Of a stretch of DNA of 64,000 nt, positions 1-64,000 are shown piece after piece. Position 1 is the stretch's first letter. Each line of letters opens with the position of its first letter. Origin of the DNA: a candidate division FCPU426 bacterium. Lineage in GTDB: Bacteria > Oederibacteriota > Muellerivitia > Muellerivitales > Muellerivitaceae. The DNA is taken from NCBI GenBank assembly GCA_963847625.1, contig CAWKAR010000024.1, positions 78,219-142,218 on the forward strand, written 5' to 3'. The position numbers and the translations under genes are program-made. The notes under the pieces were generated by a model. It ran no database searches and was not told the DNA's origin. It saw only the letters and a list, made by a program, of their open reading frames with translations.

Positions 1-239
1 GCAAGAAATACAAGAAGTGCCACCTCGAGGCGGACGAGAAGGAACTGAGCCGGGTTTTGGCCAAGACCAACGCCGAGGCGGCTTCCAAGGTGAAGGCGGA
101 GGATAAGGACCATGACCATGCAGGCCATGACCATCCCCATGACCACCACAAGCACGAAAAAGGGGGGCCGGTCAGGCCCCAGGCTCCCACCAATTTCCAA
201 AAGCAGGTGAACGCGCCTCGCAAGACCGGGGTGGCATAA
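1..239 (+). CDS. SEC-C metal-binding motif protein, 5'-partial, with His-rich tail
   Basis: Frame from position 3 reads KKYKKCHLEADEK (end of a SEC-C CPCGSGKKYKKCH motif) and continues in frame into ORF 57..239 with DHDHAGHDHPHDHH. Confidence 0.7.
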   Translation, partial: KKYKKCHLEADEKELSRVLAKTNAEAASKVKAEDKDHDHAGHDHPHDHHKHEKGGPVRPQAPTNFQKQVNAPRKTGVA

Positions 240-315
240 ATCCTATTCGAACTGGAATTTTGGATATTTAATTTTTCGGGCCTCAACGGCTCAGGCCCGC
301 GACGGGGAATATTTC

Positions 316-828
316 ATGGAACCATCAAAGATTTCATTCGAGGATAAGGGAAGCCCCCGGCCCTACCAGGTTTCCGATAAGGAAGCTTGCCTCGACATTT
401 ACGACGGAAACTCCCCGAAATTTCTCATCCCCGACGAACGGGAAAAATTCATCGCTTACCTGGATAGTGAGCCCAAGAATTTTTCCGTGGTGGAGGATGG
501 GGCGGGAAAAGTCGTGGCCTGCGGGGGTTATCTATTGGGCGATGACGGCGGATCGGCCACTCTTTGCTGGGGGATGGTCCACCGGGAATTCCACGGCCAG
601 AACATGGTTCAGCTTCTCCTCCAGAGCCGCCTGTCGGCGCTGGCCCAAGACCCGAAGGTGAAAGTGATCCGGCTGGACGCGAGCCAGGCCAGCGTGGAAT
701 TTTTCGTGAAAATGGGATTTGTCACCTACCGGATTACCCAGAATCACTTTGGCCCTAATTTGCACCGCTATGAGATGTACATGGTCATGGACGAGGATAA
801 AATTAAGGAAATTTTATCCAAAAAATAG
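316..828 (+). CDS. GNAT family N-acetyltransferase
   Basis: 170 aa; VVACGG, LCWGMVHREFHGQ (motif A-like), FFVKMGF. Confidence 0.8.
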   Translation: MEPSKISFEDKGSPRPYQVSDKEACLDIYDGNSPKFLIPDEREKFIAYLDSEPKNFSVVEDGAGKVVACGGYLLGDDGGSATLCWGMVHREFHGQNMVQLLLQSRLSALAQDPKVKVIRLDASQASVEFFVKMGFVTYRITQNHFGPNLHRYEMYMVMDEDKIKEILSKK

Positions 829-965
829 ACCGTCATTTTTAAAAAAGCTCCTTTTGAAATCGAAGCCCCGACCCTGCCGGATGAAAATCCGTTCATATTC
901 CCCTAAATCCATCCCATGAAATGGGCCTACCCGATTTAAAAGGGTTTGGATAAAATGCCTTCCTC

Positions 966-2123
966 ATGTACCCATGCCCCCATTGCGGCCAAGCCCTCGT
1001 GAAAAGGCAGAGCGATTACGGCCTCTTTTGGGCCTGCGAGGGTTGCAACCATTGGCTGGTGAGCCTGGCGATCCTGAGACGCACCATTGAAACCTCATTC
1101 TATTCCAAGCTTTGGCAGGAAGTCCGCAACAGCGGGGAAGGACAGGGTGCGAATTGTCCCATGTGTTCCAAGCCCATGAACCAGGTATTCATGGGCACTC
1201 CCGAATCCCCGCTGACATATCTTGTATGTAAAAACTGTGTTCTCAGCTGGCTATCCCCCGAAGAAAGGGCGGCCATGCCGGTGCAGGCGGCTCCCGTCCC
1301 CAAGGAGCCGGCACCGGAGGAACCCAAAGAAAAGGTTTTGCCCCAGGAAGCGGCCCAATTGCTGGCCCTTCACAAGGTGGAATTGCTCGGCGAAAGGGCC
1401 AGCCGGGAGAGGCAATTCGACGCAAGCCACCTCCCCTATTGGCAAAAATTCCTGGCCATTGTCGGCATGCCGATTGAGGATGATCCCGGGGCGATGATTA
1501 AATTCCCCTGGCTGACGGGGCTTTTAACGTTGGTTACCATCGGCTGCAGCCTTTATTTTTTCGGGGATTTCCGCGCGCCCGAGACCATCGGATTTGTCCC
1601 GAGGGATTATGACCAAGAAGGAGGGATCACTTTTCTCACCAGCTTCCTCATTCACGGGGGTTGGGTCCACCTGCTGACCAACATGTATTTTCTTTTCGTG
1701 TTCGGGAGGGTGGTCGAAGATAAAATCGGGGGATTCCTGTTTTTAGCCCTGATCCTATTTTCCACCATCGGGGGCAACGCCATGACTCTTTGTTTTGACC
1801 CCCAGTCCGACATCCCCCACGTGGGGGCCAGCGGCGGCATCGCGGGCGTTTTATTGTTCTATGCCTTCACCTTTCCCCGCAAGAAATTGGTTTTCTTTTT
1901 CTCCACTTACGGCGGTTTGCTGATGCCCAGGTTGGTCCGCATTCCGGCCTGGGCGGCTTTGGTGATGTGGGTCGCGCTCCAACTGTTCGGGGCTTCCTTT
2001 CAAAAGGTCGGCATGTCGTCCGTTTCTTATTCCGCCCACCTGGGAGGGTTTTTGGCCGGGCTCTTGTTCTGGCTGGCCTGGAAGGCGTTAAAGGGAAAGG
2101 TGGTGTTGGAAAAGCTGGGATAG
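966..2123 (+). CDS. Rhomboid intramembrane serine protease with N-terminal double Zn-ribbon
   Basis: CPHC/CEGC and CPMC/CKNC pairs; HGGWVHLLTNM, GASGG catalytic Ser motif, AHLGG. Confidence 0.9.
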   Translation: MYPCPHCGQALVKRQSDYGLFWACEGCNHWLVSLAILRRTIETSFYSKLWQEVRNSGEGQGANCPMCSKPMNQVFMGTPESPLTYLVCKNCVLSWLSPEERAAMPVQAAPVPKEPAPEEPKEKVLPQEAAQLLALHKVELLGERASRERQFDASHLPYWQKFLAIVGMPIEDDPGAMIKFPWLTGLLTLVTIGCSLYFFGDFRAPETIGFVPRDYDQEGGITFLTSFLIHGGWVHLLTNMYFLFVFGRVVEDKIGGFLFLALILFSTIGGNAMTLCFDPQSDIPHVGASGGIAGVLLFYAFTFPRKKLVFFFSTYGGLLMPRLVRIPAWAALVMWVALQLFGASFQKVGMSSVSYSAHLGGFLAGLLFWLAWKALKGKVVLEKLG

Positions 2124-2183
2124 GGTGTTTTAGAGTCTGGAAATTTTTTGCCGTTGGTTCTTAATCCGATCAAGGAGGATGTT

Positions 2184-2576
2184 ATGCGCAAGATTTTATT
2201 CGCCGTTTTGGTGTTACTCCCGTGGTTGTCGATGGCTTGCATGGATTCCCACGAGAACATGAGCCCGGTCAAATGCTTCGAGACGGCCTACCAATTGGGC
2301 ATCGAGGGGAAATATGACCAAACCGCCCCTTATTTCACCGACGCGATCCTGGATTATATGAAGAAGAACCCGGACATGACCCTCCAGAAGATCTGGGATG
2401 CCAAGTTGAACGGCGGTACCGTCAAGCTCGCCAAAGTCATCGAGAAGCAAGCCGACGATAAGAATTGCGACGTCAAATTCATGATCAACGGTCCCGACGG
2501 CATGACGGATGCCGAGGACACCCTGGTCTTTGAGCGGGGTTCGTGGAAGTTCGATAAGATGACAAGAGTGAGGTAA
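2184..2576 (+). CDS. Putative lipoprotein (NTF2/DUF4878-like)
   Basis: RBS AAGGAGG; signal peptide ending SMAC; C-terminal LVFERGSWKF. Confidence 0.55.
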   Translation: MRKILFAVLVLLPWLSMACMDSHENMSPVKCFETAYQLGIEGKYDQTAPYFTDAILDYMKKNPDMTLQKIWDAKLNGGTVKLAKVIEKQADDKNCDVKFMINGPDGMTDAEDTLVFERGSWKFDKMTRVR

Positions 2577-2640
2577 AGCCGGCCGCATTTCACCGTCTCG
2601 GTAAAAAACCGAAAACTTTTGGAGGATTCAAGGAGGGTTC

Positions 2641-3117
2641 ATGGGCCATTTATGGATTCCCGACATACCCATTTGGGAAAAAATATTTCGTTCCTTCGTC
2701 GTGTACCTGTTTATTCTTCTGGCCTTCCGCTTTACCGGTAAAAGACAAGTGGGGCAGTTGACGCCTTTTGACCTCGTGGTGCTTTTAATCATCTCCAACG
2801 TGGTACAGAACGCGGTCATCGGCAACGACAACTCCTTGGGCGGGGGACTGATCGGGGCAGTGGCCATCCTGATCTTGAATTTCTTCGTCGTGGAGGTTTC
2901 CTACCGTTTCAAACCCGCGCGGCGCTTTTTGGAGGGGGGCCCCACCCTGCTGGTTCATAACGGGAAAATCCTCTATCAACGTTTGGAGAAGGAGCGGATC
3001 ACCCTGGAAGACCTCCAGGGGGCTTTACGGCGAAGCGGGGTGGGAGAGGTTGAAAAAGTGCGCTTCGCGGTGCTGGAGGAAAACGGGCAAATCAGCGTTA
3101 TTCCCAAGGATAAATAA
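2641..3117 (+). CDS. DUF421 / YetF family membrane protein
   Basis: GKRQVGQLTPFDLVVLLIISN and AVLEENGQISVI signatures. Confidence 0.85.
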   Translation: MGHLWIPDIPIWEKIFRSFVVYLFILLAFRFTGKRQVGQLTPFDLVVLLIISNVVQNAVIGNDNSLGGGLIGAVAILILNFFVVEVSYRFKPARRFLEGGPTLLVHNGKILYQRLEKERITLEDLQGALRRSGVGEVEKVRFAVLEENGQISVIPKDK

Positions 3118-3323
3118 GCAAATCGGGAAGCTGTAAAAAATCCGGGAAACGGATTTTTATACTGCCTAAATGATGGCATTGACCGCCGGTACTTGGAGTT
3201 ATACTATCGATATTTGCTGAGTACCTTTTTGCTCCGGATATCGAACATGGCAAAATATCTTTTACCCTTAAAAAATAAAGGATTTCGACCTTTCCCATTT
3301 TCTGTTCCCGGAAAGGCCGGCCG

Positions 3324-4856
3324 ATGAAGCCCCAAAAACCCCGAAAAAATATCAAGCTTCCCAACCGGAAATCCGCTTCCACGCGAACCTCAAAGGAATC
3401 CCTCAAGCTTTCGGAAGAGAAGTTTCGAAGCCTGATCGAGAATTCAAAGGACATGATCGCAATCGTGGACACAAGGGGTGTGGGTTATTTCGTGACGCCT
3501 TTAGCCCCCCAGGTCCTGGGGTATGAAATCGGGGAAAGGAACGGCAAAAGTTTCCTGGAATTGGTCCATCCTGAGGACTTGGCCCGCATCCGCGGGTTGT
3601 TCAGGAAATTGACCCGGAGAAAGGGCGCCACTGTTTCCGCCGAACTGAGGATCAGGCACAAGGACGGATCCTGGAGGTTTATTGAGAGCCAAGGGACCAA
3701 TTACCTGGACCATCCTTCTATACAGGGCATCGTCTTGAATTTCCGGGACGTAACGGAAAAAAGAAAATCCGAGGAAATGATCCTGCATCAGCAGCGATAT
3801 TTCCAGGCCTTGATTGAGAATTCAAACGATGTGATCGGCTTGGTCGACCCCTCCGGACGGTCCGCTTACATCAGTCCCTCCTACGAGAAAATCCTGGGGT
3901 ACCGCATCCAGGATCGACTAGGCCGGTCCTTTTTCGAGATCATCCACCCCGAAGACCTGCCCGGCATCCGTCAATCCTACGGGGAACTGGCACGCACCCC
4001 AGGAGCCACCTTCACCGGCCGGTTGCGCCTCAAAAACTGTAAGGGTGAATGGCGCTATTTCGAAGCCTCCGCCACCAACCACATGGAAAACCCCCTGGTG
4101 AGGGGGATCATCCTCAATTTCCGGGACGTCACCGAAAAGAGGGAGGCCGAGAACGCTCTCCTGAAGTACGAACGCCTGGGAGCCATCGGGGAAATGGCGG
4201 CCGGCTTGGCGCATGAGATCCGCAACCCCCTCTCGGGGATATCCCTTTCCGCCCAATACCTGATGAAGAAGTTCCAAGAAGTACCCGAAGCAACGGAACA
4301 GCTCCGGAACATCCTGGATCAAACCGAGAGGCTCAAAGAATTGGTGAACGGCACCCTGGATTTTACCCGGGATAAATCCACGGAGGAAAAGCGCCGCCTG
4401 GACGCCATGGATCTTTTCAGCACCTCCCTGCGCCTGGCGCAGGTTCAATTCGGCCCCAGCCACGCCGGATTCAAAATCCATTGGGAATTCGTCCGGGGAA
4501 AGTTTTTCCTAAATATCAACCCGTACCGGGTCCAGCAGATCCTGGTAAACCTCATCTTGAACGCTTTCCAGGCCATGGGCAAAGACGGTTCTCTGGTGCT
4601 GGGATGCGAAAAGGAAGGGGATTGGATCAAATTCAAGGTGAAAGATGACGGTTCCGGCATCCCCGAAGACGCGATGGCGCGGATCTTCGAGCCCTTTTTT
4701 TCCACCAAGAAAAGGGGATCGGGCTTGGGCCTTTCGGTGTGCCAGAAAGTGGCTCATGGCTACGGAGGCGAGATTGAAGTGGAGAGGGTTTCACCCCGCG
4801 GCATGTTGTTTGTATTGAAGCTTCCGTTGAAAGAGGAGGGCCCTGTCCCTGTTTAG
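3324..4856 (+). CDS. PAS-PAS sensor histidine kinase
   Basis: Two PAS domains (VHPEDL/IHPEDL), H-box AHEIRNPL, N-box QILVNLILNA, G1 DDGSGI, F/G2 FFSTKKRGSGLGL. Confidence 0.92.
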   Translation: MKPQKPRKNIKLPNRKSASTRTSKESLKLSEEKFRSLIENSKDMIAIVDTRGVGYFVTPLAPQVLGYEIGERNGKSFLELVHPEDLARIRGLFRKLTRRKGATVSAELRIRHKDGSWRFIESQGTNYLDHPSIQGIVLNFRDVTEKRKSEEMILHQQRYFQALIENSNDVIGLVDPSGRSAYISPSYEKILGYRIQDRLGRSFFEIIHPEDLPGIRQSYGELARTPGATFTGRLRLKNCKGEWRYFEASATNHMENPLVRGIILNFRDVTEKREAENALLKYERLGAIGEMAAGLAHEIRNPLSGISLSAQYLMKKFQEVPEATEQLRNILDQTERLKELVNGTLDFTRDKSTEEKRRLDAMDLFSTSLRLAQVQFGPSHAGFKIHWEFVRGKFFLNINPYRVQQILVNLILNAFQAMGKDGSLVLGCEKEGDWIKFKVKDDGSGIPEDAMARIFEPFFSTKKRGSGLGLSVCQKVAHGYGGEIEVERVSPRGMLFVLKLPLKEEGPVPV

Positions 4857-4979
4857 CCCTTGATCGTTCCGAGGATCTTCGGAAAATTTGATGCGGCTAA
4901 TTCAAAGCCCGCCATAAACCGCTTTAATGGATCAAAATCCAGTGTTTTCCGCGCGCATAGCTTGATTTAAAATACATCA

Positions 4980-6626
4980 ATGCAATTCACCCGAAAATGG
5001 ATCTCTTTTCTTTGGCTTTTTACTTTCCTTCTCGTTTTTTCTGCGCAAGTCATTCCGAGAATTATGAATGAGTCTCCAACGAATGATGAACCTCTTGATC
5101 TTACTGGGGGTTATTTTTATTGGAAAGGCGATGTCGTTTCATGTAAATTCCATCCCCCTTTTTCCAAAATGCTCCAGTGCCTTCCTTTAAGGTTTCTGCC
5201 AGTAAAAGATGACTCGGGACCAGGGCCGCCCCCTTTCGAATTCCAATCTTACCGGTTTGTCTTTCTTTTAAACCATGATCGTTTTGAGTGGATGACCCGG
5301 GTGGGCCGGCTGGTGACCTTGTGTTTTGGCCTCGCCATCGGGGGTGTTTTGTTTTTCCTCACCCGGAGGGAGACGGCCATTATCCGTTTCACCGTCATGA
5401 CTTTATGGGTTTTCGAACCAACCTTACTCGCTTTTTCAGGGCTAGTCATGGAGGAGATACCGGCAACTTTTTTATTTTTAATCTCGGTCTTGGCTTTCAA
5501 AAAATGCCTGGAAAACGATGGTTTCTTTTGGCGCTCCTCGGTTGGAATAACTTCTGCTTTTGCCGTTTGCTCCAAGTTCTCAGCCCTCATCCTGGTTCCC
5601 GTATTTGTCTTGTTGGAGGCGCTAGATTATATCCGGCTGAAAAAATCCAATAATCTCCCGAAAATTTATGGCTGGAAAACCGCTAAAGATTGGTTTTGGG
5701 GCGCATTTGTTTTTTTTACCGTCATATTCCTCCTTTATCTGCCAGGAACCTTTCACGAACCGGACCATCTCTTTCCATTGGCCTACTTTTTTGACGCGTT
5801 AAAAACCATTTTTCAATATTCTCATTTTCAACATCCCACTTATTTCCTTGGGCAGGCCTCCCGGGAAAGCCACTGGCTTTATTTCCCGGTGGCTTTCCTG
5901 CTCAAAAGCACAATCCCCTTCCTGGTCCTGGTCTTTTTAGCCATTGGAATGGGTTTGAAAAAGAAGCTCCATCTTCCCCCCTGGATGTGGGTGCCTCCTA
6001 TTCTTTTTTTCCTTTCGATCATTCCCGGCCTAAATACAGGCGTTCGTTACCTATTGCCGGCTTATCCATTTTTAATCCTGATGGCTTCCCGTATGGCGGG
6101 CCAACTTTGGACCGGCTGGAATTCCGTCTGGGGCCGCAGCGGAAAATTAGCGCTTGGGGGATTGCTTCTTTGGCATGCCACGAGTGTGCTGGCGAACGCG
6201 CCGAATATGATCAGCTATTACAACGATTTGATCCCACAAGAAAAAAAGATTTATTACTTAGGCGATTCCAACTTGGATTTTGGCCAGGACGTTAAGCGAT
6301 TGGCGCAAGTGGGCCAGGAGAGGGGTTGGAAAAATGTGAAATTGGCCCAGTTTGACGGCATGTCCGATCCATCTCTTTACGGGCTGTCCTGGTCACCTTG
6401 GACCGAACGGGACTTGTTGAAACCGCAACCGGGTTTTGTCTATGCCATCAATTTGAACCTCATCCAATTAGGCCCAGTTTTTTTTCCGGATTTTTATCCC
6501 ATCGCGAAAAGCTGGGTTTTAAATATTCCTCCAACGGGCAGGGTCGGGGATACTTGGCTTTATTTTGAAATACCTGGGAAACCGGAACCGGATTCTTCTC
6601 CGCCCTTACACAGTGTCCGTCTTTGA
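4980..6626 (+). CDS. GT-C fold membrane glycosyltransferase (ArnT/PMT, GT39/83-like)
   Basis: Multi-TM; TNDEP, HPP, K(F)SA, GVRYLLP, DSNLDFGQD; paralog of 47722..49413. Confidence 0.75.
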   Translation: MQFTRKWISFLWLFTFLLVFSAQVIPRIMNESPTNDEPLDLTGGYFYWKGDVVSCKFHPPFSKMLQCLPLRFLPVKDDSGPGPPPFEFQSYRFVFLLNHDRFEWMTRVGRLVTLCFGLAIGGVLFFLTRRETAIIRFTVMTLWVFEPTLLAFSGLVMEEIPATFLFLISVLAFKKCLENDGFFWRSSVGITSAFAVCSKFSALILVPVFVLLEALDYIRLKKSNNLPKIYGWKTAKDWFWGAFVFFTVIFLLYLPGTFHEPDHLFPLAYFFDALKTIFQYSHFQHPTYFLGQASRESHWLYFPVAFLLKSTIPFLVLVFLAIGMGLKKKLHLPPWMWVPPILFFLSIIPGLNTGVRYLLPAYPFLILMASRMAGQLWTGWNSVWGRSGKLALGGLLLWHATSVLANAPNMISYYNDLIPQEKKIYYLGDSNLDFGQDVKRLAQVGQERGWKNVKLAQFDGMSDPSLYGLSWSPWTERDLLKPQPGFVYAINLNLIQLGPVFFPDFYPIAKSWVLNIPPTGRVGDTWLYFEIPGKPEPDSSPPLHSVRL

Positions 6627-6747
6627 AGACGGAGCCGGGGAAATGGGAATAGGGCCCCCGGGACCAATCGGGTTTCATGGCTCAGGGAACCATGAACTAT
6701 CGTATGAGTTGTTTTTTCCGGGACTAATTTGGGCGGTTTTTTCCGAA

Positions 6748-7557
6748 TCAATTGTCAACGGAGGCATTTCCGCCATTGGCCCGGCGAGGAGCGGTGCGGC
6801 GCGGGTGGGTTTTGGTGGCCTGGGCTAGGCTTACCGGCGGGGCCTTCAACAATTCCTCCACGATGGGCAAGACGACTTGGTTGGGTTTCAGCATTTGTTT
6901 GCGTAAATTTGAAAAAGTGGTTTGGGGCCAACCCTGTTGGAACCAATTGACCAGCCACTTGGGCACACCCCCCTTGGGATCGCAGTGGATCTCCGCTTCC
7001 ACATAGGTCTCGTCCGAAAAAGTCATGGGAACCAGCTTGTAAACGCAAGTCATCACCCCTCTCACGTATTTTTTCAAGGGCGGCGCCAGGGAGTCTTCCG
7101 CCGGGAGGAACTTCACCACCATCCGGCGCGTCCTGGGATCCGATTCGATGGTGACATGGGAGACGAAATCCCGGTTGGCCATGATGAAGGGGGTTCCCAC
7201 GTGGTCGTACTCGATGAACTCGGTTGGCGATAGGGGCCGCACGACGCGGGATTCCAGGAGGCTATCGACCCACTCGGTTCCCCGGTTGGTGTCGATCATG
7301 ACCGAGGCCACCTTTTCGATGGGCGCATCCACGATCCCGTCGCCCTTGAAGGCGATGATGGGGCTATGTTCCACCTTGCTCCAGTAGAGATTGATGCCGT
7401 TCGTGGTGCAGGATTTCTTCCAGTGAAAAGCCGATTCGGGAATCGCGCCGACATCCAGCGGGCCGGAGACGGCCGAACTGCCGGTATCCCCCTCTCCCGG
7501 GAAAGCCATCGCCGGGAGCCAGATTAAAGCCGGTAATATTAATTTGGAAAATTTCAC
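6748..7557 (-). CDS. START-domain lipid-binding protein
   Basis: Signal peptide; NRDFV, HCDPKGGVPKWLVN. Confidence 0.8.
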   Translation of the reverse strand: MKFSKLILPALIWLPAMAFPGEGDTGSSAVSGPLDVGAIPESAFHWKKSCTTNGINLYWSKVEHSPIIAFKGDGIVDAPIEKVASVMIDTNRGTEWVDSLLESRVVRPLSPTEFIEYDHVGTPFIMANRDFVSHVTIESDPRTRRMVVKFLPAEDSLAPPLKKYVRGVMTCVYKLVPMTFSDETYVEAEIHCDPKGGVPKWLVNWFQQGWPQTTFSNLRKQMLKPNQVVLPIVEELLKAPPVSLAQATKTHPRRTAPRRANGGNASVDN

Positions 7558-7682
7558 TTCATCCTCGCTTGGGAAAATAGGTGGGCATGATAACCGGATT
7601 TTTCCCCAATTTCACCAGTCGTTTGTGGCGCCAGGTATGGCCCGCGTCCGAGGGAAGCCCGGCGAGGAGCGATTTGGATCAG

Positions 7683-9779
7683 CTATTTCAACGCTTTAAG
7701 CACATCCTTGGCCGGTGTCAGGTCCAATGGCGCCCGAGAGGCCCACTCAAACGCCTTTTTGGCTTCCGATACGTTTCCCACCGTCAGCCATAATTGGCCC
7801 CATTTATAGAAAAGGTCAGCCGTCGGATAACCCTTCAGGGCCGCTTGTTGGTAAGCCTGAAGGTGGGCTTTCAAGTCCGACTTCCCGTAATCATAAGCGG
7901 CGGTCTTATCCCAATAAACCGATTCCAGGAAACGGTCCCCTTCAATGGAAGGAGCGGCACCCCGGAGGATTTCCAGGAGCGAGTCAAAATTTTCGGTGTC
8001 CTGAAGGTATCTTTCCAAGTCGGCCCGTTGGAAGGCGTCATGCGCCGATAACCAACGCTGGAAAGTCCCGCGATTAGCGTCCGTGACCGGAATAATCCCC
8101 AGCAGGTAACCACCGTCAGGGGACTTGAGCCCCCGGCCCACCCATTCCCACCGGCCTTCGGGAAACCGGCCGTGAAGAAAGGGAAGAAAATGAACATTCA
8201 CGAAAACCGCGGCCCAACTCGCCCGAGAGGGGTCCAGGCTTCGATTCCGCGCCGCGTTGAAAGGATAAACCGCCGCCGAAAGGGTGTGGTCGTTGAAGGA
8301 GTTTGGGTCGAAATCGGTGAAGACCAGGCCCGGGCCCTTTTCCCGGCTTTCGGAAGCCAGAAGTTGGTAGGCCTCGAGCCTTTCCGCGGATTTCACGGGG
8401 CGGCCGAAGTCTTCGGGGTGTTGACGGTAATCCACCAGGGGTTGAATCAAGTTATAAAGGTCGACCGAGGTCGAGATAACCAGTATTAAAAAGAGAGTTC
8501 CCCAACGTTTCGAGGGGGGAAGGGGCGCCAGCGCGGAAAGCAAACCGCAGGCCGTCACGAAAAGTAAAAGAGGGAGGACCTGGACGATCCGGAACGCCTC
8601 CACGTTCATGGAAAGCAGGCCGGGAAGCATCAGGACGGGGATGGAACCCAAAACCCATTTCACCCAGGGCCGGGTCCGGAGGGAGACCAGTTCCAACAAC
8701 CCCAGCCAAAAGAATGCGCCTAGGAGGGGGTTAAGAAAGCCCCATCGCACCGGCGTATAGGCGGCTTCCGCATCAAAGGAACCCCAGAAGAGGCAGGTGA
8801 AATAATGCCAAAGGGTGGCTCCTTGGTGTTTCCAAGGAAACCAGCCGCTCCAGGCCGCGACGGAGGAAATATGCCCGCCGAAACCCTGGGAAAGAACGCC
8901 CAGGAGAAAAGGGGAAAACCCCGCAATCAACCCGGTTAAAAACCAAAAGAAACTTCGGGGACGGTCCGTTTTTTTCCCCTTGGGGAGGAACCAAAAGACC
9001 GCCGACAGGAGCAGGCACACCATCAACCAGGGGGTGAAACTCACCGAGCCCAACCCGGCGCAGAGGCCGAAAAGGAAAGCGTTCATTCTTACCGATTTTG
9101 GTTTTTTGGAATGCAGGAAGGCCCCGAGGATCAGAAGGCAAAGGAACTCAAAGAGGGGAATGGAAATCCCCTGGTGGCAGATCCTCCCGATCAAGAGGGG
9201 CCAAAAGGAAAATCCCAGCAGGCAGGAGAAAATAAAAGCGAGGGATTTGGGGAGGAAATGTTTGGCCGCCCAATATCCCGAAAGGAGAGTCAAAACCGAT
9301 ACCAAAGCCGCCGGAAGCCAGAGGCCCAGGAACGGGTTGGAGCCGAGCCTGAATAGGGAAGCCGTCAACCAGACGGTCAAGGGAGGGCTTTGGCCGAAGG
9401 TGAAAAAGAATTTCCAGCGCCAATGGCGGCTCAACTCCAGCGCCAGGGTGGTGATCCAGCCCTCGTCGAGGTTGGGCCAGCCTGGAAGGGTTTGGAGACC
9501 GATGAAGCGTAGCGCCAAGGCAACCGCGAACACCAACAAGAATATCCAGGATGGGACAGGCCTCCAGGAATCCACAGTGGCAAAAGGTCCCGCGCCCTTC
9601 GCGGACGGGGTTTTCCAAACCACCCAAAGCGGGATGCCCACCCCGAACAAGGCCAGGATAAACTGGGAAGATGCGCTCAATGTGAGGCAGGAGAGGGCGA
9701 GATTCAGTGATAAAAAAAAGACGAGATATAGGATTCTGTTGTTTTGATAGCCGGGGGAAAGCGGATGTGGCTTCAACAT
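7683..9779 (-). CDS. GT-C fold glycosyltransferase-like membrane protein with C-terminal TPR-like helices
   Basis: ALRFIGL..PGWPNLDEG motif, many TM segments, TPR-like C-terminus. Confidence 0.65.
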   Translation of the reverse strand: MLKPHPLSPGYQNNRILYLVFFLSLNLALSCLTLSASSQFILALFGVGIPLWVVWKTPSAKGAGPFATVDSWRPVPSWIFLLVFAVALALRFIGLQTLPGWPNLDEGWITTLALELSRHWRWKFFFTFGQSPPLTVWLTASLFRLGSNPFLGLWLPAALVSVLTLLSGYWAAKHFLPKSLAFIFSCLLGFSFWPLLIGRICHQGISIPLFEFLCLLILGAFLHSKKPKSVRMNAFLFGLCAGLGSVSFTPWLMVCLLLSAVFWFLPKGKKTDRPRSFFWFLTGLIAGFSPFLLGVLSQGFGGHISSVAAWSGWFPWKHQGATLWHYFTCLFWGSFDAEAAYTPVRWGFLNPLLGAFFWLGLLELVSLRTRPWVKWVLGSIPVLMLPGLLSMNVEAFRIVQVLPLLLFVTACGLLSALAPLPPSKRWGTLFLILVISTSVDLYNLIQPLVDYRQHPEDFGRPVKSAERLEAYQLLASESREKGPGLVFTDFDPNSFNDHTLSAAVYPFNAARNRSLDPSRASWAAVFVNVHFLPFLHGRFPEGRWEWVGRGLKSPDGGYLLGIIPVTDANRGTFQRWLSAHDAFQRADLERYLQDTENFDSLLEILRGAAPSIEGDRFLESVYWDKTAAYDYGKSDLKAHLQAYQQAALKGYPTADLFYKWGQLWLTVGNVSEAKKAFEWASRAPLDLTPAKDVLKALK

Positions 9780-9816
9780 CCGCGCGACTCGTGGAAATAT
9801 CCGGGATCCGAAGCCA

Positions 9817-11490
9817 TTAAAGGTAACTGACGGATCTTTTGGGGGACTCGGGTTCGGCCTTCTTGGTTTTCCGGCGGCGCGAGGTTTTGGCGTCTGATTT
9901 CTGTTTATAGTGGAGGATCAATAGGATGCCGGCCACCAGCAGGTACATGATGCCGAACTCCGGGGCGGCCGTGAAACCAAATTTGTTCTGGAGGCCCGTT
10001 TCAGTCAGGCGGTAGGCGTGGATCAACCCCAGGAAAGACAGGACCGAAGCCGCGAAGGTCCACTCACTGGCTTTCAGGAATTTCCTCTCGATCATGTAGA
10101 CCATGATGGCCGCGAAGATCATGGAGGTTAGAAGGAACCCCTGGCTCAGGAAAATCACCCCCCGGATGTAAAGCAGGCTCCCGAATTTATCCGCCGCCGC
10201 GAAAAGCGAGGACCCCGAGATGGCCAGCGTGGGCTCAATCACCATCTGGAGAACGAAGGCCGCGAAGGCGGGGATCAAGCCGAAGGCGACTGCCAGGGCA
10301 TGGGCCTTGGGGATTTCCTGGAAGGCCTGCGCGGTGATGATGATGGCCACCCAAAGCAGGATTCCCAGGATGCATTCCTGCGGGATCACCTTAAGAAACA
10401 GGCTGATGCCGCCGAAAAGGCAAAGCAGGGTGATGATCACCCCGTTCAAGATGGAATAACCGTGCCGGGCGCCCATGGCCTTCCAACCCGGATGACCGAT
10501 ATAGATGGTGGTGGGAAAGGCGCTGCCTAGGAGGGCCGCCGCCAGGGTGGCCACGCCGTTGGTCATGAGGGAGGACTTCGTTTGGAAGCGGTCGCCGGCG
10601 GCCTCGGCGCTTTCCAGGTTCTGAAGGGACCCGATGACGTTAAAGAGACCCATGGGGAAAATGACCGCGAGGTATTTCCAGCCCATGGGGCTCAGGAGCA
10701 GGGCGAAAAGATCGCCTGGCACGGGCCGTGGCGGGTAGAAGGACCATTGGATCGGGTCGGTGGAGACGTTCAAGGGGATCCCGATAATGGCGTGGAAAGC
10801 CCAGGCCAGGAGGGTGCCCAGCAAGACCGCCAGGAACCCCCCGGGCAGGGAAAAGGGCCACTTGATCCGGGAGGAATAGGAGAGAAGGATCATCATCATG
10901 GGCAGAAGGCCGACCAGGGGGGAGGCAAAGATCTGGAAAATGAAACCCATCGCGATAAAGGTGATGGCGATGCCGGCCAGCGCGCAAAGCAGGGCCGCTC
11001 GGGGGGTGTTGCGCCTCAACCAATCCCCCACGAACGCGCCCGCGAATTCCATCACCCCGCTCAGGAAGCACGCGAGGAGGCCGGCCTGCCAGGCCAGCCG
11101 GGAGTCATGGGTTTCCTGGAAGATGGGGGCCATGACCAGGAAGATGAAGGCGATCAGGCTGGGAGTGTTGATGCCGAAGGGAAGGGCAGTTACGTCGGGA
11201 CGGCCGGTGGAGAGGGCCAATCGGCGGGCCTGCCAGGCGTAGAAAAGATTTCCCAGGAGGATGGAAACAGCCGCTCCCGGGAGAATATGGCTGGTGATGA
11301 AATCCCCGGGAAGGCCGCAAAAGGCTTTGCAGAGTCCCATGACCAGCATGAGTTGGAGGAGATTGTCGATGAAGAGGCCGAAGAAACCGTCCAAGTCCCC
11401 CCGGGTGAACCAGGGAAGATACGGGGTTCCCGGTTTAACCCCCGAGCGGGAGAGTGGGGGAGCCGTGGTATTTTCTGGAACGTTCGGCAT
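9817..11490 (-). CDS. NCS2/AzgA-like nucleobase permease
   Basis: GDLDGFFGLFIDN, TALPFGINTP, FPTTIYIGHPGWKAMGAR; about 12 TM. Confidence 0.8.
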   Translation of the reverse strand: MPNVPENTTAPPLSRSGVKPGTPYLPWFTRGDLDGFFGLFIDNLLQLMLVMGLCKAFCGLPGDFITSHILPGAAVSILLGNLFYAWQARRLALSTGRPDVTALPFGINTPSLIAFIFLVMAPIFQETHDSRLAWQAGLLACFLSGVMEFAGAFVGDWLRRNTPRAALLCALAGIAITFIAMGFIFQIFASPLVGLLPMMMILLSYSSRIKWPFSLPGGFLAVLLGTLLAWAFHAIIGIPLNVSTDPIQWSFYPPRPVPGDLFALLLSPMGWKYLAVIFPMGLFNVIGSLQNLESAEAAGDRFQTKSSLMTNGVATLAAALLGSAFPTTIYIGHPGWKAMGARHGYSILNGVIITLLCLFGGISLFLKVIPQECILGILLWVAIIITAQAFQEIPKAHALAVAFGLIPAFAAFVLQMVIEPTLAISGSSLFAAADKFGSLLYIRGVIFLSQGFLLTSMIFAAIMVYMIERKFLKASEWTFAASVLSFLGLIHAYRLTETGLQNKFGFTAAPEFGIMYLLVAGILLILHYKQKSDAKTSRRRKTKKAEPESPKRSVSYL

Positions 11491-11728
11491 GGAAAGAGAC
11501 TAAACGCACCGGGGAATCCGGTCAAGAAATTTCAACCCGTTATTTTCAAAGCCCAAACGGCAATCAGAAGGCCAATATTGTTTCCTGGTAAAGGCGGCCG
11601 AACCGGGTGGAGGATTCCACACGAAAGGTTTCCAGGCTATTAAAAAAAGAAAAGGCTTTCCTGTCCTTGATCCGGCCGTTCTTTTTTTCTGTCAGGTTGT
11701 TTTGCATTTTAAAAAAACGCAGGAGGTC

Positions 11729-11765
11729 TTGACACGGGTTCAGATAATCAGTATTACTGATTATC
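11729..11765 (+). promoter_or_regulatory. sigma70-like promoter overlapped by palindromic MarR operator
   Basis: TTGACA (11729) -17 nt- TATTAC; perfect 11-bp inverted repeat GATAATCAGTA-T-TACTGATTATC (11743..11765) just upstream of marR. Confidence 0.75.
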
Positions 11766-11795
11766 CTTAAGCTGATGAAAAGGATTATCAACTAA

Positions 11796-12302
11796 ATGTC
11801 AACTTCCTTGACCAAAGAAAACAAGGCCGAAACCTGCGGGGGAAAGTGCGATTTTTCGGAGACCCTCCTGAGCCAAATGGGTTTCCTCATGGGGCGGGCC
11901 TCCCAGAAACTGCAGGAATTCCAAGCGGGGGTCTTGGGACCCATGGGATTGATCGGCAAACACCTGGGAATCCTCCTGACCCTCCAGGAAAAGGGCCTCA
12001 TCAGCCAGCAGGAAATCGGCAAGTGCGTGCAAATCGACCGAACCACCATGGTGGACATGATCGACCATTTGGAAAAACTGGGTCTGGTGGAGCGCCGGGA
12101 ACATCCCACCGACCGGCGATCCCACTCGGTGGCCCTGACGGAAAAGGGGAGAAAGACCCTGCAGAAGGCCCGGCAACTGGCCCAGGGGATCCAAACGAAA
12201 TTTTTATCAGTGCTGTCCCCCGGGGAGCAGAAGAAACTTCTTCAGCTTCTTAGGAAATTGGTGTTAACCCATTACGCCCGCAAAACCGCGGGGAAGGGAT
12301 GA
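11796..12302 (+). CDS. MarR family transcriptional regulator
   Basis: ISQQEIG..IDRTTMVDMIDHLEKLGLVERREHPTDRR..LTEKGR. Confidence 0.92.
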   Translation: MSTSLTKENKAETCGGKCDFSETLLSQMGFLMGRASQKLQEFQAGVLGPMGLIGKHLGILLTLQEKGLISQQEIGKCVQIDRTTMVDMIDHLEKLGLVERREHPTDRRSHSVALTEKGRKTLQKARQLAQGIQTKFLSVLSPGEQKKLLQLLRKLVLTHYARKTAGKG

Positions 12303-13663
12303 GGCGCATGAATTGTCGAAGGATTCTATTCGTTTCAATCTTGGCCGCAAGCACGGCGGGTTGGGCCCAGGACCAGCCGCTCCCGGCGGGACAGACCCTG
12401 ACCGTGGAGGAAGCCCAGCAGGAGGCGGTGGAGCGTTCCCCGTTTTACCACCAGGCCCAGGCTGCGGAAAGGGAGGCCTCCTGGGGCCAATTCGAGGCGC
12501 TTTCCCAAGGTTTCCTTCCGCATGTTTCCATCGGCGGAAAATATTTCATGAGCGAAAAATATGGGCAAGAAATGATTGCCTTTCCGGGCTCCGGCTCGAT
12601 CCCTTTCATTGAGAATTTTCCAGTCGCCACCCTGGCTTTGGACGCGCAATATGACCTATTCGACGGATTGCAGAATATCCACAATCTTAACGCCGCCAAC
12701 CATAGGCATGAAGCCGCGAAAATCCTTTCCGACTGGGCCGAATTCCAGCTGAGGGAAAACCTGCGGCTGGCCTTCTGCCAAGCCATGGCCGCCAAGAAGA
12801 TTTCCGACATGGCGGACCAGAACGTGAAAACCCTGGAGGACCACCTTCGCATCGTTAATGACCAATTAGAGAACGGCCAGGCTACCAAGTACGACGTGCT
12901 TCGGGTGGAAGTCCAGCTCTCGGAGGCCAAAACGGACCAGATTTCCGCCCATGACAACGTCATCCTGACCCGGGAGAACCTGGCGCGCGCCATGGGGCTG
13001 AAGAAGGACGACCGTCCCCTCTCGGGGGAATTACCGGTCCTGGACGCCGCCGCCATCATGGCTGACGTCCAAACCGTGGATTTCAAGGACCGCCCCGACC
13101 TGAAGGCGAAGGAACTCCAAGCGCAGGCCGCTTTGGACCAGAGCGCGGCCGCCCATTCCTTCTGGTTTCCCCGGATTTCCCTCATGGGGGAATGCCAATG
13201 GTATGACGCCCAGGATTATTCTTCCTTGAACCCTCCAGTCATTACCAACTCGGGGAACTTCAATAATAGTTATTTTATTGGTGCCGCCGCCACCTGGGAC
13301 ATCCTGGACGGGGGTTTGTCGGTGGCGAAGGCCAACGAGGCCAGCGAGAAGGCGAAGGAATCGAAGGATGACCTGGAAGCCTCCCAATTGGACGCGCCCT
13401 ACAACTACGACCTTTGGAAGCGGCGGCTGGTGTCCAACGTGGCCATTTACCAGGCCAAGCTCACCGACATTGACAAGGCCCAGGAAAGCGTCCGACTGGC
13501 CACACTGGGTTTCAAAGCGGGAACCCGGACCACCACGGACGTCCTGGACGCAGAGCTGGACCTGTTCCGGGCCTCCGCGGGGGTGGTGCAGGCCCAAGTC
13601 TCCGCCATCGAGGCGTTGGTCAACCTGGAAATGGCGGTGGGAAAGAGGATCGGCCATGAGTAA
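12299..13663 (+). CDS. TolC family outer-membrane efflux protein
   Basis: Signal peptide, two OEP repeats, FKAGTRTTTDVLDAE. Confidence 0.88.
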   Translation: MRRMNCRRILFVSILAASTAGWAQDQPLPAGQTLTVEEAQQEAVERSPFYHQAQAAEREASWGQFEALSQGFLPHVSIGGKYFMSEKYGQEMIAFPGSGSIPFIENFPVATLALDAQYDLFDGLQNIHNLNAANHRHEAAKILSDWAEFQLRENLRLAFCQAMAAKKISDMADQNVKTLEDHLRIVNDQLENGQATKYDVLRVEVQLSEAKTDQISAHDNVILTRENLARAMGLKKDDRPLSGELPVLDAAAIMADVQTVDFKDRPDLKAKELQAQAALDQSAAAHSFWFPRISLMGECQWYDAQDYSSLNPPVITNSGNFNNSYFIGAAATWDILDGGLSVAKANEASEKAKESKDDLEASQLDAPYNYDLWKRRLVSNVAIYQAKLTDIDKAQESVRLATLGFKAGTRTTTDVLDAELDLFRASAGVVQAQVSAIEALVNLEMAVGKRIGHE

Positions 13664-14510
13664 CGGGAGGAAAAATTTATTCATTAGGGGAGCCGTTATT
13701 ATCGCGGCGGTGCTGGCCGCGTTTTTCATCGTGCGCGCATACCTTTGGGAATCCACCGACGACGCCTATGTCCAGGCCCATTCCTTGATGCTTTCGGCCC
13801 GGATCGGCGGGACCGTTCAAAAAGTGCTGGTGGACGAGAACGACAAGGTCAAGGCGGGCCAACTCCTGGCGCAAATCGATGACCGGGACTACTCCGCGGC
13901 CTACAACCAGGCGGTGGCCGACGAGGCCTCCATCCAGGCCGACTTGGAGCAGGCCTCGCTTGATTACGAAAGAGTTTCAAAACTTTACAAGGAAGCGGCC
14001 GTCTCCAAACAGCAATATGACGCGGCCCTGGCCCGCTTCCGGAACCTCCAGTCCCGGCTGAAAGCCGACCAGTTCAAGGCCGACCAAGCCAAGCTGAACC
14101 TGGGCTACACCCAGATCACCGCGCCTGAGGACGGGGCCATCGCCAAGAAGTCGGTGGAACCCGGCATGGTGATTCCTCCCGGCCAGGCTTTGTTCGGTTT
14201 TGTGAGTTCCCAGGAACGGTGGGTGACGGCTAATTTCAAGGAAACCCAGCTTTCCCGCGTCAAGATCGGGCAGAAAGTGGACGTCGAAGTGGACGCGCTG
14301 AACGGGAAGAAATTACAGGGAGTGGTGGATTCCATAGGTTCCGCCACGGGTTCCACCTTCACACTGCTTCCCCCGGACAATTCCACGGGTAACTTCACCA
14401 AAGTGGTCCAGCGGGTACCGGTCAAGATCAAGCTCTTGAACCTGACTTCAGAGGCTATCGACCGCTTGGCGGCGGGCCTTTCCGCGGTCGTGGACGTTCG
14501 GGTCCATTAA
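13656..14510 (+). CDS. emrA: HlyD/EmrA family efflux membrane-fusion protein
   Basis: ATG at 13656 overlapping the TolC stop; ESTDDAYV, ANFKETQL, LLPPDNSTGNFTKVVQRVPVKI. Confidence 0.88.
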   Translation: MSNGRKNLFIRGAVIIAAVLAAFFIVRAYLWESTDDAYVQAHSLMLSARIGGTVQKVLVDENDKVKAGQLLAQIDDRDYSAAYNQAVADEASIQADLEQASLDYERVSKLYKEAAVSKQQYDAALARFRNLQSRLKADQFKADQAKLNLGYTQITAPEDGAIAKKSVEPGMVIPPGQALFGFVSSQERWVTANFKETQLSRVKIGQKVDVEVDALNGKKLQGVVDSIGSATGSTFTLLPPDNSTGNFTKVVQRVPVKIKLLNLTSEAIDRLAAGLSAVVDVRVH

Positions 14511-14612
14511 TATTCGGTTGGGATATCAGGCCCGCCTGTGATCGGGTTTAATCCCAAGTTGAATATAAAGGGTTCTTCTTATGAAATCCGAAAAAGGGAT
14601 TCCCCCGAACCC

Positions 14613-14750
14613 GGCATGCCGGGATTCAGCAAGACCCTGACGGACGATCAGGTCTGGAAGCTGGCCCTTTTCCTCTAGCACATGGATTCCTTGCCCGCCA
14701 AAGCGCAGATCGCCTGGAAAGCTATCCCTAGCGCCGCGAATCTGCCCTGA
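14613..14750 (+). pseudogene. C-terminal remnant of a c-type cytochrome with in-frame stop
   Basis: Reads GMPGFSKTLTDDQVWKLALFL*HMDSLP.., a typical cytochrome c distal-Met segment; no CxxCH upstream. Confidence 0.55.
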
Positions 14751-14848
14751 GTGGTTCGATTGGGCTCACCACTGGTTTGTCGAACGGGCCAGTACGCAAG
14801 GCCTGCAATCCAGTTCCTGATACTCAGTAACCCAATTCCGAGCACCCA

Positions 14849-14944
14849 AAACCCATTAAAGGGCCTCAACCCCCTAAACGGAACCGGACGAACCCATTAA
14901 ACGGGGCGGAACCCATTAAACGGAGCCGGGCGAACCCATTAAAC
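14849..14944. repeat. Short degenerate direct repeats AACCCATTAAA(CGG)
   Basis: Four exact AACCCATTAAA plus one variant, spaced about 18-23 bp. Confidence 0.7.
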
Positions 14945-15432
14945 GGGAGATAAACTGCCCACAAACCCAGTGTCATTTGCCGGTAGGGGAGGATAACCCG
15001 CCCACAAATCCAGTGTCATTTACCGGCAGGGGAGGATAACCCGCCCACATTCCCAGTGTCATCTGCCGGAAAGGGAGGATAACCCGCCCACAAACCCAGT
15101 GTCATTTGCCGGTAGGGGAGATAAAGTGCCCACATTTCCAGTACAGGGGAGGATAACCCGCCCACATTCCCAGTGTCATTTGCCGGAAGGGAGGATAAAC
15201 CGCCCACATTTCCGGTGTCATTTACTGGCAGGGGAGATAACCCGCCCACATTCCCGGTAGAATCTGTCGGCGGGGGGGATAAACTGCCCACATACCCGGT
15301 AGACACTATCGGCAAAACCGGTAGACAAGCCCGAAAACCAGTAGACACCGTCGGCAAAACCGGTAGAAAAAGCAGAACCGCTAGAATGCACAGGAGGATA
15401 AACGCCCACATTCTCGATGTCATTTGCCGGTA
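14945..15432. repeat. Degenerate 42/43-bp tandem repeat array (about 11-12 units)
   Basis: Consensus GGGGAGGATAACCCGCCCACATTCCCAGTGTCATTTGCCGGTA; later units drift to a ~21-bp CCGGTAGAC.. period; no unique spacers. Confidence 0.85.
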
Positions 15433-15437
15433 AGGGG

Positions 15438-15531
15438 CCTGTCTACCGAAGCCGCCTGTCCCTCGACCAGTCTTCCGTAGCTTTTAGCGAAGGAAGAAGC
15501 TCGAAGAGCGTAGTGAGATAGCGAAGGTGGG
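15438..15531. repeat. REP-like nested palindromic element
   Basis: CCTGTCTACCGAAGC..TAGCGAAGGTGGG outer arms; inner TCTTCCGTAGCTTTTAGCGAAGGAAGA. Confidence 0.45.
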
Positions 15532-15554
15532 TCAATACTGGTACCACGGGCTTC

Positions 15555-15652
15555 GAGACTGTGTCATAACTCAGTTTTGGACAACCGGACCCATTTATTT
15601 ATTGAAGTTTTGGGCCATGAAGTCTTCAAAAAAGCTTTTATGACACAGTCTC
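15555..15652. mobile_element. 98-bp MITE with perfect 15-bp terminal inverted repeats
   Basis: GAGACTGTGTCATAA ... TTATGACACAGTCTC, flanked by TTC duplication. Confidence 0.8.
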
Positions 15653-15670
15653 TTCGCTCGTGGGGCTCCA

Positions 15671-15859
15671 TTGGACCATGTCCAGCGGAACGGCCAAGTC
15701 AAAACCGGCGCTATGGTGGATGCCTTGGGAAGTCCAAGGCGGACCGTGGTCCGTAACCTGAACAAGTTAATCGCCGATGGGCGGTTGGTCAGGGAAGGCA
15801 ATGGCGCCGGCGCGGTTTACCGGCTCAACAACAACCTGAAAGAAGATAGGTTTAATTAA
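15671..15859 (+). pseudogene. Winged-HTH fragment, probably the C-terminus of a truncated DNA-binding protein
   Basis: VDALGSPRRTVVRNLNKLIADGRLVREGNGAGAVYRL; weak TTG start directly after the MITE/hairpin. Confidence 0.5.
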
Positions 15860-15928
15860 CCATCCAACTGGGTCCGAATTACTTAAAATGTTGTCTGTCA
15901 GCTAGGCCCCATAAATTTACATTGTTGA

Positions 15929-17461
15929 ATGTTCACTATCGTCCGTTGCGGAGCGGGTGATCAGGCACCTTTTTTTTGGTTGAACGTCTCTGAACTTAGT
16001 GGAAGGGCGGTGGGTTGGAACTACGACGACCTCTACCGTTTGATCAACGAGACGGTCACAAGTCCAAAACCAGCCGACCCGACGGGAGGGGTGACCTACA
16101 CCTATGACCCCGTGGGGAACCGGCTAACGAGAAATTCGAGTTTAACAGGCATTTCAAACCAAAACCTCGTATATGACGGTACCGGGGATGATCGGATGAC
16201 CTCGGATGGAGCCTCACCCTCGGCAAATTATAGTTACGACCTCAACGGCTCAGTCACCCAGGCCGGGCCTTCAGGGTCTGTGACGGTTTACACCTATGAC
16301 AGCTTGGCCCGGTTGACAAGTGTTACGGCACCGAGCCTAGCGGAAACATTTATCTATGACGGGGATGGAAACAAAGACAGCCAGACTATTAACGGTGTAA
16401 CCACTAATTTCCTGGTCGATACCCATAGCCTGACCGGCTATGCACAAGTGGTAGATGAAATACAAAATGGAAGCGTAACCCGCACCTACACTTATGGAAC
16501 TAGCCGCATTTCTGAAGACCAATTCAATGGAACAAGCTGGAACTTGAGTTACTTCGGCTATGACGGTCAGGGCTCTGTTCGTTATTTAATGGACTCAAAC
16601 GGAAATATAACTGACCAACTGGACTATGATGTCTTTGGAACGCTGATAAATCAAACCCACGTGGGAACACCAACACCAAATGTTTATTTCTATGATGGAG
16701 AACAATTAGACGAGGATACCGGGAACTACTATTTAAGAGCCCGCTGGATGAATCCTGGAATTGGAAGATTTCAGACGATGGACACGTTTGAGGGTGATCC
16801 AAATGATCCTCTGACATTACATAAATATTCCTTTGGCTCTAATAATCCGGAAAATATGATTGATCCAAGTGGTAATGAAGGAGAAGAAGGTAATCCTACA
16901 ATTAATGTCCAATTACCAAAATGGCCTGCTAATGAAGTTTCTAATGTCATGAATGCAGTGGAGGGGATAGGATGGAATAATCAGCAAATTCAAAATTCTC
17001 TTTATAGAGAATGCGGAGATTTTTTATCTGGGGTTGATGACGTATTCCTTGTTTACCTGGATAAAGCTCACGTGGAAATAAACGACCAAAAATGGTCTCG
17101 AAAATACAATCTGCCACTTCCGCCAGTTCAACCTCCTTTTTTAACAGCTGGTCAACAAAAAGAACTTACTGATGATCCAAATGCTATGGACCGATATAAC
17201 AATATAGGTTTGGCTGTGGCACAAGCAAGGCAGGAAGATAGTAATGGATCTGATCCAACATTCAATGCAATCTATTTCCGTGATAGAACCACCTCTAGTA
17301 AAGTTAACACTGTAGATACAGATAAAAATGGGGTACAGCATATAAATAATTATGATGGTTTTTTACACACGCAAAGACATGTTAAAGGGCTAGAAGAAAA
17401 AAAGGTGCTTATACTCACAAATATACAGATATATGGGCTTGCACTTTCGGGAGGCCATTAA
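15929..17461 (+). CDS. Rhs/YD-repeat core with C-terminal toxin domain (N-terminally truncated, orphan module)
   Basis: YD repeats (YTYDPVGNRL), core YYLRARWMNPGIGRFQTMD, PLTLHKY..NNPENMIDPSG cleavage motif; GC drops in the C-terminal domain; homology begins mid-repeat near 15985. Confidence 0.9.
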   Translation: MFTIVRCGAGDQAPFFWLNVSELSGRAVGWNYDDLYRLINETVTSPKPADPTGGVTYTYDPVGNRLTRNSSLTGISNQNLVYDGTGDDRMTSDGASPSANYSYDLNGSVTQAGPSGSVTVYTYDSLARLTSVTAPSLAETFIYDGDGNKDSQTINGVTTNFLVDTHSLTGYAQVVDEIQNGSVTRTYTYGTSRISEDQFNGTSWNLSYFGYDGQGSVRYLMDSNGNITDQLDYDVFGTLINQTHVGTPTPNVYFYDGEQLDEDTGNYYLRARWMNPGIGRFQTMDTFEGDPNDPLTLHKYSFGSNNPENMIDPSGNEGEEGNPTINVQLPKWPANEVSNVMNAVEGIGWNNQQIQNSLYRECGDFLSGVDDVFLVYLDKAHVEINDQKWSRKYNLPLPPVQPPFLTAGQQKELTDDPNAMDRYNNIGLAVAQARQEDSNGSDPTFNAIYFRDRTTSSKVNTVDTDKNGVQHINNYDGFLHTQRHVKGLEEKKVLILTNIQIYGLALSGGH

Positions 17462-17462
17462 A

Positions 17463-18359
17463 ATGAAAATATTATCTTTTACCATCTTGATTTTATTAAC
17501 GAATCTCGTTTTTGGTCATAACATAATTAATGAAATGAAATATGTGGATTCTGCTCTTAAAGTAACTAGGTTGTTCGACGATAAAAATGAGTATAAAAAA
17601 TTAAAAATAAATATAGATAAAGAAATAAAATTTGATTCCATCCATGGTGGGCACGAAGGCGCATTTTTAATAATTAGAACAGATACAAATCGGGCGTCTT
17701 TTTTGAATTTATATTTTGATGCACAAGATAAAATTACAGTAATGATGGATGCAGACGTTGATATTAAAAAAGATGGGACGTTTATAATTGGCGATCATGG
17801 CGGCCCAATTGAAAGAATCGATGATTCCATTAAAAATTTATTAAAGTGTGTACCAAATTTATTTCTATTGGATATAGAAGTTAAACCAAATATTATTTTA
17901 AAGATGAAAGAAAATTATCTTACCGATAAACAAATAAAAATATTGAAATATATATTTGAAACCTACAGCACTTATCCCCATGGCCGTGATGAAATGGATG
18001 CAGAGAACTGGTCTATATATTGCAAATCCACCAAAAATTTAAAATCCAATCTAAATCAGGATGTTACAGAAATTTTTGCAATCTATAAAATGCCAATAGG
18101 GGTGAGAGGAAATGGTGGCATATTTGGAACTTTTAGCATGGAAAATGATAACAAGATTAATCCAATTTTGTTTGCAGGTATTAATACAGAAGATAAAACA
18201 AATAGGAAATTAGAAGTATTTGAGGATCGTGATACACCGAGAATTGGTAATTTAAAAGAAATTAATAAAGAATTAAAAATAATAAAAGATATCAATCCGG
18301 TTAAGATTCAAATCACTCGAAAAGTTAACCGCCAAATTATTTTGAAACCATTAAAATAA
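17463..18359 (+). CDS. Putative secreted immunity protein
   Basis: Starts 1 nt after the Rhs stop; very AT-rich; signal peptide MKILSFTILILLTNLVFG. Confidence 0.6.
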   Translation: MKILSFTILILLTNLVFGHNIINEMKYVDSALKVTRLFDDKNEYKKLKINIDKEIKFDSIHGGHEGAFLIIRTDTNRASFLNLYFDAQDKITVMMDADVDIKKDGTFIIGDHGGPIERIDDSIKNLLKCVPNLFLLDIEVKPNIILKMKENYLTDKQIKILKYIFETYSTYPHGRDEMDAENWSIYCKSTKNLKSNLNQDVTEIFAIYKMPIGVRGNGGIFGTFSMENDNKINPILFAGINTEDKTNRKLEVFEDRDTPRIGNLKEINKELKIIKDINPVKIQITRKVNRQIILKPLK

Positions 18360-18413
18360 TGATTTCAGGCTATTAATGACTTTTTATAATCAATTGAAAA
18401 AGAAGATGATTTC

Positions 18414-18614
18414 ATGAAACATTTAATGTTTATTTTGATTTTAGTTATTCCTCAAGGGGTGGCCTTAGGGACGGCACTGCCCACACCCGTCAACGTTCAC
18501 ATTCAACGTTCTCCCATGGACAAGATTGTCATCCGTCTCCGACAACAGAATATCCAAATCCAACGGGATTTAAGGGCGGGCAAGCTGACCAAGGACCAAG
18601 CCAAAGCCCTTAAG
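18414..18614 (+). pseudogene. Secreted helical protein gene interrupted by IS1380
   Basis: Signal peptide, RLRQQNIQIQRDLRAGKLTKDQAKALK; frame runs into the IS1380 left end. Confidence 0.55.
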
Positions 18615-20318
18615 CCCGGATTTCCCAGATGAAATTACCTTTCGAGTATAATAAGGCGTCGTTTGGCCATACAAACAAAGGTTTTTCTTCACTTTGGGGA
18701 CCACGAGAGGGGGGAATGCAATGGGTGAAAGGGGAAAAGACGCTCTTCGGGTGGTTTTTGATCCTGGTCTCAAGCTGGAGTTCCATGGCGCGAAGGTCAC
18801 TTCCGATGGCGGGTTGATTCCCTATCGTGAACTCGATGAAGCCTTTGGTTTGACTGACAGAACGGAAAACCTTCTGAGGGATCGGCGAACCGGCAAGAAT
18901 ACGCAACATACGATGACGGCGCTTTTGCGGCAATCAATCTACAGCCGCCTAGCCGGTTACGAGGACACCAACGACGCAGAACGATTGAGTGTTGATCCGG
19001 CGATGCGGCATGTGATCGGAGGACGGGCCAAGGAAAAACAAGCTGCCTCCACCAGCCAGATGGGACGTTTCGAGACGGAAGTTCTCACCCAGTCGAAGAA
19101 CCAGACCGGTCTGATTGACCTATCTGGCCAATGGATTGATGGTGTCCATGAAAAAAAGCCCATCCAGCAGATTATTCTCGACATGGACAGCTCCGTGAGT
19201 GAAACCTACGGGGACCAAGAAGGTTCCTTGTACAACGGTTACTTCGGCTGTACCTGTTACCATCCCCTGTTTTGTTTCAACCAGTTTGGCGATTTGGAAC
19301 GGGCAATGTTGCGCAACGGCAATGTGGCCAGCGCCCACGAGTGGCGGTCGGTTCTTGAACCAGTGGTTGTCCGTTATCGGGGTCTTTCCATCAGCCGTTT
19401 TTTCCGGGGTGACGCGGCCTTCGCCCGTCAGGAACTATACGAGTACCTAGAAGACGAAGGATACCTTTATGCGATCCGCCAACCCGCCAATGGCGTGCTA
19501 CAAAGAGAAATTGAGCCATTTTTGACCCGTCCCGTGGGCCGCCCTTCCCACAAGCCGGTTGTCCGGTATCACAGCTTCCAATACCAAGCCGTCAGCTGGG
19601 ACAAACCCCGCCGCGTGGTGGCGAAGATTGAGCATCACAACGGCGAACTTTTCCCGAGGGTGGGTTTCATCGTGACGAACATGCGACGACCGGCACCCCA
19701 GGTGGTGAAGTTCTACAACGGAAGAGGTACGGCTGAGCAATGGATCAAGGAGGGAAAGTACGCGATGAAGTGGACAAGACTAAGCTGCCACGACTTCGCG
19801 GACAACCAAGTAAGGTTGCAACTATTTGCACTGGCTTACAACTTGGGCAACTTCCTTCGCCGTCTAGCCCTGCCAGAACTGGTGAAGCATTGGTCGCTGA
19901 CGACGTTGCGAGAAAAACTTATCAAAATCGGAGCTAACGTTATCCGCCATTCGCGGTACGTGGTTTTCCAGATGGCGGAGGTGATGGTTACCCAACGCCT
20001 GTTTGCTGAAATCCTTGGACGGATAAGGCTACTGGCGATGGTAAGGCCGCGAGCGCCAGTACTGCGATAACCGCAGGAACACTTCATGGCTTCAACCGGA
20101 TCAACCATCGTGGGATAGGTGTGCGTTCACAACGAGAATTGGCTTTCTGGAAGGTCATTTTCAACTTTTTTGGGGCACAGAAACCCTTTTTTGGGCTCAT
20201 TTCGCTGGCCTTGGGCCAGAAAATTCCGGATACGGGTGGAAGAAGCGGGGGGGGGGAATATAATGAGAAACAAATTACCCGGCAATGTTTTCAGAGAAGG
20301 TCATCTGGGAAATTCCGG
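18615..20318 (+). mobile_element. IS1380 family insertion sequence
   Basis: 18-bp IRs CCCGGATTTCCCAGATGA / TCATCTGGGAAATTCCGG (16/18 match); 5-bp target duplication TTAAG at 18610 and 20319. Confidence 0.92.
18721..20070 (+). CDS. IS1380 family DDE transposase
   Basis: TSDGGL, GYEDTNDAERL, LDMDSS, FRGDAAF, YNGRGTAEQWIKEGK. Confidence 0.95.
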   Translation: MGERGKDALRVVFDPGLKLEFHGAKVTSDGGLIPYRELDEAFGLTDRTENLLRDRRTGKNTQHTMTALLRQSIYSRLAGYEDTNDAERLSVDPAMRHVIGGRAKEKQAASTSQMGRFETEVLTQSKNQTGLIDLSGQWIDGVHEKKPIQQIILDMDSSVSETYGDQEGSLYNGYFGCTCYHPLFCFNQFGDLERAMLRNGNVASAHEWRSVLEPVVVRYRGLSISRFFRGDAAFARQELYEYLEDEGYLYAIRQPANGVLQREIEPFLTRPVGRPSHKPVVRYHSFQYQAVSWDKPRRVVAKIEHHNGELFPRVGFIVTNMRRPAPQVVKFYNGRGTAEQWIKEGKYAMKWTRLSCHDFADNQVRLQLFALAYNLGNFLRRLALPELVKHWSLTTLREKLIKIGANVIRHSRYVVFQMAEVMVTQRLFAEILGRIRLLAMVRPRAPVLR

Positions 20319-20328
20319 TTAAGAACGG

Positions 20329-20592
20329 ACAAAGATAGCATGTATGGGCCAGCAACCTACGTAGTAGCTTTGATCAATAGTAGCTGATCAAAATAACGCG
20401 GGTTGCTCCTGGTAAGGAGCCTATCCGCATACGGAGGGCTGACCCATGGGAAATAATAGGAACAAAGATAGCATGTATGGGCCAGCAACCTACGTAGTAG
20501 CTTTGATCAATAGTAGCTGATCAAAATAACGCGGGTTGCTCCTGGTAAGGAGCCTATCCGCATACGGAGGGCTGACCCATGGGAAATAATAG
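20329..20592 (+). repeat. Tandem duplication (133-bp period) of IS110 left end plus target flank
   Basis: 20329..20459 is identical to 20462..20592 (ACAAAGATAGCATG...GGGAAATAATAG). Confidence 0.92.
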
Positions 20593-21685
20593 CACGGTGG
20601 TAGGGCTGGATGTTCATAAGGAAACGATCACGATTGCAGTTTTAAGGCCCGACAAGGATCGTCCTGATCCCTCGGTTACGGTTGAAAATCAGCCATCAAT
20701 CATTGAAAAGAAAGTACGGGAACTTAATCGCCGCCATGCCCCACTGGAATTCGTTTATGAGGCTGGGCCTGGGGGATTTGCTTTGTATAGGCAGATTACC
20801 CAATTGGGACACCCTTGTGCGGTGATTGCGCCCGCATGGATGCCGATGAAACCTGGGGACCGAGTCAAGACGGACCGAAAGGACGCAGAAAAGCTGTCTT
20901 GGTATTGGCGCATGAGGGATTTGAAAGAAGTCCGGGTACCCACGCCCGAAGAAGAATCCGTGAGGGATTTGCTGCGTGTCCGGGAAGATGTTCTCGCAAA
21001 CCAGTTGAGAGCCCGTCATCGGTTATTGAAATTCCTGCTTAGGCAAGGCCGGATTTATCGGGGTGGCAAACACTGGACCCAAGCCCATAGGGAATGGTTG
21101 AGACACCAGAAGTTTGAGCTGCCAAATCTCGTAAAGACCTATGAAGCGAATTACCGAATTTTGGCTGAGATTGACGTGCACTTGGCTGATTTGAATTGTG
21201 AAGTTGAATTGCTGGCACAAGACGAGAAATATCGAATTGCTGTCAGCTATTTGAAATGCCTGAAAGGCGTTAACACACTCACGGCCATGACTTTATTAGC
21301 AGAAAGCGGAGATTTCAGGCGGTTTAAAAACGCCCGCAGTTATATGCGATATACGGGAATGGTCAGTTGGGAAGACAGCACCGGAAGCCATGTTTACCGG
21401 GGCGGGATTGTCAAATCCGGAAATGCCCATTTGAGGCGAGTGCTAGTCCAAGGGGCATGGACCTATCAGCTACGAAGCCTTGGGAGTCCAACACTCGCTA
21501 AACGGAGAAAAGGTTGTCCCCCGGAAGTTATACATTTAGCACGAAAAGCTGATGAACGTTTGCATTTGAAGTTTCGGCGGATGGTAAGCCGAAACAAACG
21601 GTCTCAGGTGGCGGTAGTGGCCATCGCACGGGAATTGGCTGGCTTTATCTGGGCGATTGGACAGATGATCCCATCCGATCAGTAA
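20579..21685 (+). CDS. IS110 family recombinase/transposase (DEDD RuvC + Transposase_20)
   Basis: VGLDVHK, YEAGP, KTDRKDA, GMVSWEDSTG (Ser loop), IVKSGNAHLRR, VAIARELAGFIW. Confidence 0.97.
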   Translation: MGNNSTVVGLDVHKETITIAVLRPDKDRPDPSVTVENQPSIIEKKVRELNRRHAPLEFVYEAGPGGFALYRQITQLGHPCAVIAPAWMPMKPGDRVKTDRKDAEKLSWYWRMRDLKEVRVPTPEEESVRDLLRVREDVLANQLRARHRLLKFLLRQGRIYRGGKHWTQAHREWLRHQKFELPNLVKTYEANYRILAEIDVHLADLNCEVELLAQDEKYRIAVSYLKCLKGVNTLTAMTLLAESGDFRRFKNARSYMRYTGMVSWEDSTGSHVYRGGIVKSGNAHLRRVLVQGAWTYQLRSLGSPTLAKRRKGCPPEVIHLARKADERLHLKFRRMVSRNKRSQVAVVAIARELAGFIWAIGQMIPSDQ

Positions 21686-21711
21686 TAGATCCGATGAGAA
21701 GAAAAAGAAGG

Positions 21712-21920
21712 ACGAGCTCTGATTTCAGGAGCGTGGCGCGGCACGGAGAACCCTCGACGACCCCTTGTGCAATGAAGTCTTATTTCATGACGCACGGACA
21801 AAGATCGAGGCAGCTCCCGACGACAGGTCATCATGCGTCCCTGCCCTTTGGGGTAATACGCGAATATCAGTTTGATCAACCGTCGGAAATGGCTACGCTC
21901 TTGGAATCAGGGCTCTGTCG
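21712..21920 (+). ncRNA. Putative bridge/seek RNA of IS110 copy 1
   Basis: Long closing stem (GAGCTCTGATTTCAGGAGCGTGGC / GCTACGCTCTTGGAATCAGGGCTC, several G-U pairs) enclosing two stem-loops whose internal loops match target and donor sequences; ends approximate. Confidence 0.75.
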
Positions 21921-21980
21921 TGCTGGTCCGTGAAAAGACCAACACCCTAGAATCTGAAGGTTGACTGGCCCATACATATC

Positions 21981-22997
21981 AGGGGTCAGGCCTACAATTT
22001 ACACTTTATAACCACTGATTATTTAATAAAATACCGATATGCCAAGGCCAAAACGGATTCATTATGAAGGGGCCGTGTATCACGTCACTTCCCGCGGGAA
22101 TGAGCGCCGCAAGATAGTGATGGATGACTCGGACCGATGGTTATTCCTGAGAATTCTCGGGGAAATGATCGGGGAAAACGGGATCGTATGCCACGCCTGG
22201 GTTTTAATGGACAATCATTACCATCTTTTACTGGAAACCCCGCAAGCCAATTTATCCGTGGCCATGAAACATCTGAACGCCCAATATACCCAGCGATTCA
22301 ACAAGAAACACCACAGGACTGGTCATTTATTCCAAGGCCGGTATAAGGCCATCGTTATCGAGAAGAACAGTTATTTACAGGAATTATGCCGGTATGTGGT
22401 ATTGAATCCCGTCCGGGCCAAGATGGCCAAGCAACCGGGGGGATGGAAATGGAGCAGTTACCGGGCCACGGCAGGCCTGGAAAGGCCGGAACCATGGTTG
22501 GAGGTGGATTGGATCTTGGGACAATTTGGGAAAGAGAGGAAAAGAGCCCAAAAGGCCTATAGGGAATTTGTGGAAGAGGGAATGGGGAGAAAAGAAACGC
22601 CATGGGAAAGGTTGCATTCCAGGGTTTACCTGGGCGGGAAAGAATTTTTAGACCATGTCCATGAAATGGGACAAAAACACAAACACTTGGATATTCCGAA
22701 ATACCAAAAACATGTGGTGAAACAAAACCCGGAAGCCTTATTAAAAAAGGTGGGGGAAATATACGGTATGAAGCCCGGGGAAATACTGAAAGCGGGGAAA
22801 AGAAGGAGCGAAGCGAGGGAGGCGGCGGTATATTTGCTGAAGAAGGAAGCGGGATTAAGCCTGAGGGAAATAGGGGAAAGAATGGGAGTGGGTTTTTCAG
22901 CGGTGGGGAACCAATGGGCAAAGGTCAAAAAGAAGCTGGGGACGGATAAAAGGTTTGCTCAAAGACTTGTAAAGTGTAAATTGTAGGCCTGACCCCT
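21981..22997 (+). mobile_element. RAYT-like element bounded by perfect 28-bp inverted repeats
   Basis: AGGGGTCAGGCCTACAATTTACACTTTA (21981..22008) and its reverse complement (22970..22997); the gene's stop codon lies inside the right IR. Confidence 0.8.
22039..22986 (+). CDS. REP-associated tyrosine (Y1 HUH) transposase with C-terminal DnaA_C-like HTH
   Basis: YHVTSRGNER, MDNHYHLLL (HUH), GHLFQGRY, YVVLNPVRA, WSSY; C-terminal AAVYLLKKEAGLSLREIGERMG. Confidence 0.9.
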   Translation: MPRPKRIHYEGAVYHVTSRGNERRKIVMDDSDRWLFLRILGEMIGENGIVCHAWVLMDNHYHLLLETPQANLSVAMKHLNAQYTQRFNKKHHRTGHLFQGRYKAIVIEKNSYLQELCRYVVLNPVRAKMAKQPGGWKWSSYRATAGLERPEPWLEVDWILGQFGKERKRAQKAYREFVEEGMGRKETPWERLHSRVYLGGKEFLDHVHEMGQKHKHLDIPKYQKHVVKQNPEALLKKVGEIYGMKPGEILKAGKRRSEAREAAVYLLKKEAGLSLREIGERMGVGFSAVGNQWAKVKKKLGTDKRFAQRLVKCKL

Positions 22998-23057
22998 GAT
23001 ATGTATGGGCCAGTCAACCTTCAGATTCTAGGGTGTTGGTCTTTTCACGGACCAGCA

Positions 23058-23266
23058 CGACAGAGCCCTGATTCCAAGAGCGTAGCCATTTCCGACGGTT
23101 GATCAAACTGATATTCGCGTATTACCCCAAAGGGCAGGGACGCATGATGACCTGTCGTCGGGAGCTGCCTCGATCTTTGTCCGTGCGTCATGAAATAAGA
23201 CTTCATTGCACAAGGGGTCGTCGAGGGTTCTCCGTGCCGCGCCACGCTCCTGAAATCAGAGCTCGT
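23058..23266 (-). ncRNA. Putative bridge/seek RNA of IS110 copy 2
   Basis: Reverse complement of 21712..21920. Confidence 0.72.
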
Positions 23267-23292
23267 CCTTCTTTTTCTTCTCATCGGATCTA

Positions 23293-24399
23293 TTACTGAT
23301 CGGATGGGATCATCTGTCCAATCGCCCAGATAAAGCCAGCCAATTCCCGTGCGATGGCCACTACCGCCACCTGAGACCGTTTGTTTCGGCTTACCATCCG
23401 CCGAAACTTCAAATGCAAACGTTCATCAGCTTTTCGTGCTAAATGTATAACTTCCGGGGGACAACCTTTTCTCCGTTTAGCGAGTGTTGGACTCCCAAGG
23501 CTTCGTAGCTGATAGGTCCATGCCCCTTGGATTAGCACTCGCCTCAAATGGGCATTTCCGGATTTGACAATCCCGCCCCGGTAAACATGGCTTCCGGTGC
23601 TGTCTTCCCAACTGACCATTCCCGTATATCGCATATAACTGCGGGCGTTTTTAAACCGCCTGAAATCTCCGCTTTCTGCTAATAAAGTCATGGCCGTGAG
23701 TGTGTTAACGCCTTTCAGGCATTTCAAATAGCTGACAGCAATTCGATATTTCTCGTCTTGTGCCAGCAATTCAACTTCACAATTCAAATCAGCCAAGTGC
23801 ACGTCAATCTCAGCCAAAATTCGGTAATTCGCTTCATAGGTCTTTACGAGATTTGGCAGCTCAAACTTCTGGTGTCTCAACCATTCCCTATGGGCTTGGG
23901 TCCAGTGTTTGCCACCCCGATAAATCCGGCCTTGCCTAAGCAGGAATTTCAATAACCGATGACGGGCTCTCAACTGGTTTGCGAGAACATCTTCCCGGAC
24001 ACGCAGCAAATCCCTCACGGATTCTTCTTCGGGCGTGGGTACCCGGACTTCTTTCAAATCCCTCATGCGCCAATACCAAGACAGCTTTTCTGCGTCCTTT
24101 CGGTCCGTCTTGACTCGGTCCCCAGGTTTCATCGGCATCCATGCGGGCGCAATCACCGCACAAGGGTGTCCCAATTGGGTAATCTGCCTATACAAAGCAA
24201 ATCCCCCAGGCCCAGCCTCATAAACGAATTCCAGTGGGGCATGGCGGCGATTAAGTTCCCGTACTTTCTTTTCAATGATTGATGGCTGATTTTCAACCGT
24301 AACCGAGGGATCAGGACGATCCTTGTCGGGCCTTAAAACTGCAATCGTGATCGTTTCCTTATGAACATCCAGCCCTACCACCGTGCTATTATTTCCCAT
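23293..24399 (-). CDS. IS110 family recombinase/transposase, copy 2
   Basis: Identical to 20579..21685 except one V>I change (VLVQG vs VLIQG). Confidence 0.97.
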   Translation of the reverse strand: MGNNSTVVGLDVHKETITIAVLRPDKDRPDPSVTVENQPSIIEKKVRELNRRHAPLEFVYEAGPGGFALYRQITQLGHPCAVIAPAWMPMKPGDRVKTDRKDAEKLSWYWRMRDLKEVRVPTPEEESVRDLLRVREDVLANQLRARHRLLKFLLRQGRIYRGGKHWTQAHREWLRHQKFELPNLVKTYEANYRILAEIDVHLADLNCEVELLAQDEKYRIAVSYLKCLKGVNTLTAMTLLAESGDFRRFKNARSYMRYTGMVSWEDSTGSHVYRGGIVKSGNAHLRRVLIQGAWTYQLRSLGSPTLAKRRKGCPPEVIHLARKADERLHLKFRRMVSRNKRSQVAVVAIARELAGFIWAIGQMIPSDQ

Positions 24400-24574
24400 G
24401 GGTCAGCCCTCCGTATGCGGATAGGCTCCTTACCAGGAGCAACCCGCGTTATTTTGATCAGCTACTATTGATCAAAGCTACTACGTAGGTTGCTGGCCCA
24501 TACATGCTATCTTTGTCCCGTGTGAATTGATTACTTAAATATTGGCTTATTTAAACGGCATAAAGAGGTGTTAA

Positions 24575-25612
24575 GTGATAAAAAAATTTTTTATATATAT
24601 AGTTGTTGTTGGCTTTTCGTTACCTGTGCTTGCTGAGTCACCAGTGGCGCCGCCAGATAATGGTCTTCCTCCACTTCAACAATCGAATAACAATTTGACC
24701 TCTGCCCTAGGTAATGATTATTTCCAAAACGTCTATGATGACCTTCCCCCTGCTCAAATAATGGACGCGAGTTTACTTCCAAAACCAACCCCTATAGTTA
24801 CCTATCACAATTATTCTAATGGGAGCAGTATTCCAATTCGTCAACCAACACCCACTTTTTGCCAGGAAATTCAACAAGCCAGAAAAAACGATCCTCATTG
24901 GGTTAGTGATTTTTCAACCGTTATTTCTCATGGAAAGGGGGATTTAATGTTGCGCTCTGATATTTTTTCTTCGGATTTAATAATATTACATCGTCTTTTT
25001 AATGACCCATTAGCTGATGTTTTTATGAAGTTAACTGCTGCCGCAGGAATCGCTGATTTATGGGACCAACTAAATAAAAAACATCCTTCAGATAAAGCCA
25101 GAGCCAATTTTGAGGCTTGGACAAAATATTTCACGCAGTCATGGAATTCGGTAGATATGGGGCAAGCTTGGGACGTAAATGATAAATGTATTGCAACCCG
25201 AAACCTCCTTTATGGGTTGGAAAAGAATCTCAATAGTGATTATGCAAATACCCCGGAAGGTAAAACGGAAGCGAAAAGTAGTCCCCATTGTTACGATCCC
25301 ATTGATTTGATTGCGAAGGGGATGGCCTTGAAAGGGAAATTAGTCTGCGGAAGATTTAGAGTAATCCAAAAAATTGATGAAAAAAGTTACCTTGTAGGAC
25401 TGCCATATACAGGAGAACCGAGTATTGACAATAGCTCATTTGTGGTTTTTGGTAACTCGAAAACGGATAGCGATTTTGATTATTACGATAATGAAATGGT
25501 GAATCTCATAGTTATCGTCGCAGGAACTTATAGCTATCTGACTGTGACCGGAGCCAATGCCACAGTTATTAAACTCAAAGATTGGAAAAAAAATACAGCA
25601 AACAATAACTAA
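24575..25612 (+). CDS. Hypothetical secreted protein (AT-rich)
   Basis: 345-aa ORF, signal peptide, Pro/Thr patches, C-terminal GTYSYLTVTGANATV. Confidence 0.6.
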   Translation: MIKKFFIYIVVVGFSLPVLAESPVAPPDNGLPPLQQSNNNLTSALGNDYFQNVYDDLPPAQIMDASLLPKPTPIVTYHNYSNGSSIPIRQPTPTFCQEIQQARKNDPHWVSDFSTVISHGKGDLMLRSDIFSSDLIILHRLFNDPLADVFMKLTAAAGIADLWDQLNKKHPSDKARANFEAWTKYFTQSWNSVDMGQAWDVNDKCIATRNLLYGLEKNLNSDYANTPEGKTEAKSSPHCYDPIDLIAKGMALKGKLVCGRFRVIQKIDEKSYLVGLPYTGEPSIDNSSFVVFGNSKTDSDFDYYDNEMVNLIVIVAGTYSYLTVTGANATVIKLKDWKKNTANNN

Positions 25613-25635
25613 TTTGTTGGCCCTCACACAAAAAA

Positions 25636-25789
25636 GTCCAGGCCAACATTTGACACTTTACAAAAAAGCTCGCCCCTTAGAAACTTATTTATGCCTTGAC
25701 TCAAGAGAATCCGTTATGAAGGTGCCGTTTACCATGTGACGAATAGGGGTAACGAGCAAAAAATCTTTTGGGATGATACAGATCGGTGA
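25636..25789 (+). pseudogene. Degenerate RAYT element remnant (decayed IR plus 5' gene fragment)
   Basis: GTCCAGGCCAACATTTGACACTTTACAA resembles the RAYT IR; from 25691 reads MP*LKRIRYEGAVYHVTNRGNEQKIFWDDTDR*, versus intact MPRPKRIHYEGAVYHVTSRGNE. Confidence 0.8.
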
Positions 25790-26114
25790 AAAAAGGGGCC
25801 TGGCCAACGCAAAAGGTGCTTGGCACCAAGCTCCTCAGCTTGTTGCAGGGCCCCGCTCCGCATGCAGACCTTCCTTAAACCATTCAAAGAGGTCTGTATA
25901 GTACCGATTTCCATCAATAATCCCGGCCATAGGCCGGGATTAACACATGGATGAATCGGCACAGCGAGTGGCAGTTGAACACTCAACACTTTAAATATTA
26001 ATTAGCTCCTACAATAGAGCTTTAAACATTCGCAAGATAAGTTTTTCCACTTGGAAAGCCTTATCGCGTACTAGAGTTTCAAAAGAGACGTATAAAAGAC
26101 GGGAGGGGAATGAA

Positions 26115-26765
26115 ATGAAAAAGGCCATAATCCTGATTCTGGCGGGTTGGGGATTCGCGGGCGGCCTCCTGGCCGGAACGGTCGGGATGGGGGTGAAAGG
26201 AGGGGTGGATTTCGCGAGCCAGACAAGCCCGAATCCAATCGTGGAAAACTTAATCGGTATTACCGGCGGGCTTTACGTGGATATCCCATTGAACGATGTT
26301 TTATCCCTCCAACCCGAAGCCGATTTCGTCATGAAGGGGAATCAAATCACGGCACATGGGGTGCCGATTACCGATAGCTATGGAAACATTATTGGCATAA
26401 CTAACGTGAACCAGACTGAGCGTTTCAACTATCTGGAATTTCCCCTCTTATTGAAGGCGAAAGTCGGCGAAATTTCGGATTGGAAAGTTTACGTGTATGG
26501 CGGGCCTGAGATAGCGACACTTTTGAATGAAACCACAAGTATCACCAATACGGCATGGCCAAACCCAGCTCCCTCGGACAATACGCGATATTATCCCGGA
26601 ACGGATTGGGGGTTGGTCCTGGGGATCATGGCGGAGGTTCATCGATTTGTGATGGAAACACGCTACGACCTGGGTTTGAGTTCAGCTTCCATGAATGCCG
26701 TCGCAGACAGGTCCTCCGGAGAAAACAGGGTCCTTTCCGTACAGGTGGGTTACCAGTTATATTAA
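26115..26765 (+). CDS. Outer-membrane beta-barrel (porin family, OMP_b-brl_2-like)
   Basis: Signal peptide, GVKGG, LQPEADFVMKG, NYLEFPLLLK, RYDLGL, terminal VGYQLY. Confidence 0.8.
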   Translation: MKKAIILILAGWGFAGGLLAGTVGMGVKGGVDFASQTSPNPIVENLIGITGGLYVDIPLNDVLSLQPEADFVMKGNQITAHGVPITDSYGNIIGITNVNQTERFNYLEFPLLLKAKVGEISDWKVYVYGGPEIATLLNETTSITNTAWPNPAPSDNTRYYPGTDWGLVLGIMAEVHRFVMETRYDLGLSSASMNAVADRSSGENRVLSVQVGYQLY

Positions 26766-26817
26766 AGAGTAAGGGGACGTGAGAAAAAAGGAATCAGACT
26801 CGACCTGGACGAAGTCC

Positions 26818-27279
26818 TTAACGCGGGGATTGGATTTGCCGGAGGGCCTCATAAAGAACGATGCCCACCGAGGTGGAGAGGTTCAAGCTCCTGATGGAAT
26901 CGTCTTTCTGGGGGATCCGGTACAGCTTTTTTTTGTAGGTCTCGTAAAAACCTTTCGGGAAACCCGCCGTTTCCTTGCCGAAAACCAGGTATCCCCCCTT
27001 TGAAAAGTCCGCCTCCCAGAATAGTTTCGATCCCTTGGTGGAAAAGAAAAACAAAGGAACCTGGGGCGGCAGGGACTTGAGGAAATCCTCCCAAGTGGTG
27101 TGGCGGTGGAGCGGGACCTTGTCCCAATAATCCAAACCCGCCCGAACGACTTCCTTGTTGTCCAGGTGGAATCCCAGCCGGCCTACCAGGTGCAATTCTG
27201 CTCCCGCGCCCAGGCAGGTTCTGCCGATATTTCCCGTATTCCATGGGATTTCCGGTTCAATTAACACGATGTGAAGCAT
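26818..27279 (-). CDS. trmL: tRNA (cytidine/uridine-34 2'-O)-methyltransferase
   Basis: IVLIEPEIPWNTGNIGRTC, RAGLDYW, FGKETAG, RSLNLS. Confidence 0.92.
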   Translation of the reverse strand: MLHIVLIEPEIPWNTGNIGRTCLGAGAELHLVGRLGFHLDNKEVVRAGLDYWDKVPLHRHTTWEDFLKSLPPQVPLFFFSTKGSKLFWEADFSKGGYLVFGKETAGFPKGFYETYKKKLYRIPQKDDSIRSLNLSTSVGIVLYEALRQIQSPR

Positions 27280-27364
27280 ATTCTCCCTTTAGGTAATGCG
27301 ACCTTTTCAGTCCATCATCCGTCTAAATTATACAGGTTGGAAAAACATGGGCGGGAGGAAGAAG

Positions 27365-27640
27365 ATGAAAAAGTTTATTTTTTGGATGGTTGTTTTGGCT
27401 TTCATTGCCAGTGTCGGACCGGTAATGGCCAAGGGTGGAGGAGTTGCTTCCGGCAAAGGATTCGTGTCAGGATCTTCCGGTACCGGTGGAACCGGCGGTG
27501 GTAAAGCAGCCCATAAAGGGAGTCCCAAGAAACACCACAAGAAGCCGAGGAAGAGCGCCAAACCAGGAAACAATAACGGGGCTACTAACAAGCAAAACAC
27601 TGAAACCACTACTAGTTCCTCGACAGGCGCGAAACAGTAA
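27365..27640 (+). CDS. Small secreted Gly/Lys-rich protein
   Basis: RBS GGAGG, signal peptide, low-complexity basic body. Confidence 0.5.
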   Translation: MKKFIFWMVVLAFIASVGPVMAKGGGVASGKGFVSGSSGTGGTGGGKAAHKGSPKKHHKKPRKSAKPGNNNGATNKQNTETTTSSSTGAKQ

Positions 27641-27661
27641 ATCTTAAGTCCAATAGAAAAT

Positions 27662-27692
27662 AAAAAAGGCAGGAAATATTCCCGCCTTTTTT
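27662..27692. terminator. Bidirectional intrinsic terminator
   Basis: AAAAAAGGC-AGGAA..TTCC-CGCCTTTTTT between convergent genes. Confidence 0.65.
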
Positions 27693-27787
27693 CATTCCTG
27701 TCGAAATTCTAACTTCCCCTCAATCTCCCTCTTTCGGAGGGGGAAACTTCTAAACCAAACCCCATTTACCAAAGATGTATCGGACAA

Positions 27788-28450
27788 TTAAGGCGGGGCA
27801 TAGGCCGCGTGAAAAGTTTCCCGGGCGTGGATTCCACGGCCGGTGGCCGGGTCCCTGGCCACGGTTTCATTGAATTGATTGCCGATGAAGCTGAAATGCC
27901 TCCGGTGGATGCGCGGAGGTTTTCGGGATCCCGAGGCGTCGATATAGGTCACCACCCAGTTTCGAAAGCTCTCCACGATGCCCGCGTGCGTGAACTTGTC
28001 GCGGTCGTCGATCCTCCCGTCGTGGTTGATGTCGTAGGTCTTGTTGAAAATGAGGATGTCGCCAGGCTGGATGTCCGCAGCCCTTTTTCTCCGGGCCTTG
28101 CGCTGGGTCAGGTAGTAGTTCAGGTCGTAAACCAAGTTATGGTTGTATTTGCGACGGTTCAGGAAGGCGTTCATGCTCCTGGAATGGTAGCAAGCCAGTA
28201 CGAAATGGGAACAGTCCACTTTCCAGTTGGGACGGGTTTTCAGGAATTCCTCGGCGTTGTGAATAGCCTCTCCAGCGGAGGCCGCCTCTTCGGTTTCACC
28301 CATCTCGTACCGGATTGGAGCGCATCCCGATAAGTAAGCCGCCAAGAGAATAAGAAGAAACCAAACCGGACCCGCCTGTGGATGGCGATAGGTTAATATC
28401 AATTTTAAAAAAATCGGTTTTTTTTGTTTATTATTCTGAAGGGTTTTCAT
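27788..28450 (-). CDS. NlpC/P60-CHAP-like peptidoglycan hydrolase lipoprotein
   Basis: Lipobox-like LSGC; DCSHFV, PGDILIFNKTYD, THAGIV; start uncertain. Confidence 0.7.
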   Translation of the reverse strand: MKTLQNNKQKKPIFLKLILTYRHPQAGPVWFLLILLAAYLSGCAPIRYEMGETEEAASAGEAIHNAEEFLKTRPNWKVDCSHFVLACYHSRSMNAFLNRRKYNHNLVYDLNYYLTQRKARRKRAADIQPGDILIFNKTYDINHDGRIDDRDKFTHAGIVESFRNWVVTYIDASGSRKPPRIHRRHFSFIGNQFNETVARDPATGRGIHARETFHAAYAPP

Positions 28451-28500
28451 AAAAATTTCCGGTTTAAAACGAGGAAGTCCTACTTCTATTCCTGGCGGCA

Positions 28501-31071
28501 TTATTTTTTTAAACCGATACGGTTTCCTCGGGCGATCAAGGAATGAATATTAGCGAAGGCCACGGAGAGGGCGAGGTTGCTCGAGGTGGCCAGGTATTTG
28601 GGAACCCATGCGGGGCTGAAGCAGCCCATTCCCTTGCGGATATCCCCCATGTTTGGCCCTTCCACGTGCGGGGAAAACATTCCCAACATTTGGGCCTTAA
28701 AGGGAGCCAGGGGGCTTTCCTCCAGGTCCAGTAGGGAGGCCGTCCCCAAGTTGAACCAGTGGTATCCTTTTTCCTTGGCCCAAATCATCGTTTCTGTCAG
28801 AAGATAATCCTCAAAGACCGGGCCTTGCTCCGTCGCGGACCTCAGAAGGTCCACGGCCAATTCCTCACGGCCGCTGGCCGGGAGCAGGTTGGCGAATGCC
28901 GCCACACGCCCCTCTTCCCGGAGAAGAGCCAGGGGGAATTTCTCAAGGTAGACGGGATGGAAGAAACCCATGGAAAAACCCTTCTCGCGGGTCTTGTTGC
29001 GGCTTAACCAGCTCTCTGACGCGGCTTTCAATTCCTCCCAGGGAATCCCCTTTGCTCCCGGTTCCAGGACCTCGAAGGAATAGTCCTCATTTCCCTTCAA
29101 CCTTTGCCGGATTTCCCTCAGCTCGGATGGGAGGGTTGTTTCGGCTTTGAATTTATCCAGGGAAACCCTCGCTTCCTCCCCGATCTTCTGGACCGTCATT
29201 CCCAAGTCCAGGTAAAACTGGAAATGATCCTTGTCCACCAGGTAAAAGAGGGCCCAGGCCTTCTTGCGGCGGCACAGGTCGCGGAACTTTTGGGCCAGTT
29301 CCTCCCCCTCCTTCGTTCCCCCGACCGGATCACCCAGGGCGGTCCAACATTTGCCCTCGATGGCGTACATCACGAAGGCATCCCCTTTTTTATTAAATAA
29401 GAGGGCCTTATCCCCGAGCAAGGCCAGGTGTGGATAGGAACGGCGCGATTTCCCGATGGGTTCCAGGACTTTTGAAAGATCGGAAGGGCTTGGGAACTCC
29501 GTTTCCGGCTGGGAAGGAGAGAGCAATGTCACTATGGAAAAAATAAGAAGGGTCATGGCCGTGGCCAGGTTGGATCTCAGGAACCTCGCGGCGTCCTCGT
29601 CCAGGGCGAAGGTGGTCCAAAGGTCGTTTGAATAATCCTCGATGTAGCGGTAATTAAAAACACCCACCCAGATGCATCCCAACCAGACAAAAAGCACCGC
29701 GGCCACCCAGAGGGGAGGATAGCGCTGCTGGATGAGGGAGGATTTCCTGGGGAAATAGGCCCGGGTGGGCAGGAGGAGAGCGAAAAGAATAAGAAGCACG
29801 AGGGCTTCCGTGTAGTCAAAGCCCTTGAAAAGGCACCCGAGGAGTCCAGCCCCCAGAAGGATGAGCGAGAGGGTGTGGGCTCCCTCCAGGCGCTGCTGGA
29901 GGCCACGGGCAGCCACCATCAACAGTGCCCCCACAAGCCCCACGAGGAGGTGGGAGGATTCCAGGAAGGGTAGGGGAAGGTACTCCGAGAGCCAGGCCAT
30001 CTGCCGGGGAGCCTCGGGGGACGCGTTCGAGTAAAGAACCAGCGCCCCGCACAGGAACAATAGCACCGAAAAGACGTGAGGCGCGAAATCGGGCGCCCAG
30101 CGGTTCAGGATCTGCAGGGCCCTCTTGAAGCCTTGTTTGTTCCGGATGATTTCGTTCCCCGAGAAAAGCCCCAAGCCCAGGACGAAGGGAATAAGGTAAT
30201 AAACCATCCGGAAAGCCAGGAGAGCCCCCAAGACGTCCGCGGCATGAAGCACGGGGGAAAGGAGGACCACGATGATGGTTTCTAGGACCCCTAGGCCTCC
30301 CGGCACCTGACTGGCGAAACCCACCAGCTGGGCCAGGAGGTAGATGGCCATAAAAGAGGGAAAGGACACAGAGGAGTGGGGTAATAAGAGGAAAAGCGCG
30401 GTCCCGGAGCAGGTCCAATCCAGGCAGCCGGCCGCCATTTGTCCCAAGGCGATTCCCAGGGAAGGAGTGGGGAAGGACCATTTCCAAATGCGGATGGTTT
30501 TCTTGAAGAGCACGCACGAGAGGAGATACAGGGCGATCACGGCCAGACAGAAGACCCCGGCGGAAAAAACAGAATTGAAGGGAAGGTGGATGGTTGGGGG
30601 CAGGTCGGGGGGCTGCAGGAAGAAGAAGACCGCCCCCATGGTCAGGAATCCAATCCAGAAGGTCATGCCGCAAACCAGCAGAACATTTGCGGTTTCACCT
30701 ACGCTCAGGCCCCAGGCAGAGTAGAGCCGGTAGCGCACGCTGCCCCCGGTGAGCAGAGAAGCGCCGATGTTGTGGCTGAAGGAATAAGCGATGAAGGAGG
30801 TCAGAGCGGTGCGGGCATAGGAGAGTTTTTTCCGGATATGCTTGAGGCCCAGGAAATCGTAAAAGGTCAGGGCCAGGTAGCTTCCCATGGAAAAGAGGAA
30901 CGCCAGGAGGAAGCTCCGATAGGGAATCTGCTTGAGATACTGGAGGATGTCCTGGTAATGGCTGGCCCTCACCTCCCGCCGCAGGACCCAGAGGGCCGCG
31001 TAAAAGAGAAGCAAGGGCAGAAGGATGCCCAGGGTTTGAATGACCTTGTTTCGGGTTTGGGACTGTTCCAT
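28501..31071 (-). CDS. mprF: Bifunctional lysylphosphatidylglycerol flippase/synthase
   Basis: LPG synthase TM domain (RYRLYS, VPGGLGVLE) plus DUF2156 domain (LGDK, ALGDPVG, EKGFSMGFF). Confidence 0.92.
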   Translation of the reverse strand: MEQSQTRNKVIQTLGILLPLLLFYAALWVLRREVRASHYQDILQYLKQIPYRSFLLAFLFSMGSYLALTFYDFLGLKHIRKKLSYARTALTSFIAYSFSHNIGASLLTGGSVRYRLYSAWGLSVGETANVLLVCGMTFWIGFLTMGAVFFFLQPPDLPPTIHLPFNSVFSAGVFCLAVIALYLLSCVLFKKTIRIWKWSFPTPSLGIALGQMAAGCLDWTCSGTALFLLLPHSSVSFPSFMAIYLLAQLVGFASQVPGGLGVLETIIVVLLSPVLHAADVLGALLAFRMVYYLIPFVLGLGLFSGNEIIRNKQGFKRALQILNRWAPDFAPHVFSVLLFLCGALVLYSNASPEAPRQMAWLSEYLPLPFLESSHLLVGLVGALLMVAARGLQQRLEGAHTLSLILLGAGLLGCLFKGFDYTEALVLLILFALLLPTRAYFPRKSSLIQQRYPPLWVAAVLFVWLGCIWVGVFNYRYIEDYSNDLWTTFALDEDAARFLRSNLATAMTLLIFSIVTLLSPSQPETEFPSPSDLSKVLEPIGKSRRSYPHLALLGDKALLFNKKGDAFVMYAIEGKCWTALGDPVGGTKEGEELAQKFRDLCRRKKAWALFYLVDKDHFQFYLDLGMTVQKIGEEARVSLDKFKAETTLPSELREIRQRLKGNEDYSFEVLEPGAKGIPWEELKAASESWLSRNKTREKGFSMGFFHPVYLEKFPLALLREEGRVAAFANLLPASGREELAVDLLRSATEQGPVFEDYLLTETMIWAKEKGYHWFNLGTASLLDLEESPLAPFKAQMLGMFSPHVEGPNMGDIRKGMGCFSPAWVPKYLATSSNLALSVAFANIHSLIARGNRIGLKK

Positions 31072-31128
31072 TGGATCCCTATTCCTAAATTCTGCGAACT
31101 ACGATAATTGCGTGGTTCATTTAATTAA

Positions 31129-31929
31129 TTACGGTGAAAGCCGTTCCCGGAACCACCTGCCGGAAGAACGGCGAGTGTAGCACAACCGGTCATGGAGGCG
31201 GTTGGGGCGGCCGTTCCAAAACTCGAACCGGTCGGGTACCAAACGATACCCCCCCCAATAGGGCGGCCGGGGAACAGGTCTTCCCTTGAATTTCTTTTCG
31301 AAATCCGCCATTCGCGTTTCCAAGGTTATCCTCCCGGGAACGGGGGTGCTTTGCCGGGAGGCCCAGGCCGAGAGTTGGCTTCCCCGTGGGCGGCTACCGA
31401 AGTACTCATCCGACTCCACCGCCGAGACCTTCTGGACCTTGCCGTCAATGCGCACCTGCCGGACCAGGGTGGGCCAATAAAAGAGCAGGCAGGCGGAACC
31501 CCGGCGGCTGATCTCCCTTCCCTTCAGGCTTTCATAGTTGGTAAAAAAAACGAATCCTGTTAAATCAAAATCCTTCAAAAGCACGGTTCTTAAGGATGGG
31601 CGGGAATTCTTCCCCAAAGTGCCCAGGGTCATGGCGTTGGGGTCCAGAACCCTGGACCGCACCGCATCTTCGAACCAATCCTGGAAAAGAGCGTAGGGCT
31701 CGGCCGGTGCGGATTTTTCGGTGAGCCCCCGGGTGTTGTACTCGTGTTTCATGACCGAGATGACCCGTAGGAGCTGCTGGAACCAGTATTTGGAGAATTG
31801 AAAGGCGTTGATGCGGTTTCCCCACCGTGTTTGGCCCGTTGCGTTGTACTCCCGCCGCATCTGGGAAACGGCCGGGCGGTAGGGATGGGAAGGGCCTTTT
31901 CGGCCCCGGGAATGTCGGGCGATCGTCAT
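31129..31929 (-). CDS. pdxH: Pyridoxamine 5'-phosphate oxidase paralog 2 (possible N-terminal extension; alternative start near 31752)
   Basis: FFTNYESLKG, RQVRIDG, YFGSRPRGSQ, PRPPYWGGY, EFWNGRPNRLHDR, RLSP. Confidence 0.88.
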   Translation of the reverse strand: MTIARHSRGRKGPSHPYRPAVSQMRREYNATGQTRWGNRINAFQFSKYWFQQLLRVISVMKHEYNTRGLTEKSAPAEPYALFQDWFEDAVRSRVLDPNAMTLGTLGKNSRPSLRTVLLKDFDLTGFVFFTNYESLKGREISRRGSACLLFYWPTLVRQVRIDGKVQKVSAVESDEYFGSRPRGSQLSAWASRQSTPVPGRITLETRMADFEKKFKGRPVPRPPYWGGYRLVPDRFEFWNGRPNRLHDRLCYTRRSSGRWFRERLSP

Positions 31930-31933
31930 GGTT

Positions 31934-32581
31934 TTAGGGGGAGAGCCTCTCGATTTTCCATTTTCCGGTTGGTTGCAGGCTGTATCGGATGCGGTCGTGT
32001 AGGCGGTGGGAACGGCCCTTCCAGAACTCGTAGGTTTCCGGAACCACGCGATAACCGCCCCAGTGGGGGGGCCGGGGCACGGGCTTGTTCCTATATTTCT
32101 TTTCCAGGAGCCTCATGTTTTTCTCCAGGACCCCCCGGCTGGAGATCACCCGGCTCTGATGGGAAGCCCAGACGCCTAACTGGCTGTCGCGCGGCCGGAT
32201 GCGGAAATATTGGTTGGATTCCTTGACCGGGACTTTTTGCGCCTTTCCGTCGATTCGTACTTGCCGTTTTAAAAGAGGCCAGAAGAAGAGCATGCTCACT
32301 TGGGAACGCTTGGCCAGGTCCCGAGCTTTATTGCTTTCGTAATTGGTGTAAAAAACGAATCCCCGCGCATCGAAGCCCTTCAAGAGAATAGCCCGTATCG
32401 TGGGCCTTCCCTGGGGGGAGACGGTGGCGAGAGTCATGGCATTCACGTCCAGGAAATTGGCATTCAACGCTTCCTTGAACCAGCGGTCAAAGAGGACAAG
32501 GGGATTCCTTGGGGCGTCTTTTTCCAGCAATCCAGTGGTGGAATATTTCCGCCTTAACTGGGAGATGGGCACTCTTTTCAT
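31934..32581 (-). CDS. pdxH: Pyridoxamine 5'-phosphate oxidase paralog 1
   Basis: FYTNYESNK, RQVRIDG, PRPPHWGGY, EFWKGRSHRLHDR, ERLSP. Confidence 0.9.
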   Translation of the reverse strand: MKRVPISQLRRKYSTTGLLEKDAPRNPLVLFDRWFKEALNANFLDVNAMTLATVSPQGRPTIRAILLKGFDARGFVFYTNYESNKARDLAKRSQVSMLFFWPLLKRQVRIDGKAQKVPVKESNQYFRIRPRDSQLGVWASHQSRVISSRGVLEKNMRLLEKKYRNKPVPRPPHWGGYRVVPETYEFWKGRSHRLHDRIRYSLQPTGKWKIERLSP

Positions 32582-32894
32582 GGGCTTTCACCTCGAAAAA
32601 TAGGGGATTCCCCTTGATGAATCCAGGGCACCTATATGATAGCAGAGGGAGCTTTATCCTAAAGAAGGCATTTGCTGCCGTTTAGCGCGGATAAATACTG
32701 ACTTTTGGATAAGTGGATAAATAACCCATGAAAAATTGGCTGAAACTTGTCCAAAACTCGCTTTATCTTCTACAATAACTTCTCATTCTGGATCAGATTC
32801 AAAACACTTTAGAGATCGTATTTGATACGGTTATTTTTAAGGACCGAAAAGGGCATCAAAAGTTTGCCTTGCGGTTATGTTTAGGTTTTTACTT

Positions 32895-32984
32895 GGAGAG
32901 ATGGCAGAGTGGTCGAATGCGGCTGACTCGAAATCAGCTTTACGCGAAAGCGTAACGGGGGTTCGAATCCCTCTCTCTCCGCCA
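32895..32984 (+). tRNA. tRNA-Ser(CGA)
   Basis: GGAGAGA acceptor pairing with TCTCTCC-GCCA; anticodon arm GCTGA-CT-CGA-AA-TCAGC; long variable arm; GTTCGAATC T-loop. Confidence 0.95.
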
Positions 32985-33140
32985 TAAAGGGTGGCATCCA
33001 AAGGGTGCCACCCTTTATGGTTTAGAAACAGGGGATTTGAACCCCCAGGGTTCGGCGCCCCAAAGGGGCGGGACGAAAATAATCATCGAGAATAAAATCC
33101 AGTTAAATGTTATTTTCGTTCTGAGCTCTCTCTCCCTATT

Positions 33141-33689
33141 TTACGGTTTCTTTTTTTGCACCTTGATTTGCGTGACGATCATCCGAAGTTTTTTGGCGGC
33201 GTCAAAAATGCGGTCATCGCGGTAAAATTCCCCGTAATAAATGGCTTTGATCCCGACGTTGGCAACCATTTTAAAACAGTTCCAACAAGGGGAGGCGGTC
33301 ACGTAAATTTCCGCACCCTCCACCCTTACCCCATTGCGGGCCGCTTGGATGATCGCGTTAGCCTCGGCATGTATGGTCGCCACGCAATGGCCGTCCTGGA
33401 TCATGTGGCCCATGTCGTCGCAATGCGGCAGGCCCCTGACACTTCCGTTGTACCCGGTTGAAAGAATGGTTTTGTCCCGCACAATAACCGCCCCCACATA
33501 TTTGCGGTCGCAAGTGGACCTGGACGCGACTTCGGTGGCGATATTCATGAAATATTGATGCCAGTCCACCCTGATCCGGTGGGAGGGTTTTACTGAAATC
33601 CTGGCTTGCTCCCGGGAGGATGGTACTTTCCGTTTTTTTAACCGATGGATAGGTTGTTTCTTGAATTTGATTTTCACCCTGGAAGCCAT
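33141..33689 (-). CDS. dCMP deaminase / ComEB family
   Basis: RSTCDR, TGYNG, HAEANA, PCWNC. Confidence 0.92.
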   Translation of the reverse strand: MASRVKIKFKKQPIHRLKKRKVPSSREQARISVKPSHRIRVDWHQYFMNIATEVASRSTCDRKYVGAVIVRDKTILSTGYNGSVRGLPHCDDMGHMIQDGHCVATIHAEANAIIQAARNGVRVEGAEIYVTASPCWNCFKMVANVGIKAIYYGEFYRDDRIFDAAKKLRMIVTQIKVQKKKP

Positions 33690-33758
33690 GGTAACCTCGT
33701 ATGAAATTTTTGAATTTTTAGATTCAAGCTATCCGATTATCCCATAATTCCCGGCGGA

Positions 33759-34700
33759 TTAAACTGGATCCACCACGTAGATTTGCAATTTCCGGATGGG
33801 GTGCCAATATTCCTTGGATTGAGCCAGGCTCAAGAGGCCCTCGGCGTCCCCCGTATTGATGAAAGAATAATCCCCAGCCTGCTGCCTGCAAACATTGGCG
33901 AATATATAAGAGGATAACCCCTTCACGCTCAAGTCGGTCACTTCCAGGTAAATCCCGAATTGATCGGGCCCCAAAGAAGCCCCCGCCGAATAAGCGGCCA
34001 ACCGATCGTCCAGCAATACCACCCAAGCCTCTAGGCCCCAATCCCGGCCTTGCTCCAGGGCCCGAAGATGGGCTTGCCGGGAGGAAAGAAGCATTTTTTC
34101 AGCCATGCTCCCGGCCGCGGCCGGGAGCCGCTGGCTCTTCCAGAGCTCGAATAACTCGGCGCAAGGTTGGAAATCCGTTGAGCGGTAAGGCCGGAAAACA
34201 ACCGCATTCTGTTTCAACAAATGATTGATTTCAGCCCGCTTGGCCCGGAAGGAATCGCCGTGAAGCCCGGTTAACCGGGAACGCTCATAAACAAATTCAG
34301 TGAGAGTGGGACGGGTTTGATAGTCCCATTTTTCAGCGGTCACCTTTTGAGCATCCGTCATTCCTTCCACGCGGGAAACGCCTTTGCCCGGCCCGTTCAC
34401 TTTTTTCATGTAAGCAAAGGCAGTTTCCAACGACTCGGAGGTCAAGGGATGGGGCGGGATGGGGAAGTAAACATACCGGTCGTAATATGCCGCGATGAAA
34501 TGAAAAGGACCTTTGGACACCAGGACGTAAAAGTATTCATGCCCCCACATTAAGAAAGAGGGGAGGGAAGCCGAGAGCGAGGAAGCCGGAAAAAAAAGTT
34601 TCGACGCTTCCTCCAAGCGGGAATCCAGGGGTTCCGCTCGGTCAAAAAAATCCTGGTGGGGAATTCGGTTTACGGGCAAGGGAAGCCGCCCCAAAGACAC
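33759..34700 (-). CDS. DUF2156 family protein
   Basis: EFVYERSRLTGLHG..KRAEINH, INTGDAEGLLSLAQSKEYWHP. Confidence 0.75.
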   Translation of the reverse strand: MSLGRLPLPVNRIPHQDFFDRAEPLDSRLEEASKLFFPASSLSASLPSFLMWGHEYFYVLVSKGPFHFIAAYYDRYVYFPIPPHPLTSESLETAFAYMKKVNGPGKGVSRVEGMTDAQKVTAEKWDYQTRPTLTEFVYERSRLTGLHGDSFRAKRAEINHLLKQNAVVFRPYRSTDFQPCAELFELWKSQRLPAAAGSMAEKMLLSSRQAHLRALEQGRDWGLEAWVVLLDDRLAAYSAGASLGPDQFGIYLEVTDLSVKGLSSYIFANVCRQQAGDYSFINTGDAEGLLSLAQSKEYWHPIRKLQIYVVDPV

Positions 34701-34767
34701 AGGAACCGCGAATAAAAACGAAAATGTTTCCTAGTTCCTGTGCCCTTGCGGCTTGACTCCTGAGACA

Positions 34768-35526
34768 TTATTGCCCCGTGATGACCCTGGCGATCTCGCG
34801 GCGAAGGCCGTAACTTAGCCGGCTGGCGCGGGAGGGAGGCCGATAATTCTGCAAATATTGCGGCAAGGTGTTCAAATCCACCACGCCTTGCTCATGGTTG
34901 ACGACAGCCGAGGCGTCCCCCTGCGGGTGGGCAAAAACCACCACCCCTTGGATCCAAACATGCGTGCATTCCTGGGCCCAGCGCGCCGGAAGGTTGGCTT
35001 CCAAATGGCTCCGAAGGTGGTAAATCTGGGTGGCCACCTGTTTCAACGGATTGTAAAAACCCCGTTTGTAGCGGGACCGGGTTTTTCGCGCCCTCTTGTG
35101 AAGGGTCCATTCCCTGTCCAGGACCTCGCCCGCGATGCGTCCGCGGAGGTACTTGGTCTCGATGCAGAACATGGCATTAGGGGTGATCAAAAGGTGATCG
35201 ATCTCCCGGGCCTTGTCGCCGGAAAAAAACTGCACCGAATGCAGAACCCGGGCGTTTTCCATCTGCAGGTTGTCCAGGGCGCTTGCGACCAGGGCCTCGC
35301 CTTCGGACCCTTCCCCTACGATCCGGTTCCGATGACGGGCGACCAGATAGCTCCAGCCTGAGAAGGCCAGCAGGGGCACGCAAAACAATATGATGAAAAA
35401 CGGGTGGTTGTGCAGCAACATCCCGGCGGCCAGAGCGACCGCCAACGAACTGATTGAAAACCATCTCCAACGAGTCACCCACCGCATCGCCCGAGGCGGT
35501 TGCAGCTTTTGCAAAGTGGCGACCAT
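34768..35526 (-). CDS. NERD nuclease-related domain protein with N-terminal TM segments
   Basis: GSEGEALV, EIDHLLI, IETK, NPLKQ; start placed at MVATLQ. Confidence 0.82.
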   Translation of the reverse strand: MVATLQKLQPPRAMRWVTRWRWFSISSLAVALAAGMLLHNHPFFIILFCVPLLAFSGWSYLVARHRNRIVGEGSEGEALVASALDNLQMENARVLHSVQFFSGDKAREIDHLLITPNAMFCIETKYLRGRIAGEVLDREWTLHKRARKTRSRYKRGFYNPLKQVATQIYHLRSHLEANLPARWAQECTHVWIQGVVVFAHPQGDASAVVNHEQGVVDLNTLPQYLQNYRPPSRASRLSYGLRREIARVITGQ

Positions 35527-35531
35527 AAAAC

Positions 35532-36056
35532 CTAAACCTTTCCCAGCGACAGCTTGCGCACCTCCACAACCTCTTCCTGGAAATCGCCTATAAATTGGGG
35601 ATATTTTCGAACGAGGGACGACAGGGATGTGCTTTCCAAGTGTCGCTGCAACCAGATTAAATAATCCTTGAATTTCACGGCCACTTCCGGCCGAGAAAGG
35701 GCCGGACATTTTGTGTCCGACCCCAACAGAACCTGATTTTGATCCTTACTGCGCATGATGACCGCGGGATACATCGAGCAATCCAGTGGGCGGGCCTCGT
35801 AAACAAGGCACGTTTGATCCTCAGGATTGAAAAACGAACAGGCGAACCCGTGCCCGCAGGCCACAAGTTCAACCTTGGAAGCCATTTCCTTGACCGGCTC
35901 CCGAAAAGAATGATTTGATAGGAGTGAATCGACCTGAAACCTTTCCTCTGGGAAAAAGAAGGGGGAGAGGGCCGCCTGCTTTTCCGGAAAATGACAACAG
36001 ACGGGACATTCCAGGCAAATCTCACTCGCGATCAACTGGGGCATCTGTGGACGCAT
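35532..36056 (-). CDS. YkgJ family Cys-cluster protein
   Basis: CLECPVCCHF, CSFF, CLVYEARPLDCSMYP. Confidence 0.85.
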   Translation of the reverse strand: MRPQMPQLIASEICLECPVCCHFPEKQAALSPFFFPEERFQVDSLLSNHSFREPVKEMASKVELVACGHGFACSFFNPEDQTCLVYEARPLDCSMYPAVIMRSKDQNQVLLGSDTKCPALSRPEVAVKFKDYLIWLQRHLESTSLSSLVRKYPQFIGDFQEEVVEVRKLSLGKV

Positions 36057-36068
36057 GAAGTCCTTGAC

Positions 36069-36260
36069 TTAAAGGTTGTATATCCCAATGCCGATAACGA
36101 CCAGTCCCCCGATGATCAAAATGGGCGCGAGAGTCATGGAACCCGTGGCTAGAAACATGTAACCCGCCACCAGGATGCCCACTCCCACGCCAAGTGTGGT
36201 TTTGCCTGCGCTGCTCATTTTGGGTGCAACGGTTTGAACTTTCTCGTTTTTATCCGCCAT
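36069..36260 (-). CDS. Small two-TM membrane protein
   Basis: RBS GGAGG; GYMFLATGSMTLAPILIIGG. Confidence 0.6.
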   Translation of the reverse strand: MADKNEKVQTVAPKMSSAGKTTLGVGVGILVAGYMFLATGSMTLAPILIIGGLVVIGIGIYNL

Positions 36261-36658
36261 GAAGACGAACCTCCGGCAATTGGTTAATCGCCCCGTATTG
36301 TAGCAGAGGTTTCGCGTAAAATTAAACCGATGTCAATTTTTAGCCATTTATCCAAAGAACTTCAGGGGGTTCGGGTTAAACAGGTAAAGCGACAAGGAAA
36401 AATATGGAATTTTGTCATTTATTCCCTTATAAGCCCAAAGACGAATGAATATAAGACGGTAAATTGTTTAAAAATTAAGAAAATGCGAATAAATAATTTC
36501 TTAAAACATGAAAAATATTGAAAAGAAGGCCTTTTGGCAATTATGGGAAAAAACGGTTCCGATTAGTTTCATGCCTTTTCATGCTTTTAAAATCATATTT
36601 TCTTGTTGGAATTTAAAGATGGAATAAATGAATTAGAGGTGAAAAAAAGGGGAATGCT

Positions 36659-37933
36659 TTATGAGACTGGACGAAGGATTTCCAGCCCGCCCAAGTAGGG
36701 ACGAAGCGCCTCTGGTACTATGACGGAACCATCCGCTTGTTGATAATTTTCCACTATAGCCAACCAAGTGCGGCCGACCGCCAAACCGGATCCGTTCAAG
36801 GTATGCACTAACTCGGGTTTGGAACCACCTTCCCGTTTGAACTTGATGCCCCCCCGGCGGGCCTGGAAATCCGTGCAGTTGCTGCAGCTTGAAATCTCCC
36901 GGTAAGCGTTCTGGCTGGGAACCCAAACCTCCAAATCATAAGTTTTCGCCGCGCTAAAACTTTTATCGGCAGTGGCCAGCACCACCACCCGGTAAGCCAA
37001 GCCCAGTTTTATCAGAACCTCCTCGGCGTCCGAGGTCAGTTCCTCCAGGGCGTCCATGCTCTTTTCCGGGTCCGCGAATTGAAACAATTCCACTTTATTG
37101 AATTGATGCAAGCGGATGAGGCCCTTTGTGTCTTTCCCGTAACTTCCGGCCTCCCGCCGGTAGCAGGGGGTATAAGCCATGTATTTTTTGGGCAATGAGC
37201 CGGGAGGCAGGGTTTCAGCGCGGTGAAAGTTGGCCAATGAAACCTCGGCTGTGGGAATCAGGTAAAAATTGTCTTTTTCCACGGCAAAGGACTGGTCGAT
37301 GAACTTCGGAAACTGTCCCGACATTTCCATGGAGGAATAATTAACTAAGTGCGGTACCACCATTTCCCGGTAGCCTTTGGAAGTGTGCAAATCCAGCATG
37401 AAATTAGTCAGGGCCCGCTCCAACCGGGCCCCTGGACCGGAAAGCGTGAAGAACCTCGCACCCGAAATCTTGGCGGCCCGCTCAAAATCCAGGATTCCCA
37501 GGGCTTGACCCAATTCCTCGTGGGATTTGGGCTTGAACCCGAATGCAGGCGGCTTACCCACCCGCCGGATTTCTTGATTGGCTTCCTCCCCGCCAACGGG
37601 AACACTTGAGTGGGGCATATTGCAGACCATGAGTTCGACATCGTGAAAATCCTTTTCGACCGAGGTGATTTCCCCGTCCATCTGCTTGATTTCATCGGAC
37701 AGTTCCTGGAGCTTGGCCCGATATTGGGAGATGTCCTTGCCTTCCTTCTTCATGCGGCCCATTTCCTCGGAAGCCTGGTTCAGCCTGGCTTTTCGCTTGT
37801 CAGCCGAAAGCATCAGGTCCCGACGCCGGCGGTCGAGATCCAAGTAGAGAGACAGGTCCACTTTGGACCGGCAATCTTCCAGGGCCTTTCGGACTTCAGA
37901 CTCATGTTCACGGACGAATTTGGGGTCGAGCAT
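36659..37933 (-). CDS. serS: Serine--tRNA ligase
   Basis: LIPTAEV, RREAGSYGKDTKGLIRLHQFNKVE, EISSCSNCTDFQARR, HTLNGSGLAVGR. Confidence 0.98.
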   Translation of the reverse strand: MLDPKFVREHESEVRKALEDCRSKVDLSLYLDLDRRRRDLMLSADKRKARLNQASEEMGRMKKEGKDISQYRAKLQELSDEIKQMDGEITSVEKDFHDVELMVCNMPHSSVPVGGEEANQEIRRVGKPPAFGFKPKSHEELGQALGILDFERAAKISGARFFTLSGPGARLERALTNFMLDLHTSKGYREMVVPHLVNYSSMEMSGQFPKFIDQSFAVEKDNFYLIPTAEVSLANFHRAETLPPGSLPKKYMAYTPCYRREAGSYGKDTKGLIRLHQFNKVELFQFADPEKSMDALEELTSDAEEVLIKLGLAYRVVVLATADKSFSAAKTYDLEVWVPSQNAYREISSCSNCTDFQARRGGIKFKREGGSKPELVHTLNGSGLAVGRTWLAIVENYQQADGSVIVPEALRPYLGGLEILRPVS

Positions 37934-38080
37934 ACTTTCCCTTATTATGATTTCCGGCAGACAGACTCAAAGTTTAAATCCTTTCATGAAGAATCTGAAA
38001 TAAAATCGGAGGAGCGGATGAGTGTCTTTTAAAAAGCCTTAAATCCCGAAGCCGAGATGAGGGGTGGGTATTGCGGATCT

Positions 38081-38380
38081 CTAAAGTTTGCGAAGGACCG
38101 AGGCCACTTTGTCAATAGGAAGTTGGGCCTTGTCCTTGCGCTCATCCAGCTTGATGACTGTATAAACCCTTTTAACCCCCTTGGAAAAGGGGATTTTGTG
38201 CATGGCGGCTGCCAACCTCAAAAGTTGATCCGCCTTGCCGGTCACAATGGTTCCCATGCCGTTCAGTTCGAATCGAACGCCTTTTTGTCTGTGAAGAAAT
38301 TTAAGGATATCAGCCACATAAAGGCTGACCGAGGGTTTTCCCGTCCCCAAGGGGATCACGCTGATTTCCATCATAGCCAT
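38081..38380 (-). CDS. MTH1187/YkoF thiamine-binding family protein
   Basis: EISVIPLGTG..SVSLYVA, MGTIVTG, RVYTVIKLDERKDK. Confidence 0.85.
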   Translation of the reverse strand: MAMMEISVIPLGTGKPSVSLYVADILKFLHRQKGVRFELNGMGTIVTGKADQLLRLAAAMHKIPFSKGVKRVYTVIKLDERKDKAQLPIDKVASVLRKL

Positions 38381-38531
38381 GTCATTTCTCCTTCGTTTTT
38401 TAATGGGAAAAGCGAGTATATCGAAAGCCGGATGGAATATATAGGCTGCCTCTGGACACTTTAAAAAACTGTCCGGCGGATTAAATAAAGAATATACTTT
38501 TAGGGCTTCTAATCCAACATGGGAGGGCGCC

Positions 38532-39254
38532 ATGCGCAAAATGAACCTTAATTGGTTAATTCCGGGGTTATTGTTGTTGGTCGCGCCGTTGTGGGCTGCG
38601 GAAAGGACCGGGGTATTACTCCCTTATACAGCTCCGGAAAAAGCCGGTGAAATAAAAAAGATACAAGACGACGCCATGTTTAAACTTCACGAGGGCAACA
38701 AGTATTTTGTGAAAAATAATAAGGATCAGGCCGCCAATCCATCCATCATGGTGGTCAGCTGCGCCGATGCCCACACTCCTCCGGAAACCGTCTTCAACAT
38801 GAAGACCGGAGAGCTTTTCACCAACCGGGCTTTCGGCAATGTGGTGGACAAAGTCATCTTGGGCAGCCTGGAATACGGCGCCCAGCACCTGAACTGCCGC
38901 GTCCTGGTGGTCATGGGTCATTCGGGTTGTACCGCCATCAAGGAAGCCATTGAGGAGTACCACCATTCCCGTATTTCCTGGGTTTCCATGAACCAAGAGG
39001 CTTTGTACGATAAAATCAAACCTGCCATTGCTGAAGTGGAGGAAACCCAGAAACAAATGAAAGCCAAGACCGACCATGAACTGAAAGGGGAGGCTTTTGA
39101 CGAGGCGGTGGTCCGGGTAAATATTCTAAGCACCATGCGCTACATCCGCGAACAAAGCCCAATTCTTTGGGATCTGGAACATAAGGATATATTAAAAATA
39201 GTTGGATGCATTTATCACAAGGAAACCGGGAAAGTAGAGTGGATTAAGGAATAG
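38532..39254 (+). CDS. Beta-class carbonic anhydrase-like protein with signal peptide
   Basis: SCADA, GELFTNRAFGN, GSLEYG, MGHSGCTA. Confidence 0.82.
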   Translation: MRKMNLNWLIPGLLLLVAPLWAAERTGVLLPYTAPEKAGEIKKIQDDAMFKLHEGNKYFVKNNKDQAANPSIMVVSCADAHTPPETVFNMKTGELFTNRAFGNVVDKVILGSLEYGAQHLNCRVLVVMGHSGCTAIKEAIEEYHHSRISWVSMNQEALYDKIKPAIAEVEETQKQMKAKTDHELKGEAFDEAVVRVNILSTMRYIREQSPILWDLEHKDILKIVGCIYHKETGKVEWIKE

Positions 39255-39443
39255 AGGTTGTTTCAAGAAAGAATTCTTATTCCGGCGGATAAAAAAAACT
39301 GAAGGATGATTTATATCCTTGTGAGTCTTTTCTTATCAACCCAGGATAGGCGGTTGCGGTTAAGCGTATTTTCTATACAAACCTGGCGTTATCTCGGTAA
39401 AAATCTTTCGCTTCAATCGCAATAACTCTTCCGGAGTACAAGC

Positions 39444-40535
39444 TTGATCATTGGTGTGCCGAAAGAAATCAAAGACAATGAATTTAGGGTGGGAATTGTC
39501 CCGGGCGGCGTTGAAGAACTGGTTTCCGCAGGGCATCAGGTCCTCTTGGAAGGCGGCGCGGGGAAGGGAAGCGGAATCCCGGATCAGGATTATCAGGAAG
39601 CGGGCGCCAGGATCTTGGCCGACCGCGAGGAATTATTTCACCGCTCAGAAATGATCCTGAAAGTCAAGGAACCCCAACCCTCCGAGTTCGGCCTGCTGAG
39701 GAAGGGCCAAGTCCTCTTTTGCTACTTCCATTTCGCCTCCTCCAAGGAACTGACCCAGGCCATGATAAAGGCCAAGATCGTGGCCTTCGCCTATGAAACC
39801 ATCTGCCTTCCTTCTGGGGAGCATCCGCTCCTGACACCCATGAGTGAGGTGGCGGGAAAAATGGCTATCCAGGAAGGCGCGAAATATTTGGAGAGATCCA
39901 TGGGCGGCAAAGGGATCCTCTTGGGCGGGGTCACGGGCGTCAAACCCGCCAAGGTAGTGGTGCTGGGAGGCGGCGTGGTCGGGGCCAACGCGGCCAAAAC
40001 CGCGGCCGGGTTAGGCGCTTTCGTGACGGTGCTGGATGTGAACCCGACCCGCCTGAGGCATTTGGAGGATATCCTGCCCAAGAACGTCGCGACGATAGTT
40101 TCCAACCGAAGGGTCATCCGGGAGGAAACCCGCGAGGCGGACCTGCTCATCGGTGCAGTTTACGTGGAAGGCGCCAAGGCCCCGCGATTGGTAAGCGAAG
40201 ATTTAGTGAGAAAAATGAAACCGGGTTCGGTTATCGTGGATGTGGCCATCGACCAGGGCGGCTGCGTGGAGACATCGCGGCCAACTTCCCACAGCCATCC
40301 GGTTTACCTGAAACACGGGGTAGTGCATTACTGCGTCACCAATATTCCCGGTGCCGTTGGCATGACCTCCACCTACGCCCTGACAAATTCCACGCTCCCA
40401 TTCGTCTTGGAAATAGCCCGGCATGGCTGGCGGGAAGCTGTCAAGCGGAATCCCGTCATTCGCCACGGGCTCAATATCGACCATGGAATCCTCGTGCACC
40501 CCGGTGTTAAATCGGCATTCAAGAAGAACGTTTGA
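39444..40535 (+). CDS. ald: Alanine dehydrogenase
   Basis: IGVPKEIKDNEFRV, KVKEP, PMSEVAG, GGGVVG, DVAIDQGGC, HYCVTNIPG. Confidence 0.96.
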   Translation: MIIGVPKEIKDNEFRVGIVPGGVEELVSAGHQVLLEGGAGKGSGIPDQDYQEAGARILADREELFHRSEMILKVKEPQPSEFGLLRKGQVLFCYFHFASSKELTQAMIKAKIVAFAYETICLPSGEHPLLTPMSEVAGKMAIQEGAKYLERSMGGKGILLGGVTGVKPAKVVVLGGGVVGANAAKTAAGLGAFVTVLDVNPTRLRHLEDILPKNVATIVSNRRVIREETREADLLIGAVYVEGAKAPRLVSEDLVRKMKPGSVIVDVAIDQGGCVETSRPTSHSHPVYLKHGVVHYCVTNIPGAVGMTSTYALTNSTLPFVLEIARHGWREAVKRNPVIRHGLNIDHGILVHPGVKSAFKKNV

Positions 40536-40857
40536 ATACGGTCCTGGAAGTTTGAAGTGCCTACGGTCTTCGCGGTTTTTAAGTATTAAGCCTTTTTTCC
40601 TTGCCCCGGGAGTTTCAGCATCCGGGAAACCCTTGAAGAGTGAGGGCTTTGATTGTTATTTCAGGGCCTGAATGCCATCTTTTTTCCTTTCCTTCGGGGA
40701 AAATCGGCTAAAATGACGCCCCTGTGCCACTTTCCCGGTACTTGAATCGTCGAAAAATCGGTACATTTAACCCGATTTGAACCTGTGGGGTCTTCACCCT
40801 TTCATTATGAATTTCAAATGAAAATAGTGGACATAAGCTTCTAAATTGAGGAATCGC

Positions 40858-41601
40858 ATGAAATTTTTTTCTTTTTTAATTTTTCTGTTATCGACCTTTC
40901 TGGCCCTGGGAACCGGGGCTTGGGCCGACGGCCCGGGTGATTACCTTCATTCCCGCACTTATGTCGGTGTAGTCGCAACATCCATCAGCATCGAAAAAAG
41001 CGGCGAATTTTCCGGAACGAACTACTCCAGGGTGGATAACCCTGGTTATGAAATCACAGTTATTCCCTCACTGGCGCAGAATTTCGGTTTTGGTTTTCTC
41101 CTGGGCCACCGGGAGGAAGCTTATGCGCTTGAGCTCAGTTATTGGCAATCCAACCACTTGGCGACTTTCGGGCCCGCCACCATCGGATCCATTTCCGGGC
41201 AATCCGCAACCTTAAGCGGTTCCTATCAAAGTTCGGCCGTGCTTCGCTCCGTGAACATTGATTTTAAAAGGTATTTTTTCACGGATTTAAATCTCCAACC
41301 GTTTCTCAACCTAGGTGTGAGCTTTCCATGGATCTGGGTGCCGGACGCGGACTCGGATGGCGCGGGACATATCTATCCGGTAACCCTGGCCGGCTTGGGT
41401 TTCAATTTGGGCCTGGGGGTGGAATACTACCTATCGCCCACCCTTTCCTTTACTGGGAGCGCCGCCAGGCGCTGGGCCAGTTTCGACCAGTTTAAAGGGT
41501 ACCAGGGTCTTTATAACCAGATCGCGCAGTACGGAAGTTCCAGCGGCGACAGCGCGGGGGGTTTTATATTCACGGTTGGGACTACCCTCGGTTTTGAGTG
41601 A
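40858..41601 (+). CDS. Outer-membrane beta-barrel protein
   Basis: Signal peptide, amphipathic strands, GFNLGLGVEYY, terminal GTTLGFE; paralog of 44182. Confidence 0.7.
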   Translation: MKFFSFLIFLLSTFLALGTGAWADGPGDYLHSRTYVGVVATSISIEKSGEFSGTNYSRVDNPGYEITVIPSLAQNFGFGFLLGHREEAYALELSYWQSNHLATFGPATIGSISGQSATLSGSYQSSAVLRSVNIDFKRYFFTDLNLQPFLNLGVSFPWIWVPDADSDGAGHIYPVTLAGLGFNLGLGVEYYLSPTLSFTGSAARRWASFDQFKGYQGLYNQIAQYGSSSGDSAGGFIFTVGTTLGFE

Positions 41602-41645
41602 CGCGGGATTGCGGTAATTGGCATAAATATTCAGGAAGGCTGTTC

Positions 41646-42680
41646 ATGAAAAAGTTTTGGCTTTTGGGTTTGTTCTTCATCTTGATGGGGCTCACCCTTC
41701 TGATCGGGCTTGCCTGTTCGGCCAATCCCACTGGGCCCACTCTGCGCCCCGCGGTCCAAACCATCGTAGCGGTAAACCCCACTTTAACACCCACCAATAC
41801 CGCAACCCCGACCAATACCCCGACTATAACCGCCACGCCTACTCCATATATGACCACGACGCCTTGGGTTTTCTTCAAAAATCCCTCAGGATTAGCGGTG
41901 GACCCGGCTGGAAACATTTATGTTGCGGACACGGGCAACAACGAGGTCGAAAAATACTCCCCCAACGGCGTTCTTTTTTATAACTGGGGAAACGGGGGCA
42001 AGGGGAAGGGAAGGATCTATATTAACCAGCCCCAGGCCGTGGCGGTTCAAACTGTGACGATTATGGGGGTTCCGGTCACCTACCTTTATGTGCTCAATAC
42101 AAAGGGCGTAATTAAATTTGACGAATGGGGGAATCCCGCTGCCCAAATCACCCCTATCAGCGTGACCTTTACCAGCCCCCAGGGTGTTGCGGCAGACGTT
42201 AACGGAAACGTTTATGTCAGCGACAACGTGTCGGGAGTGCCTCAAATTGTGAAATTTTCTTCCTCCGGCTCTCCGGTGGCGAACTTTGGAACATCTCCGG
42301 CCACCGTGATTTACGGCCTGGCCGTGGATAATTCCCTGAACTATATTTGGGCCGCTGTCTCTAACATTAACGGATCCCCGTACGGAGCCATACTGGAAAT
42401 GGATGTCAACACGGGCGCGATGGCCGCCACGATCTTAGGCTTTAACAATCCCCATGGGATCACTTTTGACCTGGCCGGAGATTTATTTGTCGCGGACTCA
42501 GGGAACCATCAAGTCGAGGAATTCCTTTCTTCTGGTTCTTTTACCGTCCCATCGTTGATATTCAACGATGGAGGAAAACTATCAAATCCCGTTGGGGTGG
42601 GGGTTGATTCTTACGGCAATATTTATGTTGCGGATTCGAACTACCAAACTAACGGGGCGATTTTCCGGTTTACGCCGTAA
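41646..42680 (+). CDS. NHL-repeat beta-propeller lipoprotein with Thr/Pro linker
   Basis: GLAC lipobox-like; PTNTATPTNTPT; NPSGLAVDPAGNIYVADTGN repeats. Confidence 0.85.
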   Translation: MKKFWLLGLFFILMGLTLLIGLACSANPTGPTLRPAVQTIVAVNPTLTPTNTATPTNTPTITATPTPYMTTTPWVFFKNPSGLAVDPAGNIYVADTGNNEVEKYSPNGVLFYNWGNGGKGKGRIYINQPQAVAVQTVTIMGVPVTYLYVLNTKGVIKFDEWGNPAAQITPISVTFTSPQGVAADVNGNVYVSDNVSGVPQIVKFSSSGSPVANFGTSPATVIYGLAVDNSLNYIWAAVSNINGSPYGAILEMDVNTGAMAATILGFNNPHGITFDLAGDLFVADSGNHQVEEFLSSGSFTVPSLIFNDGGKLSNPVGVGVDSYGNIYVADSNYQTNGAIFRFTP

Positions 42681-42709
42681 CTTGCAGGGAGAGGCGGAGG
42701 ATTAGGAAC

Positions 42710-43960
42710 ATGAGGAAAAGATTTTTACTGGTTGCCATTCTTCTCACCACGGGTTTGCCTTTGACCTTTTCGTGCAAAAACTCGTCCAACCCCACCTCTC
42801 CCGCTCCGACCCCCACCAATTGGGCGGGCTATACGAGCACTGCCACTTCCACTAAAACTAATACTCCCACGATCACCCAAACCCCCACGATTACCTTAAC
42901 CCCCACGATCACAGCATCTCCCACGATCACTCCTACGAACCTCGGCGGGTTTACTTCAACGGCCACAGTCTCCTATACCAGCACCTCTACCGTAACCTCT
43001 ACCTTCACCGCGACCTTTAACACACCCACCATGACCTTTACCCCGACCCAGACCTTTGTGACCACTCCCTCGGTGGGGTTTAAAAGTTCTTGGCTGGTCT
43101 CACGCCCTAACGGTTTGGCCTTGTTGGGCAACTCCAATGCGGGCACGCTATTCGTGGCGGAGGGGGAGAATTCCGAGGGAGCGCAGGTTGAGGCATTCAA
43201 AATCGTCAACCACTTAATGGCGGGGGCTGTTACAACTTGGACAAAATGGGGCCCGACCTCCCTTGTTTCTCCGGAGGGAGTCGCTGTCAGCCCAACTAGT
43301 CAGGTTTACGTCTTGGACGCAGGTTATGGTGGAAGCGGGACTGTTTTTGTTTTTAATTCTGATGGAACCCCCGTCACATATTGGTCGTCTTGGTCCGGGG
43401 GCACGGTGACCGCCTTCAACGATCCGACCGGAATCGCGGTGGATGCGAATGGGAATGTTTACGTGGCGGATGCGGGAAACACAACAATAGAAGAATTTAG
43501 TCAATCGGGAATTCCTGTGACACAATGGAATAATCCGGTGACGCAATGGAATACAGGAGGTATTGCCGGGTTATGTCCGGTCGCTGTGGCTTGCGGTCCT
43601 GGAACGACACTTGCCACCGTAGACGATGGAAATGGGTCTGGTGCTGCCACGATTAATCTTTACAGCTACCCTTACCCTGCCCCGACACCATTTCCGGCTG
43701 TTCCCGGTGCCGATCTATACGGCCTGGCATTTGATTCCAGCGGCAATCTATATGTTGCGGATTCCAGCCTCAATCCGACAGGCCAGGTTGAATATTACAG
43801 TGCGGGCTTGGAGCAATATGCCTTAACCGGCGGTACCGGCAGTAACGCCTTTGTCAGTCCGGACGGGGTAGTTTATGACATATCCACCTTATACCTTTTC
43901 GTTTCCGATTACGGAAACGGTTCAAATGGGCAGGGTACCATTGAGGTTTTCGGCCCTTAA
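42710..43960 (+). CDS. NHL-repeat beta-propeller lipoprotein with long Thr-rich linker
   Basis: TFSC lipobox-like; TPTIT repeats; FNDPTGIAVDANGNVYVADAGN. Confidence 0.85.
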   Translation: MRKRFLLVAILLTTGLPLTFSCKNSSNPTSPAPTPTNWAGYTSTATSTKTNTPTITQTPTITLTPTITASPTITPTNLGGFTSTATVSYTSTSTVTSTFTATFNTPTMTFTPTQTFVTTPSVGFKSSWLVSRPNGLALLGNSNAGTLFVAEGENSEGAQVEAFKIVNHLMAGAVTTWTKWGPTSLVSPEGVAVSPTSQVYVLDAGYGGSGTVFVFNSDGTPVTYWSSWSGGTVTAFNDPTGIAVDANGNVYVADAGNTTIEEFSQSGIPVTQWNNPVTQWNTGGIAGLCPVAVACGPGTTLATVDDGNGSGAATINLYSYPYPAPTPFPAVPGADLYGLAFDSSGNLYVADSSLNPTGQVEYYSAGLEQYALTGGTGSNAFVSPDGVVYDISTLYLFVSDYGNGSNGQGTIEVFGP

Positions 43961-44181
43961 TTTAATTAACCAGTCATCATTTCAGCCATCTTTCAGCTTT
44001 TCCCCGAATGAAGATGGGTTTTTCCCGATTTTCCCTTTTGGCTTTTACCCCAAACCGCAAATCAAAGTTTTCCTTATATTTTCAAGGTTTCTTGAGTTAA
44101 AATAAATTTCTAACAAAGGCCTTGTGGGAATTTCGGCCTGTTTCCGCAAATGTATTAAAATCCTGGAGGGTGGGACAACGA

Positions 44182-44982
44182 ATGAAACTGAATAAAATCG
44201 GCCGGTTCATGGTATTTGTTCTTATTTTCGGGGCGGTCACCACGGCAGTTCGGGCTGAAGATCCATGGGCGGAATGGTTTGAAGGCTCCCCCACGGACTA
44301 TATCAAATCCAGGACCTATATTGGGTTTTTGGGAACATCATCCACCATCGATCAATGGGGTGATTTTAATGGAATTAATTGGTTGCAATCTGTTCCATCT
44401 ACTGTATCGGGGAGTGTTACCACCTTTTATCCGGAACAGGATCTCATCCCGTCCATTAACAGGAAGTATGGCTGGGGTGCCCTCGTTGGCCATAGGGAAG
44501 GCCCCTGGGCGCTTGAAATCAGTTACTGGCGAAGCGACCATACTGGTACTTTTACCAACGGCGTAACTGTTTCAAATCCAGCCAGTTATCAATCCCTTAA
44601 TTTTGATTTTAAACGTTACTTGTTCACCCAGCTGCCTACCCAACCTTTCATTCAATTAGGACTCAGTTTGCCATGGTTATGGTTCCGCCAGGGATCGTAT
44701 CAAGTGGATACTAGCACCACACCACCTACTGTTTTTAATGTGAATGACGAGACCATTTCGGGCGTCGGTTTTAATTTGGGAGCGGGCTTGGAAATTTACA
44801 TAGGTAATAACTTTTCGATCATGGGGGCGGCCTGTCAACGCTGGACAGGTTTCAACCAAGTCAACGGTGCCTCGAAGGTGGCGAATAACAATTTATACTT
44901 TGATGGTAACTCCTCTGATGTTGGGACGTACGAAGGGGACGGCCTTAATTTTTACGTCGGTACGACTTTCGGCTTTCAGTAA
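44182..44982 (+). CDS. Outer-membrane beta-barrel protein
   Basis: Shares SRTY, GHRE, E(L/I)SYW, DFKRY, GFNLG and GTT(L/F)GF with 40858. Confidence 0.7.
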   Translation: MKLNKIGRFMVFVLIFGAVTTAVRAEDPWAEWFEGSPTDYIKSRTYIGFLGTSSTIDQWGDFNGINWLQSVPSTVSGSVTTFYPEQDLIPSINRKYGWGALVGHREGPWALEISYWRSDHTGTFTNGVTVSNPASYQSLNFDFKRYLFTQLPTQPFIQLGLSLPWLWFRQGSYQVDTSTTPPTVFNVNDETISGVGFNLGAGLEIYIGNNFSIMGAACQRWTGFNQVNGASKVANNNLYFDGNSSDVGTYEGDGLNFYVGTTFGFQ

Positions 44983-45105
44983 GGCGGAATTTCCGGGAAG
45001 TTTGAATTTTTGGCCCAATGCCAAGTTTTCAAGGGTTTGGTTAAATTGCCTAAAACGGGGTAAAATATTATGAAACATTTTGACAAAACCTTTTCGAGGG
45101 GGAAA

Positions 45106-46371
45106 ATGAAAAACTTTCTGATGCTGGGCATTATCTGTCTGGGAATACTCATACCTTTGGCTTGCGCGGACAACAACAACAACCCCACGAAGCCGAAGGC
45201 GCCGCTAACCGGCGGGACTGTTACTGTGACTGGCACAGTTACTGTTTCAATTTTCACCACCACGAACACGCCTACTCCGACTGGAACTGTTTTTACAGCC
45301 ACCCCCACTATTACCGGAACTGTTTTTACGCCCACGAATACCACTACGCCCGTACTATCTCCAACCCCGCCTTATGATTTTGATACCGGAACTTCGGCCG
45401 AACCCAATGGGATGTATTACGATAAAAATGGAAAAGTACTTTATGTTACGACAGGTGAATATAGGGTTAACGGTGATGTAACTATGTTCGAGGCATATAG
45501 CGTCATTGGTTATAATCTTTCCGGCGGAGTACAGGGAAATACATATGTTATTGGTTATCCAACCCCGGGAGCTGACCCGCCTTGGCAGGGAACCACATTG
45601 GTAGCGACTTATCCGCAAGGTTTTGCTTATACGCCCTGGAATGGTGGTCATTATGCAATGTTAGACTCTTCGGCAGCTGGCAGCGCAACTTTGTTCGAGG
45701 GTTGTAACGGTTTTCTTCTCGGACAGGTGCCTGTCGGCGATTCCCAATTTCCTACGTACACAGCTGTCGGCTATGGAGGCAGTCCCTTTATAGCTCCAAG
45801 AGCTGTAGCCGGAGATTCTCAAGGAAACTTTTATGTCGCGGATACGGGCAATGGATATATTGATGAATTTGATTCTTATTGTCGTACCGGACCGCCTCCC
45901 AACCCGGATTGGGAACACCGATGGAATGGAATATCCTCCGGAACTCCATTCATAAAACCGGTTGCTGTGGTGGTGGATGATTTCGACAATGTTTATGTGG
46001 GCGATTCTGGATATACTCCATCCATTGTCCAGGAATATTCCTCGGGCGGAACGACTATATTGGGTAGTTGGAAATTACAGCCTAATTGCATCATTAATGG
46101 TTTGGCGGTTGACAGCCTCGGTGATTTTTATGTTTCGGACATCTATGGAGCCGCCACAACGGCTGGTGGCAACGTGGAAGAATACCATATCAATAGTTTT
46201 AACTCCGCGACTTTAGTGAGGGAGTGGGGCGACCCCCATGGCGTGCATGAATTCCAACCCTTTTATCCTTCTTGTATCGCCCTTGTTCAACCTTCAGGTG
46301 TCCCTGTTGTTCCTTCATTCATCATTGTGGGAGATACCAATAACGACCTACTCAACGTTTTTGGACCTTAG
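45106..46371 (+). CDS. NHL-repeat lipoprotein with Thr/Pro linker
   Basis: PLAC lipobox; TPTPTGT; PRAVAGDSQGNFYVADTGN; ends VFGP like 42710. Confidence 0.8.
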   Translation: MKNFLMLGIICLGILIPLACADNNNNPTKPKAPLTGGTVTVTGTVTVSIFTTTNTPTPTGTVFTATPTITGTVFTPTNTTTPVLSPTPPYDFDTGTSAEPNGMYYDKNGKVLYVTTGEYRVNGDVTMFEAYSVIGYNLSGGVQGNTYVIGYPTPGADPPWQGTTLVATYPQGFAYTPWNGGHYAMLDSSAAGSATLFEGCNGFLLGQVPVGDSQFPTYTAVGYGGSPFIAPRAVAGDSQGNFYVADTGNGYIDEFDSYCRTGPPPNPDWEHRWNGISSGTPFIKPVAVVVDDFDNVYVGDSGYTPSIVQEYSSGGTTILGSWKLQPNCIINGLAVDSLGDFYVSDIYGAATTAGGNVEEYHINSFNSATLVREWGDPHGVHEFQPFYPSCIALVQPSGVPVVPSFIIVGDTNNDLLNVFGP

Positions 46372-46672
46372 AAGAATAGAAAATCACCAAAACAAAATTT
46401 AACCGATATCCATCCTCGAATTCTCATGATTATTGTACTTGGCATTTTCGCCAATTGTCTTCTTTACCCTGCTGTGCGAGGCCGCGGCTAACTCAACTGT
46501 TCGGAACTTTTTCCACTGCTGGCTATATCGGAACTGGGTAACGTTTAGATATTCCATTCCACCATCAACCATTGATTCAGCCTAGCTGTGAATGTGGCCC
46601 TTACGGTGATTTTTGTGGGATTTTATTTTACAAGTGGACATTGACGCCATGAGTAAGGTAAAAAAGATGGAC

Positions 46673-46811
46673 TTGGTCTGGGGTTTGAGGTACGGTTGTG
46701 GCGAGGTAGCCACGGTCACCTCGTAAAACGCACATTTATACCCGCTGAGGCGGGTGAAAATCCGGTGACGTTAAGGATCATCCTACGGGGCCGGGATAAT
46801 TTGAGGACCAA
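46673..46811 (+). ncRNA. Candidate structured non-coding RNA
   Basis: Closing stem TTGGTC/GACCAA with three internal hairpins; TTGACG upstream at 46641; family not confirmed. Confidence 0.5.
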
Positions 46812-46838
46812 CTCTTTTCTCAAGAGGAGCGATTTCTC

Positions 46839-47567
46839 ATGAAGATTTCCCTGAAAATAATTTTAAGCGTCTTTCTCATTCTGCCAAGCCTGGTAGGCTC
46901 GGTCCGTGCCGGACAGCAAGTTTACCTCTCACAATCCCCTAATAACCGCTACCGGATCATGGTGGAACAGATCATCGACCGCCGGGTCGGGGAAAAGGTG
47001 TTCTTCCGCTATCCCATCAGCCTGGTCAACTCCAAAAATGGGCGCCATTTCGAAATTCAGGAGGCCACAACCCCCTTGGTCCGGGAAACCGAACGCCAAA
47101 CCTTCCAAGTGCATTGGGATTCCATCCATTTCGACTGGGCCAAGGACAGCTTGAAGCTTTTCATACGGCTGGAAATTATTGAGGGCACTTGGCGCACATT
47201 ATTCGTGGACGTGAACAAGGGAACAACGACGGACATCACTGCCGATCTGGAACAATTCATGGTCCAACGGGTCGATTTCCACGATTGGGCCTGCCAGGAA
47301 CCAACCACCGTGCAGGTGGTCCAATGGACCAAACCCTATCTGGCTTTTTTGAAGGTGATAGATATTTGCGGAAAGGACAAGGAAAAGGAAAACAAGACTC
47401 TTTTTTACATGAACGATTCCCTCCTTTTCGACACCCACTTGGGCAAGGCGGTGACTCATTGCGCGGATTGCAAGGATGAAAAAGCCCTGAAAGTATTCGA
47501 GAAGTATTTCCAGTCAACCCAGGCCACACCGACGCCCACCCCCGAGGAAACCCCCGCGGCCCAATAA
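46839..47567 (+). CDS. Hypothetical secreted protein
   Basis: RBS GAGGAG, signal peptide, C-terminal TPTPTP. Confidence 0.65.
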   Translation: MKISLKIILSVFLILPSLVGSVRAGQQVYLSQSPNNRYRIMVEQIIDRRVGEKVFFRYPISLVNSKNGRHFEIQEATTPLVRETERQTFQVHWDSIHFDWAKDSLKLFIRLEIIEGTWRTLFVDVNKGTTTDITADLEQFMVQRVDFHDWACQEPTTVQVVQWTKPYLAFLKVIDICGKDKEKENKTLFYMNDSLLFDTHLGKAVTHCADCKDEKALKVFEKYFQSTQATPTPTPEETPAAQ

Positions 47568-47721
47568 GCCCGGGGGAACCTTCAAATGCGAATATATCCC
47601 TCACACTCGGTATGCATTTGATTGACGTGCATACCTGCCTTTGCCCGATTCGAGATTTCTTCCCATTTATTGCCAACGTTTTAAAATTGGTAAAAATGTT
47701 CCGGCCTCTTAAACTAAAGGC

Positions 47722-49413
47722 ATGAAAATCTTCCAATCCCCCGGCTCTTTCAGCCTTTACCTCGTCTTTGCCCTACTTTTTTCCCTGCAAGTGGTTCCTC
47801 GAATCGGTTGGGATTCCCTCACGCAGGATGAGCCGACTGACATTACCAATGGCTATTATTATTTGACCCGAGGGGATGTAGCAACACCCCACAACCATCC
47901 ACCCTTAGCGGGGGCACTCCAAGCCTGGCCACTGCTTTTCATGCACCTTAAAACCTTTCCTTTCCAAGGAGACGTTATCGACCGCGGACATTATTTTCTT
48001 TTTGATTGGAACCTGGACCGGTTAGAAGCCATCACTTGGGCCAGCCGCTTGATGAGTTGGGCAATAGGCCTGGGTATAGGGTTTTTATTGTGGGCGGTGT
48101 TAAAAGGCAATCCGGGCTGGCTTTTTTGGGCCTTGTTTTTTTGTACATTCGAACCAATTTTTTCCGCCCTATCCGGTTTGGCCAAGAGCGATATCGCCCC
48201 GACTTTTTTCTTTTTCTTCTCGGTCCTGGCTTTCCAAAATGCGGTTCGGAAACCCTTTTGGGGTTTCTCCTTGGCGGCGGGGATCATTTCAGCCATGGCC
48301 GTCACTTGTAAATTTTACTGTCTGGTTTTGATCCCGCTTTTCGCGGCCCTGGAATTTTTCAATGAAAGGGAACATCTCAAACCGCAGCAAATAACCTGGA
48401 AAAATCTACGGCAAATCCGACGCCGCTGGATCATTGGGCTGGCGGGCTTCTTTTTGTGGATTCTTGTGCTTTATCTGCCAGGAACCCTGTTCCAGCCGGA
48501 TCATCGCTGGCCTTTCGCCTATTTCATCGACAAATTCAAGGAGGACCTTGTTTTCGCTGGCTCTTCCCATGTGGTTTTTTTCCTGGGTCACACCGGACTG
48601 CAAAGTCATTGGTATTATTTCCCTGTCGCTTTCGTATTGAAGGAACCCCTTCCATTCCTGTTCCTTTTGGCCGTTTGCGTTTATTTGCAAATAACCGGAA
48701 GAATCGTCCTATCGGCCTGGCAATGGGTTTCCCCTCTGTTTTTTGCCCTGGCGGTTTTGCCTGCTCCGAACTTGGGGGTGAGATATCTTTTGCCGGCTTT
48801 ACCATTTCTCTTCTTGATGGGGGGCAAAACCGCTTCCGCCCTATGGCAATCGGCAAAAGGCCAAAACGCCAAAGCAGGGAAACTATTAGTTGGGGGTTTG
48901 GCGCTTTGGCAGGTAACCAGCGTTTTGTTAAGCTTCCCGGGCGCGATCGGTTACTTCAATGACCTGGTTCCGGATGGAAAAAAAATATCCCTACTCGGCG
49001 ATTCCAACCTGGATTGGGGGCAGGATTTAAAAAGGCTCGCCGCCGTGGCTGGAGCCCGGAAATGGAAAAGGGTTAAATTAGCGTATTTAGGAAGCGTCGA
49101 CCCGAAAGTGTACGGCCTCGACTGGGAACCCTGGTCGCCGGCGGATTTGAAAGGGCCCCTAGCGGGAACAGTTTACGCCGTGAACTCGGGGTTCCTGCAA
49201 TTGGCCCCGTTGAGCTATCCAACCACGCGGGCAATTGCCGAAAGCTGGATCCGCCAGGCAACACTTTCCGGGAAAGTGGGGGATAGTTGGTATTTCTTTG
49301 AGGTGCCCGGCCAGCTCTCAAAAGATAAGGAGAAAAACTTTCTACCCTCTGCGCCTTTTTTACAGTACAGGGGTTATGTCCCCTATCCTCCGTCGGGCCC
49401 GGCGGTTCAGTAA
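47722..49413 (+). CDS. GT-C fold membrane glycosyltransferase (ArnT/PMT-like)
   Basis: TQDEP, HPP, GVRYLLP, DSNLDWGQD; paralog of 4980. Confidence 0.75.
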   Translation: MKIFQSPGSFSLYLVFALLFSLQVVPRIGWDSLTQDEPTDITNGYYYLTRGDVATPHNHPPLAGALQAWPLLFMHLKTFPFQGDVIDRGHYFLFDWNLDRLEAITWASRLMSWAIGLGIGFLLWAVLKGNPGWLFWALFFCTFEPIFSALSGLAKSDIAPTFFFFFSVLAFQNAVRKPFWGFSLAAGIISAMAVTCKFYCLVLIPLFAALEFFNEREHLKPQQITWKNLRQIRRRWIIGLAGFFLWILVLYLPGTLFQPDHRWPFAYFIDKFKEDLVFAGSSHVVFFLGHTGLQSHWYYFPVAFVLKEPLPFLFLLAVCVYLQITGRIVLSAWQWVSPLFFALAVLPAPNLGVRYLLPALPFLFLMGGKTASALWQSAKGQNAKAGKLLVGGLALWQVTSVLLSFPGAIGYFNDLVPDGKKISLLGDSNLDWGQDLKRLAAVAGARKWKRVKLAYLGSVDPKVYGLDWEPWSPADLKGPLAGTVYAVNSGFLQLAPLSYPTTRAIAESWIRQATLSGKVGDSWYFFEVPGQLSKDKEKNFLPSAPFLQYRGYVPYPPSGPAVQ

Positions 49414-50522
49414 CCTCTTTATTGATTCTCGAGGATCAAATCGGCCAAGACGAACCCATGGTTAAAATAATCCGTAGAAGGTTTCCGATTTGAGATAATG
49501 GGAATGGGCGTACTCGAAAAGGGATATTCGCCCTTTGACTGCATTATTGGGATTTGGCGTCAAGTATCCATGTTTTTGATTAAATAAAATCTTCGAAGTT
49601 CCAGGAGAAGGATTCATGCCCATTTTTGACCTGCCGTTAAAACGGCTTAAAACCTACAAGGGGACAAATCCCAAACCCAAGGATTTTGAAAGCTATTGGG
49701 ACCGGGCTTTGAAGGAAATGAAATCCATTGATCCCCGAGTGGAGTTATCGCCCAACAAAACCATTAAGGCCGGCTTCGCTGAGTGTTTCGACATGTATTG
49801 GAATGGAGTAGGAGGAGCCCGCATTCACGCCAAGTTGTTAAGACCGAAAAAAGTGCCACGGCTCCAACCCGCCATTTGCCTGTTCCACGGTTACAGTGTT
49901 TCTTCGGGCAATTGGACCGACAAATTGGGCTATGTGGCATCGGGTTTCACAGTGGCGGCATTGGATTGCCGCGGCCAGGGCGGTTCTTCCGAGGATAAGG
50001 GAGGAGTGAAGGGCACCACCCTCCGCGGGCAATTCATCCGGGGATTGGACGACAAACCCGAAAACCTTCTTTTCCGGCAAATATTCCTGGATACGGCCCA
50101 AATGGCCCGGATCGTCATGGCCTTGCCGGGAGTGGACTCCAAACGGGTCGGAGCCATGGGGGGCAGTCAGGGAGGGGGCCTGACATTGGCCTGCGCGGCT
50201 TTGGTACCCGGCATCCGGCGAATCGCGCCCGTTCACCCTTTTCTGTCCGATTACAAGCGGGTATGGGAACTGGATTTGGCCAAGGATGCCTACGAAGAAC
50301 TTCGTTACTACTTCCGCCAATTCGATCCGAACCATGAGCGGGAAAAGGAAGTGTTCCTGCGCTTGGGATACATCGACGTCCATCATTTGGCGCCCCGGAT
50401 CAAGGCCGAAACCCTGATGGCTGTCACCCTGATGGATTCAGTTTGTCCCCCCTCCACCCAATTCGCGGCTTATAACAACATCCGGTCAAAAAAAAGTATG
50501 GTTCTTTATCCCGATTATGGCC

Positions 50523-51577
50523 GCCGAATTCACGGAGTAAGTGCAACACTTCGCCGGAAGACTTCCGCCGGAGTTTTAAAGCCCAAACATTTCCTGGGCC
50601 TGTTATTGAGCCATCTTTCTATGGTCCTGAATTCTTTGAAGGACACTTTAGCAAGATCAGTCTTTTTAGGCAAATGGCGGCGGACAAGACCGATAGTATT
50701 TTCCACCGTACCTTTTTCCCAACTGTGGAAAGGGGCGCAGAAAAAGGATTTTGTACCAAGCACGTGGTTGGTTTCCAAGTGGTTGGTGTTTTCGGTTCCG
50801 TTGTCATAGGTCAGACTCAGGCGGGCGTCTTGAGGGAAGCGGCATAAAGCGCGGTTGAGGCTATGACTCATTTGGCGAGCGGTCTTTCGTTTGAGCTTTC
50901 CCAACTTGGAAAAACGGCTTTGACGCTCGACGAGAGCCCGCATAGCAACTTTACTCTGACGAGAGACCATGGTGTCGGTTTCCCAATGGCCGAATTGCTT
51001 GCGTTGATTGGCGATCTCGGAGCGCTTATCGATGGAAACACGGCCTGGGATATGGTTTTTGGCGTGCTTACGGCTATGGCCAAATGAGAATCGTCGCCGG
51101 TGGTGTCGAACTAGGCAAGGAATCAGCTCAGTGGCTTCAGCATAAACCCACTGATAGATAGCTTCAGGACCAATGGTTTGCTTAGGCCGTAGGTGACCTA
51201 ATCGACCTGAAATGAGTTCTGGAGACCAGCCTCGTTTCAATTGACGACGGACGTAGGCACGAATTCGTTTTGTTTTCAGGCGTAAACGGCGTGCTCGTTG
51301 TTGGTTGCGGTCAACATACCGTTGATGGGCTCGATGAGAAAGATAATAACCAGAACGGATAGGGGGAGCATTGCGCTTGAGTTCCCTGGAGAGGGTGGAA
51401 GGAGACCTCTTCAAGGCGCGTGAAATTGCTCGAAGGCTAAGACCCTTTCCTTTCAAGACGGATAAATGATCTCTTTCTTCAACGCTTAAATGCTTGTATT
51501 TCTTTTTCATAGCCGCATATCCTATTCATGCGGCCTTCTTCAGACACTAAGTGTTGCACTTACTTATGGAACTCGGG
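50523..51577 (-). mobile_element. IS30 family insertion sequence
   Basis: Imperfect ~29-bp IRs sharing AGTAAGTGCAACACTT; GCC duplicated at 50520 and 51578. Confidence 0.9.
50530..51510 (-). CDS. IS30 family transposase
   Basis: HTH_38 (RSPSTLSRELKRN), WSPELISG, GHWETDT, TYDNGTE, WEKGTVEN, LNNRPRKCLGFKTP. Confidence 0.96.
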   Translation of the reverse strand: MKKKYKHLSVEERDHLSVLKGKGLSLRAISRALKRSPSTLSRELKRNAPPIRSGYYLSHRAHQRYVDRNQQRARRLRLKTKRIRAYVRRQLKRGWSPELISGRLGHLRPKQTIGPEAIYQWVYAEATELIPCLVRHHRRRFSFGHSRKHAKNHIPGRVSIDKRSEIANQRKQFGHWETDTMVSRQSKVAMRALVERQSRFSKLGKLKRKTARQMSHSLNRALCRFPQDARLSLTYDNGTENTNHLETNHVLGTKSFFCAPFHSWEKGTVENTIGLVRRHLPKKTDLAKVSFKEFRTIERWLNNRPRKCLGFKTPAEVFRRSVALTP

Positions 51578-51619
51578 GCCACGAATACCTGCCGAATTTC
51601 GACGACAAGGTTTTCGAGT

Positions 51620-51838
51620 TTATGCGGGGGATGTAGGTACTGCAGCATCGGGTTTTTGGAATTCGGGCGGAAGCAGGACTACCGCGGATTGATCCCAAAT
51701 CTCTAGGCCGTCCTTCTCGGTGGAGACGACAAAACCGTGGAATTCGCCGCTTGCGCCCTTGAATAGCTGGGACATAAGGGTCCCGACCTTATTGGTCTTG
51801 AAGTTCCCGACACGATGGTCAACGGCGAATTGAAACAT
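51620..51838 (-). CDS. Small hypothetical protein
   Basis: RBS GGAGG before MFQFAVDH; 72 aa. Confidence 0.45.
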   Translation of the reverse strand: MFQFAVDHRVGNFKTNKVGTLMSQLFKGASGEFHGFVVSTEKDGLEIWDQSAVVLLPPEFQKPDAAVPTSPA

Positions 51839-51922
51839 GGAAAACCTCCGTCCGATTAAGGAAAATAACATCTTTTATCGGATTGATCATAACAAGTAAT
51901 GAAAACCTAGAATACCCTTAAT

Positions 51923-52591
51923 TTGAAAAACGATAAGGGAGGGCCCTTGTTCCAAGAAAATTATTGGGAAAGAAAATCCCTAGACGACCGCAGGCCACCG
52001 GATCATCCCGTGATCCGGCAATACGTCCTTCCGAAAATTGAGTTGGTCCGGAAACACATTCCGCTGGAAAAAAAGAACAAACTTTTAGACTTGGGCTGCG
52101 GGAACGGTTTTTTTTCCCTTTATTTTGACAGCCTTTGCGACACGGTAGGAGTGGATTTCTCGGAAAAGATGCTGGCGAAAAATCCAATCGCCTGGAAAAT
52201 CCTCATGGATGCCAACCACCTGGCCTTCCAGGACTTCGCTTTTGACGTGGTGTTTTGCCACGCCCTCTTGCACCACGTGGAGGACCCGGGCCGGGTAATT
52301 TCCGAAATGAGGCGTGTTTCCCGGAAGTATGTCGTGGTGATGGAACCCAATCGCAATAATCCCCTCATGTTCCTTTTCTCGGCGTTCGTTCCCCAGGAGC
52401 GAAAGGCCCTGGATTTTTCACTGGCCAACCTGAAGCGGATGCTGGAGGCCCAACAGCTCAAGGTCACGTGGGCGACCTCCCAAGGCCTGACCGTTCCCAA
52501 CAAGATGCCAGCGCTTTTACTGCCTTTGGTGAAATGGTTCGATTTCCCACAACCCTTCGGAATGACCAACATCCTCATCGCGGAACGGTGA
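51923..52591 (+). CDS. Class I SAM-dependent methyltransferase
   Basis: LLDLGCGNG, GVDFS, FDVVFCHALLHHV. Confidence 0.88.
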   Translation: MKNDKGGPLFQENYWERKSLDDRRPPDHPVIRQYVLPKIELVRKHIPLEKKNKLLDLGCGNGFFSLYFDSLCDTVGVDFSEKMLAKNPIAWKILMDANHLAFQDFAFDVVFCHALLHHVEDPGRVISEMRRVSRKYVVVMEPNRNNPLMFLFSAFVPQERKALDFSLANLKRMLEAQQLKVTWATSQGLTVPNKMPALLLPLVKWFDFPQPFGMTNILIAER

Positions 52592-52727
52592 CGCGCAAAG
52601 ACAGACGTGGGGACACTTTAATCTGGTGTTTAAAGGTTTTAGATTGATTAAAATTAACGCCCAGCTTACTTTTGATTAGACAATAAAAATCTTGTAGTTG
52701 GTTTGGGCGGATTTAATTGAGGAATGA

Positions 52728-53525
52728 ATGTTCAAGAAACATGACGAAAGAACCCTGGCGTTGGACGTTGAAAACATCACCCTGGCCTTCGGCGGGCTAG
52801 TGGCGGTGGATGACTTTTCCCTGGTTCTCCACCAGGGGGAATTGGCGGGATTGATCGGCCCCAATGGCGCGGGCAAAACAACTGTTTTTAACATTCTCTC
52901 CGGAATCTATAAACCCCAGGAAGGCGATGTCCGGGTTTTCGGGAAGGCGGTCCTGGGGTTGAAACCCCACCAGATCACACATTTAGGCCTCGTCCGGACT
53001 TTCCAAAACATCCGCCTGTTCATGGGCCTCACGGTGGAGACCAACATCAAAGTGGCCTTCCACCATTCCCAACCCTACGGGGTCGGCTCGGCCTTGGCAA
53101 AAACTGCCCGTTTCGAAGAGGCCGAAAAAAGGTTCGACGCCGAGACTGAACGATTGATGGATGTAATGGAACTGACCCCCCGGAAGGGTTATTTGGCCTC
53201 CGCGTTGCCTTACGGGGACCAAAAAAAACTGGAAATCGCAAGGGCTTTGGCAACTGGCGCGAAGATTCTCCTTCTGGACGAGCCCGCGGCCGGCATGAAT
53301 CCCCAGGAAACCCAATGGTTAATGGGGGTCATCCAACGTTTGCGCACGGATTTCCAGCTTACGATTCTCTTGATTGAGCATGATATGAAAGTCATCATGG
53401 GCATTTGTGAGAAAATTCATGTCATGGACCATGGAGTGAAGATCGCCGAAGGGTCAGCCCAGGAAGTCCAGGAAGACCCGAAGGTCATTGAAGCGTACCT
53501 GGGAATGAAAAAAAAACAGGGGTGA
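52728..53525 (+). CDS. livG: Branched-chain amino acid ABC transporter ATPase
   Basis: GPNGAGKTT, RTFQNIRLF, LPYGDQKKLEIARAL, LLDEPAAGMN, IEHDM. Confidence 0.92.
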   Translation: MFKKHDERTLALDVENITLAFGGLVAVDDFSLVLHQGELAGLIGPNGAGKTTVFNILSGIYKPQEGDVRVFGKAVLGLKPHQITHLGLVRTFQNIRLFMGLTVETNIKVAFHHSQPYGVGSALAKTARFEEAEKRFDAETERLMDVMELTPRKGYLASALPYGDQKKLEIARALATGAKILLLDEPAAGMNPQETQWLMGVIQRLRTDFQLTILLIEHDMKVIMGICEKIHVMDHGVKIAEGSAQEVQEDPKVIEAYLGMKKKQG

Positions 53526-54250
53526 AAAACTTGCTGGAAATAGCCGGGCTTTCGGTTTTTTACGATTCGATCCAAGCCTTGAGGAATGTCAGTTTGAAAG
53601 TGCCGAAAGGCTCCATTGTCTGCATGATCGGGGCCAATGGCGCGGGGAAATCCACGGTACTGCGGGCTATTTCCGGGCTCAAGCGGCCGGCCAGCGGAGA
53701 AATTTTGTTCAACGGACAGGTCCTAACCGGCTTGGAGCCCCATCAACTTGTCCGAATGGGAATCGTCCAATGTCCCGAGGGCCGGGGGGTTTTCCCCAAC
53801 CTCACAGTGGGTGAAAACCTGGACTTGGGCGCCTATGTCCGCGACGATGACACCCAGATCCGGAAGGATCTGGCCCATGTTTATTCCCTTTTCCCCCGGC
53901 TTCAGGAGCGGCATAAGCAGATGGCCGGAACCTTGTCGGGCGGGGAACAGCAAATGCTGGCAATCGGCCGGGCCCTCATGGCCCGGCCCCAATTGCTGCT
54001 CTTGGACGAACCCTCCTTGGGTCTTGCGCCCCAAGTCACAGAACTGATTTTCGAGACGATCGAAAAAATTAACGGGGAAGGAACCACCATTCTCCTCGTG
54101 GAGCAAAACGCACAGTTAGCCCTGGAAGCGGCATCCTATGCCTATGTCCTGGAAACGGGGAATCTCATCCTGGAGGGGGAAGCCGGGAAGGTTTTGGAAA
54201 ACCCGAAAGTAAAACAGGCTTATCTGGGGGAAACCGCCTTGAAGGATTAA
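53522..54250 (+). CDS. livF: Branched-chain amino acid ABC transporter ATPase
   Basis: GANGAGKST, PEGRGVF, LSGGEQQMLAIGRALM, DEPSLGLAP, VEQNA. Confidence 0.92.
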   Translation: MKNLLEIAGLSVFYDSIQALRNVSLKVPKGSIVCMIGANGAGKSTVLRAISGLKRPASGEILFNGQVLTGLEPHQLVRMGIVQCPEGRGVFPNLTVGENLDLGAYVRDDDTQIRKDLAHVYSLFPRLQERHKQMAGTLSGGEQQMLAIGRALMARPQLLLLDEPSLGLAPQVTELIFETIEKINGEGTTILLVEQNAQLALEAASYAYVLETGNLILEGEAGKVLENPKVKQAYLGETALKD

Positions 54251-54454
54251 CCCTGGTTGCGCTTTTTAAAAGAAAAGCGGAAAAATGGTTCGGATAGACC
54301 CTATCTTTTTTATTTTCTACACGTTCCAGATGTAGCGTTATAATCTTCTTGTCAGCGGGTTAACGGCGGGGTTCCAAGTAAAGAGGGGAACCTTTCCCAA
54401 TTTTTTTTAAAAGGTGAATGATATGGCGAAAAAAAGATATTTTGGATTTTATCG

Positions 54455-54847
54455 GTGATGATCTTGGGAGCTTCAGGCACGGCATGGGCCCAAAACTATC
54501 ATTACAAGGATTATATGCGGTTGGCGACAAGGGCTTATGAGAGCAAAAAATATGATATGGCGCTCGAATATTACCAGGCGGCCGCGGATGACAAGGAAGA
54601 CTATTGGCAGGCTTACCAAGGTTTAGGGACCTGCTATTACCTGAAGGGGAAGAAAAAGGAATGCCTCGCGGCATTTGAAAAAGCCTACCAATTGAATCCG
54701 GAGAATGCCGCCCTGCTTCAGTTTATCCAAGCCTTGAGAAGGGTTCTGGGAATGTTACCGCTTGTCATTCCCACTCCGACACCGGTGGTGAATTCCATGC
54801 CAGTGCCCGTCGAGAACGCCCCTCCTCCCGGACAAACAATCCATTAA
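54455..54847 (+). CDS. TPR-repeat secreted protein
   Basis: AYQGLGTCYY..AFEKAYQLNPEN; start uncertain. Confidence 0.7.
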   Translation: MMILGASGTAWAQNYHYKDYMRLATRAYESKKYDMALEYYQAAADDKEDYWQAYQGLGTCYYLKGKKKECLAAFEKAYQLNPENAALLQFIQALRRVLGMLPLVIPTPTPVVNSMPVPVENAPPPGQTIH

Positions 54848-54883
54848 AAGGTTGAGCCCCGTTTTTTTAGGAGGGGGAACTAG

Positions 54884-55747
54884 ATGTGTTTTTTGAATAA
54901 AGGTCCGGTCCTGGCCTTGGTTCTCCTGGCTGCGGCTGGCTCAGGTTTGGCCCAGGATTTATCCTCCCGCTACTTAGCCGCTGCTAACCAGGCATATCTT
55001 GCAAAAAATTACGACCAGGCGATTCTTTATTACCAGGCGGTCGTAAAGTTAAATCCCAATTCTGCTGTCGCCGACCAGGGCCTTGGCAATAGTTATTACG
55101 TGGAGCGCCGCTACCCGGAAGCTTTGTCGGCTTATGAGGCCGCCCTCGAATTGGACCCCAACAACGCGCAATTGTCCCGCTTGATCCAGGCCTTAAAGAC
55201 GAATTCGGCGTCACCTGCTCCCACGGCGGCCTCAACTACCCAGCCGATCGGGCCGGTAGTGGATCTGTCCCATCCCGCTCCGCTAAAGCCTGAAGGACAC
55301 CGTTATATGGGAATCGGGGGCGGCACGGAAATGCCCTCCCAAGGCTGCACCTTCCAATCTGGATATGGAATCGAGTTTTACGTGGGTTACGCGGACGCGG
55401 GGAACCTGTCCCTTCTCATTTCAGTAGCGGGATACGAATTTCCGTTGAAAGGCTCCTCCCTGAGCCGCGATGAGGTCGAAATCGTGCCGGGGGTGAGATA
55501 CGCCCTTTCCGGAAAGATTAAACCCTACCTTTGCGCGGGCCTGGGGATGGATTTCGATATCAGCAATTACACGGGGGGTTCCTCGACGCAAACCAATTTC
55601 ATGGTCCAGGGCGGGGTGGGTTTGGAATTCGAGTTCTCAAAAGGAACTAGCTTTTTTATCGAAGGAAAATACTCGGAAGTGTTTGCTCAATCCGCTTTCG
55701 CTTATATACCCCTCAACGCGGGCCTGCATTTCGACATAGGGTCTTAG
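54884..55747 (+). CDS. TPR plus C-terminal outer-membrane beta-barrel protein
   Basis: Signal peptide, TPRs (LNPN, LDPNN), PYLCAGLG, GGVGLEF, FIEGKY. Confidence 0.75.
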   Translation: MCFLNKGPVLALVLLAAAGSGLAQDLSSRYLAAANQAYLAKNYDQAILYYQAVVKLNPNSAVADQGLGNSYYVERRYPEALSAYEAALELDPNNAQLSRLIQALKTNSASPAPTAASTTQPIGPVVDLSHPAPLKPEGHRYMGIGGGTEMPSQGCTFQSGYGIEFYVGYADAGNLSLLISVAGYEFPLKGSSLSRDEVEIVPGVRYALSGKIKPYLCAGLGMDFDISNYTGGSSTQTNFMVQGGVGLEFEFSKGTSFFIEGKYSEVFAQSAFAYIPLNAGLHFDIGS

Positions 55748-55835
55748 CCTCAAGAAGAGGCTTCAGCCCATTGACTCGTTGTCCGGAAATCCATCCAGCG
55801 CCAATAGATGAAAGATTAACCGCGTGAGATCAGCG

Positions 55836-56975
55836 TTAAAAGCCGTAAAGTCCACCGAATTTTTTTCCCAAATAATCCAGGAAGTAATACGAGTTTAATT
55901 CCATCCCAGTTGCGGCCTGGCAAAGTTCCCGGGCCTTGTACCGCTGGCCCTGGGAATGGATTTTCTCGTTCAGCCACTTTCGCAAGGGGGTGAAATCCCC
56001 CCGCTCAAACAGGCCATTGAACCCCCCCCATTCCCGCTCGGCCGCCTGGAAGAATTGGGCCGCGTACAGATTACCGAGGGTGTAAGTGGGGAAGTAGCCG
56101 AAGCTCCCATGGCTCCAATGCACGTCCTGGAGGCATCCCAAGGCGTCATTCGGAGGAAGAATGCCCAGGTATTTTTTCATCGCGGCATTCCACGCATCCG
56201 GGATGTCGCTTGTTTTCATTTTCTCGCCGATCAAAGCCACCTCGATATCGTATCGCAGGCAGATATGCAGGTTATAAGTCACCTCGTCCGACTCGGTGCG
56301 GATCAACGTGGGGGACGAATGGTTGATGGCGAAGTAGAACCCTTCCAGCGAGTCCCGGTCGAACATCCCCGGGAAGGTTTTCCTTAATTCCGGGAAGAAA
56401 TGCTTCCAGAAAGCCAGACTCCGGCCCACCAGGTTTTCCCAAAGCCGGGACTGGGACTCGTGGATGCCCAGGGAAACCGCCGAAGCCCGGGGAGTGCCGT
56501 ACAGATCCATGGAAGAAGGCAATCCCTGGTCGTAGAGGCCGTGCCCGGCCTCGTGCAGGGTGCTGAAAAAGGAATTCTCAAAGTTCGTTTCCTCGAAGCG
56601 CGTGGTGATCCGCGTGTCCCCGGGCCCCAGGCCGGTGGTGAAAGGGTGCGCGGACAAGTCGATGCGGCCCCGGTTGAAATCAAAACCGATGGACTCGGCC
56701 AATTTCCGGCAGAAAACCTGCTGGGCCTCGATGGGGCAGGGCTTTTTCAGGATGTTGAGGTCGGGTTTTCGTTTGGCAGCGGTGATCCTGCCGACCAGCC
56801 CGGATAGTTTTTCCTTGAGGGCCGGGAAAAGCCCGTTCAACTGGGAAGTGGTCAAGCCCGGCTCGTAATCCTCCAACAGGGCGTCATAGGGATGGGCCTC
56901 GTAACCGTAACACTCCGCCTGTTGCCGGACCAACCCGATGATTTTTTCAAGCCAAGGTTCGAAACGGGAAAAGTC
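55836..56975 (-). pseudogene. Carboxypeptidase Taq (M32), N-terminally truncated by IS3
   Basis: HPF, DTRITTR, HEAGH, HESQS, IRTESDE, LQDVHWS, YFPTY; about 380 codons and homology stops at the IS3 end. Confidence 0.85.
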
Positions 56976-58170
56976 TGACCTTTCCCCCGAAAACTGATCC
57001 AAAAATATGTTAGTTTTGGATTATAGATCGGGAGGGGAAAGATGGCAAAGAAACGGTTTTTATCTGAGCAGATAGTGGCTATTCTCCGCGAGGCGGAGAA
57101 AGCTCCCGCCGTTGAGGAAGTTCTCCGAAAGCATGGCATTTCCGAGCAGACTTACTACCGCTGGAAACGCATGTACGGAAGCCTTGGAGTTTCCGAAGTC
57201 CACCGCATCAAACAGCTGGAAGAAGAAAACCGGAAACTCAAGCAGTTAGCGGGTGATCAGGCCCTGGCTATTCAGGTTCTCCAAGAGCACATAAAAAAAA
57301 GGGGTATTGATCGAGGAGCAAAAAGGCATGGTGGAAGCCCTGAAGGCTCAGGAAGTACCGGAAAGACGAGCCTGTGATGTTCTTGGGGTAAATCGATCGA
57401 GTTTTCGATATGAGGCCCAGCCAGAAGATCCGTTGAACCAGGTGATCCTGCAGGAAATGGTTAAGTTAGCGCAAAGAAACCGACGTTTCGGAAGCCCTCG
57501 GATGTTGTGGATGTTGGAACGCAGAGGCCTTGATGTGAATCACAAGCGGGTGGAGAGGCTCTACCAGGTAGCAGGGCTTCAATTACCGCGCAGGAGACCC
57601 AGGAAGAAGAGGGTTCCGACGGAATGGAGAAGGCCCCACCCGGCTTTGGGTTCCAACGAGGTGTGGACGATGGACTTCGTGCATGACCTGACATGGTTCG
57701 GGGGAAAGGTGAAGTTTTTGACGGTGTTGGATGAAGGATTTAGGGAATGCTTGGAGATCCGGGCGGAGAAGCGAATGAGAAGCCGGGACGTGCTGGAGAC
57801 GCTGGACGAGTTGATGACGGAGTACGGGACACCAAAGTGCCTGCGGGTGGACAACGGGCCAGAGTTCGTGGCGAAAGAACTGAGGAACTGGCTTGAGGAG
57901 AAGGGCGTAGAGGTGCTATATATCGAACCAGGGAGTCCATGGCAGAATGGATTCATCGAAAGTTTCAACGGAAAGTTTAGGGATGAGTGCCTGAACCAAG
58001 AAATTTTTCTTTCAAAAGCGGAGGCCCAGGTAGTCGTGGATTGGTGGAGGCAGGTGTATAACTGGCAGAGACCGCACAGCAGTTTGGGGGGAAAAACCCC
58101 AATGGAAGCAAAGGCCGAAAAGTTGGGCCTTAACTAACTTAAATTTGGATCAAACATTGGGGGAAGGTCA
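56976..58170 (+). mobile_element. IS3 family (IS407-like) insertion sequence
   Basis: TG..CA termini; IRs TGACCTTTCCCCCGAAAACTGATCCAAA / TTTGGATCAAACATTGGGGGAAGGTCA; no perfect target duplication. Confidence 0.9.
57042..58137 (+). CDS. IS3 transposase OrfA/OrfB, probable programmed frameshift
   Basis: OrfA HGISEQTYYRWKR; slippery A8G4 at 57293..57304; OrfB WTMDF, DNGPEF, PWQNGFIESFNGKFRDECLN. Confidence 0.92.
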
Positions 58171-58806
58171 GTAAGGGTTTTCCGAATGACTTAATTCATT
58201 TAATGACTTACTTGAGTATATTACGTTTCGTTTAAAAGGATCTTTTGTAGCATTTAAAAACCATCGTAAGTCTTCTTGATATTCTTCTGGAATTTTAGTT
58301 CTCTTTTCAATATCCCAATTAATAAGTATTGATGACACAAGTGATATCAAATTTTTCGTATCTTCTGGGCGAATTGTGTTCCGCGGATGAATTGTTGCTA
58401 CTTCTTCTTTCACTTCAACATAGAGCCCTTTTATGCGGTTTAAATGAAGGTTCTTGGCCACGCCTTCTAATTTTCGAACTGTTTCTTTTGTTATTGAATT
58501 CTTTGAAAAGTAGGGTCCCCATAATGCGAAAAATAATTTCCGAATATGGTCATCCATTTTATTTTCGGATGAAGCGTATTCGTTTTCTTCAAGTTTAGCA
58601 GCAAAGTTACTCATTAATAGTTCTGCCTTCCCTATCTCTTCCAGAGATAGGGTGGCGAGATGAAATGCAATATTTGGAACACAATCGACTTCTCGTTTAG
58701 AAGTTTCTAGTAAATCCTTAGAATGTGATAGGCAGATATTGATCGATTCTTTTAAATTTTCCGGGAATTCAATTATTGGTAATGAGGAATTATTTTGATC
58801 GACCAT
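58168..58806 (-). pseudogene. AbiV-family (HEPN) abortive-infection protein, C-terminally cut by IS3
   Basis: AFHLATLSLEEIGKA, DHIRK, NRIKGLYVE; the stop codon is supplied by the IS3 end. Confidence 0.72.
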
Positions 58807-58889
58807 TTAATTCTCCACAGAAAAATATTAGTTGGTTGGATAACTACAAGTTAAAGACTTTTTATCGAAACAAGTGGGGATTTTGATCA

Positions 58890-59486
58890 TTACATCTTTT
58901 TTTCATCCTTTGAATTATTACTAATTGTTGGGTGTATGAAAGCCGCTTTAAAGTTGGGATTATCGCTGAATCTTTCGGATATCCTTTGAACATATTTTTG
59001 AAGGGCAATCATATTTTCATTAAATGGATGAATTTTACTTTTTGCGAATTTATTAAACTGTTCTCTACGCTCAGTAAATAACTTGATATCATCCGGAAAG
59101 TGAAAAGCGCTATTCCTAACTTCGCTAATTTTTCTAAATTCATCGTTATATTCTATTTTTAATTCCTTTAATAAATCTGGCGCGTGGTGTTTTATACCGT
59201 TGATAGTTTCGACATATATACCATTAAATAAATCTTCAAGAAATAATCCGGCATTATCGCTCCGATTAACTAGCTGCTTTAAATAAATTAGATAATTTAA
59301 TCTACCAACAAACACGACGAGCAGAAGTATAAAATCTTGTAATTCAAGATACTTTTCAGGAAATGAAATTTCTTCGCAAATATTGCAATGGCCATCTTCC
59401 CGCCAAACAATCCTGCCTTCGGGAAGGCTGGTATAAATATCCCGCAAGAAATCATGAAATTTATTGTGGTCTATTTTTAGAGACAT
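58890..59486 (-). CDS. Hypothetical protein with HEPN-like RxxxxH motif
   Basis: AT-rich helical ORF containing EVRNSAFH. Confidence 0.5.
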   Translation of the reverse strand: MSLKIDHNKFHDFLRDIYTSLPEGRIVWREDGHCNICEEISFPEKYLELQDFILLLVVFVGRLNYLIYLKQLVNRSDNAGLFLEDLFNGIYVETINGIKHHAPDLLKELKIEYNDEFRKISEVRNSAFHFPDDIKLFTERREQFNKFAKSKIHPFNENMIALQKYVQRISERFSDNPNFKAAFIHPTISNNSKDEKKM

Positions 59487-59665
59487 ATTTTTAATCCTTG
59501 ATTTCTGAATCTGTTTAAAGCTTAGGCAGTTATGTTACTTCACCTAGTTATACACCAACCGCCATCAATCCACGATTACCAATGATTTTCAGCAAAACAC
59601 AAAGGCAACAATCCTATATACTTAATACTTAGCGCTTTTCACTTTTTAAATCCAGAAAGTAATTT

Positions 59666-61768
59666 GTGGAAAACACAAACCAATATTTATCAGACCAACC
59701 TGTTTCTAACCCAAACACAGAAGATAAACTTGGTTATTCTAGTTTTTCTCAAGCAATTGCAAATGCAATCATTGCTATTCCACCAGGAAAAGGTGCAGTA
59801 GTTGCCATTAACGGGCAATGGGGCTCAGGAAAAACTTCTGCAATTAATTTCATTAAATATTTTTTGGGAAAAATTTCAGAAAATGATAGACCTATTCCAG
59901 TTGATTTCAATCCATGGTGGTTATCTGGTGAAGAACAATTATTGCGTGGATTTTTCGACGCATTAAAAAGTGCTTTTGGCAAAGGTAAGGGGTTTGATGA
60001 TGTTGTAGACATTATGTCTATTTTTTGTGTCGGGATATCGAAAGTTCCGGGCGTAGGCGGTCTTGAAGAAGTTGGCGGATTATTAAAAAAATTTACAGAT
60101 TCTGGAAAAAGCTTACAGAATCTAAAAGCAGAGATTGAAGATAAACTTCTGAGTATTGGGAAAAAAATCGTTGTCTTTGTGGATGATGTCGATAGATTAA
60201 CACCGCAAGAAACTTTACAAGTATTCAAAGTTATTAAAGCAATAGGGGATTTTAAAAATGTAATCTATGTTTTGTCTTTTGACAGGGCTATTGTTTTAAA
60301 GAGCTTAAGTGATATACATAAGGAATTTGGTGAAAATTATTTAGAGAAAATAGTTCAGATGCAATTTGAATTGCCCATTCCAGATTCGGACGGCTTATTG
60401 GAAATGCTTTTTCCAGAACTTAATCGCATTTTAGGAAATACCCCTCAAGAGAAATTTGATTCCCGGAGATGGCAAAATTCCTTTTACTATTTAAGCAGCT
60501 TAATCAAAACTCCTAGGGATATTAAGCGTTTATGCAACGCTTTATCTGTCACTTATCCAATTGTTGCCGGAGAAGTGAATTCAGTAGATTTTTTTGTGCT
60601 CGAATTTTTGAAAATCTTCAGACCACTTTTATACGGAATTATTCGAGATAATTTAAAAGAATTTGTAGGAACTGCGGTTTCCAATCGTTACGTTGGGGAA
60701 GATTGGAAAAAGTTTCATGAAAATTGGTTTAACCAGTTGACCTATTCGGATAAATCAAATCTTGTTGAAGTTGTTAAAGAAATATTCCCAAAAGCTTCGG
60801 CTGTTTGGGGAACCACTTATTACAATTCATTAAACGAATGGGCAATTGAATCTCGTGTTTGTCATCCTGATAAAGCAGAGATATATTTTCGTCTAGCGAT
60901 AAATCAAGAACGTATTTCAAATAAAGAATGGGATGATCTTCTTCAAAAGATTTCCAACCGAGAAGATTTCTCTTCTGTTTTAATTGAATATTCAAATATA
61001 AAGACTCGAAAAGGTGGTACGAGAGTAAAAGAGTTACTTGAACAAATTTGGGGACGTTCTGAAAATTTATCAGTAGATATAGCAATTAAAATAGCTACGA
61101 TCTTAATTAACGTTGGGGATTTCATACTTAAGCCGGAAGACAAGTGGCCTGGGTTTTGGCGTGTAGACTCAGAAGCAGCATTGAGGATTTCAATTTATCG
61201 TTGTTTAAAGCGTGACGAAACTAATAGGAAAGTAAATTTTATAAAAGCAGTTTCTGAAGCTAAATCTATTTATACCCCAATGGTTATCCTTGCATGGCTC
61301 ACTGAAAAGAATGAAGTAGCGTTTACTAAAGAGGAAATAGATAAGATTCATAAAGTACTTTTTGAAAGAACCCAAAAAAAAATTCAAAAAGACGGTCTAA
61401 CGAATTTAAACAATATTCCCTATATTTTTGGAACACTTGTTCCATGGGGTTATGAAAAAGAAGTTAAAGAATGGGCTGAACTATGTTTAAAATCGTCAAA
61501 AGAAACTTTCAGCTTTTTGAAACAATTTGAACATGAAAGTCACAGTCAAAACATGGGTGAAGCAGCTTTTAAAATTCATTACCGTTTGCAACCAAAATGG
61601 TTAGAGCCTTATGTTGACCCAAAGAAAATTGCTGAAATAGTAAAAATGGAAATCAATTCTAATGAATTTAATGATTTTGAAAAAAGGGCAGGAAATACAT
61701 TCTTGAAAGAATGGGAATTTGTTGAAAAAGGGACACCACTTGGTGATATGGATACCTTCGAAGATTAA
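59666..61768 (+). CDS. KAP family P-loop NTPase
   Basis: SDQP..DKLG, Walker A GQWGSGKTS, FNPW, Walker B VVFVDDVDRL, YLEKIVQ, TPRDIKR. Confidence 0.92.
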   Translation: MENTNQYLSDQPVSNPNTEDKLGYSSFSQAIANAIIAIPPGKGAVVAINGQWGSGKTSAINFIKYFLGKISENDRPIPVDFNPWWLSGEEQLLRGFFDALKSAFGKGKGFDDVVDIMSIFCVGISKVPGVGGLEEVGGLLKKFTDSGKSLQNLKAEIEDKLLSIGKKIVVFVDDVDRLTPQETLQVFKVIKAIGDFKNVIYVLSFDRAIVLKSLSDIHKEFGENYLEKIVQMQFELPIPDSDGLLEMLFPELNRILGNTPQEKFDSRRWQNSFYYLSSLIKTPRDIKRLCNALSVTYPIVAGEVNSVDFFVLEFLKIFRPLLYGIIRDNLKEFVGTAVSNRYVGEDWKKFHENWFNQLTYSDKSNLVEVVKEIFPKASAVWGTTYYNSLNEWAIESRVCHPDKAEIYFRLAINQERISNKEWDDLLQKISNREDFSSVLIEYSNIKTRKGGTRVKELLEQIWGRSENLSVDIAIKIATILINVGDFILKPEDKWPGFWRVDSEAALRISIYRCLKRDETNRKVNFIKAVSEAKSIYTPMVILAWLTEKNEVAFTKEEIDKIHKVLFERTQKKIQKDGLTNLNNIPYIFGTLVPWGYEKEVKEWAELCLKSSKETFSFLKQFEHESHSQNMGEAAFKIHYRLQPKWLEPYVDPKKIAEIVKMEINSNEFNDFEKRAGNTFLKEWEFVEKGTPLGDMDTFED

Positions 61769-61814
61769 ATTAAACGCCAATAAAGTTTGATAGAGTTAAT
61801 CTGACCGCTACCAA

Positions 61815-62030
61815 AACCCATAAACCCATTCCTAAAACCCATAACCCACTAACCCATACCCACAACCCATTACCCATAAACCCATTCGGCATGGCTTAAA
61901 AGTCATTATTTATTGATTTATTAACCCATTACCTACCCTAAACCCATTCTCACAAACCTATTACCCATAAACCCATAACCCACCCTAAACCCATTCTCAG
62001 AATGCCATTCTTAGAATCCACAAACCCATT
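61815..62030. repeat. C-rich degenerate (A/T)ACCCAT short-repeat tract
   Basis: Many ACCC(A) units in two blocks, spaced about 6-13 nt. Confidence 0.85.
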
Positions 62031-62110
62031 CTCAGAATCAATCTTAAGAATGCCAGACTCGAATCAGAACCCAAAAACCCATATTTTTCAATGTTTTAAT
62101 CTCGGATTCC

Positions 62111-62148
62111 ATTCTTAAGAATCATTCTTAAGAATGATTCTTAAGAAT
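62111..62148. repeat. Three tandem 12-bp perfect palindromes ATTCTTAAGAAT
   Basis: Copies at 62111, 62124 and 62137; degenerate copies at about 61993-62052. Confidence 0.85.
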
Positions 62149-62326
62149 GACAGAATGAAATCTGAATCTGATCTGGCTAAACAGTTCACTGGATAGACTC
62201 GTCTTAAACGAATTTAAGAATTTATTTTTAGGGGGTGTTTTCAGGTTTTGTAATTTCAGATTAGACAGCGGAAGGGTAGGTTGATTTCAGAATGACTTTC
62301 ACCGCTCCAAATCCCCTCTTTGGCTC

Positions 62327-62389
62327 CAAGTGGGAAAATAACATTCCCACTTGCTATTTCTTGACTGTTATAAAAGCATACAGTAGTAT
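62327..62389 (+). promoter_or_regulatory. sigma70-like promoter with upstream inverted repeat
   Basis: CAAGTGGGAA-N7-TTCCCACTTG; TTGACT (62361) -17 nt- TAGTAT (62384). Confidence 0.6.
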
Positions 62390-62426
62390 TCCTTTAGGAT
62401 TTAACTACTTTTAATGAGGTTGAGCC

Positions 62427-63011
62427 ATGACTAACGATCAAGCAATCGAAGTTAAAAAACCCGCCAAAATCGCTTGGTGGACCCTGGGAATAGGTATTGT
62501 GCTTGGATTGGCTTTAGGATGGATCATGTTTCTTATCTATCGGTTAGGCCAAAGGGAAGGAGTAGAAATTTACAAGAGTAACGAGAAGCCCACTGAAACT
62601 CCAAAACCGGAATTGAATGGACAAACCATTGATGTAACCAATAATTCCATTGCCAAAGCGGAACCTGCTCCAATGGAAAAAAGTGTTACTACTGCGTCCG
62701 AAACTCCTACGGTTTCTGAACCCGTGCCACCCCAAACCCCCAAATACCACCATTCCGAGGATTTCAGAGTAATCATCTGGGGGGGTAAAAAATACGAATT
62801 AACCACAAATCAATCCCGTGTAGTTGAAAGGCTTTGGAAGGCATATGAAAGCCGAATCCCTATAATGCACCAAAGCGCATTACTCGAAGGGTTAGAGATT
62901 GGTAGCCAAAGGCTCCGAGATGTTTTCAAAAACAACTTGGAAGCCTTTAAGGAATTATTCACTAATGGAAACCGCAAAGGGACATTTCGAATGAATCTTA
63001 ACTGGGAATAA
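62427..63011 (+). CDS. Membrane-anchored protein with putative C-terminal winged-helix domain
   Basis: One TM, Pro/Thr linker, then SEDFRVIIWGGKKYELTTNQSRVVERLW..RLRDVFK..RKGTFRMN. Confidence 0.55.
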   Translation: MTNDQAIEVKKPAKIAWWTLGIGIVLGLALGWIMFLIYRLGQREGVEIYKSNEKPTETPKPELNGQTIDVTNNSIAKAEPAPMEKSVTTASETPTVSEPVPPQTPKYHHSEDFRVIIWGGKKYELTTNQSRVVERLWKAYESRIPIMHQSALLEGLEIGSQRLRDVFKNNLEAFKELFTNGNRKGTFRMNLNWE

Positions 63012-63116
63012 TATTCCCAGAAGATTCCCCTTAAAATCCCAGTTCTTCCCCCGGTAGTTACCCCCTCCTAGCCGTATCCTTGCGCCAAGAAATAATTTTA
63101 TTTTTTGGCCGGGATC

Positions 63117-63302
63117 ATGGAAAAGAAACTTTCAAAAGAAGAGTTCATCGAATACACGCTCAAGGTTTGGCAACCGTATTTTTCACGGCCCTTAACCTGT
63201 GAAGATGCACGTCAATTTTCCATGACTGCCGTGAACTTTCTTCATGCCCTGTCCGAAAAAAATACTCCAAATGGCCCTGAACTCCCTGTAAATAGGCCCT
63301 GA
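63117..63302 (+). CDS. Small hypothetical protein
   Basis: EEFIEYTLKVWQPYFSRPLTCEDARQ; lies upstream of the recombinase. Confidence 0.45.
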   Translation: MEKKLSKEEFIEYTLKVWQPYFSRPLTCEDARQFSMTAVNFLHALSEKNTPNGPELPVNRP

Positions 63303-63366
63303 AAATGGAAAAGTGGCTACATTTATATCCACTTTGTTTCCTTTTCGGCCTGAATGAAGGCGAAAA

Positions 63367-63582
63367 ATGGAAGAACTGAGAATTTCCAAAAGAAAAGGGA
63401 AGCTGATTCACATTAGGCTTTCACCTTCCACCCATACCCGTCTTAAAATCAGAGTAGCGGAATTAAGAACCACTCTTCAAAGCTGGACTGAAAAAACCAT
63501 CCGAAATGCTTTGAGGAAAAAAGTTAAGGGTGGAAAACAAAAACCTTTGAAACAGGGGGAAGCCCATGAACCAACCAAGTGA
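63367..63582 (+). CDS. Ribbon-helix-helix DNA-binding protein
   Basis: LIHIRLSPSTHTRLKIRVAELRTTLQSWTEKTIRNAL. Confidence 0.65.
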   Translation: MEELRISKRKGKLIHIRLSPSTHTRLKIRVAELRTTLQSWTEKTIRNALRKKVKGGKQKPLKQGEAHEPTK

Positions 63583-64000
63583 ATTGAAGGAAGCCGTTCT
63601 ATACGTCCGTGTTTCTTCCAAGGATCAGGAAAAGGAAGGCTATTCGATCCCTGCCCAATATCAGCTCTTAAGGGGATATGCCTTGAATAACGGGTTAGAG
63701 GTTGTCCAAGAGTTTGAGGACATTGAAACCGCCAAAGCATCAGGAAGGGAAAATTTTGGGTTAATGGTTAATTACCTCAAGAAAAACCCTTCCTGCAAGG
63801 TGGTATTAGTCGAGAAAACAGACCGTCTTTACCGCAATTTGAAAGACCATTTAATCTTGGATGAAATGAAACTTGAAATTCATTTTGTTAAAGAAGCCAC
63901 TGTCATTTCTGAAAGTTCCCACTCTTCCCAAAAGTTCATGCAGGGCATTCGGGTATTAATGGCAAAAAACTATGTGGATAACCTATCCGAGGAAGCCAAG
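63566..64000 (+). CDS. Serine recombinase (probably large integrase type), 3'-partial
   Basis: Not in the ORF track; translated by hand: AVLYVRVSSKDQEKEGYSIPAQ..EKTDRLYRN..MAKNYVDNLSEE. Confidence 0.9.
   Translation, partial: MNQPSELKEAVLYVRVSSKDQEKEGYSIPAQYQLLRGYALNNGLEVVQEFEDIETAKASGRENFGLMVNYLKKNPSCKVVLVEKTDRLYRNLKDHLILDEMKLEIHFVKEATVISESSHSSQKFMQGIRVLMAKNYVDNLSEEAK

Follow-up and report, generated by a model that had tools for sequence, protein, structure and literature searches.

IS110-family insertions in both ends of a TIRYT element point to an RNA-guided recombinase tuned to TIRtron tips

Settling in the end repeats of another element is a known habit of IS110-family insertion sequences, of which the locus reported here is a further case. 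IS4321 and IS5075, IS110-family elements with subterminal repeats, take a fixed position in the terminal repeats of Tn21, a “safe harbour”; their host is a Tn3-family transposon, whereas the host here is an HUH/Y1 TIRtron with a dispersed family of terminal repeats (TIRs). IS621, ISPa11, ISPpu9 and ISPpu10 are likewise guided by RNA into repeats that go with a Y1 transposase, the REPs, but they hit the GTAG hairpin rather than a non-palindromic TIR tip. The RNA of IS621 lies at its left end, in contrast to the predicted RNA here, which lies in the 3′ non-coding region.

The host class has been described as TIRtrons with their TIRYT genes (PMC3733652), TnpAREP subclass 2.1.2 (PMC6006769) and RAYT group 1 (PMC5581495). 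As far as the accessible portions of these papers go, all three share with our element a Y1 HUH core joined to a DnaA_C-like helix-turn-helix, GGGGWSAS TIRs at both ends, a TIR lying over the 3′ end of the gene, and dispersed solo TIRs. In the same portions such genes figure mostly as single copies (6.3% duplicates; “unable to duplicate”), and IS110 elements in TIRs go unmentioned, the terms “IS110” and “IS1111” occurring zero times in that of PMC3733652.

The 64,000-nt stretch of DNA analysed here (the window) carries a TIRYT gene between two IS110-family copies (Table 1). The original prediction placed both copies at the identical position in mirror orientation, with transposases one amino acid apart, and this is what we find: two inverted arms, 20459-22011 and 22967-24519, each extend over 1553 nt and differ at three positions (20461, 21446 and 22009), and the second of these produces the V/I exchange that is the sole difference between the two recombinases. 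Both IS junctions have an AG core. ATAG directly follows the core in every IS copy that has it and is therefore assigned to the IS left end, and the IS length, first given as 1509 bp, becomes 1513 bp plus one AG core. The prediction that removing the IS restores an inverted repeat at both gene ends was right as to the restoration and wrong as to the form, ACAAAGAT-AG-; the restored site reads RRACAA-AG-GGGTCAG, as in empty TIRs. The earlier description lacked the remnant of a third IS copy, a truncated left end at 20335-20459.

Table 1. Features of the occupied TIRtron and its surroundings, in window coordinates.
Feature	Position	Strand	Remarks
Third IS copy, truncated	20327..20459	+	125-nt left end preceded by target half-site and core; abuts the outer tip of the TIRtron directly
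Outer tip of left TIRtron end	20460..20465	+	Left half of IS target; 1.5 kb now separate it from its own TIR
IS110-family element, left copy	20468..21980	+	1513 bp, flanked by the AG cores 20466-20467 and 21981-21982
Left subterminal inverted repeat	20473..20485	+	13 bp; 7 nt from end, core counted
DEDD bridge recombinase gene	20579..21685	+	368 aa
Predicted bridge/seek RNA	21706..21915	+	3′ non-coding region; one long stem closes two looped arms
Right-target guide, GACCCCT	21759..21765	+	Reverse complement of core + GGGTC
Left-target guide, GGACAAAG	21796..21803	+	
Likely left-donor guide	21862..21870	+	Matches IS right end + core
-35 box, TTGACT	21961..21966	+	Paired with TAGCAT (-10) in the left end, 17 nt away, in the circular form only (in-silico junction)
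Partner of left subterminal repeat	21965-21977		3 nt from IS right end
Left TIR of TIRtron (GGGGTCAG...ACTTTA)	21982..22008	+	
TIRYT gene	22039..22986	+	315 aa; Y1 HUH transposase, DnaA_C-like helix-turn-helix at its C terminus; last codons inside right TIR
Right TIR of TIRtron	22970..22996	-	
IS110-family element, right copy	22998..24510	-	Gene 23293-24399; 1 base differs from left copy
Outer tip of right TIRtron end	24513..24518	-	Left half of IS target; guide matched perfectly
Degenerate TIR	25633..25661	+	Precedes a truncated TIRYT gene (about 25690-25790)

A mirror copy in a draft genome could be an assembly artefact, and the 27-bp repeat could be part of the IS right end; we give scarcely any credence to either. 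The assembly has 63 contigs, three of which end within this IS, and a consensus error could account for the 133-bp near-duplication at 20327-20459. Against this stand the three differences between the arms, a contig of run X2 that crosses the right-hand gene/TIR/IS junction (22874-23089, 4 differences), empty alleles with a TIR at both ends, and the variation after GGGTCAG among other IS copies. The repeat also occurs without the IS, in this genome and in relatives, and the other seven IS copies adjoin different family members, which bears out the earlier view that it does not belong to the IS right end. Among the short pieces listed for four DNA runs of one study (shares 0.07-0.28), none spans the whole IS-TIRYT-IS unit and none reaches the left junction or the stub. 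None of the three findings that the original prediction named as counting against it was made.

From its domains and TIRs, the host gene is assigned to the TIRYT class, TnpAREP subclass 2.1 (RAYT group 1). Its open reading frame exceeds the cut-offs for Y1_Tnp and NF047646, with HYH and YVVLNP motifs visible, and the match of its C-terminal helix-turn-helix to PF08299 (Bac_DnaA_C) at residues 232-284 (E 8e-6, 26.2 bits) falls below the cut-off of 31.5. The target repeat had been thought REP-like; we rejected that identity, as the gene is flanked by 27-bp non-palindromic TIRs, with none of the GTAG-footed hairpin REPs of a classical REPtron (RAYT groups 2/3). GGGGTCAG instead represents a GGGGWSAS-type TIR, which bounds the gene on either side in the window as well as in relatives. 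A search of mostly subscription-free literature found no report of IS110 in TIRtron ends or of TIRtron mobility; a catalogued IS with a GGGGTCAG target may exist, and a motif and IS-name search of the PMC11208160 supplement found no match in its readable parts.

The occupant combines the DEDD RuvC-like and PF02371 domains of the IS110 family: both recombinase frames score above the cut-offs for Pfam PF01548 and PF02371 and for NCBIfam NF033542 (204.6 against 140). As in that family, the short core, AG, is found at both junctions without target duplication. The 13-bp subterminal repeats, with extensions of 7 nt on the left and 3 nt on the right, agree with the IS1111 group (11-13 bp), and in the roughly 295 nt of non-coding sequence downstream of tnp the top-strand match lies 5′ of the bottom-strand match, the order reported for IS1111-type seekRNAs. 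We therefore class the element as IS1111-like in anatomy and not, going by pairwise identity, as a core IS1111 member: the recombinase is 24-26% identical to IS4321/IS5075 over about 80% of its length, and its closest named relatives are ISEc45 and ISSso6 (36-37% over nearly the whole length). In the available part of the source-data matrix of PMC11187229, ISEc45, ISSso6 and ISCARN28 are adjacent; this cluster holds the closest named recombinases, but its guides and target are unlike those here. A search of solved structures returned only ISCro4 and IS621, as weak matches.

The 3′ non-coding region is predicted to encode an RNA with guides for both halves of the target site. The segment 21706-21915 folds at -90.1 kcal/mol (z -5.66; 0 of 200 shuffles equally good), and the target guides sit in loops of this strongly folding predicted RNA. 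The likely left-donor guide is kept in a 50%-identical relative; for the right-donor guide the best match is 3-4 nt, without a clear candidate. The IS would excise as a circle whose junction turns on a promoter and would recombine at the AG core, as its family and the junction promoter suggest. None of the short contigs listed for the DNA runs contains a circle joint, and the runs listed as containing this sequence include no RNA data set.

Guides and targets covary. Starting from 57 non-coding-region matches, we kept 29 right and 16 left junctions, dropping any locus whose right end or guide anchor could not be recognised; one left row (L063) was paired with the flank of the stub. The right junctions, with 11 guide types, averaged 4.20 of 5 non-core matches against 1.56 when permuted, and 0 of 100,000 shuffles did as well; the left junctions, with 6 guide types, averaged 3.58 of 6 against 1.61, the best of 720 permutations, although the rows are kin and p values therefore overstate. 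A sibling in relative G001, with a recombinase 92% identical, has different guides and sits in a matching different site. Four 89-90% identical metagenome siblings with a readable right junction keep the right guide unchanged; the sites they occupy read GGGG[T/C], and in two cases the IS lies in another TIRtron's left TIR.

Other copies of this IS at unrelated sites would count against such targeting, but all nine right junctions in the genome carry AG-GG[G/A]T[C/T]AG, the sequence further out being variable. The TIR family itself scores E<0.05 in only six of the nine; among the weaker cases, C39 has its TIR by context, C55 scores weakly (E 0.89), and C19 resembles a TIR on visual inspection only. 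These junctions and the covariation uphold the original prediction of an IS that has inserted into another mobile element's ends, at a fixed position, recently and with predicted RNA guides. Very probably, then, we are dealing with an IS110-family bridge recombinase which its 3′ RNA guides to TIRtron tips, and whose double occupancy reflects two independent insertions. The guides would programme it to a 13-nt site, (A/G-rich)ACAA-AG-GGGTC, which lies at the tip of the dispersed TIRs belonging to TIRYT elements. Within one mismatch of the guides the genome holds 47 sites, occupied in 5 of 15 TIR-family copies and in 0 of 32 others. In the C39 TIRtron the left TIR is occupied while the right TIR, with GG for the AG core, is empty.

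Base pairing may not be the whole of site choice. All nine occupied sites carry an AG past the reach of the guide, as do only 14 of the 47 near-matches, and since the guide does not explain it, another determinant or selection must act. The left-guide match is poor at some occupied sites (1 of 6 in C39, 2 with wobble; 2 of 6 in G001). One could suppose that it is mainly the TIRYT protein or a DNA structure that directs the IS to TIRs, through opened ends or protein-protein recruitment, and that guides merely follow; the AG is conserved at 9 of 9 sites, 0 of the 15 near-matches that lie outside long open frames and lack it are occupied, and a target-structure gate is reported for ISPpu10. We consider this quite unlikely, because guides follow targets also in relatives whose targets are not TIRs, which makes base pairing the main determinant, and an extra gate on top of the guides is compatible with RNA-guided targeting.

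The TIRtron offers two target sites in inverted orientation, and two independent, orientation-specific insertions into them would give the mirror arrangement. This is our preferred reading of the double occupancy, which parallels that of Tn21 by IS4321/IS5075 and calls for no special mechanism. The original prediction also allowed for a composite or invertible unit, and one could suppose that the IS-TIRYT-IS block works as such and has been retained for it. Near-perfect inverted repeats of 1.55 kb do allow the 955-bp middle to flip by homologous recombination, and from what is known of the family DNA could be inverted as well if an outer junction reacted, in the manner of excision, with the inner junction opposite, but a flip would merely turn the gene within symmetrical ends, and for IS621 excision-type reactions are reported to be far less efficient than insertion. 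The donor of an IS110 element is a right-end/left-end junction. Both outer ends of the 4-kb block are left ends and provide no such donor, and the block is present once in the genome, so a composite unit is highly unlikely; siblings in the two other TIRtrons seen with an IS occupy one end in each case.

The IS lands in the tip, about 6 nt from the host end, and leaves the conserved TIR whole. Only the variable outer ~6 nt are swapped, hence disabling of the host ends is not evident; the hitchhiking raised in the original prediction may occur. TIRs would offer a plentiful, mostly intergenic safe harbour that the host element maintains. The 125-nt stub most likely derives from an older copy, truncated by the joining of a TIR end into it. 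As the origin of the stub, we rejected recombination by IS110 at an internal AG because the right side matches neither guide, and consider plain slippage, which requires an added change, less likely.

The host itself multiplies. Among 40 full-length matches to TIRYT, 28 have the motif at both ends, and 27 of these 28, the exception being the one in the window, show no IS there; the empty alleles that were to be sought in relatives are thus common, with a TIR at both ends. Relatives G001 and G016 contain seven and three TIR-to-TIR copies, respectively, about 98% alike in flanks only 12-38% identical, and seven such copies in unrelated flanks show that the TIRtron spreads as a unit of ~1015 bp. 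This departs from the single-copy picture in the consulted portions of PMC3733652, PMC6006769 and PMC5581495. TIRYT would be the enzyme that moves it. The ends carry along 5-13 nt from outside GGGG, and junctions put the tip about 7 nt outside GGGG. IS fragments adjoining a TIR tip recur in G072 and G006, and a duplicated tip, consisting of the last ~7 nt of an IS end, was seen in one case (L101). We tentatively propose, as a reading we hold at slightly less than even confidence, that TIRtrons are autonomous HUH transposons which use TIRs, unlike IS200/IS605 and sedentary RAYTs; they would cleave some 7 nt to the outside of GGGG, move locally, delete adjacent DNA and scatter solo TIRs around accessory genes. 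The IS110 would then be in two-way conflict with them, the IS programmed to the host tip and the host ends truncating IS copies or leaving with only the last ~7 nt of an IS end.

TIRtron ends form a new target class among the repeats to which IS110 guides are tuned. The siblings provide a natural reprogramming series within one lineage, in which recombinases 92% alike have different guides and targets; this is useful for the study of guide change, and the recombinase is a further AG-core example. The larger point is the host, as the side evidence for TIRtron mobility is more valuable than the IS case. RAYT-like genes are seen as mostly sedentary, without TIRYT biochemistry, in the available parts of PMC3733652, PMC6006769 and PMC5581495. 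With near-identical copies and tip positions in hand, TIRtron transposition and its cut site become directly testable questions.

The block under study consists of a gene for a 315-aa Y1 HUH transposase (TIRYT), the gene of a mobile element termed a TIRtron, between two mirror-oriented copies of an IS110-family element placed at its terminal inverted repeats (TIRs). Its two arms differ at three of 1553 positions, one of which, inside the IS, gives the single V/I change between the recombinases. In profile searches the recombinase scored above the PF01548, PF02371 and NF033542 cut-offs and the middle gene, whose product weakly matches Bac_DnaA_C over residues 232-284, above those of Y1_Tnp and NF047646. 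The genome holds nine full or nearly full IS copies, an extra left end where contig C26 terminates and, directly upstream of the block, a stub comprising 125 nt of left end; since the copies are each only 0-2 bases off the left copy, the genome-wide expansion of this IS is, on sequence grounds, recent. A contig from sequencing run X2 covers 22874-23089 with four differences, crossing the gene end, right TIR and IS end, although the runs all come from one study and may not be independent of the source assembly.

Features of the block and its surroundings, in window coordinates
Feature	Position	Strand
Solo TIRs enclosing accessory genes	15919-25995	
TIR with nested inserts	15919-15976	
IS1380 element (NF033539)	18615-20318	
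Truncated third IS left end (stub)	20335-20459	
Left arm	20459-22011	
IS110-family element, left copy	20468-21980	+
Left TIR	21982-22008	
TIRYT gene	22039-22986	+
Right arm	22967-24519	
Right TIR	22970-22996	
IS110-family element, right copy	22998-24510	-
345-aa gene	24575-25612	
TIR with nested inserts	25790-25995	

Other insertion sequences are also present. The IS1380 element adjoining the stub has 18-bp inverted ends with TTAA on both sides, and sequences matching its right end recur at about 10 other genomic sites. A second, 50%-identical IS110 type with its own guides forms a pair (C3 32913-33992 and C13 3913-4992), and a third, of about 29% identity, has three copies (C14, C21, C30), that on C21 sitting just inside a TIR.

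At all junctions compared, every IS copy has AG, the core at which it would recombine, followed by ATAG; ATAG is thus part of the IS, whose length between the two cores is 1513 bp rather than the 1509 bp originally predicted. Its subterminal repeats, 13 bp long and with extensions of 7 nt and 3 nt, follow a layout described for IS1111-type elements (PMC11187229), and an in-silico joint of its two ends brings TTGACT and TAGCAT together at a spacing of 17 nt. Pairwise identities of the recombinase are higher to ISEc45 and ISSso6 (36-37% over its full length) than to IS4321/IS5075 (24-26% over part of it), and we therefore file the IS, from its sequence, as IS1111-like in anatomy only.

Once the IS and a single core are taken out, the left site reads GAACAA-AG-GGGTCAG and the right site GGACAA-AG-GGGTCAG. 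All nine right junctions in the genome read AG-GG[G/A]T[C/T]AG and diverge beyond it, which rules out the possibility, raised with the original prediction, that the 27-bp repeat forms part of the IS right end. The motif agrees with GGGGWSAS, the consensus of TIRtron ends (PMC3733652), and the HTH-bearing TIRYT protein with subclass 2.1.2, equated with TIRYT in a successor paper (PMC6006769). Profile searches of the genome with the IS removed gave 41 merged TIR-family matches at E<0.05 among the 51 listed; by eye, these are often clustered, direct or outward-facing, near other IS, PIN-like or low-GC genes.

Solo TIRs, direct or outward-facing, also enclose single accessory genes in a cassette-like manner (C13 116151-124913, C33, C39, C49, C57 and the window, where the genes so enclosed are the 345-aa gene and an RHS fragment that has a low-GC partner gene). 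A hairpin unit of ~25 bp at a fixed point makes a TIR of the long type, and in its loop lie additional insertions, about 30 or 170 bp in size; such nested inserts occur in C21, C26, C32, C33, C34, C57, the window and the relative loci L077, L079, L080 and L082, and genome G001 has versions of one TIRtron that carry the 25-bp unit and versions that lack it. Other IS are likewise drawn to TIRs: a different element, whose end motif is GGACTTCCCCCG, splits them just inside GGGG (L097 about 2595, L030, L046).

The 3' non-coding region of the IS is predicted to fold as a long stem that bears two looped arms (z -5.66, 0/200 shuffles). One predicted arm carries GACCCCT, the reverse complement of the core plus GGGTC; the left half-site, GGACAAAG, follows further downstream. 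This order of right and left guides is that reported for IS1111-type seekRNAs (PMC11187229). Relatives carry other sequences at the same scaffold positions, matching their own flanks. Among kin retained only if end and anchor could be found, right junctions (29, 11 guide types) averaged 4.20 of 5 non-core matches against 1.56 with guides shuffled among types (0/100,000), and left junctions (16, six types) 3.58 of 6 against 1.61, the best of 720 permutations. In G001, the right guide of a 92%-identical copy specifies AGTATTG, and that copy is inserted at AGTATTA. All four metagenome siblings (89-90%) with a readable right junction retain the TIR guide; L097 and L101 each have another TIRtron in which one of these siblings occupies the left TIR and the right TIR is free of IS110. 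The central claim, that this IS110 parasitises the ends of another mobile element, holds up.

Allowing one mismatch, with G.T wobble accepted on the left, 5 of 15 TIR-family sites in the genome are occupied, against 0 of 32 others. On C39 the left end alone of a TIRtron is occupied, its right TIR having GG instead of the core. Targeting by the guides alone is challenged by the poor guide match of left half-sites at some occupied positions and by an AG beyond the guide, found at 9/9 occupied sites and 14/47 near-matches. A second determinant, as reported for ISPpu10, or selection may act beside the guides.

The guides of the G001 sibling fit ACCC-AG-TATTG, a motif within a tandem AACCCAGTA-type repeat family in both genomes (C39 50393, L096, flanks in L073, L078 and L079); on C39, one such repeat is the location of a left-end stub from a related IS. 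The sibling in L109 (1891-2315) breaks off at position 426, where an A-rich AG site within it runs on into GGGTCAG, a structure resembling aberrant excision at a pseudo-target.

TIRYT relatives occur in 28 of the 41 genomes searched, the source genome included, and 28 of 40 full-length matches among the loci extracted have the motif at both ends under a strict pattern, several of the other 12 having variant or interrupted TIRs. One two-ended TIRtron is the window's own; the other 27 have no IS110 end in the 22 nt beyond the motif. Among the copies extracted, G001 (22 matches) has at least seven from TIR to TIR (1015-1040 bp, 97.9-98.8% alike, flanks 16-38% identity) and G016 at least three, which by sequence is IS-like behaviour. 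By eye, many relatives (TIRYT upstream regions in L028, L030, L077-L083 and C22) have a TTTACA -35-like box at the inner end of the left TIR, 16-17 nt ahead of a -10-like box; the one mismatch between the window's TIRs, at 22009, turns this into TTTATA, which may weaken TIRYT expression.

At eight junctions of a TIR inside a known element, 5, 7, 8, 8, 8, 10, 11 and 13 letters separate the known sequence from GGGG, with 24 at a ninth that has a more distant reference. By these counts the mobile tip reaches beyond GGGG by roughly 7 nt or more. The IS inserts inside that tip, with about 6 nt remaining to its end; the conserved TIR is left intact, and CATATCA from the IS end becomes its outer tract, a part that varies naturally. 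In L101 the IS-derived tract plus GGGGTC is in tandem duplicate, one case hinting that an occupied end is still processed; short tip duplications also occur at IS-free ends (L089, L033, L035), and the duplications may stem from IS110 instead. The window stub stops at the TIRtron tip, and IS fragments in G072 and G006 do the same, a pattern suggestive of truncation by a TIR end.

From what is reported of the IS110 family (PMC11208160, PMC13626964), the IS would exit a copy as a circle, whose junction promoter would drive the recombinase and RNA, and insert at the AG wherever a TIR tip matches well. A TIRtron offers two sites in opposite orientation, both of them hit here; since roughly one in three good TIR sites is filled, double occupancy of a TIRtron comes as no surprise. 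The suggested composite and invertible readings gained no support. A composite transposon is unlikely, given a left end on either outside of the block and a single copy of the block in the genome. Inversion of the middle by homologous recombination is possible and would change little, and hitchhiking would depend on cleavage by TIRYT at the original tips, now far away.

The habit itself is known, from IS4321/IS5075 at Tn21 ends (PMC8269217) and, at REP-type repeats, from IS621, ISPa11 and ISPpu9/10. Neither IS110 in TIRtron ends nor the two-way damage was found in the literature that could be searched. The part most worth following is the evidence for multiplication of TIRtrons as units.

What the first reader, a model, noticed from the sequence alone, without database searches (positions are those of the whole stretch)
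21712..21920. IS110 guide RNA readable directly: its loops match the flanking RAYT inverted repeat and the element's own ends
Seen, first stem-loop: stems CCTCGA/TCGAGG and GTGC/GCAC enclose an internal loop with GACCCCT (21759-65) on one side and GGACAAAGA(T) (21796-805) on the other. GACCCCT is the reverse complement of AGGGGTC, the right flank of both IS copies. GGACAAAGAT is the left flank at 20327 (12/12 match as ACGGACAAAGAT) and at 24509-18, with one mismatch at 20460. Seen, second stem-loop (CCGACG/CGTCGG): it carries CATGC (21832-36) and ATATCAG (21864-70), matching the predicted circle junction CATATC-AG-CATG. Known: IS110/IS1111 recombinases use bridge/seek RNAs with target- and donor-binding loops around a 2-nt core. 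Inference: target GGACAAAGAT[AG]GGGTC, donor CATATC[AG]CATG, i.e. a candidate reprogrammable recombinase with an AG/CT core.
Basis: partly seen in the sequence, partly recalled or inferred. Interest (0 to 1): 0.88.

Follow-up and report, generated by a model that had tools for sequence, protein, structure and literature searches.

The report
Guide RNA of an IS1111-type element

Summary
All quoted motifs lie where stated, and the RNA folds into a two-loop structure whose stems covary across homologs. Of two AG dinucleotides at the left junction, the outer one is the core; ATAGC belongs to the element (the 7-bp/3-bp extensions of IS1111-type ends). Corrected: target GGACAA[AG]GGGTC, donor CATATC[AG]ATAGCATG. 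Loop bases track each homolog's own flanks (best column 65 of 68, 18 expected). CATGC is mostly stem and does not covary. The target is the GGGGTCAG end repeat of TIRYT (RAYT-like) genes; nine copies lie in this genome. One oddity: the top-strand guide pairs one base out of family register at a G run. No RNA or activity data. The scan noted similar elements on other DNA. New member of a known kind.

The parts
21739..21890 (+). bridge RNA core: target stem-loop and donor stem-loop; with its long closing stem about 21714-21915. True 5' and 3' ends unknown
   Evidence: fold; covariance model hit (the window copy is in the training set); stem covariation
21759..21766 (+). target loop, 5' strand GACCCCTT: complementary to the top strand A[AG]GGGTC, one base out of family register
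   Evidence: columns 21758-62 complement flank +5..+1 in homologs (37, 43, 52, 59, 65 of 68); own junctions; register test
21796..21803 (+). target loop, 3' strand GGACAA + core AG: same sense as the left flank, pairs with the bottom strand
   Evidence: 21799-801 equal flank -3..-1 in 42, 62, 64 of 68; 7, 8, 9 of 9 own junctions
21804..21805 (+). handshake-type dinucleotide AT: equals the first two bases of the element after the core, not the target
   Evidence: 66 of 68 (37.2 expected) and 41 of 68 (27.3 expected); 3 of 4 discordant pairs at 21804, none informative at 21805; analogy to IS621 positions 81-82
21864..21870 (+). donor loop, 3' strand ATATC + core AG: same sense as the element's right end
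   Evidence: 21866-68 equal end -3..-1 in 60 of 67, 66 of 68, 67 of 68 (38.8-42.5 expected)
   Evidence: weak: 40, 44, 32 of 68 against 34.9, 30.6, 17.9 expected; 0 of 4 discordant pairs
20468..21980 (+). IS copy 1, 1513 bp between the AG cores at 20466-67 and 21981-82
   Evidence: junction tables, homolog ends, empty allele of a sister copy
20579..21685 (+). 368-aa DEDD recombinase (D11, E61, D99, D102; Thr268 in the catalytic-serine column)
   Evidence: PF01548 and PF02371, NF033542, alignment to IS621 and ISCro4, column counts
20473..20485 (+). left subterminal inverted repeat (13 bp), 7 bp inside the end counting the core; -10 box TAGCAT of the circle junction at 20469-74
21965..21977 (+). 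right subterminal inverted repeat (13 bp), 3 bp inside the end; -35 box TTGACT at 21961-66
21983..22995 (+). TIRYT/RAYT cassette (gene 22039-22986) bounded by inverted repeats that start GGGTCAGG; both repeats carry an IS copy at their outer tip
   Evidence: cassette of the same length in relatives
22998..24510 (-). IS copy 2, inverted, one base different from copy 1; cores at 24511-12 and 22996-97; bridge RNA 23088-23239
20335..20459 (+). truncated extra left end after GGACAA[AG] (20327-34); real remnant or assembly duplication, not settled
   Evidence: 131-nt direct repeat; no public contig spans it

Best explanation
A 1513-bp IS110-superfamily element of IS1111 architecture (short left end, long right end, 13-bp subterminal inverted repeats with 7- and 3-bp extensions). 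Shown by sequence comparison: its boundaries, the AG core, a conservative insertion into ..CAA[AG]GGGT.., and loop bases that track target and donor in homologs. Inferred from IS621/ISEc11 work: the element forms a circle whose junction CATATC[AG]ATAGCATG builds a TTGACT-17-TAGCAT promoter; the transcript yields the recombinase and the 3' bridge RNA; the first loop opens the target by pairing GGACAA-AG with the bottom strand and GACCCCT(T) with the top strand; the second loop holds the junction by ATATC-AG; strands are exchanged at the core, and the AT at 21804-05 pairs with the incoming donor strand (handshake). Read on the CT strand the layout equals IS621's, with the element reversed. The target is the GGGGTCAG head of TIRYT terminal repeats and related stand-alone repeats.
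For: Empty orthologous allele in G026, 94% over 1389 nt up to the junction, then one AG and the right flank. Outer AG repeated at the right end in 59 of 71 types. Junction promoter in 54 of 65 homologs against 5 of 65. Loop-flank tracking in 68 types, holding in 31 disjoint nearest pairs: RNA matches own DNA in both members in 18 of 21, 15 of 22, 10 of 13, 16 of 18 discordant pairs for +1, +2, -1, -2. A 92%-identical relative has other flanks (CATACC[AG]TATTA) and a rewritten loop; L049 has AA at both cores and AA/TT in all three core-binding places. Stems 95.6% paired, 17 of 22 pairs with double changes. Nine copies at 99.87-100% identity. 7/3-bp extensions and guide order as described for IS1111 (PMC11187229).
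Against: No RNA, circle or activity data for this element. Only one orthologous empty allele was found, from 5 loci each sought in 5 genomes. Distal guide bases match poorly: G at -5 in 3 of 9 and at -6 in 4 of 9 own junctions, and matching sites stay empty (5 ACAAAGGGGTC in the genome). The donor loop's 5' strand shows only weak tracking, and the donor-loop handshake base T21871 does not match this element's target (G), though the column tracks in homologs (33 of 68, 14.7 expected; 6 of 21 pairs). The top-strand guide fits only one base out of register. The alignment was fitted to the structure, so pair counts lean towards it; column tests ignore kinship.
Confidence: 0.9

Rival explanations
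1. One reading: core = the AG next to CATG, target GGACAAAGAT[AG]GGGTC, donor CATATC[AG]CATG, with CATGC as donor guide.
For: 12-nt RNA match to the occupied left junction (0 of 1000 shuffles); AGATAG is invariant at all own left junctions.
Against: Empty allele lacks ATAG; no exact copy of that target in the genome; position not conserved in homologs, 15 of 71; promoter in 5 of 65; CATGC column does not track. PMC11187229 names this error: extension bases taken for target.
Confidence: 0.01
2. The RNA is a target-only seekRNA: the first loop guides insertion, while the ends are recognised mainly by protein through the subterminal repeats, and the second loop is a minor or structural part.
For: In ISEc11, ISPa11 and ISKpn4 the main bound RNA is 82-96 nt with target matches only (PMC11187229); a target-loop-only RNA is 90% of bound RNA in CazIS110-1 (preprint); the donor loop's 5' strand tracks weakly here.
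Against: The donor loop's 3' strand follows the right end base by base (60 of 67, 66 of 68, 67 of 68; 5 of 6 and 5 of 7 discordant pairs) and follows an AA core in L049.
Confidence: 0.07
3. Target choice needs, or comes from, features of the TIRYT repeat beyond RNA pairing (a DNA hairpin or a bound TIRYT protein); the guide match is only part of it.
For: Flank +6/+7 (AG) is kept in 9 of 9 junctions though the guide does not match there; several matching sites are empty; a target stem-loop matters for ISPpu10 (preprint 10.64898/2026.03.19.712850, passages).
Against: The 62 nt right of the two window sites and of C39 fold at only -1.0 to -1.6 kcal/mol; conservation at +6/+7 is expected from the repeat family; the 92% relative moved to a non-repeat site with a rewritten loop.
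Confidence: 0.1

Closest known systems
IS1111-type elements with 3' seekRNA: ISEc11, ISPa11, ISKpn4 (Siddiquee et al. 2024, PMC11187229; read: abstract, introduction, results parts 1-2 and section 13, supplement hits)
   Same: 3' non-coding region; 13-bp subterminal repeats with 7/3-bp extensions; top-strand complement before bottom-strand match; junction promoter; ISPa11 targets REP repeats; natural reprogramming between close relatives.
   Different: 368-aa protein, longer than the 330-350 aa given for classic IS1111 transposases; a clear second loop reading the right end; target is a TIRYT terminal repeat; nothing tested at the bench.
ISSso6 / ISEc45 / ISCARN28 branch (ISCARN28 is one of six predicted bridge RNAs in Durrant et al. 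2024, PMC11208160; read: passages and supplement hits, figures not held)
   Same: 36.2% and 36.8% identical to ISSso6 and ISEc45; the RNA model hits the 3' end of ISSso6 (52 bits) and weakly ISEc45 (18 bits); ISSso6 has the same [AG]+5 nt+ATG..CAT+3 nt+[AG] ends; ISCARN28 shares motifs by eye.
   Different: No named element above 37% was found among 722 plasmid records with a match (all under 60%, names seen for part only); other target; ISCARN28 was not aligned.
IS621 / ISCro4 (IS622) bridge recombinases (PMC11208160, PMC11208158, PMC13626964, 10.1101/2025.05.14.653916; passages read)
   Same: Two internal loops, 2-nt core (CT on the other strand), handshake dinucleotide AU after the 3' target strand pairing with the donor, insertion into repeats.
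   Different: RNA in the left end, no long subterminal repeats, distant protein (E 1e-10 and 6e-7), Ser where this protein aligns Thr268.
[quoted passage not shown]
   Same: An IS1111-type element lodged in the terminal inverted repeats of another element.
   Different: Here the host is a TIRYT (HUH Y1, subclass 2.1 of preprint 10.1101/279083, passages), not a Tn3-family transposon.

Membership tests
IS110 superfamily bridge recombinases | N-terminal DEDD RuvC domain and C-terminal Tnp domain | tested here: met
   PF01548 48.3 bits, PF02371 63.7 bits; NF033542 204.6 bits over a cut-off of 140; D11, E61, D102 in 67 of 67 and D99 in 66 of 67 aligned proteins
IS110 superfamily bridge recombinases | Catalytic serine in the SG motif | tested here: inconclusive
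   Aligns as S267-T268-G269; the column that aligns with IS621's serine is S in 60, T in 7 of 67; TG is listed as a variant in PMC11187229
IS110 superfamily bridge recombinases | Non-coding end folds into two loops whose bases follow target and donor | tested here: met
IS110 superfamily bridge recombinases | Conservative insertion at a short shared core | tested here: met
   one orthologous empty allele; AG at 9 of 9 left and 9 of 9 right junctions
IS110 superfamily bridge recombinases | RNA is made, binds the protein and is needed for movement; circle forms | not testable with these tools
   needs bench work; see Tried and rejected for the read search
IS1111 group | 11-13-bp subterminal inverted repeats, 7 bp from the left and 3 bp from the right end | tested here: met
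   13 bp, 7 and 3 bp; definition
IS1111 group | Long non-coding region downstream of the gene | tested here: met
   about 110 bp upstream against 295 bp downstream
IS1111 group | Top-strand complement lies 5' of the bottom-strand match | tested here: met
   21759-66 before 21796-803
IS1111 group | Promoter formed at the circle junction | tested here: met
   consensus only: TTGACT-17-TAGCAT; 54 of 65 homologs; activity untested
IS1111 group | Transposase related over its full length to that of IS1111 (phylogenetic placement) | not tested
   no classic IS1111 protein was in my tree; length 368 aa is outside the 330-350 aa range; the published trees and Durrant's Supplementary Table 5 could not be seen
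TIRYT (TnpA-REP subclass 2.1), the host of the target | Y1 transposase with C-terminal DnaA-like HTH, flanked by inverted repeats with GGGG[AT][CG]A[CG] | tested here: met
   PF01797 and weak PF08299, NF047646, GGGGTCAG repeats; definition

The most novel reading that the evidence does not exclude
In this branch the cut is fixed by the 3' strand of the target loop alone, and the 5' strand may slide or loop out one base. The 5' strand fits best one base out of register in 7 of 68 types, 6 of them among the 10 whose right flank starts GG, and in at least four places on the tree. If real, natural bridge RNAs tolerate register slips at G runs. That is a design and off-target rule I did not find in print, and this element would be a compact test case, aimed at TIRYT ends.
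Probability: 0.3. Interest if true: 0.45.

Novelty: new member of a known kind. Interest (0 to 1): 0.27.

Why it matters
It adds a recently spreading, fully readable bridge recombinase from a branch for which I found only predicted RNAs. All guide, core and handshake positions are mapped by homolog tracking, with natural cases of target and core reprogramming. The mechanism itself has been known since 2024.

Tried and rejected
Read search: no RNA holder listed; four DNA runs held as contigs showed no joint, so neither a circle junction nor an empty allele, and none spanned the tandem left end. This says nothing on expression. Rfam: no match in 20300-24600 up to E 1. Promoter scan of the linear element: 4 sites against 2.4 expected, none in front of the RNA. 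Orthologous empty alleles: 4 of 5 loci gave none usable (L352 diverges at the junction). A reading with a GG core and one added base was considered for the slipped guide and dropped, since the empty allele is conservative. The search of the phylum (99 genomes) added no homolog to those. The viral pattern scan gave mostly loci without the gene. The careful tree did not finish; a quick tree was used. No earlier finding by place or by sequence. No structure or complex prediction was run; it would not have changed the verdict.

Full report
Observation. The 209-nt stretch folds into a long closing stem and two stem-loops with internal loops, z -5.9, 0 of 200 shuffles as stable. Taken alone, only the 12-nt match to the left junction beats chance (0 of 1000 shuffles); the 7-nt match to the right junction was reached by 205 of 1000, and CATGC occurs in 36% of 2000 shuffles. 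The stretch lies behind a 368-aa IS110-family recombinase. The genome holds 9 full or nearly full copies at 99.87-100% identity, three partial left ends and two copies of a 50%-identical relative.

Where the core is. I collected homologous loci from genomes, metagenomes and viral contigs. Of 279 loci held, 144 had a full-length gene, 107 gave an ATG..CAT subterminal inverted repeat, and these fell into 99 sites and 80 types, 71 with 16-nt flanks. This is the 7-bp/3-bp extension pattern that Siddiquee et al. give for IS1111 elements (PMC11187229, introduction), and they warn that the extension is mistaken for target (section 13). Direct check: of 5 insertion loci, each sought in 5 related genomes, one had an orthologous empty allele (G026, 94% over 1389 nt), reading ..GCAA-AG-GGGTTAGG, one AG and no ATAG. 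Empty repeats in relatives read ..AAAG-GGGTCAGG, none with AGATAG among 27 (13 of these came from loci picked with a pattern that holds AAG, 14 from TIRYT-end loci picked without it). So the target is GGACAA[AG]GGGTC and the donor CATATC[AG]ATAGCATG.

Do the loops follow the flanks? A covariance model from 9 close sequences matched 90 times in 92 loci. The 22 modelled pairs are 95.6% paired, 17 with changes on both sides, above all shuffles and slid controls (the alignment is fitted to this structure). In 68 types with both ends, 8220 column-by-flank tests were run. The best were: 21762, 21761, 21760, 21759 complement flank +1..+4 in 65, 59, 52, 43 of 68 (18-20 expected); 21801, 21800, 21799 equal flank -1..-3 in 64, 62, 42 of 68 (31, 24, 17 expected); 21868, 21867, 21866 equal the last three bases of the right end in 67 of 68, 66 of 68, 60 of 67 (39-43 expected). 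These tests ignore kinship, so I repeated them on 31 disjoint nearest pairs from the 63 rows with an open frame: where the DNA differs, the RNA matches its own DNA in both members in 18 of 21 (+1), 15 of 22 (+2), 11 of 19 (+3), 10 of 13 (-1), 16 of 18 (-2), 7 of 18 (-3) pairs. A 92%-identical element in a genome of the same genus has other flanks and a rewritten loop; an 89% relative keeps both; L049 has an AA core, mirrored in all three core-binding places.

A21804 equals the first element base after the core in 66 of 68 types (37.2 expected) and T21805 the second in 41 of 68 (27.3 expected). In IS621 the two bases after the 3' target strand are handshake guides that pair with the donor after strand exchange (PMC11208158, passages). 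The RNA therefore spells the occupied left junction, not the empty target; this reading is an inference by analogy, and only 4 nearest pairs are informative (3 agree). CATGC is mostly the conserved stem: 21835 matches the base before the inverted repeat in 16 of 68 (16.0 expected) and changes in 0 of 16 discordant pairs. The donor loop's 5' strand is at best ATC(A) at 21830-33, with weak support. Against a tidy picture, the donor-loop handshake column 21871 tracks flank +1 in homologs (33 of 68, 14.7 expected; 6 of 21 pairs) but is T here against G.

The target. All 9 left and 9 right junctions with flank carry AG; the right flank is GGGTCAG in 7 of 9 with single changes in 2; the left flank matches the guide at -1..-4 in 9, 8, 7, 7 of 9 but at -5 and -6 in only 3 and 4 of 9. 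In the window both terminal repeats of one Y1 gene are occupied, in inverted orientation. That gene has a C-terminal DnaA-like HTH and GGGGTCAG repeats, the marks of TIRYT proteins (preprint 10.1101/279083, passages). Matches to the cassette occur in 14 of 30 genomes of the family, many over its whole length. Some matching sites in the genome are empty.

An oddity. In family register this element's 5' target strand has CC opposite the core and matches 3 of 8 positions; moved by one base it matches 7 of 8 against the common flank, as scored for the 89% relative with the same strand. The same shift is best in 7 of 68 types (60 in register, 1 shifted the other way); 6 of the 7 are among the 10 types whose right flank starts GG (Fisher p 1e-5, chosen after the fact, kin not independent). 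A quick tree needs 4 changes of the label. Slippage, a looped-out base, or a guide first written for a GG core would all fit. Where left and right cores differ, the right copy follows the 5' strand (AA in 6 of 6), as expected if the first cut lies as in IS621 (inference). Searches for IS110/IS1111 with RAYT or TIRYT and for bridge RNA with bulge, register or slippage listed no paper on either point; I saw listings only, the library lacks most subscription papers, and the one hit on 'register' concerns a target hairpin. Durrant's figure for ISCARN28, their Supplementary Table 5 and bioRxiv supplements could not be seen and may bear on this branch.

Mechanism and class. Shown: boundaries, core, conservative insertion (one allele), loop-flank tracking. 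Inferred from IS621, ISEc11 and CazIS110-1: circle, junction promoter, RNA binding, strand exchange. Not shown: any RNA or activity. The element meets the end-structure tests of the IS1111 group; placement by protein phylogeny was not tested. The nearest named elements seen are ISSso6 and ISEc45 (36-37%), and ISCARN28 shares motifs by eye. Earlier notes of this scan describe similar elements on other DNA, one inside the repeat of a Y1 gene; I did not check them. Verdict: real, corrected, a new member of a known kind; interest 0.27.

Noticed in passing
window 20327-20471: A truncated left end precedes copy 1 as a 131-nt direct repeat, followed by GAACAA that is not element sequence. Contig C26 ends after a similar length of the left end, so an assembly duplication is possible.
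   Followed up: partly
window 18615-20318: An IS1380-family element (gene 18694-20070, 18-bp inverted repeats) ends 8 bp before the left flank.
   Followed up: no
window 25618-25790: A decayed second TIRYT: a worn copy of the terminal repeat and a short piece 73% like the first 33 residues.
   Followed up: no
L029, L032, L034, L036, L038, L040 (G025): A 53%-identical relative with 6 copies has flanks with group II intron matches in the two loci scanned; its loops match those flanks.
   Followed up: partly
L332 1505-1659 (-), G006: A lone bridge RNA of this type (131 bits) without its gene nearby, cut off just before an empty GAACAA-AG-GGGTCAGG repeat; its 5' target strand has one extra base.
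   Followed up: partly
L130, L097, L147, L009, L008, L149, L051, L146: Homologs whose right core copy is AA or GG while the left is AG; in most the 5' target strand follows the right copy, so donor and target cores need not match.
   Followed up: partly
G001, G016, G026: TIRYT cassettes of about 1015 bp bounded by inverted repeats occur in several copies per genome (7 near-full matches in G001), unlike the single-copy pattern given for RAYTs in the abstract of PMC5581495.
   Followed up: no
G000 C3:32590-34110 and C13:3590-5110 (L044, L045): A second element of the same branch (50% identical) with another target, GTT[AG]CAA, and matching loops.
   Followed up: yes
window 15929-17461: A 510-aa ORF with YD/RHS-like repeats, judged by eye from the translation (label recalled, not scanned).
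   Followed up: no
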